DNA from: Mobula hypostoma
Taxonomy: Eukaryota
Length of the DNA: 64,000 nucleotides
Assembly (NCBI RefSeq): GCF_963921235.1
Contig: NC_086105.1
Coordinates: forward strand, 41,292,001 to 41,356,000
Reading direction: 5' to 3'
Shown here: positions 1 to 64,000 of the stretch, one piece after another
Position numbering within the stretch: position 1 is the stretch's first letter
Layout of the letters: each line of letters opens with the position of its first letter
The notes under the pieces: generated by a model
Databases searched by the model: none
Seen by the model: the letters and a program-made list of their open reading frames with translations, nothing else
What the model was told of the DNA's origin: nothing
Program-made: the position numbers and the translations under genes

Positions 1-200
1 AAACTGAGAAAATATCAAGAGCTGAGAGGTTGCATCTTTGAGCTAAAAGAAATGAATGCTGAGATGGTGAATACAATAATAATGAGTTTTAAAATTTACT
101 ATATTCTGGAATATTTCCAGCAGAATAAAAGATAACAAATGTAAGACTGCTCAAGATGGATCAATTAATTAAGCCAGAGGCATGAGAGAATCATAATATG

Positions 201-1767
201 TCTGCATCCTAGAGTGCTTAAGGAAGTAGCCCAAGAAATAGTGGATGCATTAGTGATAATTTTTCAAAACTCGTTAGATTCTGGGCTAGTTCCTGAGGAT
301 TGGAGGGCGGCTAATGTAACTCCACTTTTTAAAAAAGGAGGGAGAGAGAAACCGGGGAATTATAGACCGGTTAGCCTAACGTCGGTGGTGGGGAAACTGC
401 TGGAGTCAGTTATCAAGGATGTGATAACAGCACATTTGGAAAGCGGTGAAATGATCGGACAAAGTCAGCATGGATTTGTGAAAGGAAAATCATGTCTGAC
501 GAATCTCATAGAATTTTTTGAGGATGTAACTAGTAGAGTGGATAGGGGAGAACCAGTGGATGTGGTATATTTGGATTTTCAAAAGGCTTTTGACAAGGTC
601 CCACACAGCAGATTAGTGTGTAAACTTAAAGCACACGGTATTGGGGGTAAGGTATTGGTGTGGGTGGAGAATTGGTTAGCAGACAGGAAGCTAAGAGTGG
701 GAATAAACGGGACCTTTTCAGAATGGCAGGCGGTGACTAGTGGGGTACCGCAAGGCTCAGTGCTGGGACCCCAGTTGTTTAAAATATATATTAATGACTT
801 GGATGAGGGAATTAAATGCAGCATCTCCAAGTTTGCGGATGACACGAAGCTGGGTGGCAGTGTTAGCAGAGAGGAGGATGCTAAGAGGATGCAGGGTGAC
901 TTGGATAGGTTGGGTGAGTGGGCAAATTCATGGCAGATGCAATTTAATGTGGATAAATGTGAAGTTATCCACTTTGGTGGCAAAAATAGGAAAACAGATT
1001 ATTATCTGAATGGTGGCCGATTAGGAAAAGGGGAGGTGCAACGAGACCTGGGTGTCATTATACACCAATCATTGAAAGTGGGCATGCAGGTACAGCAGGC
1101 GGTGAAAAAGGCAAATGGTATGCTGGCATTTATAGCGAGAGGATTCGAGTACAGGAGCAGGGAGGTACTACTGCAGTTGTACAAGGCCTTGGTGAGACCA
1201 CACCTGGAGTATTGTGTGCAGTTTTGGTCCCCTAATCTGAGGAAAGACATCTTTGCCATAGAGGGAGTACAAAGAAGGTTCACCAGATTGATTCCTGGGA
1301 TGGCAGGACTTTCATATGAAGAAAGACTGGATGAACTGGGCTTGTACTCATTGGAATTTAGAAGATTGAGGGGGGATCTGATTGAAACGTATAAGATCCT
1401 AAAGGGATTGGACAGGCTAGATGCAGGAAGATTGTTCCCGATGTTGGGGAAGTCCAGAACGAGGGGCCACCGTTTGAGGATAGAGGGGAAGCCTTTTAGG
1501 ACCGAGATTAGGAAAAACTTCTTCACACAGAGAGTGGTGAATCTGTGGAATTCTCTGCCACAGGAAACAGTTGAGGCCAGTTCATTGGCTATATTTAAGA
1601 GGGAGTTAGATATGGCCCTTGTGGCTACGGGGGTCAGGGGGTATGGAGGGAAGGCTGGGGCGGGGTTCTGAGTTGGATGATCAGCCATGATCATAATAAA
1701 TGGTGGTGCAGGCTCGAAGGGCCGAATGGCCTACTCCTGCACCTATTTTCTATGTTTCTATGTTTCT
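201..1767 (+). mobile_element. Young 5'-truncated CR1-clade LINE (ORF2 reverse transcriptase, open ORF 214-1671)
   Basis: RT motifs QHGF, YLDFQKAFDKV, GVPQGSVLGP, FADD; 3' (TTCTATGT)n tail; direct repeat ATAATATG at 193-200 and 1768-1775 (TSD). Confidence 0.95.
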
Positions 1768-1775
1768 ATAATATG

Positions 1776-2075
1776 CTTAGGCCAAATCAACATGGCTTTA
1801 TGAAAAGGCGAATGAGTATGATAAATCTAAATGAGTGTTTTGAACATGGGATTATCAAAATAGGTAAGGGAAAAAGGTGCAAGCATTATTTTTAGATTTT
1901 CTGGAGGGATCACACAAAGAAAAATTTTGAAGTTGGGAATACTGTAATAGCATGAACAAGTGGTTAATTGAAGAATACTAAGCAAATTAGAAAATATCAA
2001 ATTGCTTTCAGCTCATTTGGCTGCTAATAACAGGATGCCACAAGTATCAGTAATGGGCCCCCAGGTATTTCAAAT
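1776..2075 (+). mobile_element. Old degenerate CR1 RT remnant (continues 1-192), interrupted by the young CR1
   Basis: Decayed RPNQHGFMK...MINLNECFE motif immediately after the TSD; upstream flank resembles the ANVT region of CR1 RT. Confidence 0.6.
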
Positions 2076-2409
2076 ATAGATGAAAGCTGCCTTGTCCTCT
2101 TCTCATGGACTTTAGCTGGCCTAACTACTCTCAACACAGAAGTCATCTTTCCTGCTTCGACTTCATCCACACAGAACTTAAGGTCTGTGAACTGCCTTGT
2201 CTCAAGTGTCTCCCGGTTAGCCATGTATGTAAAAAGACAAAAACACAAAACACTTCCAATAGTGTTGAAACAATATGGGGGTGACTGTATTTATCCTGAC
2301 TTGAATTAGTATACTAAATTCATATAATAATTGCCAACATCAATGCAGACTGGCATCAAATATGATGTATTTTCCCTATAGACCCCTGCCTAAGCCATAC
2401 TGGCATGAA

Positions 2410-2816
2410 GAGGCATGAGTTAAGGGAGCTAGGGCCTTACTCTTTGGAGAGAAGGAGGGTGAGAGGAGAGATGATAGAGGTATACAAGATATTAAGAGCA
2501 ATAGATAGAGTGGACTGCCAGCGCCTCTTCCCCAGGGCACCACTGCTCAATACAAGAGGACATGGCTTTAAGGTAAGGGGTGGGAAGTTCAAGGGGGATA
2601 TTAGAGGAAGGTTTTTCACTCAGAGAGTCGTTGGTGCCTGGATGCACTGCCTGAGTCAGTGGTGGAGGCAGATACACTACTGAAATTTAACAGACTACTA
2701 GACAGGTATATGGAGGAATTTAAGGTGGGGGCTTATATGGGAGGCAGGGTTTAAGGGTCAGCACAACATTGTGGGCCGAAGGACCTGTACTGTGCTGCAC
2801 TATTCTATGTTCTATG
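2410..2816 (+). mobile_element. CR1 LINE 3' fragment (different subfamily)
   Basis: LRELGPYSLERRRVRGEMIEVYKI...TRGHGFKV...FFTQRVV; TTCTATG tail. Confidence 0.85.
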
Positions 2817-4530
2817 TTAACTAGATTAGTACTCCTGTTTAGAAAATATTCCATTTTCCAAGCAACTGTATCTTCACTTTGTGGTACTGATTCACTAGAC
2901 TGAATCCTCAAGTTAGGGGATTGACATATGATGAGATATTGTGTAGGATTTGCTTGTACAGTATTCCTTAGAAGCACAGACAGGGAGCTGTTGAAAGGCA
3001 GTTTCCTCTGGCTAAACAGTTTACCTAGAGAGCAGACATAATGTTAGGATGAACAGATTTACTGATGAATTGATAATACATCTCCCTATTTTGAGGAAAG
3101 TGAATCTTGTGTTCTCTAACTTAAGAGGGCTCTGGATGCTAATCCATTCAATGTACATAGGGCTGAGATCAATAAATTGATGGGCACCAAGCAAATCAAG
3201 TGATTTTTGGGCAGAAAATTCCTTGGAGCAATACTCAGTATTAAAAAGGAAAAGGCATTCATTCCCTCACAGGAATAGGAAGAACAGGAAATTCTGCACC
3301 TCATACTTGAACCATCATGATTATTTTTTCACTCATGTGGCACTTCCCTGTACTAATCCCATATCCCTTGATTCCCTCAATATCCAAACATCTACTGATC
3401 TCGTTCTTAATCTTAATTAGTGACAAATTCTCCATACTGCTGAAGACTAAAAAGAATCCAAAAGACTTAATATTCCTGATGGGTAAATATAGTCTTATCT
3501 CAGTCCTGAATAGCCAACACATTATTTTGAGAATGTTCTTGATTCCCAACCTGGTGAAATATCATCCCTGTATTTCCATATAAGAGTATTGTCTGATTCA
3601 ATAACACCACTTCACTTTCTAACTCCAGACGGTATAGGCCTAGTCTACTTCATTTCTCTTCTTAGGACAATCTCCTATCACGAGAAGCTCCTTCTATTCT
3701 AAGACAATGTTTCATTAGGTACCGGAAGAAGATGTGTACACAATATCCCATGTGTACTTTCATCAAAGTCATACACAATTGGAATATGACATTTTACTCT
3801 TGGATTCAAATCCTTTACCTGGAAGACATTTGTCCATTTGTCTTCTGCGTTGCTTATTTTATTTGCTTAGTAATTGTCACTGATTGATACACAAGGATAC
3901 ATCAATCACCCTTAATATTAATATTCTCAGCATTTTAAAAATGTAATGCTTTTCTACCAGAGTGGATGACATCATATCATTCCTCTTTTCCACCAACCAG
4001 ATTTTTCACCTACAAAAGAATCTGCTTCCATTAAAAAAGGTAACTTGAAGTTGGGGTCATGTTTCTCTGTTTTGAATTTTGAACCCATCTGCACTTTGCC
4101 ACTCAGTATTTCAGCCATTTTGAGCGATAAATTGAATGATCAAAATGCCAAAAAAAAAACAGCAGTTGGTGAAAATTTGAAGAGAAACGATCAAAAGCTG
4201 GAAATACTCAGCGGATCCAGTGTCACATGTACAAGTGAATGATCAATTATTCTGTCATTTTGATGCTTTAGTTTAAGGGAAGAACAGTGGCATACTCACT
4301 GCAAAATAAACAACCTTTCAGATAGTACAATAGTCAAAGAAAAGGAAATGTAAAGCACCATCTTCTGAGTTCAATAAATCAGAAAATACCTGTCAAGTTG
4401 TGACAGAGTACATGGTGCTACTGCAGACAAAAACTCACAATTATTGCTTACAAATGTCAGCTAGTACTTTGAGTAGAGTAAAACTAAATAATTCTAAGGC
4501 ATCTTGCTAACAAGTTAAATTGTACATTAC

Positions 4531-4635
4531 CTTCTGGCATCTCATGTGATGGACCAGATGTAGAGCTTTCTGTAGTAGTACATTTGAAACAGTCCAAAAT
4601 TATTGCAGCTTCACCCATATGAATTTTGCTACAGT
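4531..4635 (-). CDS. Putative further IQUB-like N-terminal exon (acceptor ambiguous: 4569, 4635 or 4650)
   Basis: Donor GAAG|gtaatg similar to neighbouring exons; three AG acceptors all give phase 1-1 open exons ending ...ESSTSGPSHEMPE. Confidence 0.4.
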
Positions 4636-4979
4636 CTATAATTAGAGATTCTGCTGCTGTTAGGCCTTTACTCATATTTATCGATTCAAGAATATTCAAC
4701 AGAAGAGAGAAGAAAAGTGAAAATATTAATTAAAATACATCCTAAATCTTTCAATGCCATTGATTTTTATAGACCTAGAAGTCTACAGGAAATCAACAAA
4801 ATGTAGTGACACTAACAGTAAATGCTCTAACACAGTCAATACTTACAAATCTCTCTTTACCTTCCCTACCCGTGTTTCTCCAAAGTTTTTATTCTTATCT
4901 GCACTCATTTCATTGGTTGTCACTTGGAAAGCAAACCTGTCTATGCAGGAATGTGGTAAAAATCAACAAGTCAATGAGT

Positions 4980-5427
4980 CTTGCACATCCCTTCAGTGAA
5001 TTAGTCAGCTCCATTTTGGGTACTAGCCTCCATAGTATCAAAGACATCTTCAAGGAACGGTGCCTCAGAAAGGCAGTATCCATTATTAAGGACCCCCTAT
5101 CACCCAGGACATACCCTCTTCTCATTGTTACTGTCAGGACAGGGATACAGAAGCCTAATGACAGACACTCAGTGATTCATGAACAGCTTATTCCCCTCTG
5201 CCATACAATTGCTAAATGGACATTGAACCCATGAACTCTACCTCACGTTTTTATATATATTATTTCTGTTTTGCACTATTTTTAATCTAACTATCTAATA
5301 TACATATATACTTAATTATCTACATATCTATTTTTTCTTTCTATATTATCACGTGTTGCGTTGTACTGCTACTGCTAAGTAAACAACTTTCACGACACAT
5401 GCCAGTGATAATAATCCTAATTCTGAT
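4980..5427 (+). mobile_element. Rex1/L2-type LINE 3' fragment
   Basis: LGTSLHSIKDIFKERCLRKAVSIIKDP C-terminal motif; 3' tail gataataatcctaattctgat shared with 22780-22995. Confidence 0.65.
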
Positions 5428-6936
5428 AGTTCTATGGCTCTGATTTTAGACACCTAACAAAGTGCTGCAGAAAATTGTACTACTTATGGGGAATTACAAA
5501 AATAAATAAAAAAGAAACTCAGAAGGAAGTTTGGTATTTGCTGCCAACTTATGATACCATTAATTTAAATAAAAGTTTATATTACAAACCTTTTGAGGAG
5601 TTTGACAGGTTCAAGTCAATGTTTCCCCTGACTGGAATATTAGAAACTATGCGGTATCAGTCATTCAGAGCAGAGATACGAGAAGGAATTATTTTCACCA
5701 GTGAGTGGTGAATCCTTGGAATTCACAATCAGTAAGATTGTAAATCAAGGGTCTGAGAGTTACTACAGGAGGCTGTGTTGAGGTAAATGATCTAACTGAT
5801 AACAAAACAGGCATAAGAAGATGAATGATTTATTCCTGCTTTTATTTCTTATATATTTTCAATTAATAAAAATTAGTTCAATACTAATTTTAGATTCAAG
5901 TACGTAAATGTCAAATTGTAACCATTTAGTTCTCCTGACTAATGCTGATGAAAAGTCTCAGCCCAAAATTTCAACACTTTATTCCTTTCCACAGATGTTG
6001 CCTGATCTGCTGAATTCCTTCAGCATTCTGTCTGTGTTATTACTTCTACAGAATATTTTGTGTTTACCATTTACTAATTCGCATTGTGCAAATTTGATTT
6101 TTTGTCCAAGTTAGGAATGTATGAAAAGAAACAGGCCATCCAGTCCCTCAGCCTTGTTCTGCCATTTAATCAGATTGTGGACAATATGTATCTGAACTTA
6201 ATTTAGCTATATTTGTTTCACACTTATTCACTACATTTAACAGAGGTCTCTAACTTAAAATTCACCACCTTATGTGAGAGGGAGGTTCAGATTTCCACTA
6301 TGAGATATGCTTTCTATTTTTCATATTGCAGCACAACTTTCATCTAAGATCACAGCTTGTTCCAAATTCCCTCACTGGAAGAAATAACTTCTTTGTATTC
6401 ACCTTAAAGAATCTAATAGCTTTTTAACCAACACCCCTAAATATTCTAAACTCAAGAGACAAAAATAAGTTTATACAATTCATCCATATGGTTTAATGGT
6501 TAATACACAGTAAAATGGGGAATTTGAACCAACTCTCCTTCAATCCAAATACAATTTTCATGAACTTTATGGATCAGAATACTAGCCTATAATTATGCAA
6601 TAGCGCAAGCATGCAAATTCCACTCATTTCCTTCCACAGCACCTAATCCCAGCCTACAACAGATATATTTTGTATGGTGTTTCTCATGTCCAAGGGCTCA
6701 ATCTGCAACGATATTTTCTTATTCCTTCACCAGGTATCAGCATCATAAGCAAAAGCATAATCCAAGGTACATGACTATGTTTTACCAAAAAAATGTACAG
6801 TCACCAATGCTTGTGTCCGCCATTCATTCCAGAATTTACTTATTTACCTTAATTTAAATTCTGTAGCTAATATAGCGGGATTTAATTTCATGTTACAGTT
6901 GCTCACTCTATGCCTCTGAATTACTATTCTCTAGCC

Positions 6937-7016
6937 TAGTGATTCCCAATCTGGCATCCACGGAGCCCTAGGTTAATGGGAAGGCTCCTTGGCATAAAAA
7001 CGTTTGGGAACCCCTG
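6937..7016. mobile_element. 80-bp hAT-type MITE
   Basis: Imperfect TIRs tagtgattcccaa / ttgggaacccctg; perfect 8-bp TSD CTCTAGCC at 6929-6936 and 7017-7024. Confidence 0.8.
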
Positions 7017-7795
7017 CTCTAGCCATATTTCTCTGTTCTGTGAGCTTACAAGAATGAACTTGCTTACCCTAGAGAACAGACAGTGCCAGCAGGAATTTTC
7101 ATTCTTTGAAGATTCTTGGCTAAATTATACTTTAAATGGAAAATGTACAACTGGAATATAAATTGCAAGTTGCACCATTTAGTTGGAGATGAACTCTAAG
7201 TAACCATCTGATAGCAGCATTTTGATCAGTTTAAGTTTAGAGATACAGTACAACTTCCACACTCTTCCTTCAGTTCATACTGAATAGCCGAGGCTCCAGT
7301 ACAAATGATCAAGAAGCCATGCTGTCACATCATGCTGGGACAACTATTTACACAACAAAATAGACAAAACATGAAATATGTTTTCAGTCATAATGCATAA
7401 CTAGTATTTCTGAAGTACTGCTCACTGCAAAATCACCCTGCAATTATAAAGTGAAATGTTTTAACGTTAGAGTAAAATGTGCAGTGGCTGATGCTGAATC
7501 TAATTTTGAAGTTTCTGCAATAGTATATTATAATAATTCTATCCCATTATTAAATTATGTTAACAACATAATTGTGGTCTTTATTAAAACATTAATAGTA
7601 TAAGCATGAAAAATACAAATTATTGTTCGTTGTCATTTATGTCTTGTTATTTTTCTTAACTTTTGTTTGTTCTACTGTGTTTTAACGTTGTTCAAACAAA
7701 ATTAGGTGTTAATGCAACTAATTTTAAAGGTAATGTACACCAGGATATATCCAGATATAAATAACAAGTTAAATAGTTTGAAATGTCAACATTAC

Positions 7796-7921
7796 CTGTT
7801 TTTGTTACATCAGCTAAATTTGCCTCTGGTGTTGCAATTGGACTTTTTCCCACTGTTTCATCCATTATGACTTCAGCAGTTGGACCTTCCCCAACACCAT
7901 GATTTATGATTTCAGAATCAA
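7796..7921 (-). CDS. IQUB: IQUB-like coding exon 3 (VDSEIINHGVGEGPTAEVIMDETVGKSPIATPEANLADVTKT)
   Basis: ggaatag| acceptor, CAG|gtaatgttg donor, 126 nt phase 1-1, open acidic frame continuing from upstream exons; gene name from synteny only. Confidence 0.65.
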
Positions 7922-8824
7922 CTATTCCATCAAACGAATGAACAAAAATGAGTTTGCAGCCAACACAAATATAATAAATGCCTACTGTAGCTTTTGAAAA
8001 TCATTGCTGATCATAATCTAACCACATAATCCAGCATGATTGATTGCTAAAATGATTACTGTGCACGCTGTCAAAGAAGCTGATCAATTATATGCAGCAT
8101 GATTGATTGTCATGCTGTTCACTGTCAAAGAAACCAACAAGTTTATTTTTCTGCTCTATTGCATATGTTCATAAATTTTGTGTATTGATATGCTGATTTC
8201 AGCAAAAGTGTTGGAGAAGGAAATATCAGTTACGCTTTCACAAAACAAAACATGGGAAAGTTATGCCTTTTGGTCTATATCAGTATGCATTTTTGTTCCT
8301 GGCAGCTGTAAAAAGGAAGAAATGTCCTTTTGTTTATTAAATAGGTGAATACTCCATTCCCCTTCTTTCCAATAACCATTAACTCAATTGGCATCCCCTC
8401 CCCATTCTTATCCATTGTGCTCCCTGAACAAAATAATCCCATGAAACGGAACATCCGTCTTGATAGTCAATGGCCATACTGTCCTACACTCCTGCATATC
8501 AATTCTTCAATCATTTTTCTCACTAGCCTTACTTATTCTTCATAAATTTCCACAAATATTGAACTCCCAAAAAGCAAAAAAAAATACAATTACAGATATT
8601 GGAAGTCTAAAATATTAAAAAAAAACAGAAAATGTTAGAAATATTCAGGAAGTCAGACAGCATCCATGGGGACAGAAATCTTTCAGGTCAATGATCTTTT
8701 ATCAGAACTAGGCAAAGTTTAAAAAAGGCACGTCATTTTAAGTTGCAGAAAATGGGGAGGGGTGAAAAGAACAAAGGGAACATCAGTGATAGGTTGAAGA
8801 TCAAAAGGGAGGCTGAGTGAAATA

Positions 8825-10238
8825 CACTCAGTGGCTATTTCATTGGGCACCTCCTGTACCTAATAAAGAGGCCACTGTGTGTATGTTTGTGGTCCTCTGC
8901 TGTTGCAGCCCATCCATTTCGCTTTGAGATGTTGTGCGTTCAAATGCTCTTGTACACACCACTGTTATAACAGGAGATTATTTGAGTTACTGTTGTTTTC
9001 CTACCAGCGGGCCATTACCCTCTGATCTCTCTTATTAACAAGGCATTTTTGCCCACAGAGCTGCCACTCACTGCTTGTTTTTCGCACCACTCTCTGCAAA
9101 TTCTAGAAACCACTGTGCGTGAAAATTTCAGGAGATCAGCAATTTCTGAGATACTCAAACCAATCCGTCTCACACCAACAATTATTCCATAGTCAAAGTC
9201 ATCTTCAGAAGTTTTCTGATGACTCTGCCATAGTTCATCAGCAAGGGAGATGAGGCTGAGTACAGGGCTACGGTAGGAAACCTTGTCACATGGTGTGAGC
9301 AGAATTATCTGCAGCATAATGTGAAAAAGACTAAGGAGCTGGTGGTGGACCTGAGGAGGGCTAAGGCACCGATGACCCCTGTTTCCATCCAGAGGGTCAG
9401 TGTGAACATGGTGGAGGATTACAGATACCTGGGGATACGAATTGACAATAAACTGGACTGGTCAAAGAACCCTGAGGCTGCCAACAAGAAGGGCCAGAGC
9501 CGTCTCTATTTCCTGAGGAGACTGAGGTCCTTTAACATCTGCCGGATGATGCTGAGGATGTTCTACGAGTCTGTGGTGGCCAGTGCTATCATGTTTGCTG
9601 TTGTGTGCTGGGGCAGCAGGCTGAGGGTAGCAGACACCAACAGAATCAACAAACTCATTTGTAAGGCCAGCGATGTTGTGGGGATGGAACTAGACTCTCT
9701 GACGGTGGTGTCCAAAAAGAGGATGCTGTCCAAGTTGCGTGCCATCTTGGACAATGTCTCCCATCCACTACATAATGTACTGGTTGGGCACAGGAGTATA
9801 TTCAGCCAGAGACACATTCCACCGAGATGCAACACTGAGCGTCATAAGAAGTCATTCCTGCCTGTGGCCATCAAACTTTACAACTCCTCCCTTGGAGGGT
9901 CAGACATCCTGAGCCAATAGGCTGGTCCTGGACTTACTTCCTGGCATAATTTACATATTACTGTTTAATTATTTATGGTTTTATATTGCTATATTTATAC
10001 TCTATTCTTAGTTGGTGCAACTGTAACAAAAACCAATTTCCCTCGGGATCAATGAAGTATGACTATGACTAAAGTCACTTGGACCACATTTCTTCCCCAT
10101 TCTGATGTTTGGTCTGAACAACAACTGAACCGCTTGACAATATCTGCATGTTTTTATGCATTGACTACAAGATTGGTTGATAAGATATTTGCATAAATGA
10201 GCAGTATACGGGTACACCTAATAAAGTAACCACTGAGG
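8825..10238 (-). mobile_element. Tc1-like non-autonomous DNA transposon, interrupted by a Rex1-type LINE
   Basis: TA-preceded TIR cactcagtgg...; transposase N-terminal remnant MGKKC..SDF / FDYGIIVGVRRIGLSISEIADLLKFSRTVVSR; uninterrupted copy at 59957-60518. Confidence 0.8.
9202..10070 (+). mobile_element. Rex1/Babar-type LINE 3' fragment (ORF 9321-9920)
   Basis: KTKELVVDLRR...YRYLG..IDNKLDW...RLYFLRRLRSF; (ATGACT)n tail; 7-bp TSD AAAGTCA at 9195-9201 and 10071-10077. Confidence 0.85.
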
Positions 10239-10800
10239 TTAGATGCTGTTGATGTCAGCTGAAGGTGAAGGCTTGTTAGTTGCCATCTTGTGTGTCTGGA
10301 CAACATGTAAATAGAGAGAGATGAATGAGAACACAAGGGAGATGAAAAACACAACAACGTTATAATACTGAGATTAAGAATAACACATTTATCAGAAAAT
10401 TAAAATAAACAGAAGACTGGAAATACTCAGCCAATCAGGCAACATTGGTGGAGAGAGGAAAACTGGATTAGCATTACAGATTAATTACCTTAATGATAGG
10501 CTATTATCTGAAATCATTGAATTCTGTTAGGTCACAGGAAATATGATGTGCCCAGATGAAAGGTAAAATACTGTTCCTCTATCTTATATTGAGGTTAAGT
10601 GGAATATTAAAAGAGGTCAAAGACAGAGTGATCAGAGTAAGTAGAATGCACAATTGCTGTGACAGTTCACAGATCCAGATATTTTCTACTGCACTAAATC
10701 TCTTCCACACACACACTCACTCACCAAGGTCCCCATGTACATCATTTTTTCCATATTTGAACAGAATTAAAGTTATATTATGTGAACTTATCAACATTAC

Positions 10801-10935
10801 CTGGCTTGGAATCCTCAGCATGATCTGGTGTTACCACATGCTTTGTTTCTACTGTTTCATCTGTTGTGATTTCCTCTTGTGTCATGACTCCTTCAGCTGT
10901 ACCATCTTCCACATGGTCTGAACTTTCAGGTTCTT
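10801..10935 (-). CDS. IQUB: IQUB-like coding exon 2 (EEPESSDHVEDGTAEGVMTQEEITTDETVETKHVVTPDHAEDSKP)
   Basis: ggaatag| acceptor, CAG|gtaatgttg donor, 135 nt phase 1-1, open acidic frame; gene name from synteny only. Confidence 0.7.
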
Positions 10936-11199
10936 CTATTCCACCAAATTAATATAAATAATATTAGTTTGTGGTACAAATAGAAAAATGCTTGGGTTCT
11001 GAAAGATATAGAACCACATAACCTAACCACATAAAATCAAAATAATTGATCATAAGGCTAGCTGTTTTAAACATTGTCACAAAAGCAAGTGTAAATACCT
11101 TCCTATCAAATTGTTGGACATCAATGTGCACCTCCATACCTTTTCACAATGACTGGAGAAAGGCAAGCAACCTTTCCACAAATAAAGTCTAGTTTTTAG

Positions 11200-14100
11200 A
11201 GCATTAGAAAGTTTTTGACAAGAACAGGCCATTCGGCCCAACAAAGCTTGCCAAATTCCTATTCACATAGTGTGTTGAAATAATTATTGAGCTAAGATTT
11301 AAAAGTCTCTAAGGTACTACTTTCAACTACACAACTAGGTAGTTTGTTCTGCATGTCCACTACTCGCTGTGTAAAGAAATGCTTCCCGATGTTAGTCTGA
11401 AATCTCCCCTTAACAAGTCTCCACCTATGGCCCCATACCCTTGATGATGGATTAATTTTGAAGTAGCAGCTGGCATTCACTTCACTTGTACCCTTAATGA
11501 CTTTGAGCACTTCTATCATGTCTCCTCTCATTCTACGTCTGTATAGACTAAAATACATAATTATTTCAAACTTTCTTTATAGCTCATACCCTGCAGACCT
11601 GAAGTCTAGCCATCCTTCTCTGGACTCTCTCCAGTGCCTTCACATCCCTCACACAATATGGGGACCAAAATTGTATGCATTATTCAAGGCATGGCCTCAC
11701 AAGTGCATTGTACAGCTTAAGGAAAATATCTCTTGACTTGAACTCCACTGAGCACATTATATAGCCCAACGTTCTATTAGCCTTCCTAATCGCTTCTGTG
11801 CATTGTCTAGATGTTGATAGTGATGAGTCTACCAGGATGTCCAAATCCTTCTCATACACAGCAATTCCAACTCAAGACCCCCCATTGTATAGTTATATCT
11901 AATATTTCCCCTTCCTATATTTAATACTTTACTTACATAAACCTTCATCTGCCATTTATCTGCCCACATCTGGGTTTTGTTTAGGTCTAACTGTATTGAT
12001 TCTGTTGCCTAAATGTTATCAACCCATCCCTCTAATTACGTGTTCCCAGCAAACTTAACTTGTTTACTTGTTATGTGTTTATCCAAACCATTAATGTAAA
12101 TTAAAAATAGCAGCAGCCCCAAAACCAATCTCTGCAGAACCCCACTTTTAACATTTTCTAGGTGTAAAAATGATCCCCTCAACCTTAACTCGTTGTATTC
12201 TGTTTTTGAGCCAATTCTGTACCCATTCGCACACCTTACCCTGAATCCCTACCTCCTGTAATTTGATTATTAACGTCACGTTGGGTACCTTGTCAAAAAC
12301 CTTCTGGAAGTCCAAGTAGATGATATCAACTACTCTAATGTTATCATAAACTTTAGTTGTCTCCTCATAGGACTCCTGCATATTAGTAAAACATGATTTC
12401 CCCTTTCTGAACCCATGCTGGCTTTCTGCTAACATGCCTGTACTTATCAGCTGCTTTTCCATCTCATTCTTTATTATTGTTTACATTACCTTGCCTTTGA
12501 TACATGTTAAGCTTACTGGTTTATAGTTACCAGGGTCAGTGTGGTCACGATTCTTATACACTGGACAACATAGCCCATTTCCAGTCCTTAGGATTTCACC
12601 AGTCTTCAATGACTTTTGAAAAATATATGTTAGGGGTTTGTATATATAATCACAGACCTCTTTAAGTAGCCTTGAATATATGTTCTCTGGTCCTGGAGAT
12701 TTATTAACTTTCAGCCTTTTCAGCTGAAGCAGGATCTCACTTTCTAAGTTCTCTAAGTCACTTAAAACTATCTTATTTTTCTCTACACATACTGGCATAT
12801 TGCTGACATCTTCACAGGTGAATAGTTTAGCAAAATATGAATTAAGAATATCTGCTATGTCCTTCTCTGTATAATTTAATACCCCACTATTATTCCTAAT
12901 ACACTTAACTTCCTCCTTGACTTTTCTGACTTTTCTTTTACTACTAAAATATTGAAAAAAATTGCTTAGGGTCAATCTTAGCATTATCAGCAATATCCTT
13001 ATCAACCTGCCTCTTAGCAATCCAAATTTCCCTCTTGATTATAGCTCTCATATTTTCATATGTCCTATGATTAACATCATTTTTATTTTTTCTGTATTCC
13101 TTATATAGTTGTCTTTTCAATATTTTTGATGTATATCTATATTCATCCATGTAGTTGAACTATTTTTTTTATTGCTTCTTCCGATCTTGGGTATGAACAT
13201 TTCCTGCACTACATGTATTACCTCTTTAAATCAACCCTACAGTTCTTCAACCGGCTCAACATCAAGCAGATCCTTCCAGTTTACCTTCTGAAGTCTTTGC
13301 CACATCTGCACAAACTTTGCCTTTCTGAAATCCAACTTAATGGCTTTGGTTTTACTGATATACTCTCCCAAAGACTTGGAGACTAACAATGTTATGATCA
13401 CTTGTTCCTAAATGCTCAACAACTTCCATACTCAAAATTCTATTCTGATTGTTACAGAATATCAAATCTAGATAGGCCTCCCCTCTTGTTGGTGTATTAA
13501 CATACTGGGTCAAAAAACAATCAATCAATATCACAATTAATTCAATTTCCTGTAATCCATTAGTCACTGGGTTCTCCCACTCAATATTTGGGAAGTTAAA
13601 GTCATACATCACTATAACATTACCCTCAGAACTTGTTTCTTTTTAATATTCTGATGGAGTTATTTACTAAAATCATGACCAGCATTGGGGGGTGTATAAA
13701 GTACACCCAGTATTATTCTTTTATCCTTATAGCTTTCAATTCTCACCCAGCTATGTTCACTAAGTCTCGATTCATCTCCTATCGTAAGCAGCATCACATT
13801 TAAGTTCTCTCTTATGCATACAGCTACTCCTCCACCTTCACGATCTCGCCTATCTTTCCTAAGTAAAGTATATCATTTAATACTATATTTATCACCATCT
13901 TTTGAGGTCAGTCAGGTTTCAGTTATTGCTATTACATCAAATTTATATGCACTTGTACATTATTCTAGCTCACTTATTTTATTTCTTAATACTTCCTGCA
14001 TTTATACAGGCCATCCGTAGTCTATTACTGATGTATTTCATCCTATTCCGACCCACTTGTATACTTTTGAAGCCTGTAACTGGTTTACGTCCTAATATGT

Positions 14101-14700
14101 TATTCTCCACTAAGGTGTTTATAATTGTGTCTGGCCTGTTCTGAGTTCCCTGTACCCCATTCCCTAGTTTAAACAGTCCTCAACCAACTGAAGCATACGC
14201 CTGCCCAGTACATTAGTGCCCCTCCAGTTGAAATGCAACCCGTCCAGCGGTACAGCTTCCATGTCCCCCAAAAGGCATCCCAATGTCCCATAAACCCATG
14301 CCCCTCCAATCTACACCATGATTTGAGCCATGCGTTAAATCTTCTAATCCCCTCTATCTTATCTAGACTGGCATGTGGCACAGGCAGAACTTCTGAGAAG
14401 ACTATCTTGTCAGTTCTATTCCGAAGCTTCCCACCTAACTCTTTAAATTTGTCTTGAAGAACAGGCAGCCTGCCCTTACCGATGTCATTTGTTCTGATGT
14501 GGACAATGATTACTAGATCCACCCCAGCTCTGGCCAGTAGCTTATCTATTCATCCAGGGACATTTCCTACTTGTGCTCCTGGTAGGCAACACACTGTATA
14601 AGATTCCTTGTCAGTACTGACCTGATTCTCAAACCCCCTTCCTCCCCCACCCCCCGATAATCGAGTCCCCTACTATAACTACTTTTTTTTTTACAGCGTT
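11200..14700 (-). mobile_element. Near full-length decayed CR1 LINE (ORF1 SGNH-esterase remnant, ORF2 endonuclease and RT)
   Basis: 14169-14522 IIVHIRTNDI...FNAWLKSWC...GFMGHW (CR1 ORF1 esterase); DFNFPNIEW, PTRGEAYLDL, SDHN (APE endonuclease); KSPGPE, QHGFRKGKSC, YLDFQKVFDKV (RT); many frameshifts. Confidence 0.9.
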
Positions 14701-15540
14701 TAGGGATAGGATTAGAGGGTCCTGCGGGGCTCCTCTGTACTGCCTACCATCTCAGAGTACTTCACCAATTATCAAACAAAAAGGAGGAAGCCATCTTGTT
14801 GACTTGCCAACTATGAGATGTCACCTATCCTAATTTCCCTTCCACCAATCATCAAACTCTAATGCTTCCCTCTGTCATGTCTCTCACTGAGCTGTTGGCG
14901 CACTGCTTATTTGTGGAGGGCCAGGAAATGTATGTGGCAGATTGTACAAAGTGTAGCGGAGCCAAACATCTGAGAAGAGTATCTTTTAAAAAAGATGTCA
15001 AAGCATTAGAGCATAATGTGAAATAGATGCCAATGCCAAAGCAAAAATATTGCTTTGTGTATTTGAGTCAAAGAATCTAAGCAAGAAGGTAATGCTAGAC
15101 TTGTGTACAAGACCACTCTGGCCATAGCTAGCGATCTGGTCACTACATTAAGGAAATGTGTGACAATAATAGACAAGGTTCAGAGGAGGCTTACATGGAT
15201 GCTGTCAGGTGTGGAAAAGCTGAGTTATGAGAAAAGTCGCTTTATGAGAGTTAAGTTGAGTTCCTCGGTACAGGATAGCTGAAGGGTGATTTAATCAAGG
15301 TGTAAAAAATTGGGCCAAAAGTTGATGATATGAAAAAAAAATTCTCTTAGAAGAGAAATTAATAACTAGGAGATACATTTTATATAATAGGCAGAATGAT
15401 TTAAAAAATTTACTGAAACACACTGGCTAAATTGGTGGAAGAAGCAGAAAGCCTGAGCATATTTAAACACTTGCAAGACTACAGACTAAGAGAGAAAATC
15501 CTCATGGTAATAAAGATAAAACTTTTAGAGCTTGATTCAC

Positions 15541-15775
15541 CTGAATGTAACATAGCAGTATTATCAGTTTTGGTTGATGCATCAACCATCCCATCTGCTG
15601 GTTTGTCAGAAGGATACTCCCGTGACACTTCATCAGTGTGTGTGTGCTGATCGGAAGGGCTTTCCTCTACTTCAGGATCATCACTTGGTTCTTGTGTTGC
15701 ATGGGTAAAGTCTTCCTTCTCCAGTGAATCACCTTGCTCCTGAGTTTCCAGCATATGCTTTTCATTTTCTGCCAT
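15541..15775 (-). CDS. IQUB: IQUB-like first coding exon (MAENEKHMLE...NTAMLHS)
   Basis: ATG at 15775, acidic low-complexity N-terminus, CAG|gtgaat phase-1 donor matching the next exon; lies downstream of NDUFA5 on the same strand as in the vertebrate IQUB-NDUFA5-ASB15 order; no diagnostic IQ or ubiquitin-like domain found in the window. Confidence 0.65.
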
Positions 15776-18335
15776 TTCTCATAACAAAACAGAAAGGTTA
15801 AGTCCTTCTGACAACTATTCCAAGACATAAGAGCAGCCTGGTTTCTTAAATCTAGATGTTTGCAATAACCTCATCAATCCTTCTAACAGCATAGTACCTT
15901 TTAAATGTAGAAAGCAAAACTAATTTGCACCAATTCAAAATGTTTAATCACTTATTTCCATTGGAATGAAATTATGATAGATATATGCCAGGATATAAAT
16001 CTTCTTCCTCTCTATATTTCAATAGTGATTACATTTCAAAGTGCATTCTTCAAGTAATGATTTCAATTTGGTAAAACACTTTGGATTGTCCTGAGTTTGA
16101 AAAATATGATATACAAATGTAAGTTCTCTAATCTCTGATTTGCTGTTCCCATCTGAAACTAATGGAATAGGATTTCTTAGCAGCACTGCCACCTTGATTT
16201 TGTGTACCATTGTGTCTGATGGTACAGAAGGGATTATGGAATATTTGACCAGGCTAACATGCCTACTGCATGCGCAAAGTTGTTTTAGTTCTGAACTTCA
16301 CCTTTAAAATTCATTCTGTTGCTTCAGGTGCCTTCCCTACCTAAGTGTCTCAATAGTGGGCTCATCTTACTTTTACAAAGACAAGGGAAGATACGTTTTA
16401 ATTCAGGGATTAACAGTAATCATAAAGGACCAAAGCATAAGAGATTTGTTTTATGAAATATAGAAAAGGGCTGCTGTTAAGCTAAGCTTCCTGTCCACCT
16501 TCCCATTGAATAATTTGCCCTTTCAAAGCCATTTCTTAGAAAATTCATGCTGAACCACTTATAGCTACTAGTCTCACAAAAACAAAATTAACAAACTTCT
16601 GCTTTCCTGCTGGACCTATGCCTGCTGTAAACACAAATCCAGTTCCATGTTTTAGAGAAAGCAAGGCAAAGTGATAGAGACTCCCTGGCACGGGATTCCT
16701 CATCCCTTACTCCAAGGGAAAAGGTATGGACTCAGTGGCAAAAAAAATTGGGAAAATGATTAGGAACATTCTCTTCCATATGGAAAACAATACCAAGCGA
16801 CACAAATCTCTCCACATAATTTGAAGTACCATATCCCTGGCACAATTTCGGTAAATCTTTCCCAAGCCCCTTACAGCTTCCCAAAAGTGTCTCCCAATAA
16901 TTTGGCAAAATATATCAGTTGTGGTATAGCTATAATTTATTCTTTTTTTTTGTTCTCTATGGTGGCACATAACATGAAGAATTCCATGTGTAAAGTTATG
17001 ACCCTCAACTTTTCTGCAATTTATAAAGATCTAAGCATAATTCATCTTCTCATTTAACCGATAAGCACACACAGAGTGCCATTCTCTACTCACTCATTTT
17101 AAAGAGCGGTGTGGAGAGCTCATACAGCTATAGAGCTATGGCTTGGCGGCTCTCAGGAAGCCACCTCAAGGACTGGTCATGTACAAGGATAATATACACC
17201 ATCATTGCTGTACTTTTTAAATTACTTTGCCTCACATTACCTTTTTCCTCTGACTAATATGTATCACAACATTCCTCCCCACATTTAATCCTCTTTGATA
17301 CAAATCTGTCCATTTCACCATTATTTCCATTCTCCTGAAATTTTTTGTATCCCCCTTCATTGTTTTCGTGTTAAGCTACCTACATATTGATAAATAATGT
17401 GGGCACACCCACAATTAGATCATTAATTTATATCTTGAAGAGCAAATGTACAAATACTGTCTCCTGAAAAACATTCACACTGGACTGATAAAAATAATTA
17501 TCAATATTTTGGGTAACCTCACACCACTTTGGAATGCGAAGGATTTTTTAAGCTTTGTAATATCTCTGTATTATAAGCATCACTACCGTACCAGGGAACA
17601 CTTCCAAGGATTCAGTCCCAAGAATTCGGGCTTCAGGTTCTTTTGTCATGAGTAGTCACCAATGTTTGGTGTGCATGGAGCTTGTCACTACCAACTATTG
17701 TAAGACTGCATGCAGATTCATGTTTCCAAGGCACCGTGGTTTACCCCAGGCTAATTGCTTTAACATTCATGGATGTTCAGCTTTAAAATCTTTAATTAAA
17801 GTTTACTACTAAATATGCAACTCAGGAACAAGTCATTATGTCACCTTCTAAACAAATGTTGTTTGATATAACTTTGTTGCTTCACTATCAAAAACAGTAA
17901 CCTATTTTCACACTCTCCCTTTGATCTCACGCAAAAAAGTTTTATCATCTCACAGAAAAAAAGTTTTACATTTAACATGCATTTCAGAGATTTAACTTTT
18001 TCTACCACTTTAGCTTGCAACCATAGAGTCTTTACAGAGTCTACAATGTTCTTAAGACACAATTCTGTCTTTTTTGAAACTTCTCCAGTTTTACTTGTCA
18101 AATAAATTGCTTCCTAAATGTGCTGCTGGATTGCTGTTATATTAAACATAAGTAACAGGCTAATAATCAGACCCAATTCCTTGCAGGCCTGGGAGAAGTG
18201 ATCCATCAAGCTCTGGAGGTGCTGCGAATTGTGGTTGCGACTGCTGTATCATCAGCAAATAGTATGCCTCTGATCATATCCTCATGCACTTTGGTTTTGG
18301 CTCTTAGGCAGGCAAGGTTAAAAACCCTGTTATCT

Positions 18336-19555
18336 CTTTCCAACATTATTATTAATTTATATATATAAGAATACACAGTACAGGAAAAAAATATCTATAT
18401 GTCAATACATTAAACTAAATTGCATATAAAGACTCTTTACCTCATATTCGTACAAGTCAATTAGTTCGTAACACTGAAAAATAATCTTATTATATAAAAA
18501 AAATCTAACCCACTACCAAGTCCGAAGCTGATTAGTAGAAAAAAAAGAAAAGATTGTTAGTCATCATCTGTGCTTTAACAGCTGTGACGAAAAACCAAGT
18601 TATCAGAAGATTGATGCTAATGAGAGAGAGATAAGAGAGACAAAGAGAGAAGCGTTCAAAATGTTAATGAGAGAGAAGAGAGATTAACGAAAAGAGACAC
18701 AGTTCCGAGTATTGACAGACCGGTTGCTTTGAACCTGAACTGTTTGAAGTTTGATGGACAGGCGATACCCCAGCAGGGGGATAAAAAGAACAGGTTCGCT
18801 AAGGCACGACACACCATGAGATCACGAGATAACGAGACCCTGGAAGAGCGGTGTGCCCCACAAGTTGGTGAGAGTTTGGAGGTCTGGTTCGAGGGAACCA
18901 ACCATAGACTCACAGGGTGAAAAGGTACAATCGGCGGGAACCTGGGGTGTGTGTCCGCCCTTGCCTGGGTGCCGGGTTCACCGCGGAAGAACAGTCGTAT
19001 CCGGAACGGAGGGGTCACAGTCGGTGACCACAGCGGGATAGAAGACATAAAAGGGTCCACCCGAAAGCCAACTGCGAAGAACATCAAAGGTCTGCTGAAT
19101 CAAAATTTGCATCTCTCTCTCTCTCTCTCCAACAGCACAACAGCGATTACTGCGAACTGTACTAAGCTGAACTGAACTCTGCATCACTTGAGACTGATCA
19201 TTTTACCCCTAGACTGCGATAGAGCTTGGTTGATTCCTATTACCCTAGTTCTGTGTACATGTGTGTTTTATCATTGCTAACCTGTTGCATTTATATCCTT
19301 GCGATTAGAGTACTGTGTTACTTATTTCTTTAATAAAACTTTATTAGTTTCCAGTAATCCAGACTCCAACTAGTGGTCCATTTCTGCTGGTTTGGCAACC
19401 CAGTTACGGGGTACGCAACACAGCAAATCAAAGGTTTTGAAAATAATTCAGAAAAGGTCCCCACAATGTTTGAAAGTCTTGATTAGATTCAAAGATTGAA
19501 CATTGAATCTTCTCTAAATTTAAACATGACATCACATCACGTAACCACTGGGTAT
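18336..19555 (-). mobile_element. L1-clade 3' fragment nested in the RTE
   Basis: TQWLRDVMSCLNLEKI...LWGPFLNYF* resembles a fish-type L1 ORF2 C-terminus; 15-bp TSD AAAACCCTG(T/C)TATCT at 18321-18335 and 19556-19570. Confidence 0.75.
18583..19420 (+). mobile_element. Solo LTR (838 bp), probably Gypsy-type
   Basis: TGTGACG...CGCAACA termini, 4-bp TSD CAGC (18579-18582 and 19421-19424), internal AATAAA near 19332. Confidence 0.85.
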
Positions 19556-20849
19556 AAAACCCTGCTATCTGATCTAGTGTGGAGATAGATCCCCTCTGCT
19601 GCAGTGCCAAATGTGTGTCCCAGAAGAAGGACAAAGAAGATCCTGAAGACTGCTGGGGTGAGAACACAGCCTTGCATAACACCGTTGCTCATGTCAAAGG
19701 GCTCCAAAGAGCTGCCATTGTACTGCACAGTCCCCTTCTTCACTCTGCTGTCGTGGTGGACAGCCCATCTTAGAGAGGATCTGAAAGAGCCAGTCTCTGC
19801 TGACTAACTCAGTTATGTTAGTGAGATCAATAAACTCAACGTAGAGGTGCTTCTTTTGTTTTCCGCACTTCTCTTGGAGTTAGGACAAGATGAGGAGACA
19901 CCACCAGTCATTGCCATTGTTAACGACAAAGTGGATGTTGTTCATCAGTTCACGTACCTTGGATCCATGATCAGTGACAACCCATCCTTGGATACAGAAA
20001 TTGACAAGTGCATTGGGAAGGCTGCAACAACACTTGCCTGCCTCACTACACGAGTCAGGGAGAACTCCAAGCTCTCAATCAAAATAAAGATGACAGTGTA
20101 CAACACATGTGCCACCAGCACACTGCTGTACAGCAGTGAAGCCTGGACAACATATTCTAAGTAGGAGAGAAAGCTCAACATCTTCCATTTAAGATGTCTT
20201 TATTGTAGCTTGGGCATCTCCTGGAGAGACAGAGTACCCAATGTTGAGGTTCTCTCCTGTGCCGGCCTCCTAAGTGTGTACACCCTGCTCAGGCAGCATA
20301 GGCTGGGCTGGCTGGGCCATTTCTGCCGCATGCAGGATGGCCGCATCCTAGAGGACATCCTCTATGGTGAGCTGACTTCAGGCAAGAGAACGGTGGGCCA
20401 CCTGCCACTGCACTACAAGTATGTCTGCAAGCAGGACATGAAGGCGCTGGACATCAACACTGAGTCCTGGGAGGAATTTGCAGCTGACTGCACCAAGCGG
20501 AGAAGCACCCTGAAATCTTAAGTCAAGTGAGGAAAAATTCCTGACCAATGGCCCCATAGAAAGAAAAACTAAATCTCCAGCAAAGTTGAGAACAGTTATA
20601 GATGCAACAACCTTTGCAACAGAGACCGCCACTCTCACATTGATCTCCTCACCCACAGCCAGGATGTAACATCCACTATCGACCTCAACCAATAGAGGGC
20701 CACTAAACATAAGTAACAGGTCACAAGAACTTCAAACAAATGTGCTTACTTCATTCTAATAACTGCAAGGATTTTGCTATATTGTGCTAATCCATCTCTC
20801 CCTCCCTCCCTCCCTCCCTCATGGCAGAATATGATGTAAGGAAGTACAT

Positions 20850-21645
20850 GATGCAAGAATGAATAAAGGCGAGGACTATTTTCGAAATGGGCAGAAAATT
20901 CAAAAAAATCAGAGGTGCAGAGGGACTTGGGAGTGTTCATGGGATTCCCTACAGTTTAACTTGTAGGTTGAGTCAGTGGTAAGGAAGGCAAAGGCAATGT
21001 TAGCATTGATCTTGAGAGGACTAGAATATAAGAGCAAGAATGGCATGCTGAGTCTTTATAATGCATTGGTCAGACTGCACTTGGAGTATTGTGAGAGCAG
21101 TTTTGAGCCCCTTTCTAAGAAAAGATGTGCTGCCATTGGAGAGGGTCCAGAGGAGCTTCACGAGAATGATGTCCAGAATGAGGAGTTAACCCACGAGCAG
21201 AATTTGATATCTCTAGGCCTAAACTCGCTGGAGCTTAGAAGAATGGGGGGGGGGGAGAGGCGGGAATCTTATTACAACCTATTAACCAATGGACTCTTGA
21301 AAGGTCTATATAAAGTAGATGTGGAGAGAGGATGTTTTGAATAGTAGGAGCATCTGGGACCAGAGGACACAGCCTCAGAACTGAGGGACATTCAGCTAGA
21401 ACTAAGAAAATGAAATTTTTCTTTAGCAGAATATGGTAAATCTGTGGAATTCACTGCCACAGATGGCTGTGAAGGCCTCATCATTGGGTATACTTAAGGT
21501 TGAGATTGATAGATTCTTGATTAATAAGGGCATCAGAAGTTATGGGGAGAAGGCAGGAAAATGGGATTGAGAGGGACAATAACTCAACCAGAATGGCAGA
21601 GCAGACTTATGGTCTAATTCTGCTCCTATGTCTTATGGTCTTATG
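20850..21645 (+). mobile_element. CR1 LINE 3' fragment
   Basis: LYNALVRLHLEYC, LGLNSLELRRM; (TCTTATG)n tail. Confidence 0.8.
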
Positions 21646-22269
21646 ATGGAGAATTAAAATGACAAGCATCTTGAAACTCAAGGTCACCTATACAAACTAC
21701 ACAGGGGTGTCTGCAAAACAGTCACCTGATTGACTATTGCAGAGAATGACCACATCATGCATATGAAGGCAGTACATTAACTTGGAAGTTTGACAATTAA
21801 ATGGCTGCTTAACTCAGAAGTAATGTTTAAGATGCTGGAAGATGAAGCAAAACGATAAAAAGGCAAGTATCACATTTCCAGCAGTTGTATGTGAAGGTGC
21901 CTTAAGAAAAGGTGTTAGTGAAAATAGTTGAGTGGACCAGAGGTTTGAGGAGAGAATGATACTTTCAAACTACTTGAAGGAGGAGATAAACAGAACAATT
22001 TTTAAAAATATATTTTTAGAGATATAGCATGGTAACAGGAAATCCAGAGCACCAGGAAGAAACCTACTTGATCACAGGGAGAACATATAAACTCCTTACA
22101 GACAATGCTGGGAATAGGTCCAGTGGTGGCATTGCATTGCTTGCCAGGCAAACTGACTTAATAAGAACAGCAATGCTTGTTGGGGTCTCCAGTCTACAGC
22201 ATTGAAGGTTCTTGTGAGTCTGCTTTCCCATGCTCGTGGCAAGGTCTCTTCTGCCTTAGATTGAAAGTA

Positions 22270-22780
22270 CAACAGTACGACATAGGGACAGGCCCTTCAG
22301 CCCACAATGTCCGTACTAACGATAGCACCTGCCCAAACTAATCCCATCTGCTTGTGTATAGTCCATGGACCTGCCTAAATGCCTCTTAAAGACAGCTACT
22401 GTATCTGCTTCCACACTTCTGCTGGCTGTGCTTTCCAGAGGCTTACTCCTCGTGTAAAAAAAATTGCTCTGTAAATCCCCTGTAAACTTTTCCCTTCCCA
22501 CCTAAAACTATGATTTCTTGTATTTGACTTTCCATCCCTGGAAAAAGACTCTGTGACTATCCACCTAATCTATGTCTGTCACTTCATTTTCTTCTTTTAG
22601 TGAGACAACAATCCAGGTTTGAATGCTGCCCCAAAACAAACAATCCAAGTTTGTCCAGCATCACCTTTAAAACAAATACTCACTAATCCAAGCAACATCC
22701 TGGTAAACAAACCTCTTCTGCACCCTTTCCAAAAGCTCCACATCCTTCCTGTAACCAGAAACGCACACAATACTCCAAAT
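22270..22780 (-). mobile_element. Decayed CR1 3' fragment
   Basis: Reverse complement resembles the CR1 3' end (VEADTVAVFKRHL). Confidence 0.6.
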
Positions 22781-23217
22781 TCCTAAATGGACATTGAATC
22801 TTTGGACACTACCTCACTTTTTAAAAAATATACAGTATTTTTGTTTTTGCACGTTTTTTAATCTACTCAATATAAGTAATTGATTTACTTGTTTATTATT
22901 ATTTTTTTCTCTGCTATATTATGTATTGCATCGAACTGCTGCTGCTAAGTTAACAAATTTCACGTCACATGCCGGTGATAATTCTGATTCTGATGTGGCC
23001 TAATCAAAATTTTAAACATCTGCAGCTTGACGCCCGACTTTTATACTCAACATCTCGACTAAAAAGAATAATGTGCCAAACCCCATTTTAATCACTTTTG
23101 GCTCCCTCTGTCCAGCAAACAAACCCCGAGGTAGCACAATCAAATACTCAAGTGTGCAGAGGGATGTCATCACCCCCTTCTTCATCACGTTGTTTACTGC
23201 CATCCTCCAACTCCTAC

Positions 23218-23390
23218 CTGGCCTGCTCCAAGTCCCAGACCCAATCGCCGAAAACCTTCCAGAAAGTTGTTATTAGTGATACCATAGCAACTGTCGCATC
23301 CGAAAAATGGGCATGCGCTGTGCCGACATTATGGTGTTAGGCATGCGTACATCGGTAGTATCGGAAGCAGAGACTAGGCATGCGCAGTGC
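23218..23390 (-). promoter_or_regulatory. Putative IQUB promoter and non-coding first exon: RFX X-box, three NRF1-like sites, ETS site
   Basis: X-box GATACCATAGCAAC 23278-23291; GGCATGCG at 23310, 23340 and 23377; CGGAAG 23362; local CpG enrichment; minus-strand donor CAG|gtagga at 23218. Confidence 0.65.
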
Positions 23391-24587
23391 TAATATGTTC
23401 GTTGGATCTTTCTGAAATGCTGTCCATTTTTGCAGTCTCAGAAGTTACAAACGTTTGCGCCCATTCTACTGAGAAAACTTCAGTTTAAATTTTCAGAGAA
23501 TATCCAGCTGATAGGATGAATAAACCTGTTTTTGTTTGGGCTTTCACACCTGTTGCTGGCTTTGTAACGGCCGTGCTAACAGAAGGTCCGGGATGTGAAA
23601 TTTTAATTGTTTCTCTGCACGGAAGGTGCCTGACCGTCTGAGTACTTCCAGCATTTCTGTTTCCACTTTGGAAGAGTTGTCCGGTTTAGTGCTGCAGTCT
23701 ATGACCTGTAACTTTGCTTCATCACATTCATATCCGTTTGCTTTTGGAAAGTACCTACGGAGTTGATCTCATCACCTCACCTGGTTTAAAAGTAAACTTA
23801 CCCTTTAATTCCTTTAATGATTATTTTAAAATTATTTGTTATTAGCGATCTCTAACCAAAGGAAATCTTTTCTCCACTTCATTAAAATCTCTCAATTATA
23901 TATGTAGAGGAATTTGAGAATTAAAACATAGATGGCAAGAGATAACCTATTAATTTTTAATTAATTAACCAATCTTAATTCCATTTAATTTGTACATCCC
24001 TTGCTTTCTGCAGTACCCAGAAATTTATCAAACTTTAAAAAGGAAGACTAAGCCACCACTGCCCTACTTAAAAGATTCTGTGAAGAGGAAGAACTTTTCC
24101 TCACGTCAGTCCTGAATGGTCTACCCGTAATTTTAAAAATGTGAGCGCTAAGGAAACATAGCCCAACCTTTTTTTTTGAAGTCTGGTGCCCTCGGTATTT
24201 GGGAGATGTAACCAATTTACATACCACAGCTCTTATAAGGAGACTGCCAGTGGACATTGACTGAAGAAAATTTCCACCCCACCCCTTTCCTCCATTCATT
24301 CTGGTCCCAATTTCCCCATCTGACTAGAGTTCAATTGTAACAGCCCAATTACTAGGCCAAACCATGTTAACTCTGGATCTTACTTACTGTATTTCTCTTC
24401 AATACTTTCACTTAATGTGAGCTATGTGGAATCTTGAATTATTTGTATTAAATGATTTCAGACACATAAAAACAGTACTTCTCCAACAAAGGCATCATGA
24501 GTGATAGGACACAGGTTCATGCTAATCGTGAAGATGTAGTGAACTATACAGAGATTTCAAAGAGATATAAACTGGTAGAATGAACAG

Positions 24588-25510
24588 ACCGAGATGCTTA
24601 TATTCCGTCTGGGTAGCCTCCAACCTGATGGCATGAACATTGACTTCTCAAACTTCCGCTAACGCCCATCTGCTACTGTCGTTACTGTGTGGTCGGGAAT
24701 CTTTCGGAGGGTAGGCCTCAAAATCCCCGGCCTTGCCTGCTTTTGGCGACCGAGAAGGAGGTCGAATCATTCGGACAGAGATGGTGCTCAGTACTCGGTG
24801 TCGGACAGCTGATCAGAGCTTGAAGTTTTCCGAACACTCAAGAGTCAGATTGTGGTCGGCATGGCAGGGAGAGTTTTTCTTCCTTCTCCCATCTGCATGA
24901 GATGTGGGACATTTGAGAATCTTTGAACTTTACTGTGCTCATGGACTTCTTCAAGTTATGGTATTGTTGCACTGTTGTAACTATATGTTATAATTATGAG
25001 GTTTTGTCAGTTTTTTCAGTCTTGGTCTGTCCTGTGTTTTGTGATATCACACCAGAGGAAATAATGTATCATTTCTTAATGCATGCATTACTAAATGACA
25101 GTAAAAGAGGACTACATGTCTTTATAATATAATGCCACACCTCCCCCTCATACCCCATCCATTATTTATTCATATACCCACATTCTTTTTCTCCCTCTGT
25201 CCCTCTCACTATACCCCTTGCCCATCCTCTGGGTTTCCCCCCTCCCCCTTTACTTGGGCCTCCTGTCCCATGATCCTCTCATACTCCTTTTGCCAATCAC
25301 CTGTCCAGCTCTTGGCTCCATCCCTCCCCCTCCCGTCTTCTCCTATCATTTTGGATCTCCCCTCCCCCTCCCACTTTCAAATCTCTTACTAGGTCTTCTT
25401 TCAGTTAGTCCTGACGCAAGGGTCTCAGCCCGAAATGTCGACTGTACCTCTTCATAGAGCTGCTGCCTGGCCTGCTGCGTTCACCGGCAACTTTTGTTTG
25501 TGTTGCCTGA
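24588..25510 (+). mobile_element. Penelope-like 3' fragment with a nested ~465-bp insert (24664-25129)
   Basis: LIFRLGSLQPDGMNIDFSNFR* and 3' repeat match the element at 46.5-49.3 kb; hammerhead motif at 25407-25443 has an extra C in the core. Confidence 0.8.
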
Positions 25511-26035
25511 AAAATATGACTTTTTTTGTAGGATGAATGAAAAGAGACAATATAAACTGGAAAGCATAATTTGAAAAGTAACACAAGAGCTGAGTTCCGT
25601 GAGGATACATCTGAATACATTGTTGGAGGCTTTGGTACAGACTGAAAAGTCATCAAAATATTAAAAGGTTTTGTATAAGGGGAGGGAATACAAATGTTCA
25701 TGTTGAAGTTCTGTGTAAACAATTGGAGTGTTCTGGTCAATATACTTAAGGAATGGGAAAAGGTTTTGAAACGTATACAGATGAGTTTTAACAAAATGAT
25801 TCCAGGCATGAGGGACTTCAGCTATGCAAATGTACTGGAGTTGTTCTCCTTGATAAGAGGTGATCAGATACAGATTTTAAAATTATGAAGGATACTAAAT
25901 ACCAATGATTTCTCTTGGATAGAGAAGACTGTGTTTTATATAGCACCACATTTTTTGGGATATTCAGTGTTTTAATCAATGATGCATCTTGTGCCAATAC
26001 ATATGAATACAAATCTACATATTAAGATCCATGTA

Positions 26036-26725
26036 GAGTGGATTCCAGTTAATTGGGCCATCAGTTAATCAGGTCAGCCACTTATTTGGGACACTAAGCC
26101 ACTTAATTATCAGTTTCTAACTAGCATCAGTTGTGCGCACTTCTGTGGCCATTGGACACTACACCATGCTTAGAGTGAACACTTTTAAACAGTGTCAGTG
26201 GCATGTGTTTCTGTTCAAGTAGTTACTTTTGTCACTGATAGTTGGGGAGAAGTAAGCAGTAGACAATTCAGAACTGTTTTACTCACTGCAGTTTCAAGCA
26301 TTCAGGCTTGGAGATGGCAGAAATGGCCAGAAGTTAGCAACTACAAAAAATTTGAAGGTATCAACAATCATCTTGAATGTTACACGAAAATGAAGATTTG
26401 GAGGATGCAATTGTCGAAAGCACTGTTTGAAGGCAGTCCACTGTCTGCATGAGGTATCTGCACTGATTTTGTTTACTTACAGTCAATCAACGCAGCAGCA
26501 TACACTGGATGAATTTCTCCATCATTAAATATCAGGAACAGTTTTATAATACTGTAGTAGTATTGGTAGGGTTCTAATTTGTTCTATATTTCATTTAAAT
26601 ACATAACTTATTACTTAGTTAAATGGTAGTTTGTTATTTTCATGAAACTTAAGCTAACTGGGGCAGCCACTTAATTGGGTCAAAAGGTATTCATCCCAAT
26701 GTGTCCCAATTAATTGGAACCACTG
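26036..26725. mobile_element. Tc1/mariner-superfamily (Tigger/pogo-like) MITE
   Basis: TIR (c/g)agtggattccagttaattggg; reverse-oriented relative at 43513-44360. Confidence 0.75.
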
Positions 26726-27241
26726 TTTATTTAGATTGTACTACAGCAATGGAAGTGAATTTTTTGTTTCACAATTAATGTACACATCATCTGCTTTATA
26801 GGTGTATATTAGGGAATCACCCAAATTTAAAGTGTCATGAGGTTATGTACAATTTCTAAATTTTCCACCACAAAGACTTTTGGATTATGTTTTCTCCCCC
26901 TGCTTATACCTGCAACCTTTAGCTAGAATTTAAAATAAGATACATGCAAAATCTATCTACATCCTTCTTATTCACAAAACCAAAAATGTACTGCTGATGC
27001 CCAATTTCTGTCACTCTTTTCCAGGAGGCAATTAATAATACTTGGCAAGGCATCATATGGTAGGATTAAGTCTATCTGCAATGGTTAATGATAGTAACTG
27101 ACAGGGCAGTAACTCATAGAACAACAATTACCTGGACAAAACAAAAGGGAACTATTTGTATTCATTACTGAACAAGAGACCGATAGCATTAAGGGAGGGC
27201 ACAGCATAAAAAAAAATGTTGGAGTGACATTAAACAACTGG

Positions 27242-27401
27242 AAACAACAGGAATTCTGCAGATGCTGGAAATTCAAGCAACATACATCAAAGTTGCTGGT
27301 GAACGCAGCAGGCCAGGCAGCATCTATAGGAAGAAGCGCAGTCGACGTTTCAGGCCGAGACCCTTCGTCAGGACTAACTGAAGGAAGAGTGAGTAAGGGA
27401 T
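27242..27401 (-). mobile_element. 160-bp Penelope terminal-repeat mini-element
   Basis: Matches the 3' end of the Penelope at 46538; flanked by 13-bp TSD ATTAAACAACTGG (27229-27241 and 27402-27414). Confidence 0.85.
27340..27375 (-). ncRNA. Minimal type I hammerhead ribozyme motif (intact core)
   Basis: AGUC-CUGACGA-AGG(GUCUCGG)CCU-GAAA-CG-UC^GACU; stem I AGUC/GACU, palindromic ACGU stem III as described for Penelope-associated hammerheads. Confidence 0.75.
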
Positions 27402-27583
27402 ATTAAACAACTGGTTCACAATAAAAGGTTATTGTCATGCAAGTAGCACTAAAAATTGTACAATCAATTATAATCACAGCAACATTTAAAACAATGTCGA
27501 TGTTTGTAGGGAACCATTTTAATGACATTTATACAGCACAAAATTAACTACTATAGTTTACAGAACAAAAAAAAATACAGAGT

Positions 27584-27685
27584 TTAAATTGGCCATTTCC
27601 ATTGGTTGTGAGGGGCTTCTTCTATTAATGGCTCCCAAGGTTTCCACTTGGCCATTTTCTTTGCGAGAGAAAGTTCACTCTCAGC
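27584..27685 (-). CDS. NDUFA5: NADH:ubiquinone oxidoreductase subunit A5, exon 5
   Basis: tag|[33 protein letters not shown]; hallmark WKWP C-terminus. Confidence 0.97.
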
Positions 27686-27889
27686 CTACAATTCAAACAT
27701 AACAATAAGTACACAAAGGCATTTACATACTGCAAAAGCACCATCAACTCTAATCAAAATTAAGAGTCTGTCAGCAAAGGTATTAAGAATCCTGACTGAA
27801 GTATTTGATACTGCTCTCTGAAATACTTTCCATTAACATTTTAGCCATTGTAGAGGTTCAGTTCAAAACTGCCTTAAGAATGGTCCCAA

Positions 27890-28400
27890 ACTCTTTTCTG
27901 TACTACATTGACGACAGAATTCGTACTGCTTCATGCACCCATGCTGAGCTCGCCAATTTTTATCAATTTTGCATCCAACTTCCATCCTGCCCTTACACTC
28001 ACTTGGTCCATTTCTGTTGTCACACCTCTCTCCCCTTTCTCAATCTTTGTCTCCATATCTGGAGACAAATTGTCGTCACTTGTCTTTTATAAACCTACCG
28101 ATTCCCACCCAGGCTCCTGTAAAAATGCCCTTCTCTTCTCAGTTCCTTCACCTCTGCTGCATCTGTTCCCAAGATGAGGCATCCTTTGCAGGAATTCAGA
28201 GATGTCCTCCTTCTTCAAAGAACAGGATTCCCTTCCTCCACCACTAACATCTGCGCTCACCCCATCAGAGTGAGTTTTTCTAATCAGTTTATTGAGCCTG
28301 TGGGCATCATCCGTGTGGATGCTATTGCCCCAGCACACCACTGCACAGAAGATTGTACTGGCAACAACAGACTGGTAGAACATGTGAAGGAGAGGCCAGA
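27890..28400. mobile_element. Penelope RT fragment (+, ~27890-28260) abutting a Rex1-type fragment (-, ~28262-28400)
   Basis: YIDD..TASCTHAEL and SQFLHLCCICSQDEA match the Penelope ORF; MFYQSVVASTIFCAVVCWG matches the 9321-9920 ORF. Confidence 0.7.
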
Positions 28401-28426
28401 ATTTATATAATCCAGCAGCGACATAC

Positions 28427-28492
28427 CTGTGAAATAATTTCTTCTATCTGGCCACAGTTGATTTTGTCTTCTATTTTTTGAGTATTATGCTC
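28427..28492 (-). CDS. NDUFA5: NDUFA5 exon 4
   Basis: cag|EHNTQKIEDKINCGQIEEIISQ|gtatgt, 66 nt. Confidence 0.95.
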
Positions 28493-28994
28493 CTGCAATA
28501 AGTGATACAAAAGCGGTGACTTGAAATTGCTAACTGCATGCAAGGCCTCACCCCAACACCATCAAGTATCAGTATTCAGACAATTAAATCAGATGTATCT
28601 GCCAAGAAAAGCTAGTTCTACAATTCTTTTCAAAGAAAATTTATATTTTCAGTAGTCACCACTTATTTTATTGTAACTGCTAATAACAAATATGTGTAAG
28701 TAATTTTACATAGTGATTTTAGATTTAGACATTTAGAGATCAGAGTTAATATAAGGGACAAAATCATGCAGAATTCAAGGCATCTTTTCAGTTTTGTCCA
28801 AGAACCTGAAGTGCTTAAATACAAATCAGGCAACACTGGATACAGAGAGCAAATCAGCCAGCATCAGTGGAGAGAAAAAATTTTGACATTTCAAAAGGAG
28901 GACCCTTCAGCAGAACTGGGAAAAGCGAACAAGTAAATACGCATAGCTGCACGTGGGAGAGAGGCAGAGAAGAAACAATATAGAATAGAGACCG

Positions 28995-29510
28995 AGCAAC
29001 ACACATAACAATTACTGGTGAACGCAGCAGGCCAGGCAGCATATCTAGTAAGAGGTACAGTCGGCGTTTCAGGCCGAGACCCTTCGTCAGGACTAACTGA
29101 AAGAAGAGCTAGTAAGAGATTTGAAAGTGGGAGGGGGAGATCCGAAATGATAGGAGAAGACAGGAGGGGGAGGGATGGAGACAAGAGCTAGACAGTTGAT
29201 TGGCAAAAGGGATATGAGAGGATCATGGGACAGGAGGCCTAGAGAAAGAAAGGGGGGGGAAGCCCAGAGGATGGGCAAGGGGTATAGTGAGAGGGACAGA
29301 GGGAGAAAAAGGAAATTGAGAAAAAAATGTGTGTATATAAATAAATAACGGATGGGGTACGAGGAGGAGGTGGGGCATTAGCGGAAGTTTGAGAAGTCTA
29401 TGTTCATGCTATTAGGTTGGAGGCTACCCAGACGGAATATAAGGTGGTGTTCCTCCAACCTGAGTGTGGCTTCATCTTGACAGTAGAGGAGGCTGTGGAT
29501 AGACATATCA
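28995..29510 (-). mobile_element. Penelope-like 3' fragment with mutated hammerhead (29059-29094)
   Basis: Near-identical to 46540-47070; cleavage triplet GUC changed to GCC. Confidence 0.85.
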
Positions 29511-29549
29511 AAAAGAAGCCTTAAAACAGGGAAATGGTAGTCAACTTAC

Positions 29550-29666
29550 TGTTTTGATCATGTTAAATCTTTCATTGATGATCTGCTCAGTGTACTTCCT
29601 ATATGCTGCTTCTGGAGGGATTGACTCAAGTACTGTGAGGACTCTTGTGTACAAAATTTTCAATTG
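29550..29666 (-). CDS. NDUFA5: NDUFA5 exon 3
   Basis: cag|[39 protein letters not shown]|gtaagt, 117 nt. Confidence 0.97.
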
Positions 29667-30661
29667 CTGTAAAAAAAAAATATATTTGAAGCATAAACTC
29701 TTATGGTATACTACTTTTAATCTCTCCATAGTTCATATTTCAGGATGTTAGTTCCTCTAGTAAGAAGCTATAAAGAGTAGATGCTACAATGCCCTTTCAG
29801 TGCCTCAGAATGGCTGTACTAGTTTAAAATTAGGAAACATAGAAAATGAGATGCTGTAATTAAATCTTTAAGGAGAATCTCTTCCTGACATTGTTTTTGG
29901 TATCAACGTAAAATCTGGTTTAACAATAAAATATTAAGTGTCAAAAAATACTTATTTTGAAAGAAAGTCAACACTTTCCAAATGTGGTATGTATGGACCC
30001 AGTAGAAAAAAGGAGCTGGACAAAAATTTCATATCTGATCATGTCTCTAGTTATACAAAGGGTACTGTGATAATTGATAGCAGGATGCTTATTTGGCTAT
30101 TAGAATGCAATTAATCTTGTCTTTAGCAATAGTACTTTAAATGTATTAGAACAAATACATACTAGAGGGTGAGAAGAAAATACTATTATGTGAAAATCAG
30201 TCATCCATTGTTTACACTAGCATTAGAGAATCAAATGATCAGAATTTTCTTTGATTAAAAAGTATGCACATTTTTGAATAACAATAAACCTCTCATATTC
30301 TGCATCTATGTATAGCTTCTTGTGATTCCACCATGAATCATCTCCTAGAGTGGAGACAGGTTAGAGAATCAGTCCTTGATTTTAGACAGAAATATGAATT
30401 TGAACTTTGAACTATAATTCCACTATCAATGTTTCCTTTTGGATATTCTAATCAGTCAAATGATAAGCTTACAAAAAGGACAGCAGGCTTCCTTTTCGCT
30501 CACCCTTTGTTCTGCAAAAGCCGCTGCCTGAATTCCAGCCACACATTTCAAGCATGGGAGTTTAGAAAAAAAACATTCACTAATCACATATATTGAACTT
30601 ATTTTGCAGCTCAGTCATTTTTACACATTACAGCACTAAAATAAATTTACAAGGACTATAC

Positions 30662-30706
30662 CTCAAGAGGATTCTGGGCCACAGCAAGACCCACCAGTCC
30701 AGTGGT
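30662..30706 (-). CDS. NDUFA5: NDUFA5 exon 2
   Basis: cag|TTGLVGLAVAQNPLE|gtatag, 45 nt. Confidence 0.95.
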
Positions 30707-31514
30707 CTGCAGAAAAGAAAGTGGATTATTTTATGTTCTAAGTGTACTCATGGACATTCCATCATTTTCTCGTCCCCTCCTTATAATACACCTTTTTTCT
30801 GTCACTTGTTCTTTTTCATTTACCACCTTGATTCTATGACCTACAGACCCAGTTTCAGAGACTCTTGACAACTCATGTTCTTAGTATTATTTTTAGTTTC
30901 ACAGTTTGTGTTCTTTTGCACATCAGTGTTTGCCAGTTTATGTATATGTTCCATAAATTCAATTTCACTTATTTATACTTAACTCTGATAATAAATTTGC
31001 TTTAAATTTTGACCCTCTCCCCGTCATTTTCTCTCCATTTTAATATAATTTTCTCCAATTCTCCACGGTCCCCCTGTGTCTCGTTTTCCCATTTACTCAA
31101 GCCCATACATACTTCCTCACTCACCTTTTACAGTATTTCCCTTTCATCCTTCTTATCATCTCCCTTTCCCATCTGTCTTCTGCACTTCGTCCCCTTAAAT
31201 GACTTCCTGGATCCCTTAAATTATCCCTTATACTTTATTTCTCTGCCTGTCCTCCATCTCTTCCACGTCTCCCTCCTCTCCTACATTTGATTCTCAGTGT
31301 GATCAGCTCCGTCCCATCTGTTTACCCTCTACTGACTGCCCTCCGCCTTCCCTAACCTTTTCCTCCCTCTCAATCCCCGCCACGCTCACCACCTTTGTCC
31401 AACCATTTCCTTCTCTTCTTACATATTTACACCCATCCCAATACAATTGCCCTGCTCCTTGCACATTTATCCCCTCCCTCTAAATTCACTACCTCCTCCC
31501 TGACCTCCACTCAC

Positions 31515-31535
31515 CTTCTTAAGGACTCCGGCCAT
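31515..31535 (-). CDS. NDUFA5: NDUFA5 exon 1 (start)
   Basis: Kozak ACCATGG; MAGVLKK|gtgagt; five exons total 116 aa. Confidence 0.95.
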
Positions 31536-31920
31536 GGTTGCAGCGGTGGATTGTGGGACCGCCTCCAGCCCGGTTAAACGAACGCCGAGCTGCCGCCGGT
31601 TCCAGACTCGATGAGTGGAGTGCCGAGAGCTGGGAGACCGGAGGCCGACCAGCTAGTGGGTTGGTGCCTGGATTTGGACGTCAGCTGCCGACCTTGAATC
31701 CGCCACAGGCCCGGCGGGTTCTGGACAGGGGAGGGTGCAGCTGCTGCTGTTTCTGCGGGTGGGAGTGTGCGAAGTGGGGATCGCGGGGTGGTAACTTCAT
31801 CGGAGGCTGTTCGGCCCTACAAGTGAGTGCTGGCCCCTTGAGTAGTCCCATTACACGAAAGCACTGATTGATTATCTTCCCCGCCCTGAGTTACAGATGT
31901 CGAGTGTTTCGGCCTGTCAC
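31536..31920. promoter_or_regulatory. CpG-island 5' UTR/promoter of NDUFA5
   Basis: Strong local GC/CpG enrichment directly upstream of the ATG; GC box CCCCGCCC near 31880. Confidence 0.7.
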
Positions 31921-34900
31921 TGTCTCCCTGGCCCTCCAACCATCAGATCATGGCTCAGATGCTCTCTGTTTTAAAACAGCCGTGAATCTGTATGTTTTTT
32001 ATCATACGGTTGACATAAAATGTTAATATTCGTTTACTTCTTAGATGCTGTCTGAGCTACTGCGCCATTTTAAAGGGAAGTTTTTTCTTTGTTTTAGATC
32101 TTCTGTCAACTTTTGCTGCTCCAACGAAATCCGTTCCCCCTCCTTTCAAACTCTTGGAACTATTTCAATAAGTCTGTCCCATGCCCTGCTTTGAATGTTC
32201 ACGTCTTTTTTAAAGTGTGGTGACCAGGATTGGACATAAAACTTCACCTGTGGCCTCACCAGTGCTTTGTACAGGTCCAACGTAACTTCCCTGTTTTGTG
32301 ATGCCATAAGCTTTACAAAATATCTTTCTCAGTATTTCTTAGAGAGACAGAGAGAGTTTATGTGTGTTTATATATTAATGCAATAAACACCATGTGTTTT
32401 ACTTGGAGACACATAAAGATATTCAACTTTTGGGGGGGAAATGTGCATGTACAGTGTTCCAGTGCATGAATAAACATCTTTATATGCATGAATTAAGCTG
32501 AAAAATTATGGGCATGCATTGGGGTACAAGAATGGGATTTTGTTTTTGCAGAATTAGTATACCTGCCCTAAAGTTAATAATATACTTACCCTTGCGTCTT
32601 TTGATGACAAGAACTTGTAGAGCCAATTGTAACTTGTAAGAAGTCCTATAAAAATATCTGCAATCTTCCAAAATAAAGCACTTTTGCCTACACGACCTGA
32701 ATGGTAACAAAGAAAACCTGTATTACGATAGTGCTTTTCACAATCTCAAGGTATTCAAATTACTCCATAGTCATTTGAGCACATTTGAATTTGAGAATAA
32801 AAAACAACATATAATAAGTACCATAACAGAACAGAAGAGCCCTCACAGCACATTGTCCATATGAATTGCACAGAACCTACAGTGGTGAAATTCACATAGA
32901 CAGTTGCTCCTGTTCAAAATGTGAGTTTGTTGTCACATGAGCAGGTACAATGAAAAACTTACTTGCCATGCAGCACAGGCACGTAGCATCAGATAGAAAA
33001 TGTTCACAAGGGAAACAAGTTAAACAAGAGAGGACACAATTAGAACAAAAAGAAACAAAGTCCATTGTGGTGCAAAGTAATCACAGTGTTGCTGTACTAG
33101 GGTAGAGATTAAGGTTGTGGAGATTGATTCAGCCTAATGTAGCTGATATTGAACCTGGTGGTGTGGGATTTAAGGCCTCTGTTAAAGTTAAACTTTAAGC
33201 AAATATTCTTAGCTTTCTGTTGGAAACTAAAACCAGTCTCCAGTTCTTAATGTAAGTTGCAAGCAGCAATCATTTTGAAGTTGGAGGCACAGCTTTGCAA
33301 AGTGAAGTAACCAGAAGACTTTTGTCTGCATTGGCCAAACACGGGACAATGGGGTTATGTCACTATCTATATCAAACATGATTATAAATTGGGTTGTTTG
33401 TGTACTAAGACGGTGAACCCTCACAGCAGCAGTTGTAGATATTTAGGATCTCTGTCAACAGAAGTTTTTAAGACCATTTGTGTGAGTTACCTTGTTCCTT
33501 CAAAGTATCTGGAAAACATCAGATGCAGATTATATAATCTAATAGAAAATAGTATAAATATCAGGAGCATTGATAGGAATAGCAAAGAGAATGTCAGAAA
33601 GATAGGGTTATAGAAAGAAGAACTAGAATTCAGTCCCCAACATTCAGTTTCTGTGATGGGCAACTCATTTGTCTGCAACTCATTGATATGTTCTTCTAGT
33701 TTGTAAAATTGTACCTGTGTTTTGAAATATTTTGTAGTTTGTAAACCTTTTGTAATTCAGAAATCTTTTATAAATTAGGAATCCTCTGAGTGTTAAGTGT
33801 GTGTTAAGACATATTTTTCTACACTTAAATGTGTTTCCTTAGAAATAAAGTATACTGTTATAAACTACTTCATTTGCTGGAAATATTTCATCCTTGGTAA
33901 GCTCAGGATACCACCATTCATGCAGAGACTTTTGCCAGGTAAACATTGCTGTAGAAATTAGACAAGGAAGTAATCTAGTCCTTGAAGAGTAGGTGGATAC
34001 GGTATAACCCTCCTGTAGTGAGGGTTCCCATGGATGCTTAGCGCCCTGCTCTACTCACGTTACACTTACGATTGTGTGGCTAAGCACAGCTCTAATGCCG
34101 TGTTCAAGTTTGCTGACAACATCAATGTTGGAGGGAGATTGAAAATCTGGTTAAGTGGTGCTATAACAACAACCTTTTATTCGATGTCAGCAAGAACAAG
34201 CTACTGATTATTGACTTCAGGAGGAGGAAGTTTACTTTAAACTTTGAGCTTTCTGCTGCCAATTCACTGATTTAGACTGTCATATATTTGCCCTCCTTAC
34301 CCTCCTTGAAGTTGCTACAATACTAATGTACAAAATTTACAGTATTAATAATCAGTAATGCAAAACAGACCTCAGCTTTTAGCACTGTTAGCTAGGCTCT
34401 AGTTCAACCTAAAAACTGGATTTGTATTATATATAAATTTCTTTAATTTTTTTTACATAGGATATATTGTTTTTTCTAAGGAAATACTAATTAAGACAAC
34501 TTTCTGAATTAATACCAATCCTACTTCTGTCAGCTTTGATTATTAATAAATTATTATCAAAACACTTATGGAACTTTAAAATTAACATTCAAATAATACA
34601 ATGCAGGGGAATTGTTCACAATGTATGCTTCAGTAGTTTTGATTTTCTGTATTGGTCATCAGTTGGTCTTAAAATAATTTATTGCCCTTTTAATTAAATT
34701 CCACCACAGTAACATTCTCGAAATCTAAAGTTTGTCTCAACCAACTTCCTCCCATATGATAATTGTTCATTTCTTTTTCCCTAGATTTCCCACCCATTGT
34801 TCAAAATGGAACTACTTGAAAAAATAATTTCATTCTTTTGAAGTTATTACATTGAATATTTATGTTACTGCCCTATTTATATTTAATCTGGCTACCAAAC

Positions 34901-36718
34901 AGATATCTTGATCTTATATTTTGAAAGCCTTTAGATCTTCAATATTAAACTCTTATTACTTGCTTTCTTTAGTTTTGTCTTGGACAGCATAAATTTCAAC
35001 TGTACAGATATTCCTTTAATTTCCATTTTGCAGTTGTCATACCCAATATCTAACAAAGCAATCTAATTTTTATAGGTTCAAGGTTTGCAATTTTGAAGAA
35101 TGATATTTTTGTGCCACTTTAATCTCACAATTCTTCCAATTTCAATAAAGTGCAATGAGTAAGTAAACAGTTTTATATCTTCTCCAAACTGTAGTGTTCA
35201 ATATAAAATATAATTTTAAGTTCTATGATGATCAATAGCCATTTGAAACATAAATAGGTAGGTAAAATATTGAAATTGGAGACTAGGAAGAAAAACAAAA
35301 ATGTTGTCAGAGAGGTGTGTTTTGAAGTAATCTCGCAAGGGGAGAGGAAATACAATGACAAAATTAAAATAGCGTGGAAGCTGAATTGGATTTTTGGCAA
35401 GATCATATTCTTTCTAGTAAAATATTGTAGTTCTTTCAAGACTGGATATGGACAACCATCCACTTACAGATATGCAGTGGAGAACTCTGGACAGATGACA
35501 AAGTGAGAATTCATTATTGTTATCGTACAAATGGAAGCAGGCCTGCAGCTGTAAATGAAATGGACAAGAGCCAGTTTCTGCTTTAAGGGAGAAGCAAAAG
35601 ATAGGTCCTTGAGGAGCTTTCATCATGCAGGGTTTGGAAGAGCTCAAGATATTCTGGATAACATTCACTTGCTAAGTATGGAATTAAGCAAGGGCTTACT
35701 CAGTGCAAACTGGATTTCACAGATGCAGCAAAGGAGGACGATGGTGTGATTATGTATATCAAATGTGAAGCTGAAGAGGAATAATGCAATATTACAATCA
35801 CAGAGATTTGAAAAGAGTGTTTTTGGCAGAAACCGACCCTGATTAGAGATCTTAATCTGGAAGCCATGAAAAAAGATGGACGTTAGACAACAGATTTTGG
35901 AACTTTGGAGCAATTACACAGGATGACTGTTAGCTGAAAATGGAATGGTTAAAGTTGATTTTCTGTGAAGTGGATAATTTTGCCAGTTTTAAAATGAGAA
36001 GCCATTTACAAAATCTACAATCATGGGATATTGGAGGAAGGTTGGATGGAATATGGTCCAAGAGCAGATACTGGCTTAGGCATAAAATAAGCTTGAGGAA
36101 GAGCAAATTGTTGCAAACAATGGGAACAATTTGAGAGGGGCATGCAGATTTAAAGCTATGGAAATCCAGAGCCTTGGAGAATTTTTCATTTGATGGAAAA
36201 GGAGGCGGAAAGGTAGTTGAACAGGTGGTTTCTAATTTAGTATGGAAAAAGTCTTTCACTGATTGTGGAAGGGACTGCAACAGTACTCAATTACTTAACA
36301 TCCCTCATTCAAAAGTCTTTTCAAACTCTGACTAATTTTTCAAACTCTTCCTAAATTCCTCCTCTATTGTTATTTCATGCTGATCCTTTTCATCTTTTTC
36401 AATGGCATGCTTTGCAACCATAAAAAAATTCAGATAGAACTTTTTAAAATAAATACATTTTAAATTGAACACTCATGGCTTCATCTGGAAAGAATATGTG
36501 GTGAGATTCTGGATCAGTGATGAAAACTGGGAACCAAGTGATCTTTTGTAAAAATCTGTTATTCCAAATTAGCATTTTCAATGTAATAGATCTTCTCACT
36601 TTCCTTATAATCACGTCCCTCACTTGTAGTCTATTGTTATCCTATACATATTAATCATTGCTCTTATTTTATCCTCTTCCTGTTAGCATTTAGTGCAGAT
36701 TACTTTAACCTCAAGATA

Positions 36719-36819
36719 ATGGATATGAACACTAACTTGACCAATGATCATCTGACTCAGTATGCAATCCAGCTGAGTTTACAAGAAGCCAGTAATCAGT
36801 CAACTCAGTATTATGAAAG
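36719..36819 (+). CDS. ASB15: Ankyrin repeat and SOCS box protein 15, coding exon 1
   Basis: MDMNTNLTNDHLTQYAIQLSLQEA...YYE, AG|gtaact. Confidence 0.88.
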
Positions 36820-37804
36820 GTAACTCTTTTGCAGAATGGAATCTAAATTTGTAACAAAAAGATTTATTCTCATATTCAATGTATTAATTTTGAAAAGAGC
36901 CAGCATTAATTAGTGGTAAAGGGAAACCTTTTAGATTAGGGGAAGTCCACAGCGCTGTTCCACAAGGTTTAGAGCGGGTCTTGTGATGTTCATAATTTAC
37001 ATGGGATTAAATAACTCTGTATGGAAATCTGCAGATGAATTTGAAGACTGCAGAATGTAGCCAATGTATAAAGGTAAACTTTAGATCAAACACTAGGCTA
37101 AATGTCTGAGCATTATCAGCACCTTAGACATAAGAATTTGTCTGAGATAAAATTCCAGAGAAATGTAGACTTAGAGGTAAATAAATTATTTCTAAAGGTA
37201 GAGTATTAATCTCAGTGAAGACAGATGAATGTATACAGGACCATGGACAGCCTGCACCTGGAGTACCACTCACATTCCAGTCTCTAAAGTGTAACAAGGA
37301 CATGGGTGTACAGGTGGGGGATGCAGAAAACATAATTACAGAAATGAACTATAGGTATAGTGAAAGGTTGAATAAGTTGTGTAGAAAAAATTCCCAGAGA
37401 AGATATTAATGTTATTATTAAAATTATGAATGAGTTGGACAGGAGGGAATGTTTGCACTTGTGAAAATTCATCCAAGGTTATTATTAATCTTGAATACTA
37501 ATTTATTACTAATAAATTCAATAGAGAATTTATTTTCTCAGTGAATATTTAGAATGTGGCACTCACTGCCACTGCAAATGGTTGAGGCAGATAACTTTAA
37601 TGGTTTATTTCAGAAGCTAGATCAGCACAAGAGAAAGAATACTGAAAAGATGAAAGAAATACAGTGAATGGATTGAGAGAGATATGGAGGGTAAACACCA
37701 GGGAGAATAGATGGGCCAAGTGGCCCATTTCTGCACTGTTGGAATGGAATAATTTCAAGTGATCCAGAATAAAACTTTTGTCCATGTTGTGATTCTTTTT
37801 ATAG

Positions 37805-37857
37805 CATTTTACCACCCAGCCAAGAAAACAGACAGATCGTGAAAGCAATCAGGCAAG
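37805..37857 (+). CDS. ASB15: ASB15 coding exon 2
   Basis: tag|ILPPSQENRQIVKAIRQ|gtatgc, 53 nt, phase consistent. Confidence 0.9.
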
Positions 37858-37939
37858 GTATGCAGACTGGCTTTCATGTGATGTGGTTTATGATGCTGCA
37901 GCTCGCAATGAATAGTCATTTTGTTTCTTTTTATTCTAG

Positions 37940-38071
37940 GAGATATTCTTGAGCTACAGCGACTGATTAAACATAAGTTTGCCTTGGATGAAGCAGACGA
38001 GAAGGGGTGGTTTCCATTGCATGAAGCTGCTGTTCAGCCCATTCAACAAGTGCTTGAGATTATATTAGATG
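37940..38071 (+). CDS. ASB15: ASB15 coding exon 3
   Basis: [44 protein letters not shown]|gtgagt. Confidence 0.95.
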
Positions 38072-39171
38072 GTGAGTAGATAATTAGGCTGTAGTGCAGT
38101 AAAATATTACCTCTGACTTGGTATTCACAAAACTGTAAAACTTCTCATTTCAGAACAAAGGCATATTCAGATAACATCTTTAATATGACAAAGATATTTC
38201 ACAGGAAGAAAATTTGGTTCAAAACAGAGGGGTAAATTATGAAGTTTAGGAAGGAGGTCCTTGAGGTTCCATTGGTAGCTAAAAACACAAACAGCAGAGG
38301 TGAAGTAATTGAGACTGGGAACGATCAAAAGGTCGGAAATGGATGAGGGCATTATCATAGGTTGTTTAGTGTGGGAGAGATGTCTGATTCTGAAGATAAG
38401 AAGGGATGAAGCTTTAGAGAGATTTGACAGAATTTACAATTGAGGCATTAAGCTTGACAAGGAACCGGCATACGTCAGCAAACAGATGGGAGTTTGAATG
38501 TCTTAAAGCAGTGAGCATGATTCATGAGCAGATGTCACTCTAATCCTTTATTTGATTCTCCATTATTTCTTTGTGAACCTCAACTACAAGTAATAACAAG
38601 GTATCATAGTTCAGAAACCATTTTAGTCGAATTCAATCCTGGCTTCAATAGATGTTGACCTATTTGCATTTCAAACAAGGAATTATGGATAGCAGTATGG
38701 AATGAACTCTCACTTCAGGTTTTCCAGGAGAAGTTGAGCTTCATCAGCTGCCCTAATTCAGATAAAGCCACTCAGCACAAAATCACCGACTATATTTATG
38801 ACTTCCCGGCTCAGTGAAGCTTAGGGATAATATTTCATCCCTGGAGCTCAATTATATTTTAATTGAAGTGCACCATTTCCCAAAGTGATTAGGGTAAAAT
38901 TATTTTCCAACAGTGAATTGGATATTTTGGTAACCATTATGTCATCATATACTGTGCTTATAACGAACAGCATGGTGTCTTTTCAGCTGGTGTAGCAGTT
39001 ACTGTCAAACCATTGTACCTATGCTTGTTCTGCAAATAATCTTTTATAAAAGAGTAGTTCCCAATTTCAAACTAAGTATTCTATTTACAATGTAATTGTG
39101 GAGGTGAGTGGAAGTAAAAGGGAGTTTAGTATATAAACGGGTCCTTCTGTGTTCCACATTGTTAATTTTAG

Positions 39172-39330
39172 CATCATATAAAACAATCTGGCAACAAAAG
39201 ACTGAAGATGGGGAAACTCCACTTACTTTGGCTGCTGCAGCTGGCATACTGGGGAATGTGCAGGCTCTTTTGGAGAAGCGGATTTGTCCCAATATTACTA
39301 ACAACAAAGGAGAAACACCCCTATTGATTG
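39172..39330 (+). CDS. ASB15: ASB15 coding exon 4
   Basis: [25 protein letters not shown]...[10 protein letters not shown]|gtgagt (ankyrin repeats). Confidence 0.95.
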
Positions 39331-39401
39331 GTGAGTAGATTTTTTTGAATATGATTCTCCTCCACCCCATCCCTTTCTTTCCTAACCTTTTTTTTACTGG
39401 A

Positions 39402-41912
39402 TAGAAACATAGAAACATAGAAAATAGGTGCAGGAGTAGGCCATTCGGCCCTTCGAGCCTGCACCGCCATTTATTATGATCATGGCTGATCATCCAACTC
39501 AGAACCCCGCCCCAGCCTTCCCTCCATACCCCCTGACCCCTGTAGCCACAAGGGCCATATCTAACTCCCTCTTAAATATAGCCAATGAACTGGCCTCAAC
39601 TGTTTCCTGTGGCAGAGAATTCCACAGATTCACCACTCTCTGTGTGAAGAAGTTTTTCCTAATCTCGGTCCTAAAAGGCTTCCCCTCTATTCTCAAACTG
39701 TGGCCCCTCGTTCTGGACTTCCCCAACATCGGGAACAATCTTCCTGCATCTAGCCTGTCCAATCCCTTTAGGATCTTATACGTTTCAATCAGATCCCCCC
39801 TCAATCTTCTGAATTCCAATGAGTACAAGCCCAGTTCATCCAGTCTTTCTTCATATGAAAGTCCTGCCATCCCAGGAATCAATCTGGTGAACCTTCTTTG
39901 TACTCCCTCTATGGCAAGGATGTCTTTCCTCAGATTAGGAGACCAAAACTGCACACAATACTCCAGGTGTTGTCTCACCAAGGCCTTGTACAACTGCAGT
40001 GGTACCTCCCTGCTCCTGTACTCGAATCCTCTCGCTATAAATGCCAGCATACCATTCATCTTTTTCACCGCCTGCTGTACCTGCATGCCCACTTTCAATG
40101 ACTGGTGTATAAGGACACCCAGGTCTCGTTGCACCTCCCCTTTTCCTAATCAACCACCATTCAGATAATAATCTGTTTTCCTATTTTTGCCACCAAAGTG
40201 GATAACTTCACATTTATCCACATTAAATTGCATCTGCCATGAATTTGCCCACTCACCCAACCTATCCAAGTCACCCTGCATCCTCTTAGCATCCTCCTCA
40301 CAGCTGACACTGCCACCCAGCTTCGTGTCATCCGCAAACTTGGAGATGCTGCATTTAATTCCCTCATCCAAGTCATTAATATATATTTTAAACAACTGGG
40401 GTCCCAGCACTGAGCCTTGCGGTACCCCACTAGTCACCGCCTGCCATTCTGAAAAGGTCCCGTTTATTCCCACTCTTTGCTTCCTGTCTGCTAACCAATT
40501 CTCCACCCACACCAATACCTTACCCCCAATACTGTGTGCTTTTAGTTTGCACACTAATCTCCTGTGTGGGACCTTGTCAAAAGCCTTTTGAAAATCCAAA
40601 TATACCACATCCACTGGTTCTCCCCTATCCACTCTACTAGTCACATCCTCAAAAGATTCTATGAGATTCGTCAGACATGATTTTCTTTTCACAAATCCAT
40701 GCTGACTTTGTCCGATCATTTCACCGCTTTCCAAATGTGCTGTTATCACATCCTTGATAACTGACTCCAGCAGTTTCCCCACCACTGACGTTAGGCTAAC
40801 CGGTCTATAATTCCCCGGTTTCTCTCTCCCTCCTTTTTTAAAAAGTGGAGTTACATTAGCCACCCTCCAATCCTCAGGAACTAGTCCAGAATCTAACGAG
40901 TTTTGAAAAATTATCACTAATGCATCCACTATTTCTTGGGCTACTTCCTTAAGCACTCTAGGATGCAGACCATCTGGCCCTGGGGATTTATCTGCCTTCA
41001 ATCCCTTCAATTTACCTAACACCACTTCCCTACTAACATGTATTTCGCTCAGTTCCTCCATCTCACTGGACCCTCTGTCCCCTACTATTTCTGGAAGATT
41101 ATTTATGTCCTCCTTAGTGAAGACAGAACCAAAGTAATTATTCAATTGGTCTGCCATGTCCTTGCTCCCCATAATCAATTCACCTGTTTCTGTCTGCAGG
41201 GGACCTACATTTGTCTTTACCAGTCTTTTCCTTTTTACATATCTATAAAAGCTTTTACAGTCCGTTTTTATGTTCCCTGCCAGTTTTCTCTCATAATCTT
41301 TTTTCCCCATCCTAATTAAGCCCTTTGTCCTCCTCTGCTGAACTCTGAATTTCTCCCAGTCCTCAGGTGAGCCACTTTCTCTGGCTAATTTGTATGCTTC
41401 TTCTTTGGAATTGATACTATCCCTAATTTCTCTTGTCAGCCACGGGTGCACTACCTTCCTTGATTTACTCTTTTGCCAAACTGGGATGAACAATTGTTGT
41501 AGTTCATCCACGCAACCTTTAAATGCTTGCCGTTGCATATCCACCGTCAATCCTTTAAGTGTCATTTGCCAGTCTATCTTAGCTAATTCACGTCTCATAC
41601 CTTCAAAGTTACCCCTCTTTAAGTTCAGAACCTTTGTTTCTGAATTAACTATGTCACTCTCCATCTTAATGAAGAATTCCACCATATTATGGTCACTCTT
41701 ACCCAAGGGGCCTCTCACGACAAGATTGCTAATTAACCCTTCCTCATTGCTCAAAACCCAGTCCAGAATAGCCTGCTCTCTAGTTTGTTCCTCGACATGT
41801 TGGTTCAAAAAACCATCCCGCATACATTCCAAGAAATCCTCTTCCTCAGCACCTTTACCAATTTGGTTCACCCAATCTACATGTAGATTGAAGTCACCCA
41901 TTATAACTGCTA
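39402..41912 (-). mobile_element. Young 5'-truncated CR1 LINE (endonuclease C-terminal part plus RT), single premature stop
   Basis: ORFs 40150-41922 and 39499-40134 are in one frame, separated by CGA>TGA; near-identical to 201-1767. Confidence 0.95.
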
Positions 41913-43512
41913 TATGGATCAAATGCTAGAAGAGTGGAGCTGTCATTATCAAATCTGATCATGTTCACATACAACATAAACTTGTGCATCCTTCTAGCAG
42001 GGATCCCTAGCTGGCTTTGTTTCTCCATTAACTCTTCTTTAAAAGATCTATGCCTAGAAATCTAGTAGTATTTTGATACTGACATCTCCAGATTCTGCAG
42101 ACCTGCAATATTCAGAAAAAAAAATCAAAGCACAATTTAGGAAGGTATTCTGGCATAGTGTGTAAATTTCTTTGCACACCACTAAAGAATAATATGAGAA
42201 TTTTCACTTTAACAGTGATCAACAACTAGCTGGTCACTGGATTAAAAAAGAACCAGATATGATGATTTATTTTTAGAGGCCTCATTTTCAATAAACCCAT
42301 CAGAATCTCAATAACATTTGCAAATTGGGGAAGCAAAATGTCAGTTGTTTTACTAGAAGAACTAAAACAGAGCAACTTGTGCTTTACTTTGGTTTAGAGA
42401 TGTACAGCATGGGAATAGGACATTCAGCCTGCCTCATCCCACTGTCCAACGGGAACCCAGCAATACTAATCTCATTTTCCAGCACTTAGCCTATGATTCA
42501 AGTGCTCAACTATAGATTTCTTAAATGCTGTTAGAAGCCCAACTTCAAACACCCTTTAGTCCAAGTACTCACCAGTCTGGGTGGAAAATGTTCCCATATT
42601 ATCCCCTGTGAATTTCTAAATCTATGTCCTCTTGTCCCTTCTAATTTTCATGTTTCTATATTTCAATAATTTGTGTGATTTCAAAGCAAAATGAGATGGG
42701 ACTGTTCTTTTTTGAGTTCGCACTCTTATTCTTGATTGACCATGTCAGCGTAGCACTGGTGTGGAGCTAAAATCATGTCAGGCTGATGCTAAATATGCAC
42801 TTAATTCATTCCTAATATTTGAAATAAATTCTGGTGTCAACTTGCTATATTTGAAAGTGTTATTGCAATCAGGACACCTTTCATCTGAAGACATGCAATA
42901 ACCATCCAACAAAAGAATTAAGAAATAAAATAGTTATGGATTTATCTTGAGAAACAAAGCAACACATTTCAATGTGATTCTGTAACCTCCCCACCCCTCT
43001 CTCCACCCTAATAGATATACTGCACATTGTAAAATAATACCATTAGCAATTGCTGTGCTTATAATTTGTTCCATCAGCTGTGCTACAAGGTCTCATGGGA
43101 TTTAGTTGCAGCTGGTAGTCTTTGAATAAAGACCCTTTTCTAAAGATGCACACTGTTGAGTCATTGCACCTGTCCACAACAGAAAGTTATGCAGAAAAGA
43201 GAATGACAACAGTGAAATATAATTGCCGAACAATAACAGTCGTGGGAAGTCCAAGGTTAATATTCTGTACTGACACAATTTTAGATCTGTCTGTATCCTG
43301 GGAAAGCCTGTAGTCAAATTGTGGCTACAGGAAAACGTTGCAATGCAAATTTCCAAATTTTGCATTTGCTACTGATCCTGGTTAAAATTTGCCTTGGATA
43401 TTTTTCCATTTTCATATTGCTTTTAAAAGTCAAGATAATCAGATAGCATCAGTGATGCAATCCTCAGTGCACACCATTTCTAGCATTGCTGTGTATAGAA
43501 GCTTTTGGAGTA

Positions 43513-44360
43513 CAGTGGATTCTGGTTAATTAGGACACATTGGGACCAGTACATTTTGGCCCAATTAAGCAGCTGTCCCAATTAGCCAAAGTTTCATGGA
43601 AATAGTTAAGAAGATATTTAAAAAAGACAAAACGTTGTTTAACTGATTAACAAATTATGTAACAAATTATGTATTTAAATGAAGCACAGAACAAATTAAA
43701 ATATTATCAATACTAATACAGTACTATAAAACTGTATATTAGCTTCTAATAGGTGTCAACGGAGGAATTTATCGCTGCTATGTTCTGATTGACTGTAAAT
43801 GAACAAAATCAGTGCAGACACCTAGTGTACTTAATGGACTGCCTTCATACAATGCTTTAAACAATTGCATCCTCCAAATTTTCATTTTCATTGTAACACT
43901 CAAGGTGATTGTTGATACCTTCAAATTCTTTATAATTCTTAACTTGTTGAAGTAATCAAATCATTTCATTCTCACTTCTGGCCATTTCTGGCATCTCCAA
44001 GCCTCGACGCTTGAAACCATAGTGATCAAAATAGTTCTGAATGCTCTTAATGCTTATTTCTTGACAACTATCAGTGAGAAAAATTACTGCTGTTTAAACA
44101 CAAACACATGTAACTCACACTATTTAAAAACTATTTGCTCTAAGCATGCTGTAATGTATAATAGCCACATAAGTGTGTGCGACTGACGCTAATTAGAAAC
44201 TGTTCGGCAGCAGTCTCCTGTCCCACTTAAGCAGCATAGTGTCCCAAATAAATGAAGGAGATCCCGGCTATTTTCTCAGTTAGTTTTTTGTTACTTAAGA
44301 GTTGTCCCAAATAAGTGGCTGCCCCGAATAACTGATGATCCAATTAACCAGGATTCACTG
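43513..44360. mobile_element. Tc1/mariner-superfamily (Tigger/pogo-like) MITE
   Basis: TA|CAGTGGATTCTGGTTAATT ... AATTAACCAGGATTCACTG|TA. Confidence 0.85.
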
Positions 44361-45101
44361 TATTTCAGATTGAATGTTCTTTCATATGGCTGGTCATTTC
44401 AGCATGTCATTTGCAGGTAAAGTTCTCATGATACCATGGAGAATAGTGGAAAACTATTTGAGGACAATCATTAAGTTCATTGGAAGACCAAAGTAACATA
44501 AATTACTATCAATGCAAAGCTTAGTTCTTATCCAGAACAAAGTTTGATTGTATAAGAAACTGCATCGTTCTGCAATTTGCCATTCCCTGTCCCGTGAAAA
44601 CTCCCCTTCTTTCTAATGCACTGATCCTTGATATAGGAAAATATATAGCCTGTATTACAGGGGCTAACTGGTAATTATATTTGGCCTTTGTACCTGGACA
44701 CCACATAACAGAACAAGAATCATCAAACAGCATCATTATCTTTTATCCCTGGAGTGTTAAAAGACAATGAATTATTTATCATGGCTTGTTTGAGGTCTTG
44801 TGCTTTCTACTGAAAATATGGCCTACGGTTTAAAATTATCATTAATAATTTTGTAATCATTAAATTGGAACCAAGTTTTCAGAGAATGCAAGACACTGGA
44901 AACCCCCATTCTTTCAGAATGAATCTCCAACTAACAGAATAAGCACTTGAGTGAAAAAAAATCATTCATCTTATTCAACTACTCTAGCCCATGCTTAGCT
45001 TCTTCAAGCTATGCTCTCTCATTTGTTCACAGCAGTTCCTAAAACCCGATATTCACAATGGAGACATAGTGGTTGACCGGTGAGGGTGAATTTGTAAACT
45101 A

Positions 45102-45117
45102 GCCATTAGAGGGCGCC
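45102..45117 (+). promoter_or_regulatory. Candidate CTCF binding site
   Basis: CCATTAGAGGGCGC, one mismatch to the CCASYAGRKGGCRS core. Confidence 0.45.
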
Positions 45118-45969
45118 TAGTACTGAATATTTGTATGCATCTTTCCACTGTTTGATTATGCGTAGCACAGTCCCACTAAACAGGAGCTGTCAGTACTTCA
45201 TCATATAAGGAGCCCAGTTCTCCATTTTATCTTGTAAATTACAGGCTGACCAGCCTTATAATTTTTTTCCCCATGTCTAAAGTTTTTAAGTGACTTAGCA
45301 ACCCAATTTCACAACTACCACAAATCTGCCTTTCCCGATTAGGTAACAATCAACAGCCTAATTCTGGAGACTGTAAACTTTGCATACCTAGGATAACAAA
45401 TACAAAAGGTAGTGTCACACTGGCATCAGGAATGCTGGCAGAAATTTGAAGTGTGGATATTTGGTTGTATTTAGACTTAAACTAGAAGCTCCAGAAATAT
45501 GTATGATTATTCCATTTAACATGTTGAACTCCTTATTAAAGATGACCAAGGCACAGTTAAGTGCTGTTGTCACTAAACGTCAGTTGAGGTTATTTCTGAC
45601 CAGCATTAGCTGGTCCCTTTAAAATTAGTGAGCTCATGAAGCATGTGCTTTGCAAGCATATATGTAGGTTTATTTAAAAGAGTCAGCACATATGTAAAAG
45701 AAAGCAATCTTGCTGAGCTTGTTTGAGCATGACACATTCTTGGTCATTACCATTCAGGTGTGGTGCTGTTCTTTCCATTATCATCTCTCCCCTTCATAAA
45801 GTTTTGTATTACTTTGAGCAATCATAGAGACGTGCAGCATGGAGGCAGCCATTCAGCCCAATCTGTTCGTGCAGCCCTCTTCTTGATTCGGTTTTATTTT
45901 GCATTTCAAAAAATCGTGTGTTTTTTTTTAATCTTTCTATTTCTTGCCCTTGTGACCCTCTCCTGCAAG

Positions 45970-46215
45970 CTGTGAGACAGAATGCCTATAAAATGGTATC
46001 GGTGTTGCTCCAGCATGGGGCGCTTATTAACCGGCCTTGTGTCAGGCGATGGACAGCGATGCACGAAGCAGCAAAGCAAGGAGAAGACGATATGGTAGCA
46101 TTGTTGCTAAGGAACGATGGGAATATTAATCAGAAAGATGGGTACGGAGTAACTCCTGTTGCCACGGCTGCTGCCTTTGGACACTGCAGTGTTCTGGAGT
46201 ATCTCATTCATAAAG
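45970..46215 (+). CDS. ASB15: ASB15 coding exon 5
   Basis: aag|AVRQNAYKMV...PCVRRWTAMHEAAKQG...LEYLIHK|gtaaca, 246 nt. Confidence 0.95.
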
Positions 46216-46537
46216 GTAACATTAAAAAAAAATCTTCCCCAGTCCAAGGCTAAAGATGAGTGAGGGAAATGGGGCTAGAAATGGGCCAAATGCCTCCTTA
46301 AATGTTGTTCTATCCTCCAAAATCCAGATCTCCTGGTTCAACTCTGCTTTCCTGTCTCATCCCCATATCTCTTGGAGGCTGACTCCAGGTTATGTACAGG
46401 TTCTGTTTTTACGGACATTCATAAGTTGATTTTGTCCATAAGTCAGAAAATAACGATCACTGGATACAACCACCATTACACCAGAGTGTTGTAATGAATT
46501 GTACTGATGAGAGCCAATTAACATCAACATAAATGTA

Positions 46538-49336
46538 ACCAACACACATCAAAGTAGCTGGTGAACGCAGCAGGCCAGACAGCATCTCTAGGAAGAGGTA
46601 CAGTCGACGTTTCAGGCCGAGACCCTTCGTCAGGACTAACTGAAGGAAGAGTTAGTAAGATTTGAAAGTTGGAGGGGGAGGAGGAGATCCAAAATAATAG
46701 GAAAAGACAGGAGGGGGAGGGATGGAGTCAAGAGCTGGACAGATGATTGGCAAAGGGGATATGAGAGGATCATGGGACAGGAGGTCCGGGGAGAAAGACA
46801 AGGGTGGGGGGGAAACCCAGAGGATGGGCAAGGGGTATAGTCAGAGGGACAGACGGAGAAAAAGGAGAATGAGAGAAAGAAAGAATGTGTGTATAAAAAT
46901 AAATAACGGATGGGGTACGAGGGGGAGGTGGGGCAGTAGCGGAAGTTAGAGAAGTCGATGTTCATGCCATCAGGTTGGAGGCTACCCAGACAGAATATAA
47001 GGTGTTGTTCCTCCAACCTGAGTGTGGCTTCATCTTTACAGTAGAGGAGGCCGTGGATAGACGTGTCAGAATGGGAATGGGATGTGGAATTAAAATGTGT
47101 GGCCACTGGGAGATCCTGCTTTCTCTGGCGGACAGAGCGTAGGTGTTCAGCAAAGCAGTCTCCCAGTCTGCGTCGGGTCTCACCAATATATAGAAGGCCA
47201 CATCGGGAGCACCGGACACAGTATATCACCCCAGCCGACTCACAGGTGAAGTGTCGCCTCACCTGGAAGGACTCTCTGGGGCCCTGAATGGTGGTAAGGG
47301 AGGAAGTGTAAGGACATGTGTAGCACTTGTTCCACTTACAAGGATAAGTGCCAGGAGGGAGATCAGTGGGGAGGGATGGGGGGGACGAGTGAACAAGGGA
47401 GTCGCATAGGGAGCGATCCCTGCGGAAAGTGGGAGGGGGAGGGGAGGGAAAGATGTGCTTAGTGGTGGGATCCCGTTGGAGGTGGTGGAAGTTACGGAGA
47501 ATAATATGTTGGACCCGGTGGCTGGTGGGGTGGTAGGTGAGGACCTGGAGAACCCTATTCCTAGTGGGGTGGCGGGAGGATGGAGTGAGAGCAGATGTGC
47601 GTGAAATGGGGGAGATGTGTTTGAGAGCAGAGTTGATGGTGGCGGAAGGGAAACCCCTTTCTTTAAAAAAGGAGGACATCTCCCTCGTCCTGGAATGAAA
47701 AGCCTCATCCTGAGAGCAGATGCGGCGGAGACGGAGGAATTGTGAGAAGGGGATGGCATTTTTGCAAGAGACAGGGTGAGAAGAGGAATAGTCCAGATAG
47801 CTGTGAGAGTCAGTAGTCTTATAGTAGACATCAGTAAATAAGCTGTCTCCAGAGATAGAGACAGAAAGATCTAGAAAGGGGAGGGAGGTGTCGGAAATGG
47901 ACCAGGTAAACTTGAGGGCAGGGTGAAAGTTGGAGGCAAAGTTAATAAAGTCAACGAGCTCAGCATGCGTGCAGGAAGCAGCGCCAATGCAGTCATCGAT
48001 GTAGCGAAGGAAAAGTGGGGGACAGATACCAGAATAGGCACGGAACATAGATTGTTCCACAAAGCCAACAAAAAGGCAGGCATAGCTAGGACCCATACGG
48101 ATGCCCATAGCTACACCTTTAGTTTGGAGGAAGTGGGAGGAACCAAAGGAGAAATTATTAAGAGTAAGGACTAATTCCGCTAAACGGAGCAGATTGGTGG
48201 TAGAGGGGAACTGATTAGGTCTGGAATCCAAAAAGAAGCAGAGAGCTTTGAGACCTTCCTGATGGGGGATGGAAGTATATAGGGACTGGACATCCATGGT
48301 GAAAATAAAGCGGTGGGGGCCAGGGAACTTAAAATCATCGAAAAGTTTAAGAGCGTGAGATGTGTCACGAACATAGGTAGGAAGGGATTGAACAAGGAGG
48401 GATAAAACCGTGTTGAGGTATGCAGAAACGAGTTCGGTGGGGCAGGAGCAAGCTGAGACAATAGGTTTGCCAGGACAGGCAGGTTTGTGGATCTTGGGTC
48501 GGAGGTAGAAATGGGAAGTGCGAGGTGTGGGAACTGTAAAGTTGGTAACAGTGGATGGGAGATCCCCTCAGCGGATAAAGTCGGTGATGGTGTGGGAGAC
48601 AATGGCCTGGTGCTCCTTAGTGGGGTCACGATCGAGGGGTAAATAAGAGGAGGTATCTGTGAGTTGCCGCTGTGCCTCAGCAAGGTAGAGGTCAGTACAC
48701 CAGACTACAACAGCACCCCCCTTATCAGCGGGTTTAATAATAAGGTTAGGATTAGTGCGGAGGGAGTGGAGAGCAGAGCGTTCCAAAGGAGTGAGGTTGG
48801 AATGGGAACAAGGTACGGTGAAGTCGAGACGGTTGATGTCCCGTCGGCAGTTAGCGATAAAGAGATCCAGAGCAGGCAGAAGACCAGAGCGGGGTGTCCA
48901 TGAAGAAGAGGAGGGTTAAAGACGGGAGAAGGGGCCAGAGGTGGGGGTGGAAGTGTCCTTGCTGAAGAAGTAGGCTCGGAGACGGAGACAGCGGAAGAAC
49001 AGTTCCGCATCATGGCGAACACGGAACTCAGTGAGTTGTGGGCGAAGGGGGACAAAGGTGAGGCCCTTACTGAGGACAGAGCGTTCTGCCTCAGACAGTT
49101 GAAGGTCGGAGGGGATGGTAAAGACCCGGCACAGATGAGAGCTGCGATCAGAGGGGGGAGGGGGGAGGCTGGGGGTGTCAGTGGAGAGGGGAGGGTTGGT
49201 GTGAGAGGAAAATGGAGCCTCTGAGTATCCAGGAGCTGACGATGGGATCTGAGGGAGACGGGATTGCAGAGTATTGGTGGGAGAAGGGGAGACAGGAGTC
49301 ACAATAGCAGCACATAAAGACCCAGCCTGGAGTTCA
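46538..49336 (-). mobile_element. Penelope-like element (RT plus GIY-YIG endonuclease), 5'-truncated
   Basis: IKPADKGGAVV, MDVQSLYTSIP, GVAMG..MGPSYA, RYIDD, GVIYCVRC..CGLLYIGET; 12-bp TSD AACATAAATGTA at 46526-46537 and 49337-49348. Confidence 0.95.
46602..46637 (-). ncRNA. Minimal hammerhead ribozyme motif (intact) in the Penelope terminal repeat
   Basis: Identical to 27340-27375. Confidence 0.75.
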
Positions 49337-50013
49337 AACATAAATGTATTGTCTTCTGCTTAGTTACAATGTACAGAATTAGGATATCACACGCTCAGTT
49401 GCTGGTTTTGATGGGCTTGAAGTAGCAGTGCGTGTTATGTTCCTTAATAGAGTATCAATGCACAAGTATCAATATAAGTGATTGCTTGTCAATTTACAAA
49501 GCAGCTCACTTAAGTGGCCTCCTTCAGTGAAACTGGCACTGAACAATGGTTAGGGTATTGTCATTTGAATTTAATAATATTTATGGACCCCTCTCATATG
49601 TATCGAGTGTCTATAAGACATGCATTTGTAACCCAGGGAAGGCTAGTAATTATTTCACATTCCAAATATCTATCAGTATCAGCCTTGAAGATATGACTGA
49701 ACATCAACAGCCTTCACGGGGATGATTTCCAAATCTTTGTTCCAAAGAGCTGACCCCATATCCTGAGATGCTGACCTCAGATCGAGACTCTCCAACTAAA
49801 GGAAACCACTTTGCCAAAATTTCTAAGAATTTTATAGATTTTTTTCTCAGAACTTGTTATTCTCATAGCCTCCAGATAGCAAGGGTACAATCTACTCATT
49901 TTCTCCTGGTAGAAGAAACCAGTTCAATTCAAGCATTTCTCAGCGAGTGAGTGTGTAGGATACATGCCGTTTATCCAGACCATTGATCCTAGTGTGCAAT
50001 GCTTTGCCCACAG

Positions 50014-50185
50014 GAGGTGATATTCATGCCCAAGCAGATGACGGTGCTTCAGTGCTCCTTGAAGCAGCTGAAGGAGGGAACCCAGACTGTATCACAGTGC
50101 TGCTTGAATATGGAGCCAGTCCCAACATACCAGACAATGCAGGTCACCTTCCAATTCACAGAGCAGCACAAGAGGGACATTACTT
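50014..50185 (+). CDS. ASB15: ASB15 coding exon 6
   Basis: [27 protein letters not shown]...HRAAQEGHY|gtgagt, 172 nt. Confidence 0.95.
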
Positions 50186-50724
50186 GTGAGTGGTGAAACA
50201 GTGCATTTACCCAGGTCGTTTTTCCTATTGGAGGTCATCTACTAACTGGTTTTGTTGCATGCAAGTTGAACATTTTCTTGATAGTGTAATGAGAACACCA
50301 CGAGACACTACCGGTTTGGGTGATGGTTCACCTATCTTTGCCATGTACCTTTAAAAGTGCTTTTAGTTGAAGTCTTCCCAAAACCTGTCACCAGCTTGCA
50401 TTTGTGAGAGTGAATCGTTAAGCAGAAGGCAGCTCTGCAGGTTATAATCCTCTGACAGTGGGTGCTGTCAGGTGACATCAGGCAAGGACCTCAGAGAGTA
50501 GGACATGCACAGATCAACATGCACATCTATCACTGATCCTGGTGTAAACATAATCATTTATATCATTCACCAATTTATGTCCACATTACATAGCATATGT
50601 ACAGATTGTATTACAGATCGTTGATTACCTGCAGCAGGCATATCAAAGTACCAACTCCAGTTCCAAAATATCGTCCAAATTCACTGGAAGGTCAAGGAAA
50701 CAAACATCAGCATCCTCTGCCAGG

Positions 50725-51295
50725 TTGACACACGCAACATGCTGGGGAAGCCCTGCAGATCAGGCAGCATCTACTGTATGGAAATGAATAAACAGTCTAC
50801 ATTTCAGGCCAAGACCCTTCATCAGGACTGGAAAAGAAGGAGGAAGAATACAGAATAAGAAGGTGGGGGGTGGAGAAGGAGTACAAACTGGAAGGTGATG
50901 GGTGAAACCAGCTGAGGGGGGAGGTCAGTGGGTGGGGGAGGAGGGATGAAGTGAAAAGCTGGGAGGTGAAGGGGGAGCAGGTAAAGGGCTGAACAAGAGG
51001 AATCTGATAGGAGAGGACATTGGGCCATGGGAGAAAGGAAACAAGGAAAAACACGAAGGAGGTGATAGGAGAGGAGAGCCAGAATGTGGAATGGAAAAGG
51101 GGGGGGGGGGGGGAAATTGCTGAAATTGATTTTCATGCTGTCAGGTTAGAGGCTATCCAGATAGAAGATGAGGTGTTGCTCCTTCAATCTGAGAGTGGTC
51201 TCTTCATGGCAGTAGAGGAGGCCATTGACTGGTGTGTTAGAATGGGAATGGAGAGTGGAATTAAAATGGTTGGTACCAGGAAATCCTGTTGCAAA
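50725..51295 (-). mobile_element. Older Penelope 3' fragment with hammerhead motif at 50793-50830
   Basis: CAGUC-CUGAUGA-AGG..CCU-GAAA-UG-UA-GACUG; GIY-YIG C-terminal remnant. Confidence 0.75.
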
Positions 51296-52469
51296 AATGT
51301 CAACATACCCAGGACCATGGCCCCGGTTATACTCAGTCAGCTGGAACGGTGAGATACCAATAGATTGCAGTTGCTAGAAATCTGAAATCATAGAGAATGC
51401 TGGTAATGCTTAGCAGATCAGGCAGCATATACACAGATAGAAATGTTACAGATTAATGACAACCTTTCATCAGAGTTGACCAGTTCTGATACAAACAGGA
51501 GAGTCTGGTTATCTGATTTTGTTTTGAGTTCCAAGAGTGGTAACAACAGAAGATCATGCTGGGTGTTGTTCAGTCAAAAATGTCAGAACGAAAGTGGGCT
51601 GCTGTATTCAATTGACAGCAAGAGGAAGCTCCGGATTACCCAGGGCTGCTGAATGGGGATGTTCTGCAAAATGATCAATCTATGTTTAGATTTCTACAGT
51701 GTTGAGGAGACCAAGGGCAGATCACTAGACTGGAGAGGGTACAGCTGATTCACTGCTTCATCTGGAAGGAATTCTTGTTTTAGACGTTATCTACATATTG
51801 CAAAGAGAGGAAAATAGGCTATCAACCTCATCCCTTTCATGAAACTCAGTAACCAGGCAGAATCAGATTCAGATTCAGATTCAGATTTATTTGCATTGAA
51901 ACATACAGTGAAACATGTCATTTTCATTAAAAACCAAAGCACCCAAGGATGTGCTGAAAATCCGGTTCCAACATAGCTTGTCCACAATGTTCAGTGGCGC
52001 AACGCAAGCAGCAACAATAACAACAAAATAAAACAACTGCAACAAAACAAGCCCCTTTCCTGAACTCCCACATACCAACTCACACATAGGCTTCCAACCT
52101 GAGGTCAGACCACTACCAGGCCTTCAGTCCCTGGCTCTGGACTCTCAGACTGCAAACATCTGATCCAGGGGCTTCAACCTGATTAGATTTGAGTATCCCT
52201 TTTTATGGATGTTGTATCTCTTTTGATAAAGGTTTTATTTATTGATTACCTTCTTCACTAACAGTGGCATTAGAGTGATGATGGAATGTGTGAGACGCAT
52301 GTTACTAGTGAACAGCAAATTAGTTTTAAATGATCGATGACTGTGCCTTTTATATATCATAGTATGAGAATTCTATTCTTAAAGGAATGGTGGTTATCAT
52401 AAATCCTTCCTGCGAATCCTAACTTCAAAGACATCTATAAATGTGTATTTAACACCATATTATTTGCAG

Positions 52470-53013
52470 GGCCTTGAAGCTTCTTATTCCAGTCACCCGG
52501 AAGTCAGCAATTAAGAGAAGTGGGATAAGTCCAATCCATTTGGCTGCTGACAGTGGCAGTACCCAATGTCTGGAATTACTGCTGGAAAGTGGATTTGATG
52601 TTAATGCAGTTATAAATGAAGAGATAGCTGCAACCTATGATGATAAGCGGAGGACAGCCCTGTTTATTGCTGTATCTAATAACGATATTGCCTGCTCTGA
52701 ACTCCTGCTGAAAGAGGGTGCACTACAAAACCAAGATCCACTCTCCTGCCTCCTTGTCGCAGTGAGAGAAGGGAATCACGAACTTGTACATTTACTTCTA
52801 CATCATGGCGCCAATGTCAACTGCTACTTTACCCTCATTAACGATACTCTCTTTCCTACTGCCATGCAGTATGCTGTAAAAGATGAAATGATGCTGAGAC
52901 TCCTGCTCAATAATGGCTACAATGTATCAATGTGCTTTGACTGCATACACACAGAAGGCCTTGGACGGTTTCGTCTCCATCCTATGATTGAATCAAACTC
53001 CTATATGACCTCA
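52470..53013 (+). CDS. ASB15: ASB15 coding exon 7
   Basis: [26 protein letters not shown]...GANVNCYF...[10 protein letters not shown]...SYMTS|gtaagt, 544 nt. Confidence 0.95.
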
Positions 53014-53105
53014 GTAAGTGACCTGTTTCTGTCTACAGCTTGTGCATTGAATTGACTCTGAAGTATAACAATCATTGGTTGTCAAAGTAATTCAGTAATT
53101 CCTTT

Positions 53106-53666
53106 CATAGAAACATAGAAAATAGGTGCAGGAGTAGGCCATTCGGCCCTTCGAGCCTGCACCGCCATTCAGTATGATCATGGCTGATCATCCAACTCAG
53201 AACCCTGTACCTGCCTTCTCTCCATACCCCCTGATCCCTTTAGCCACAAGGGCCATATCTAACTCCCTCTTAAATATAGCCAATTAACTGGCCTCAACTG
53301 TTTCCTGTGGCAGAGAATTCCACAGATTCACCACTCTCTGTGTGAAGAAGTTTTTCCTAATCTCGGTCCTAAAAGGCTTCCCCTTTATCCTCAAACTGTG
53401 ACCCCTCATTCTGGACTTCCCCAACATCGGGAACAATCTTCCTACATCTAGCCTGTCCAATCCCTTTAGGATTTTATACGTTTCAATAAGATCCCCCCTC
53501 AATCTTCTAAATTCCAACGAGTATAAGCCTAGTTGATCCAGTCTTTCATCATATGAAAGTCCTGCCATCCCAGGAATCAATCTGGTGAACCTTCTTTGTA
53601 CTTCCTCTATGGCAAGGATGTCTTTCCTCAGATTAGGGGACCAAAACTGCACACAATACTCCAGGT
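53106..53666 (-). mobile_element. Young CR1 3' fragment (sister subfamily)
   Basis: QFWSPNLRKDILAIE...QETVEAS; same tail as 39402. Confidence 0.92.
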
Positions 53667-54019
53667 ATTGTGTTTCCGTTTATATTTAACTGCTTTGTGG
53701 TTTCAATTGGCAAGGGCAACAATCTGCCCATCCCTGAAAAGAAACTGAGTGGCCTCCTAGGCCGCTGCAAAGACATCATATTATTGTGGGTGATGTATGG
53801 GGCCAACCTGACAATGTTGGTCAATTTTCATCCGAAAGGACATTAATGACCAGAATATTACAAATGGTAACTTTTGGGTCATTATTTCCAAAACCATCTC
53901 TTTAATTAAATTTAAATCTCCCAGCTATAGTGGTGGGATTTTGAATGTCTAGATCATTCATTCAGTCCTTTTATCTACTGGCCCACTGATGCAACCACTA
54001 TGCAAATAATTCCCAGTGG

Positions 54020-54545
54020 CCAAACATTTTAGTTCCGATTCCCATTACCGTTCTGACGTGTCAGTCCATGGCCTCCTGTTTTGCCAAGATGAGGCCACCC
54101 TTTGGGTGGAGGAGCAACACCTTACATTCAGTCTGGGTACCCTCCAACCTGATAACATGAGTGTCAATTTCTCCCTCCAGTAACCAAACTACCCCCCCCC
54201 CACCCTCTATTTCCCACTCTGACCTTTTACTTCTGCTCACCTGCCTATTACTTCCCACTGGGTCCACTCCTAGTCTACTCTTCTATCCTATCAAATTCTT
54301 TCTTCTCCAGCCCTTGACCTTTCCCACCCATTTGGCTTCACGTATCACCTTCAAACTAGCCTCCTCCCCCACCCGGCTCCTTTTAATTCTGGTGGTTTCC
54401 CTCTTCCTTCTTAGTCCTGAAGAAGGGTCTTGGCACAAAACATTGGCTGTTTATTCATTTCTATAGCTTCTGCCTGACCTGCTGGGACCCTCCAGCATTT
54501 TGTGTGTGTTGCTTTGGATTTCCAGCATCTGCAGACTTTCTTGTG
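54020..54545 (+). mobile_element. Older Penelope 3' fragment, hammerhead degenerate
   Basis: EEQHL.FSLGTLQPD remnant; CTGAAGA...CACAAAAC (GAAA lost). Confidence 0.75.
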
Positions 54546-54749
54546 TTAATAATAGCTCAAATTTATACTGGTGACTTAAGTGGACACATTTCATTCACGC
54601 CCTTCCTTTTCAACTTAACAGAAAAAGTGAATTCAGAGGTCTGGCAGAAAGCAAAGAGTGGGAATACAAGGTGCCTCTTTTGGTTAGCTGATGGGGTCAG
54701 TGTAGTGGCTGCTTCTTCTCATATGTTAATAATCTGGATGATAGAACTA

Positions 54750-55400
54750 TTAACTGGGGCACGAGATTTGTGGAGGGACAGGTAGTGATGAGAAAACAGG
54801 GAATCTGCAGAAAGACGGACAGATTAGGGGAATGGGCAGAGAAAATATCAGTTGGAATATTGTGTAGGGAAGTGTATGATCATGCACTTTGGTAGAAAGA
54901 ATAAAGGCATGGGGTGCAGATTCAGAAATTGGAAGTGCAAAGGAAGTTGGGAGTCCTAAAGGTTTTCTTAAAGTGCAGGATTCCCTAAAGGTTAACTTGC
55001 AAGTTGATTTGGTATTAAGGAAGGCAAGTGTAACGTTAGCATTCATTTTGAGAGGACCAGAATATAAAAGCAAGGATGTAATGTTGATGTTTTATAAGGC
55101 ATTGGTCAGACTATATTTGGAGTATTGCGAGCAGTTTTGGGCCCCATAACTAAGAACAGAGATGAGGAGAAATTTATTTAGCCAGAGGATGGTGAGTCAT
55201 TGCCACACACAGCTGTGGAGGCCAAGTCATTGAGTAGACTTAAAGTGGAGGTTGAGGTTGATAAGTTCGTGATTGGTAAGCGTGTTAAATGTTATGGGGA
55301 GAAGGCAGGAGAATGGGGTTGAGGGGGGAAATAAATCAGCTATAATCAAATGGCAAAGCAGACTGGGTGTGCTGAATGGCCTCATTTTTCTCCAGTCTTG
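54750..55400 (+). mobile_element. Decayed CR1 fragment
   Basis: FYKALVRLYLEYCEQFWAP plus CR1 3' UTR. Confidence 0.75.
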
Positions 55401-57341
55401 TAGAATTGCAGTGATGATAAACTTCACCAGCAAAACCCTGATATAGAACACAAAGCTGTTCTAAAAAGATAAGGAATAATAAAGAAATGAAGAAAAAAGG
55501 AACAGTGATTATCACTCAGCCATCAGGCTCTTGAACCAGAGGGGATAGCTTCACTCAACTTCATCTCCCACAACTCACTTTCAAGGACTCTTTATCTCAT
55601 GATCTCAGTACTTATTGTGGGCTTTCATTGATTCTGTTATGGTTACTATTCTATTATGGATTTATTGAGTATACCCTCAAGGAAATGAATGTCAGGGTGA
55701 CATATATGTACTTTGATAATAAATTTAATTTGAACTTTGGACTTTGAAATATTGAAAGTTCAGTTGATGTAAACTTCCTTAATTTATATAAAATGATCAT
55801 AATCAAATGTGCCCCATGCTCAGCTCTGGACATGTCTCATTCTAATTAGCCTTGTATCAATTTCCACTTGATTTGTATTGTTTTGCTATATGAATCCTAT
55901 GCTTTTGGAAATGATACTGGACCCTTATCAGAAACACTTGGCCTTTGTGTTTGACTGCAACAACTTCCAGCATTTGAGTTCAGTGATTCCCACACTTGAT
56001 CCACATCATGAGGAATGTGCACATGCATGCTCACAGGATAAGTCACATGAGTTACCGAGTTGGTAAGGCTTTTAGTACAGGTGCTATAAAGCCTACGAGA
56101 GATATGCAGCACAGGAAAATAATAATCTCAATTAAAGACTTGACGTCAAAGCTGCCAAAAGGGAGCAGCATGCTCCACCTATCACTCCTTCCTAACACTA
56201 GTTGAACAGAAGAAAGGACACAGACACAAACCCATCTGGTGATTGATTTCTGCTGGTTACTGCTACAATTCTACAAGGGTTTGATGCCTTTAAGAATTAT
56301 TTTGCATAGCTAAGGTCTAACAAATGAAAAAAATGACTTCTTCCTCCCTCTCTTCTTGCTGTTCTGCAGCTGACCGGCTGAATTTCAGTTTTTGTCTCTT
56401 AGGAAAGAGAAAGGATTAAGGGTAGGATTTTATTTCAGATACTGGGTCATGCTGGGATTGGGATGAGTGGGGGTAGGGTGTGGGAAGGTGTAATGACAAA
56501 ATAATAAGAGGTGCATACTAGCAGCATCTTACCATTTGTAAAATCATAAGAAATTTTGGGATGCGCAGCTAATTGCATATGAGAAGGTGATTTGGTATGA
56601 GGATACTCTCATTTAAAATTACAACCCTATCACTGACTGCAGACCAAATAATGGCCATTCAAGTTAAAGTGATCACTGTATCTTTGTTATATTATGGCAG
56701 TGTAGTGCCAGTCATCTTGTTGATTATCTACTGCTGCCTATAATAACTTGCCATCGTTTCTCCAAAAGAGAAGAAAGTGTGTCAATGAATGTTACCCAAG
56801 TGTTTTGGTTGTGTGCCAGAATATTTGGGGTTGTGTGTGGATGATATGCGAAATGGACGGCTCCTGGCAGCATCTGCAGCTACAAGACCCTACTCTTACT
56901 TTGCACCACCTCCACTAACAACACAGTGTGGAAAAACCCCGAGCGTCCTTTCTCCATTGGGCTGTCATCTTTGCAAAGTCCACAGGTCAGAATAATTTTC
57001 AGAATTGCTCGCAGCATCTGCTGCAGCTATGACACACCCCTTATGCAAGAGGTTTAAGCCAGTTTAAGCAGAGCAGCTTTGGCATTAACTGGTGCTAGCC
57101 CCTTTTACAGAATCAAGCCTCCCACTGAAGTGGCAAGATGATCAGTGTGGGTAACAATGGCTCCACACAACTATTATATAAATGGGCAGGTATTGCTGCC
57201 TCCACAACTTGTACATTGTGATCCTCCACAACTATTTACAGGGGCTTTTTGATTTAACACCTCTAGCCTTTGTCCTCAGCATATTTTGGCCCCTCACTGA
57301 CAATTCTATTCCTTGTTCACTCTCTCAGTTTGAACCACATT

Positions 57342-57656
57342 GGGCACTACAGTAGCATAGTGGTTAGTGTAATGATTTCATAGTGCCAGAAATCAGGTTT
57401 CAATTCTTACCACTGCCTGTAAGGAGCTTGTACATTCTCCCTGTGACCACATGAGTTTCCTCCGAGTGCTTCAGTTTCCTCCCACATTCCAAAGACGTAC
57501 GAGTTAGTAGGTCAGTAAGTTGTGGGCATGTTTTGGAAGCACGATGACACCTATTGCCCCCAGCACATCCTCAGACTGTGTTGGTTGTTGATGCATGTGA
57601 CATACTTCACTATAAATTTCGATGTATATGTGGTAGATTAAGCTAATCTTTATCTT
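57342..57656 (+). mobile_element. tRNA-derived V-SINE-like element
   Basis: A/B-box-like head tagcatagtggtta...gtttcaattc; V-domain-like gtttcctcccacattccaaagac. Confidence 0.65.
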
Positions 57657-58202
57657 TACAACAGTGGTGCTCCAAGCTAAACTACATAGTTTCTCCAGTG
57701 CACGACCATATTAGGGAAAGAGTCGCCATCTCAGTGTCAGCTATTCTGCTTCCAATTCTCCACCCATGCTTCTGATAACTCTGATTCCAGGCTGGCCTCC
57801 CACTTTGCACACCAGCCAAACCTGAGCTCATCTAATATCACACCCATGTTCTACCTTGCATAAGGTTTCAATAGATCATTTATGATTGCTCAGAGTTCCT
57901 TGACATCTCAGTTGTGAGATTGTAACCCTTATGTTCATAATGTTCTATGCCTTCACCCCTTTCCTAATTACCACCCCCCTGCCCTACAACCTTACAAGAA
58001 CCTTCTGTTAACTACCATTGCACTCAGTCTTTTCTGAAATTGCACCTCTCTCATTCTTCATGTTTAATGGATTCCTTAAAACGTTTTACCAGGCTTTGAT
58101 ACACTTTTCCTAACATGTCCATCGTTAGCTCAGTGATCAGTTTTTGTCTGACTAAGTTTGAAAACACCATTGACATTAACTGTACTTTGATTTTATTTGT
58201 AG

Positions 58203-58356
58203 TTCTGCGAGTTCATTACTGTTCCATGGATGAGCCATTTGGTCGGCAGGGTTGTGCGTGTACTGATAGATTACGTGGATTACATTTCGTTCTGTAGGAA
58301 ATTAATGCCTGTACTTGAGAAGCAGAAGGAATGGCCTGAGATCTGCCACATAATGG
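58203..58356 (+). CDS. ASB15: ASB15 coding exon 8
   Basis: tag|[27 protein letters not shown]...EWPEICHIM|gtaatt, 154 nt; absent from the ORF track. Confidence 0.95.
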
Positions 58357-59956
58357 GTAATTCCATTATTTTCATTCCTTGCTCAGTAAGCAAACTATGA
58401 AGATTTAGAAAGAACAGTGATGGGGGGTGGTGGGCAGACGGGGGGAATAGTTTGCTGAAGTGTGACATAGATACAGACGATTGTGAAAGAGAGCAGCATG
58501 TTTAAAATGAATGAAGTATTTTTTCCAGAAACAGTTCTTTATGAAATGGCCCCACCTGAAATAGTTTCTGATACTGATTGGATATTAGTCTTGTCCAGTA
58601 TTTTCTCCACTAGTTTAGCCTTTTGTGTATTTGTGACTTTTTTTTAAAGACTATTTCTCACGTTTGTGGTTATGAGTAATTTTAAAACTCAGGTGGTTTT
58701 GTATAATTTTACTGTGAGAATAATAGTTCCTTGAGCAAAAAATGAGCTGCTGCAGATCTCAGCTCTGTGGTATCTCCTGTATCCATAATAGTTCCTTGAT
58801 TCTGTTCTATATCACTTAAATATTAAATGTATAATTCATTCAGTACATGCTTAACAATAACAAACACAGGAAGTTTATTTTTCCTCAGAGTTATCACTCA
58901 ACTATAATATAAATATATTCAGCTCACTGTTTCCAAGCTATACAGTATTTGAGTCCTGAAGAAGGGTCTTAGCCCAAAACATCAACTGTTTATTAACTTC
59001 CATGGATGCTGCCTCACCTGCTGGGTTCCTCCAGCATTTTGGGTGCACTAATCTGATTCTCTTTTTGAAGATCCATTGTTAGATAAAAGTAAACAGCAAA
59101 GTAGGGTCTTAAACTTAATAGGGCAGATTTATCATTGTGGTAGTCGAGTTTCCAAACAAATCATGAAAGCATTTCAATAGGCACTTGTGTTTTTTGGGGC
59201 TTGTACCCCCCTCATTCAACCACTGGTTTGTTCCAAGTTCAGACCCACACTTTAAGTTGACTTGCAGAATGCTGCCACCATGTTTAAAATGCTTCTGTCA
59301 TTATATTTTTATTAATACAGTGCCAGAGTGATGGATTCACACCTGCAGCACCAGGTGACCATCAGGCAGTATTGAAGGGAAGTTTTAAGAGGTATCCTTT
59401 TAAAAACATTCTGGCAATTTGCTTCCTCCCCCATTCATATCTATGAAATTTGAAAATAAATCTTTGCTCTTCTTGTCTTACACTTCCACAGTCCATGTCA
59501 TCACCAAGATATATCTTTCTTTCTTTAATATCACGAAAATTATTAGAGACATTTTAGAATCTCTTAGATCGGCACATGGATGATAGAAAAATGGAGGACT
59601 ATGTAGGGAGGTGGGGTAAAATTAATCTTAGGGTAGGTTAAAAGGCCAGCACAGCATCACGAGCCAAAAAGCCTCTACTGTACTATAGTGTTCTATGTTT
59701 TATGTTCACTATTTTTACTAGTAAGGTGAAGATACAAGGGTAAAATTCCATTCAAGAACAAGAATAATTTACCAAATGGAGAAAGGATGAACAATCTGTA
59801 AAACCAATGACTTTCGAAAGACTGGAGTTACTCCCCATCTCACTGCTGACAGTGTATTCATTAAACTTGAGAGTTCAAGTCAGAAGCTTATCCATTAAAC
59901 CATTTTTCAAATTGCCATTATCAGTGACATTACTTTTATAGTTCAATTTGAATAAA

Positions 59957-60518
59957 CATTCAGTGGCCATTTTATTAGGTAACTCCTATACGTAATAAAA
60001 TGGCCACTGAGTATATGTTCTTGGTCCTCCTGTTGCTTTAGCCCATCTGCTTCAAGCTGTGACATGCTGTGCATTTCAAGTTGCTTTCCTGATCTCCTGC
60101 ATGAGGTTATATGAGTTACTGTTCCTTCCTGTCAGCTTGAACCAGTCTGGCCATTCTCCTCTGACTTCTCTCATTACAAGACTTTTTTGCCCACAGAACT
60201 GCTACTCACTGCATGTTTTTTTCTTGCTTTTTTTCATCATTCTCTGTATAATCTAGAGACTGTTGTGCGTGAAAATCAGAGGTGATGAGCAGTTTCTGAA
60301 ATATTGAAACCACCTTGTCTGGCACCAACAATCATTCCACAGTCAAAGTCATTTAGATCACATTTCTTACCCCTTCTGATGTTTGATCTGAACAACAACT
60401 GAATTTTGACCATGTTTGCATGCTTTTATGCATTGAGTTGCTGCCATATAATTGGCTGATTAGATGTTTGCATTAACAAGCAGGTGTATAGGTGTACCTA
60501 ATAAAGTGGCCACTTGGT
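59957..60518 (-). mobile_element. Tc1-like non-autonomous element (uninterrupted relative of 8825-10238)
   Basis: TIRs cagtggccattttattaggta / tacctaataaagtggccact; same internal sequence. Confidence 0.8.
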
Positions 60519-61449
60519 CTATTTTTATCTGGTCAATATCCAATAATATACCTTGAGAATTGAGTCCAGCAGATTACTGTGATGGGTCTGAGTTTACAGC
60601 TGAACAAAACTCAGGCTTATAACTGTTTCAGACTGCTTTCAAATTATTGCAATGATTAACTCTTTCAGGACACATTTGCAGCAGTTAAGGGGTGATAGAT
60701 GTAACATTAAATCCAAGAAATTTCGGACAGAGAGCTAGAGAAGCAATCCCTTTTATGCATGGAGTGGGAGACTGTGGAATGCATTAGCAGAGTTAATGAC
60801 TTGAAGCAGAGACCATTGAGAATGTTGGAAGAGGATAAAAGGGATGTGGTCACGTGACACCTGGGATTGGGATAACAATTGCTGTGAACTAATTGAGCCA
60901 GACAGCCACATTCTTTGACGACTGCGTGCGTAACTCAATGTTGTTTCCATTTCTACTGTCATCACTGTGTTTAAATCATTCTGCAGAAGTAAACATTCCC
61001 ATCATATTATTACCGATTCCAGATGCCCTGCATGTGTCTTACTCTAAAGGCAGCTCTACCTTCATCCTCAGACAGCTGGAGTTTTTGTTTCTGCAAGAAA
61101 TCTTCAGAGGAGGCTGCTATTCAATACAGTACTTGAGAACTGACAGCTTTTCAGCATAGCAGTTTCTGCCTCCTGTGACAGCCAGGTGACCACAAGTGCT
61201 TGCATTTGAACAGGAAATATTGTTCCAGGCTTCCTGGAATTGGCCCAAGTTCCTTGATTCGGCCACTTGCTAACCTTAGTCCTGCTGCTGAAAGTCTTTT
61301 ATCAGCCCACTACTGGCCAAGAGTGATCATGCTGCAAAGAGAGAAGCCTCTTGTACAAGGATTATCCTGACAATATGTTACTGTCCTACCCTATCATATT
61401 TTTTGCATTTCCACCAATCAAATGCAGAAATAAACTTCTAATAAACTGT

Positions 61450-62775
61450 GACAAAGCACAGAGTGATTTCAACACCCAAATGATCATCTGTTGACCAGAT
61501 CATCTCATTGATCTCCCTCAAGCAAACAGGACCACTCAGTTCTAATTACAGACTTATTCCAAACTTCAATGAAGGAGGTGTGGTACTCTGACTGTCATTT
61601 TTATTGAAGTAACCTTTGATCGACTGTAGCATCAAGGAGACCTGGGGAAACGGAAGTTAATTGGCAGCAAGGGGAAAGACTCCAGTAGTCCAAAGTTCAA
61701 AGTATATTCGTCATCAAAGCATGCATATGCATATGATATACTATCTTGAGATTCATTTTCCTGCACACATTTCTTGGATTATGATTATTGAAAGCTAATC
61801 ATTCCAGCTCCAAAATGTTGTTGCAGAAGTTCCTCAGGGCAGTATCCCAAAGCCAACCATTTTTAATTATTTCATCAATGACCGATTCTGTCCCATTATC
61901 TAAGTATGGTGCTTACTTATCATTGGGCAACGTTTACTTCTATTTTCACTATGAAAATGAAACCATGTGTGCCTACATACAGCAAGACTTTGATAATATT
62001 TAGTCATGAATTGATACCTGGCAAATAATATTTGCACTTCTCAAATGCTATGCATTCCCTATAAGAGTGAGTCTAACCATCAACCCTAGATATTCAATGA
62101 CATCATCATTCCCAAATCCCATTGACTAAAAAAGCAATTGAACCAGGTGCATTAACAGGGAGGCTACAAAGGCAGGTCAGAGAATGAGTATCTTGTTGAA
62201 ATAACTCACCTCCTGACACCCCATAGATTTAGCACTATCTACAAGACAGAAGTCAGTAATGTGATGGTGCACCCTCCATCTTTCTGCATAGGTGTGGCTC
62301 CAACAACACTGGAAAAGCTGAACTTCCAGGTGTAAACCTATATACCTGCTTGTTAATGCAAACATCTAATCCAAGCAGCCTTCTTGATTGACAACCCATC
62401 AAACCCTTGAAACATTCATTTTCTCTTTGATGGCCAAATCATGACGGCATTGTTTAGAATCTGCAATATCCAAAGCATTCACCTGGACCATTCAGCCATC
62501 ACCTCCCGGTACCTCTCCCTCTACCACTAAGAAGGGCGACAGCAGAAGGTGCTTGGGTCCATGCCCTCCTGCTCTAAGCGTCATCATCCTGACTTACAGC
62601 ACACAGTTTTGTCATTCATTGCTGCAGGATTGAAATTCTGAAATTTTGTATGTGGTAAAATTGTGAAAGTTCCTCCAAATGAAGGCAATTTCTCATTATC
62701 ATCTGCTTAAGGGCAATGAAAGATGACACAAAGTGATAGCCTTGTCTGTGACTCCCATCTCCTGTAAATGAATTT
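61450..62775 (+). mobile_element. Old LINE remnant (RT and 3' tail)
   Basis: Decayed FDRL*HQGDL RT motif near 61615; LINE-like tail at 62705-62775. Confidence 0.45.
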
Positions 62776-63255
62776 AGAAGACAAATAAACATCCAAGGTA
62801 CATACACCAACAATATCAAGTTGAACTGCAAGTCTGGCAGACTTCCCTTCCCCAATCTCCTTTCCTATCATCTCAAGAGTCATCAGGAATTTAATTAGCA
62901 ACCCCAGCATTGACCTTGCCAAGACACACAACTTCAACATATTGCAGGAACTAAATGTAGAACCAAAGTCAAAACCACTGCTTTGTATTTAAAGGAATTT
63001 TAAATCATGTTTGTATCTATTTGCGTCTTTTTGGCTGCTCTGAGAGAAAAAGAACTGAAAATCTCTCCTCAAATTCGCGTTCAAAAATATGCAAAGAGCA
63101 TCGTGTTATTATAATGCCATGCTAACAGCAAACCTGCCGGGTCAGATTCTGATCTATGGAATCAGAATCTTGGTTGTATTTTTTCTAGTGTATAAAGTAA
63201 TGCTGACCTAATTAAAGTCCATACATTTGAAAAACAACTTTTGCTTTACTCGCAG

Positions 63256-63431
63256 AAAACCCTCGTCATTTGAAGCATTTGTGCCGACTGAAAATACGGA
63301 AACTTATGGGGCAAAGGCGACTGCAAGATCCTACATGTTTAGCATTGCTTCTTCTCCCTCCTATGCTTGTGGATTACCTCTTGTATAAGGAATATGATCT
63401 GTATGGAAAAAGTCTTAATGCACTGCATTAG
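63256..63431 (+). CDS. ASB15: ASB15 coding exon 9 (SOCS box, stop)
   Basis: cag|[19 protein letters not shown]...[26 protein letters not shown]; total CDS 1737 nt. Confidence 0.95.
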
Positions 63432-63662
63432 TATGTGAACTGTAATCATCATGTACCATAATTGTAGTTATAGTATCTTATAATTCATATTCTTAAATTG
63501 GTCATAAAACCGTTGAATTACCACCTACAGGGAGCCACCATTTTGCTGAATTGTTCTGTGCAGTTAGTGTAACAAGTGACAAGTCTGTAGCATTAAGCAT
63601 TGGTTGAACTATTCTGAAATTACAATATTTGCAAATCACAAAAATGTTAAAAATGCATAATA

Positions 63663-63812
63663 ACACACAAAATGTTGGATGAACTCAGCAGGTCATCAGG
63701 CAGTATTTGTGGAAAGCTATGAACAGTCATCGTTTTGGTCCAAAATATCAATTGTTCATTCCTTTCTATAGATGCTGCCTGACCTGCTGAGTTCCTCCGG
63801 CATTTTGTGTGT
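63663..63812. repeat. Inverted repeat (~75-bp arms) formed by two head-to-head Penelope terminal fragments
   Basis: acacacaaaatg..gaactcagcaggtca..ttttgg T ccaaaa..tgacctgctgagttc..cattttgtgtgt. Confidence 0.85.
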
Positions 63813-64000
63813 GGGTACTCTGGATTTCCAGCAGCTATGGAATACCTTGTGTTAGTTAAAAGTACAGAGCTTTTCAAACATAAAACTAAACCAACCAGAA
63901 GCCTTTATTTTGAAATAATCTCCTGTAGGTCCAACATAATAAGGGATGGCTGTATTTCACAGCTTATACTTCATGCTTTTTCATAAACCCAACTTTGCCA

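What the first reader, a model, noticed from the sequence alone, without database searches (positions are those of the whole stretch)
27229..27523. Intact hammerhead ribozyme in sense orientation ~240 nt downstream of the NDUFA5 stop codon
Seen: a 160-bp Penelope terminal-repeat insert with a perfect 13-bp TSD carries AGUC CUGACGA AGG..CCU GAAA CG UC^GACU on the NDUFA5 sense strand. Predicted cleavage falls between 27344 and 27343, about 175 nt past a candidate ATTAAA (27518-27523). Known: Penelope-like elements carry minimal hammerheads with a palindromic stem III that can act as dimers. Inference: the insert could give a housekeeping complex I gene a self-cleaving site that assists termination, destroys long-3'UTR isoforms, or limits read-through into the IQUB-like promoter ~4 kb downstream. 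The insert contains no coding sequence, like a tiny non-autonomous ribozyme-bearing retroelement.
Basis: partly seen in the sequence, partly recalled or inferred. Interest (0 to 1): 0.7.

Follow-up and report, generated by a model that had tools for sequence, protein, structure and literature searches.

The report
Truncated Penelope retroelement with minimal hammerhead
A 160-base fragment of a common jumping gene (a Penelope-like element) that carries that family's usual minimal hammerhead motif landed recently just downstream of the NDUFA5 gene in this ray-like fish; nothing shows that it cuts RNA there, so it is most likely an ordinary, neutral insertion.

Summary
On the minus strand, 240 nt past the NDUFA5 stop codon, a 160-bp insert (27242-27401) sits between perfect 13-bp target-site duplications. 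It carries every catalytic-core nucleotide of a type-I minimal hammerhead, with the predicted cut between 27344 and 27343.

It is a 5'-truncated 3' end of a Penelope-like element (PLE), not a separate mini-element. At least 8 family copies lie in this window, and one (c46) directly follows an RT + GIY-YIG ORF.

RNA contigs of two related species join 27228 directly to 27402. That is a precise empty site, so the insertion is young and lineage-specific.

"Intact" needs three qualifiers:
- The conserved G10.1-C11.1 pair is G.U here.
- There is no helix III, so the motif could act only as a dimer.
- Rfam finds no hammerhead even at E<=10.

Predicted folds favour inactive conformers. Published PLE minimal hammerheads do not cleave as monomers and need the PLE protein.

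The insert lies about 155 nt past the likely main poly(A) site (ATTAAA 27523-27518), in a low-abundance read-through or long-UTR region. That region is also low in a species without the insert.

No evidence supports a role in termination or isoform control. This scan has already noted many such Penelope hammerheads elsewhere in this genome. Verdict: an ordinary new member of a known kind.

The parts
27242..27401 (-). 160-bp 5'-truncated 3' end of a Penelope-like element (long form, with the optional ~30-nt tail)
   Evidence: blastn finds 7 other copies in the window. The alignment shows that c46, c29 and c25 continue upstream. Many transcriptome contigs of the family end exactly at 27242 (table 7). 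The stretch is absent from organisms B and I (table 8).
27402..27414 (.). Target-site duplication, copy on the element's 5' side (plus-strand ATTAAACAACTGG)
   Evidence: family D1; the empty-site contigs join 27228 to 27402.
27229..27241 (.). Target-site duplication, copy on the element's 3' side
   Evidence: family D1.
27339..27376 (-). Minimal type-I hammerhead motif: helix I (27376-27372 with 27343-27339), CUGACGA (27371-27365), bulged A (27364), stem-loop II (27363-27352), GAAA (27351-27348), CGUC (27347-27344); predicted cut between 27344 and 27343
   Evidence: It is identical to copy c46 over 45 nt. There is no Rfam hit.
27584..27687 (-). NDUFA5 last coding exon; stop codon TAA at 27586-27584
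   Evidence: translation. (PDB NDUFA5 chains, E=8e-13, C-terminal 32 residues). Spliced RNA contigs end at 27687 with upstream-exon sequence attached (tables 7 and 8).
27518..27523 (-). ATTAAA, the candidate main poly(A) signal, unchanged in all three species laid
   Evidence: No differences are listed at 27518-27523, table 3. The contig-depth arithmetic fits a main 3' end near 27500 (inference).
28995..29120 (-). Second copy of the same PLE tail (c29) in the last NDUFA5 intron, same orientation; hammerhead core intact except U16.1 to C
46531..48297 (-). Reference family copy c46: PLE ORF (RT, CCHH, GIY-YIG) at 46636-48297, followed by a tail with an identical hammerhead at 46606-46633

Best explanation
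The stretch is a young, lineage-specific, 5'-truncated insertion of the 3' end of a Penelope-like retrotransposon (PLE).

How it arose (inferred from the known PLE mechanism): the PLE's GIY-YIG endonuclease cut an AT-rich site downstream of NDUFA5. Reverse transcription began at the outer of the two PLE start sites, so the copy carries the optional tail. It then stopped after 160 nt, leaving a 13-bp target-site duplication.

The fragment carries the minimal type-I hammerhead that every copy of this family has about 100 nt from its 3' end. In the retroelement, this motif is thought to process tandem PLE transcripts as a dimer with help from the PLE protein.

At this site the motif is a single copy with no helix III and a G.U pair at 10.1-11.1. 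It sits about 155 nt past the likely main NDUFA5 poly(A) site, in RNA that is a small fraction of the gene's transcripts. The most likely reading is that it does little or nothing to NDUFA5 expression: a neutral passenger.

Shown here: the sequence anatomy, family membership, the empty site in relatives, and transcription through the region. Inferred: the insertion mechanism, the position of the main poly(A) site, and the lack of cleavage.
For: 1. Family and PLE identity.
- There are 8 copies in 64 kb.
- c46 follows an ORF with a weak RVT_1 hit and a weak GIY-YIG hit and a visible IY...YIG motif.
- The nearest Atlas clusters carry HTH_animal + RVT_1 + GIY-YIG, score 0.96.
- 812 homologues were found; the best is 92% identical (Mobula hypostoma) and many carry PF00078 + PF01541 + PF26215.
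- A whale-shark PLE has the same hammerhead module after its ORF.

2. Truncation.
- c46 and c29 share 534 bp, and c25 shares 403 bp, reaching upstream of the point where c27 begins.

3. A real and recent insertion.
- The X5 contig joins 27228 to 27402 with no extra letters.
- The X19 contig does the same within an alignment wobble.
- These contigs differ from the window by 1.7% and 2.8% (table 8).

4. Match to the published minimal hammerhead: 5-bp helix I, an unpaired nucleotide between A9 and 10.1, and a palindromic 15.2-16.2 (PMC4209133).

5. The optional 30-40 bp tail and the AT-rich ATT target match PMC11167929. Copies c46, c29 and c25 end about 27-30 nt earlier than c27, c54 and c63.

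6. Poor prospects for cleavage.
- Single minimal hammerheads show no detectable cleavage (PMC4209133).
- The Anolis PLE hammerhead cleaves only with PLE protein, and no RNA-seq reads start or end at its cut site (PMC11167929).
- Here the monomer minimum-energy fold pairs G5-G8 with C15.2-C17. In 111-251 nt contexts the best fold lacks the hammerhead helices by 2.8-5.6 kcal/mol.
- The double-hammerhead dimer scores -12.9 kcal/mol, against -25.2 for two closed monomers and -33.5 for an extended duplex.

7. Position relative to the mRNA.
- The exon contig depth is 116 (X1) and 1115 (X2). The contig downstream of the insert is 13.6 and 22.
- In X19, which lacks the insert, the contig covering the exon plus 1.1 kb has a mean of only 19.9, while the bin at the exon junction reaches 91.8.
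- So the distal region is also minor without the insert. This is a rough inference from contig means.
Against: - No direct test of cleavage was possible. All four runs were assembled contigs, which break at both edges of the high-copy repeat (27268 and 27372) and cannot show an RNA end at 27344.
- The 8- to 50-fold depth drop across the insert in organism A would also fit cleavage or termination at the insert.
- All catalytic-core nucleotides are present, and the motif is identical to that of the ORF-linked copy c46. The motif is therefore as good as the family's own.
- A same-orientation partner copy (c29) lies 1.7 kb upstream in the same pre-mRNA. Family RNA is very abundant in the transcriptomes (summed depth 10^5-10^6 over the insert). 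Dimer partners, and possibly PLE protein, could therefore be available.
- An engineered fast hammerhead placed in a 3' flank does give exonuclease entry and helps polymerase release (PMC2288634).
Confidence: 0.8

Rival explanations
1. One reading: the inserted hammerhead self-cleaves NDUFA5 read-through or long-3'UTR RNA at 27344/27343. It would do so as a dimer with the intronic copy c29, with another transcript, or with abundant PLE RNA, helped by PLE protein. The effect would be to aid termination, remove long isoforms, or protect the downstream promoter.
For: - The core is complete and in sense orientation.
- In a domain-swapped dimer, c29 would supply an intact core, stem II, GAAA and 15.1-15.2 to cut c27's site. 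This follows.
- Contig depth drops 8- to 50-fold across the insert in organism A.
- Engineered 3'-flank hammerheads promote exonuclease entry (PMC2288634).
Against: - Minimal PLE hammerheads are inactive as single copies and slow even as dimers (PMC4209133, PMC6765202).
- No RNA-seq ends were seen at the Anolis PLE site (PMC11167929).
- The active dimer fold is about 12-20 kcal/mol worse than the inactive alternatives.
- Pair 10.1-11.1 is G.U.
- The distal region is also low in a species without the insert.
- The insertion is absent from close relatives, so the gene works without it.
Confidence: 0.07
2. The insert affects NDUFA5 3'-end formation or long-isoform stability by means other than ribozyme cleavage. 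Examples are its stable hairpins, a polymerase pause, small-RNA targeting of PLE sequence, or residual PLE promoter activity.
For: - The insert folds stably: -40 kcal/mol for 160 nt, with a long hairpin in the tail.
- Family RNA is highly represented in the transcriptomes.
- PLE terminal repeats are reported to hold promoters (PMC6765202, PMC11167929).
Against: There is no direct evidence. The fragment is only the last 160 nt of the element. The depth data cannot separate this from plain use of the proximal poly(A) site.
Confidence: 0.08
3. The hammerhead-like motif is a chance resemblance and the family carries no ribozyme at all.
For: - Rfam finds nothing.
- The 8 window copies give no significant covariation: one double-sided change, and 61 of 500 shuffles do as well.
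Against: - The pattern is expected 0.01 times per window.
- The same module sits after the PLE ORF in a whale shark, whose ORF product is 69% identical to the c46 ORF.
- It meets the features that PMC4209133 lists as arguing against chance.
- Older copies differ mainly by CpG decay.
Confidence: 0.03

Closest known systems
Minimal hammerheads (min-HHR) in the terminal repeats of metazoan Penelope-like elements (Cervera & De la Pena 2014, PMC4209133; Lunse et al. 2017, cited in PMC6765202)
   Same: Type-I layout; no helix III, with a palindromic ACGU at 15.1-16.1; short helix I (5 bp); an unpaired nucleotide before stem II; location in the PLE non-coding end next to an RT/GIY-YIG ORF; mostly found as dispersed single copies from truncated PLEs.
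   Different: Stem II is short here (4 bp plus a tetraloop, against 7-8 bp in the schistosome families). In this young subfamily the conserved G10.1-C11.1 pair is G.U; older copies and the whale-shark copy have C. Activity was not tested.
Poseidon PLE of Anolis carolinensis (PAc; Frangieh et al. 2024, PMC11167929)
   Same: The hammerhead lies about 70-100 nt before the insertion's 3' end; a fraction of copies carry an optional ~30-nt tail; the target is AT-rich with ATT; copies are 5'-truncated.
   Different: In PAc the ORF starts within the hammerhead. In this copy the ATG after the cut site opens only a 16-codon frame. The PLE clade of this family was not determined.
Non-LTR retrozymes and their monomers in vertebrate genomes (Cervera & De la Pena 2020, PMC7229834; Li et al. 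2026 bioRxiv 10.64898/2026.07.22.740005)
   Same: Short, non-coding, hammerhead-bearing, PLE-related sequences. In Xenopus the few that overlap exons tend to lie in 3'UTRs.
   Different: Retrozymes are tandem repeats with canonical type-I hammerheads that give circular RNAs. This is a solitary truncated PLE end with a target-site duplication, and there is no sign of tandem units or circles.
Discontinuous hammerhead in rodent Clec2 3'UTRs (Martick et al. 2008, cited in PMC4209133) and engineered 3'-flank hammerheads (West et al. 2008, PMC2288634)
   Same: A hammerhead in sense orientation in or after a 3'UTR, where cleavage could lower mRNA or feed exonuclease-driven termination.
   Different: Those are fast-cleaving, complete three-helix ribozymes. 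This one lacks helix III and is expected to be nearly inactive alone.

Membership tests
Penelope-like element (PLE) | A single ORF with a reverse transcriptase followed by a C-terminal GIY-YIG endonuclease | tested here: met
   Met for family copy c46. RVT_1 hit at E=4e-4 and GIY-YIG hit at E=0.034; both are below Pfam's cut-off but in the right order. The IY...YIG and CCHH motifs are visible. Atlas neighbours carry RVT_1 + GIY-YIG + HTH_animal, score 0.96. Homologues carry PF00078 + PF01541. The 160-bp insert itself has no ORF; its membership rests on 91% DNA identity to the c46 tail.
Penelope-like element (PLE) | A hammerhead motif in the non-coding terminal repeat next to the ORF | tested here: met
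   The c46 hammerhead (46606-46633) lies just 3' of the ORF end at 46636. The whale-shark copy L001:4183-4210 lies about 270 nt after its ORF.
Penelope-like element (PLE) | Insertion signature: variable 5' truncation, a target-site duplication, an AT-rich target, and an optional 30-40 bp 3' tail | tested here: met
   13-bp duplication; precise empty site in relatives; target ...TTTAAT; short and long 3' ends among the copies, as described in PMC11167929.
Hammerhead ribozyme, minimal type I (PLE min-HHR) | Core nucleotides C3 U4 G5 A6 N7 G8 A9, G12 A13 A14, the A15.1-U16.1 pair, and H17 | tested here: met
   CUGACGA ... GAAA C G U C, with all positions present. In this minimal form the A15.1-U16.1 pair can form only between two molecules.
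Hammerhead ribozyme, minimal type I (PLE min-HHR) | Helices I and II can form, with an unpaired nucleotide between A9 and 10.1 | tested here: met
   Helix I has 5 bp (including one G.U) and stem II has 4 bp plus a tetraloop, with A27364 unpaired. 90% of cells pair across the 8 copies, against 17-43% when the partners are slid. Covariation is not significant with this few copies.
Hammerhead ribozyme, minimal type I (PLE min-HHR) | The conserved G10.1-C11.1 pair | tested here: not met
   This copy, c46, c29 and c50 have U at 11.1, giving G.U. Copies c25 and c58 and the whale-shark copy have C. The change is at a CpG. Its effect on activity is unknown.
Hammerhead ribozyme, minimal type I (PLE min-HHR) | Palindromic 15.2-16.2, so that two copies can build helix III | tested here: met
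   ACGU at 27348-27345. However, an overlapping 6-nt palindrome, GUCGAC, favours an inactive duplex that buries C17.
Hammerhead ribozyme, minimal type I (PLE min-HHR) | Site-specific self-cleavage | not testable with these tools
   Only assembled contigs were available. This needs an in vitro assay or end-specific RNA sequencing.
Rfam hammerhead families (Hammerhead_1 and others) | A score at or above the covariance model's gathering threshold | tested here: not met
   No hammerhead hit at gathering score over the whole window, and none at E<=10 over 27000-27800. This is expected for a motif without a helix III hairpin, so it weighs little against a min-HHR.
Non-LTR retrozyme | Tandem repeats of a short hammerhead-bearing unit | tested here: not met
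   A single copy flanked by unique sequence and a target-site duplication.

The most novel reading that the evidence does not exclude
A lineage-specific Penelope fragment has given a housekeeping complex I gene a working co-transcriptional cleavage site. The 3'-flank copy (c27) would be cut in a domain-swapped dimer whose catalytic half comes from the same-orientation intronic copy c29, 1.7 kb upstream in the same pre-mRNA, or from the very abundant PLE RNAs and protein in trans. This would change NDUFA5 read-through or long-UTR levels relative to sister species that lack the insert.
Probability: 0.05. Interest if true: 0.55.

Novelty: new member of a known kind. Interest (0 to 1): 0.17.

Why it matters
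As it stands, it matters little. Dispersed, truncated Penelope ends with minimal hammerheads number in the thousands in fish, amphibian and reptile genomes. This scan has already noted many in this genome.

Its one useful property is that it forms a clean natural experiment. The same 3' flank of a highly expressed housekeeping gene exists with the hammerhead in this species and without it in two close relatives, and a second copy sits in the last intron.

If raw RNA reads or end-specific libraries showed cleavage at 27344, that would be rare in vivo evidence that solitary minimal PLE hammerheads act on host transcripts. That question is still open: Frangieh et al. 2024 found no such ends in Anolis.

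Tried and rejected
- Rfam at gathering score (whole window) and at E<=10 (27000-27800) found no hammerhead. The only hits were chance-level ones; one of them, to UnaL2, overlies the hairpin in the PLE tail.
- Covariation on the 8 window copies was uninformative. The copies are too few, and they differ mainly by CpG decay.
- Read laying could not test for RNA ends.
- A joint from 26070/26073 to 27558, seen in three species, looked like an alternative 3'UTR form. The letters between its two sides contain a motif (TTATTTGGGACAAC) that also occurs on the minus strand elsewhere in the window, and a close variant lies at 26063-26073, so I take the joint as a repeat-borne artefact.
- Fetching DNA around the closest ray homologues (Mobula, Hypanus, Chiloscyllium), to see whether U11.1 is the subfamily's master state, failed. 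The answers were 'no DNA: file too large', 'not on record', or queue full.
- A PDB sequence search with the PLE ORF found nothing.
- Lunse et al. 2017 is not held in the paper library.
- I expected the literature to say that 3'-flank hammerheads cannot feed Xrn2. PMC2288634 reports the opposite for a fast engineered ribozyme, so I dropped that argument.

Full report
**Observation**

Reading the minus strand of 27100-27700 confirms the motif letter for letter:
- Helix I 5' strand: UAGUC, 27376-27372.
- First core box: CUGACGA, 27371-27365.
- Unpaired A: 27364.
- Stem II: GGGU / GCCU around a CUCG loop, 27363-27352.
- Second core box: GAAA, 27351-27348.
- C15.2 G16.2 U16.1 C17: 27347-27344.
- Helix I 3' strand: GACUG, 27343-27339.

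The predicted scissile bond lies between 27344 and 27343.

The 13-bp direct repeat lies at 27229-27241 and 27402-27414 and encloses exactly 160 bp.

The upstream ORF fragment translates to ...[33 protein letters not shown]. It matches the C-terminal 32 residues of NDUFA5 chains in complex I structures at E=8e-13. The stop codon is 27586-27584, so the cut site is 240 nt downstream, on the same strand. ATTAAA lies at 27523-27518.

A relaxed core pattern is expected 0.01 times per window and is found twice. Both hits are in copies of one repeat family.

Rfam reports no hammerhead at gathering score for the window, or at E<=10 for 27000-27800. Because the motif has no helix III hairpin, this says little either way.

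**What the insert is**

blastn of the 160 bp against the window finds seven more copies, at 75-91% identity, on both strands.

Aligned with their flanks, three of them (c46, c29, c25) continue upstream of the point where the NDUFA5 copy starts. c46 and c29 share 534 bp. The insert is therefore a 5'-truncated copy, not a distinct mini-element.

Copy c46 lies directly 3' of a 553-codon ORF (46636-48297, minus strand). The evidence that this ORF is a Penelope-like element's:
- A weak RVT_1 match at its N-terminus.
- A CCHH motif, and an ...IYCVRC...YIGET...R...EH... stretch that gives a weak GIY-YIG match.
- Its nearest ESM Atlas clusters carry HTH_animal + RVT_1 + GIY-YIG, score 0.96.
- A database search gives 812 homologues. 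The best are from rays and sharks: 92% identity to a Mobula hypostoma protein and 75-88% to Hypanus sabinus. Many invertebrate relatives carry PF00078 and PF01541.

RT followed by GIY-YIG is the defining architecture of Penelope-like elements (PMC4209133, PMC11167929).

A whale-shark homologue's locus has the same module about 270 nt after its ORF. It comprises a hammerhead box, GAAACGUC, and a conserved segment of about 50 nt.

Copies c46, c29 and c25 end about 27-30 nt before the end seen in c27, c54 and c63. This corresponds to the optional 30-40 bp 'tail' that Frangieh et al. trace to two reverse-transcription start sites. The AT-rich target containing ATT also fits their data (PMC11167929).

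**Age**

Read laying on 25600-28200 with four runs shows that X1 and X2 (organism A) match the window almost perfectly. They are RNA: contigs stop at the exon boundary 27687 with upstream-exon sequence attached.

In X5 (organism B), a single 1327-nt contig aligns to 26386-27228 and then, with no intervening letters, to 27402-27687. This removes exactly the insert plus one copy of the duplication.

X19 (organism I) shows the same within an alignment wobble of 12 letters.

These contigs differ from the window by about 1.7% and 2.8%. The insertion is therefore specific to the window's lineage and young, which fits the perfect target-site duplication.

**Is the hammerhead 'intact'?**

All catalytic-core positions are present, and the motif is identical over 45 nt to that of the ORF-linked c46.

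It shows three of the four features that Cervera and De la Pena list as arguing against chance:
- an unpaired nucleotide between A9 and 10.1;
- a palindromic 15.2-16.2;
- a family context.

The fourth feature, G10.1-C11.1, is G.U in this copy and in c46, c29 and c50. Copies c25 and c58 and the whale-shark copy keep C. The site is a CpG.

Among the window's copies, only c27 and c46 keep the whole core:
- c29 has U16.1 to C.
- c25 has an insertion in the first box and C15.2 to U.
- c54, c58 and c63 have lost G12.
- c50 has C15.2 to U.

Pair counting gives 90% standard pairs, against 17-43% for slid partners. There is only one double-sided change, which 61 of 500 shuffles also reach. The fold is compatible with these few copies but not proven by them.

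**Likelihood of cleavage at this site**

There is no helix III, so the motif can only act as a dimer (PMC4209133; PMC6765202).

Nearest-neighbour folding disfavours the active form:
- The 48-nt monomer's best fold pairs G5-G8 with C15.2-C17.
- In 111-, 160- and 251-nt contexts, the best fold lacks the hammerhead helices. Forcing them in costs 2.8-5.6 kcal/mol, because CUCUUCC upstream pairs with GAAGGGU.
- A domain-swapped double hammerhead scores -12.9 kcal/mol. Two closed monomers score -25.2, and an extended duplex through the overlapping GUCGAC palindrome scores -33.5.

These energies ignore tertiary contacts. They do agree with experiment:
- A single minimal hammerhead gave no detectable cleavage, and dimers cleaved poorly (PMC4209133).
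- The Anolis PLE hammerhead cleaved only when PLE protein was added.
- Its catalytic mutants did not impair insertion.
- No RNA-seq reads began or ended at its cut site (PMC11167929).

**Position relative to the mRNA**

In organism A, the exon contig runs from 27687 through the ATTAAA to 27372/27373. It stops there, where thousands of family contigs pile up. The next unique contig covers 26388-27268.

Mean depths in organism A are:

| Run | Exon contig | Downstream contig |
|---|---|---|
| X1 | 116 | 13.6 |
| X2 | 1115 | 22 |

In X2 the intron is at about 8.

In X2, the extra depth in the exon-junction bin implies about 2200 for the upstream exons. The 315-nt contig's mean of 1115 then fits full depth to about 27500 and very little beyond.

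In X19, which lacks the insert, the contig covering the exon plus 1.1 kb has a mean of only 19.9, while the junction bin reaches 91.8. So the distal part is also a minor species without the insert.

These are rough inferences from contig means, and the tool itself warns against reading them as levels. They suggest that the ATTAAA drives the main 3' end. They also suggest that the insert sits about 155 nt past that end, in read-through or a minor long isoform. The depth drop does not need the insert to explain it.

Contigs cannot show ends, so the key test (RNA ends at 27344) remains undone.

**The proposed functions**

An efficient engineered hammerhead in a 3' flank does cleave co-transcriptionally and gives exonuclease an entry that promotes polymerase release (PMC2288634). 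It requires fast cleavage, however, which this class lacks.

One point in favour of the idea is that c29 lies in the last intron, in the same orientation, 1.7 kb upstream. In a domain-swapped dimer, the half that would cut c27 uses c29's core, stem II, GAAA and 15.1-15.2, all of which are intact.

Family RNA is also very abundant in the transcriptomes.

I give the functional reading about 7%, a non-ribozyme effect of the insert about 8%, and a chance motif about 3%.

**Comparison with what is known, and novelty**

This is a new copy of a known kind. Cervera and De la Pena already reported that most minimal hammerheads are dispersed single motifs from truncated PLEs. Li et al. (2026 preprint) note that the few PLE-related hammerhead sequences overlapping exons in Xenopus tend to lie in 3'UTRs.

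Other first-stage notes of this scan describe the same Penelope hammerhead family at high density elsewhere in this genome, with 12-14 bp duplications. I confirmed these only for this window.

The only mildly unusual points are the G.U at 10.1-11.1 in an apparently young subfamily, and the with/without comparison across close species.

**Verdict**

The Penelope identity is supported. The 'non-autonomous mini-element' reading and all functional inferences are unsupported. Interest is low.

Noticed in passing
window 28995-29120 (-): A second copy of the same PLE tail (c29) lies in the last NDUFA5 intron, in the same orientation as the 3'-flank copy. Its hammerhead core is intact except U16.1 to C. 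So the pre-mRNA carries two family hammerheads 1.7 kb apart, much like the two terminal repeats of a full PLE.
   Followed up: partly
window 46636-48297 (-), and P0002, P0003: The PLE ORF next to c46 is 75-92% identical to ray proteins. Some of those are annotated as isoforms of host genes (divergent protein kinase domain 1C in Hypanus sabinus, chitinase domain-containing protein 1 in Mobula hypostoma). These are probably transposon ORFs merged into host gene models.
   Followed up: no
window 27242-27275 versus the ends of c46 (about 46531), c29 (28995) and c25 (25511): The family has two 3' ends about 27-30 nt apart: a short form and a long form with a tail. A predicted long hairpin (AGCAAC / GUUGCU) sits just before the short end. 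A chance-level Rfam hit to the UnaL2 LINE 3' element (E=7.7) overlies this hairpin.
   Followed up: partly
window 27242-27251 and 27402-27414 (-): The last 7 nt of the insert (GTTGTTT) repeat within the target-site duplication (CCAGTTGTTTAAT). This is microhomology between the element's tail and the target, and could reflect priming by annealing.
   Followed up: no
L001:4183-4210 (whale shark, NC_063345.1): A homologous PLE tail about 270 nt after the ORF carries the same hammerhead module. It has C at 11.1 but U4 to C (CCGAUGA) and a poor helix I, so this copy is decayed.
   Followed up: partly
window 214-1671 (+) and 40150-41922 (-): LINE-type ORFs with strong RVT_1 hits (E about 1e-33). The second also has an Exo_endo_phos_2 endonuclease domain. 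They are unrelated to the Penelope family.
   Followed up: no
window 26035-26730: The NDUFA5 3' flank also holds other repeats with very high summed depth in all four transcriptomes. A joint from 26070/26073 to 27558, seen in three species, appears to be repeat-borne rather than an NDUFA5 isoform.
   Followed up: partly
window 27499 and 27126: RNA contigs of the window's own species read A at 27499 (window G) and G at 27126 (window A). These are probably polymorphisms, or differences between the assembled individual and the RNA donors.
   Followed up: no
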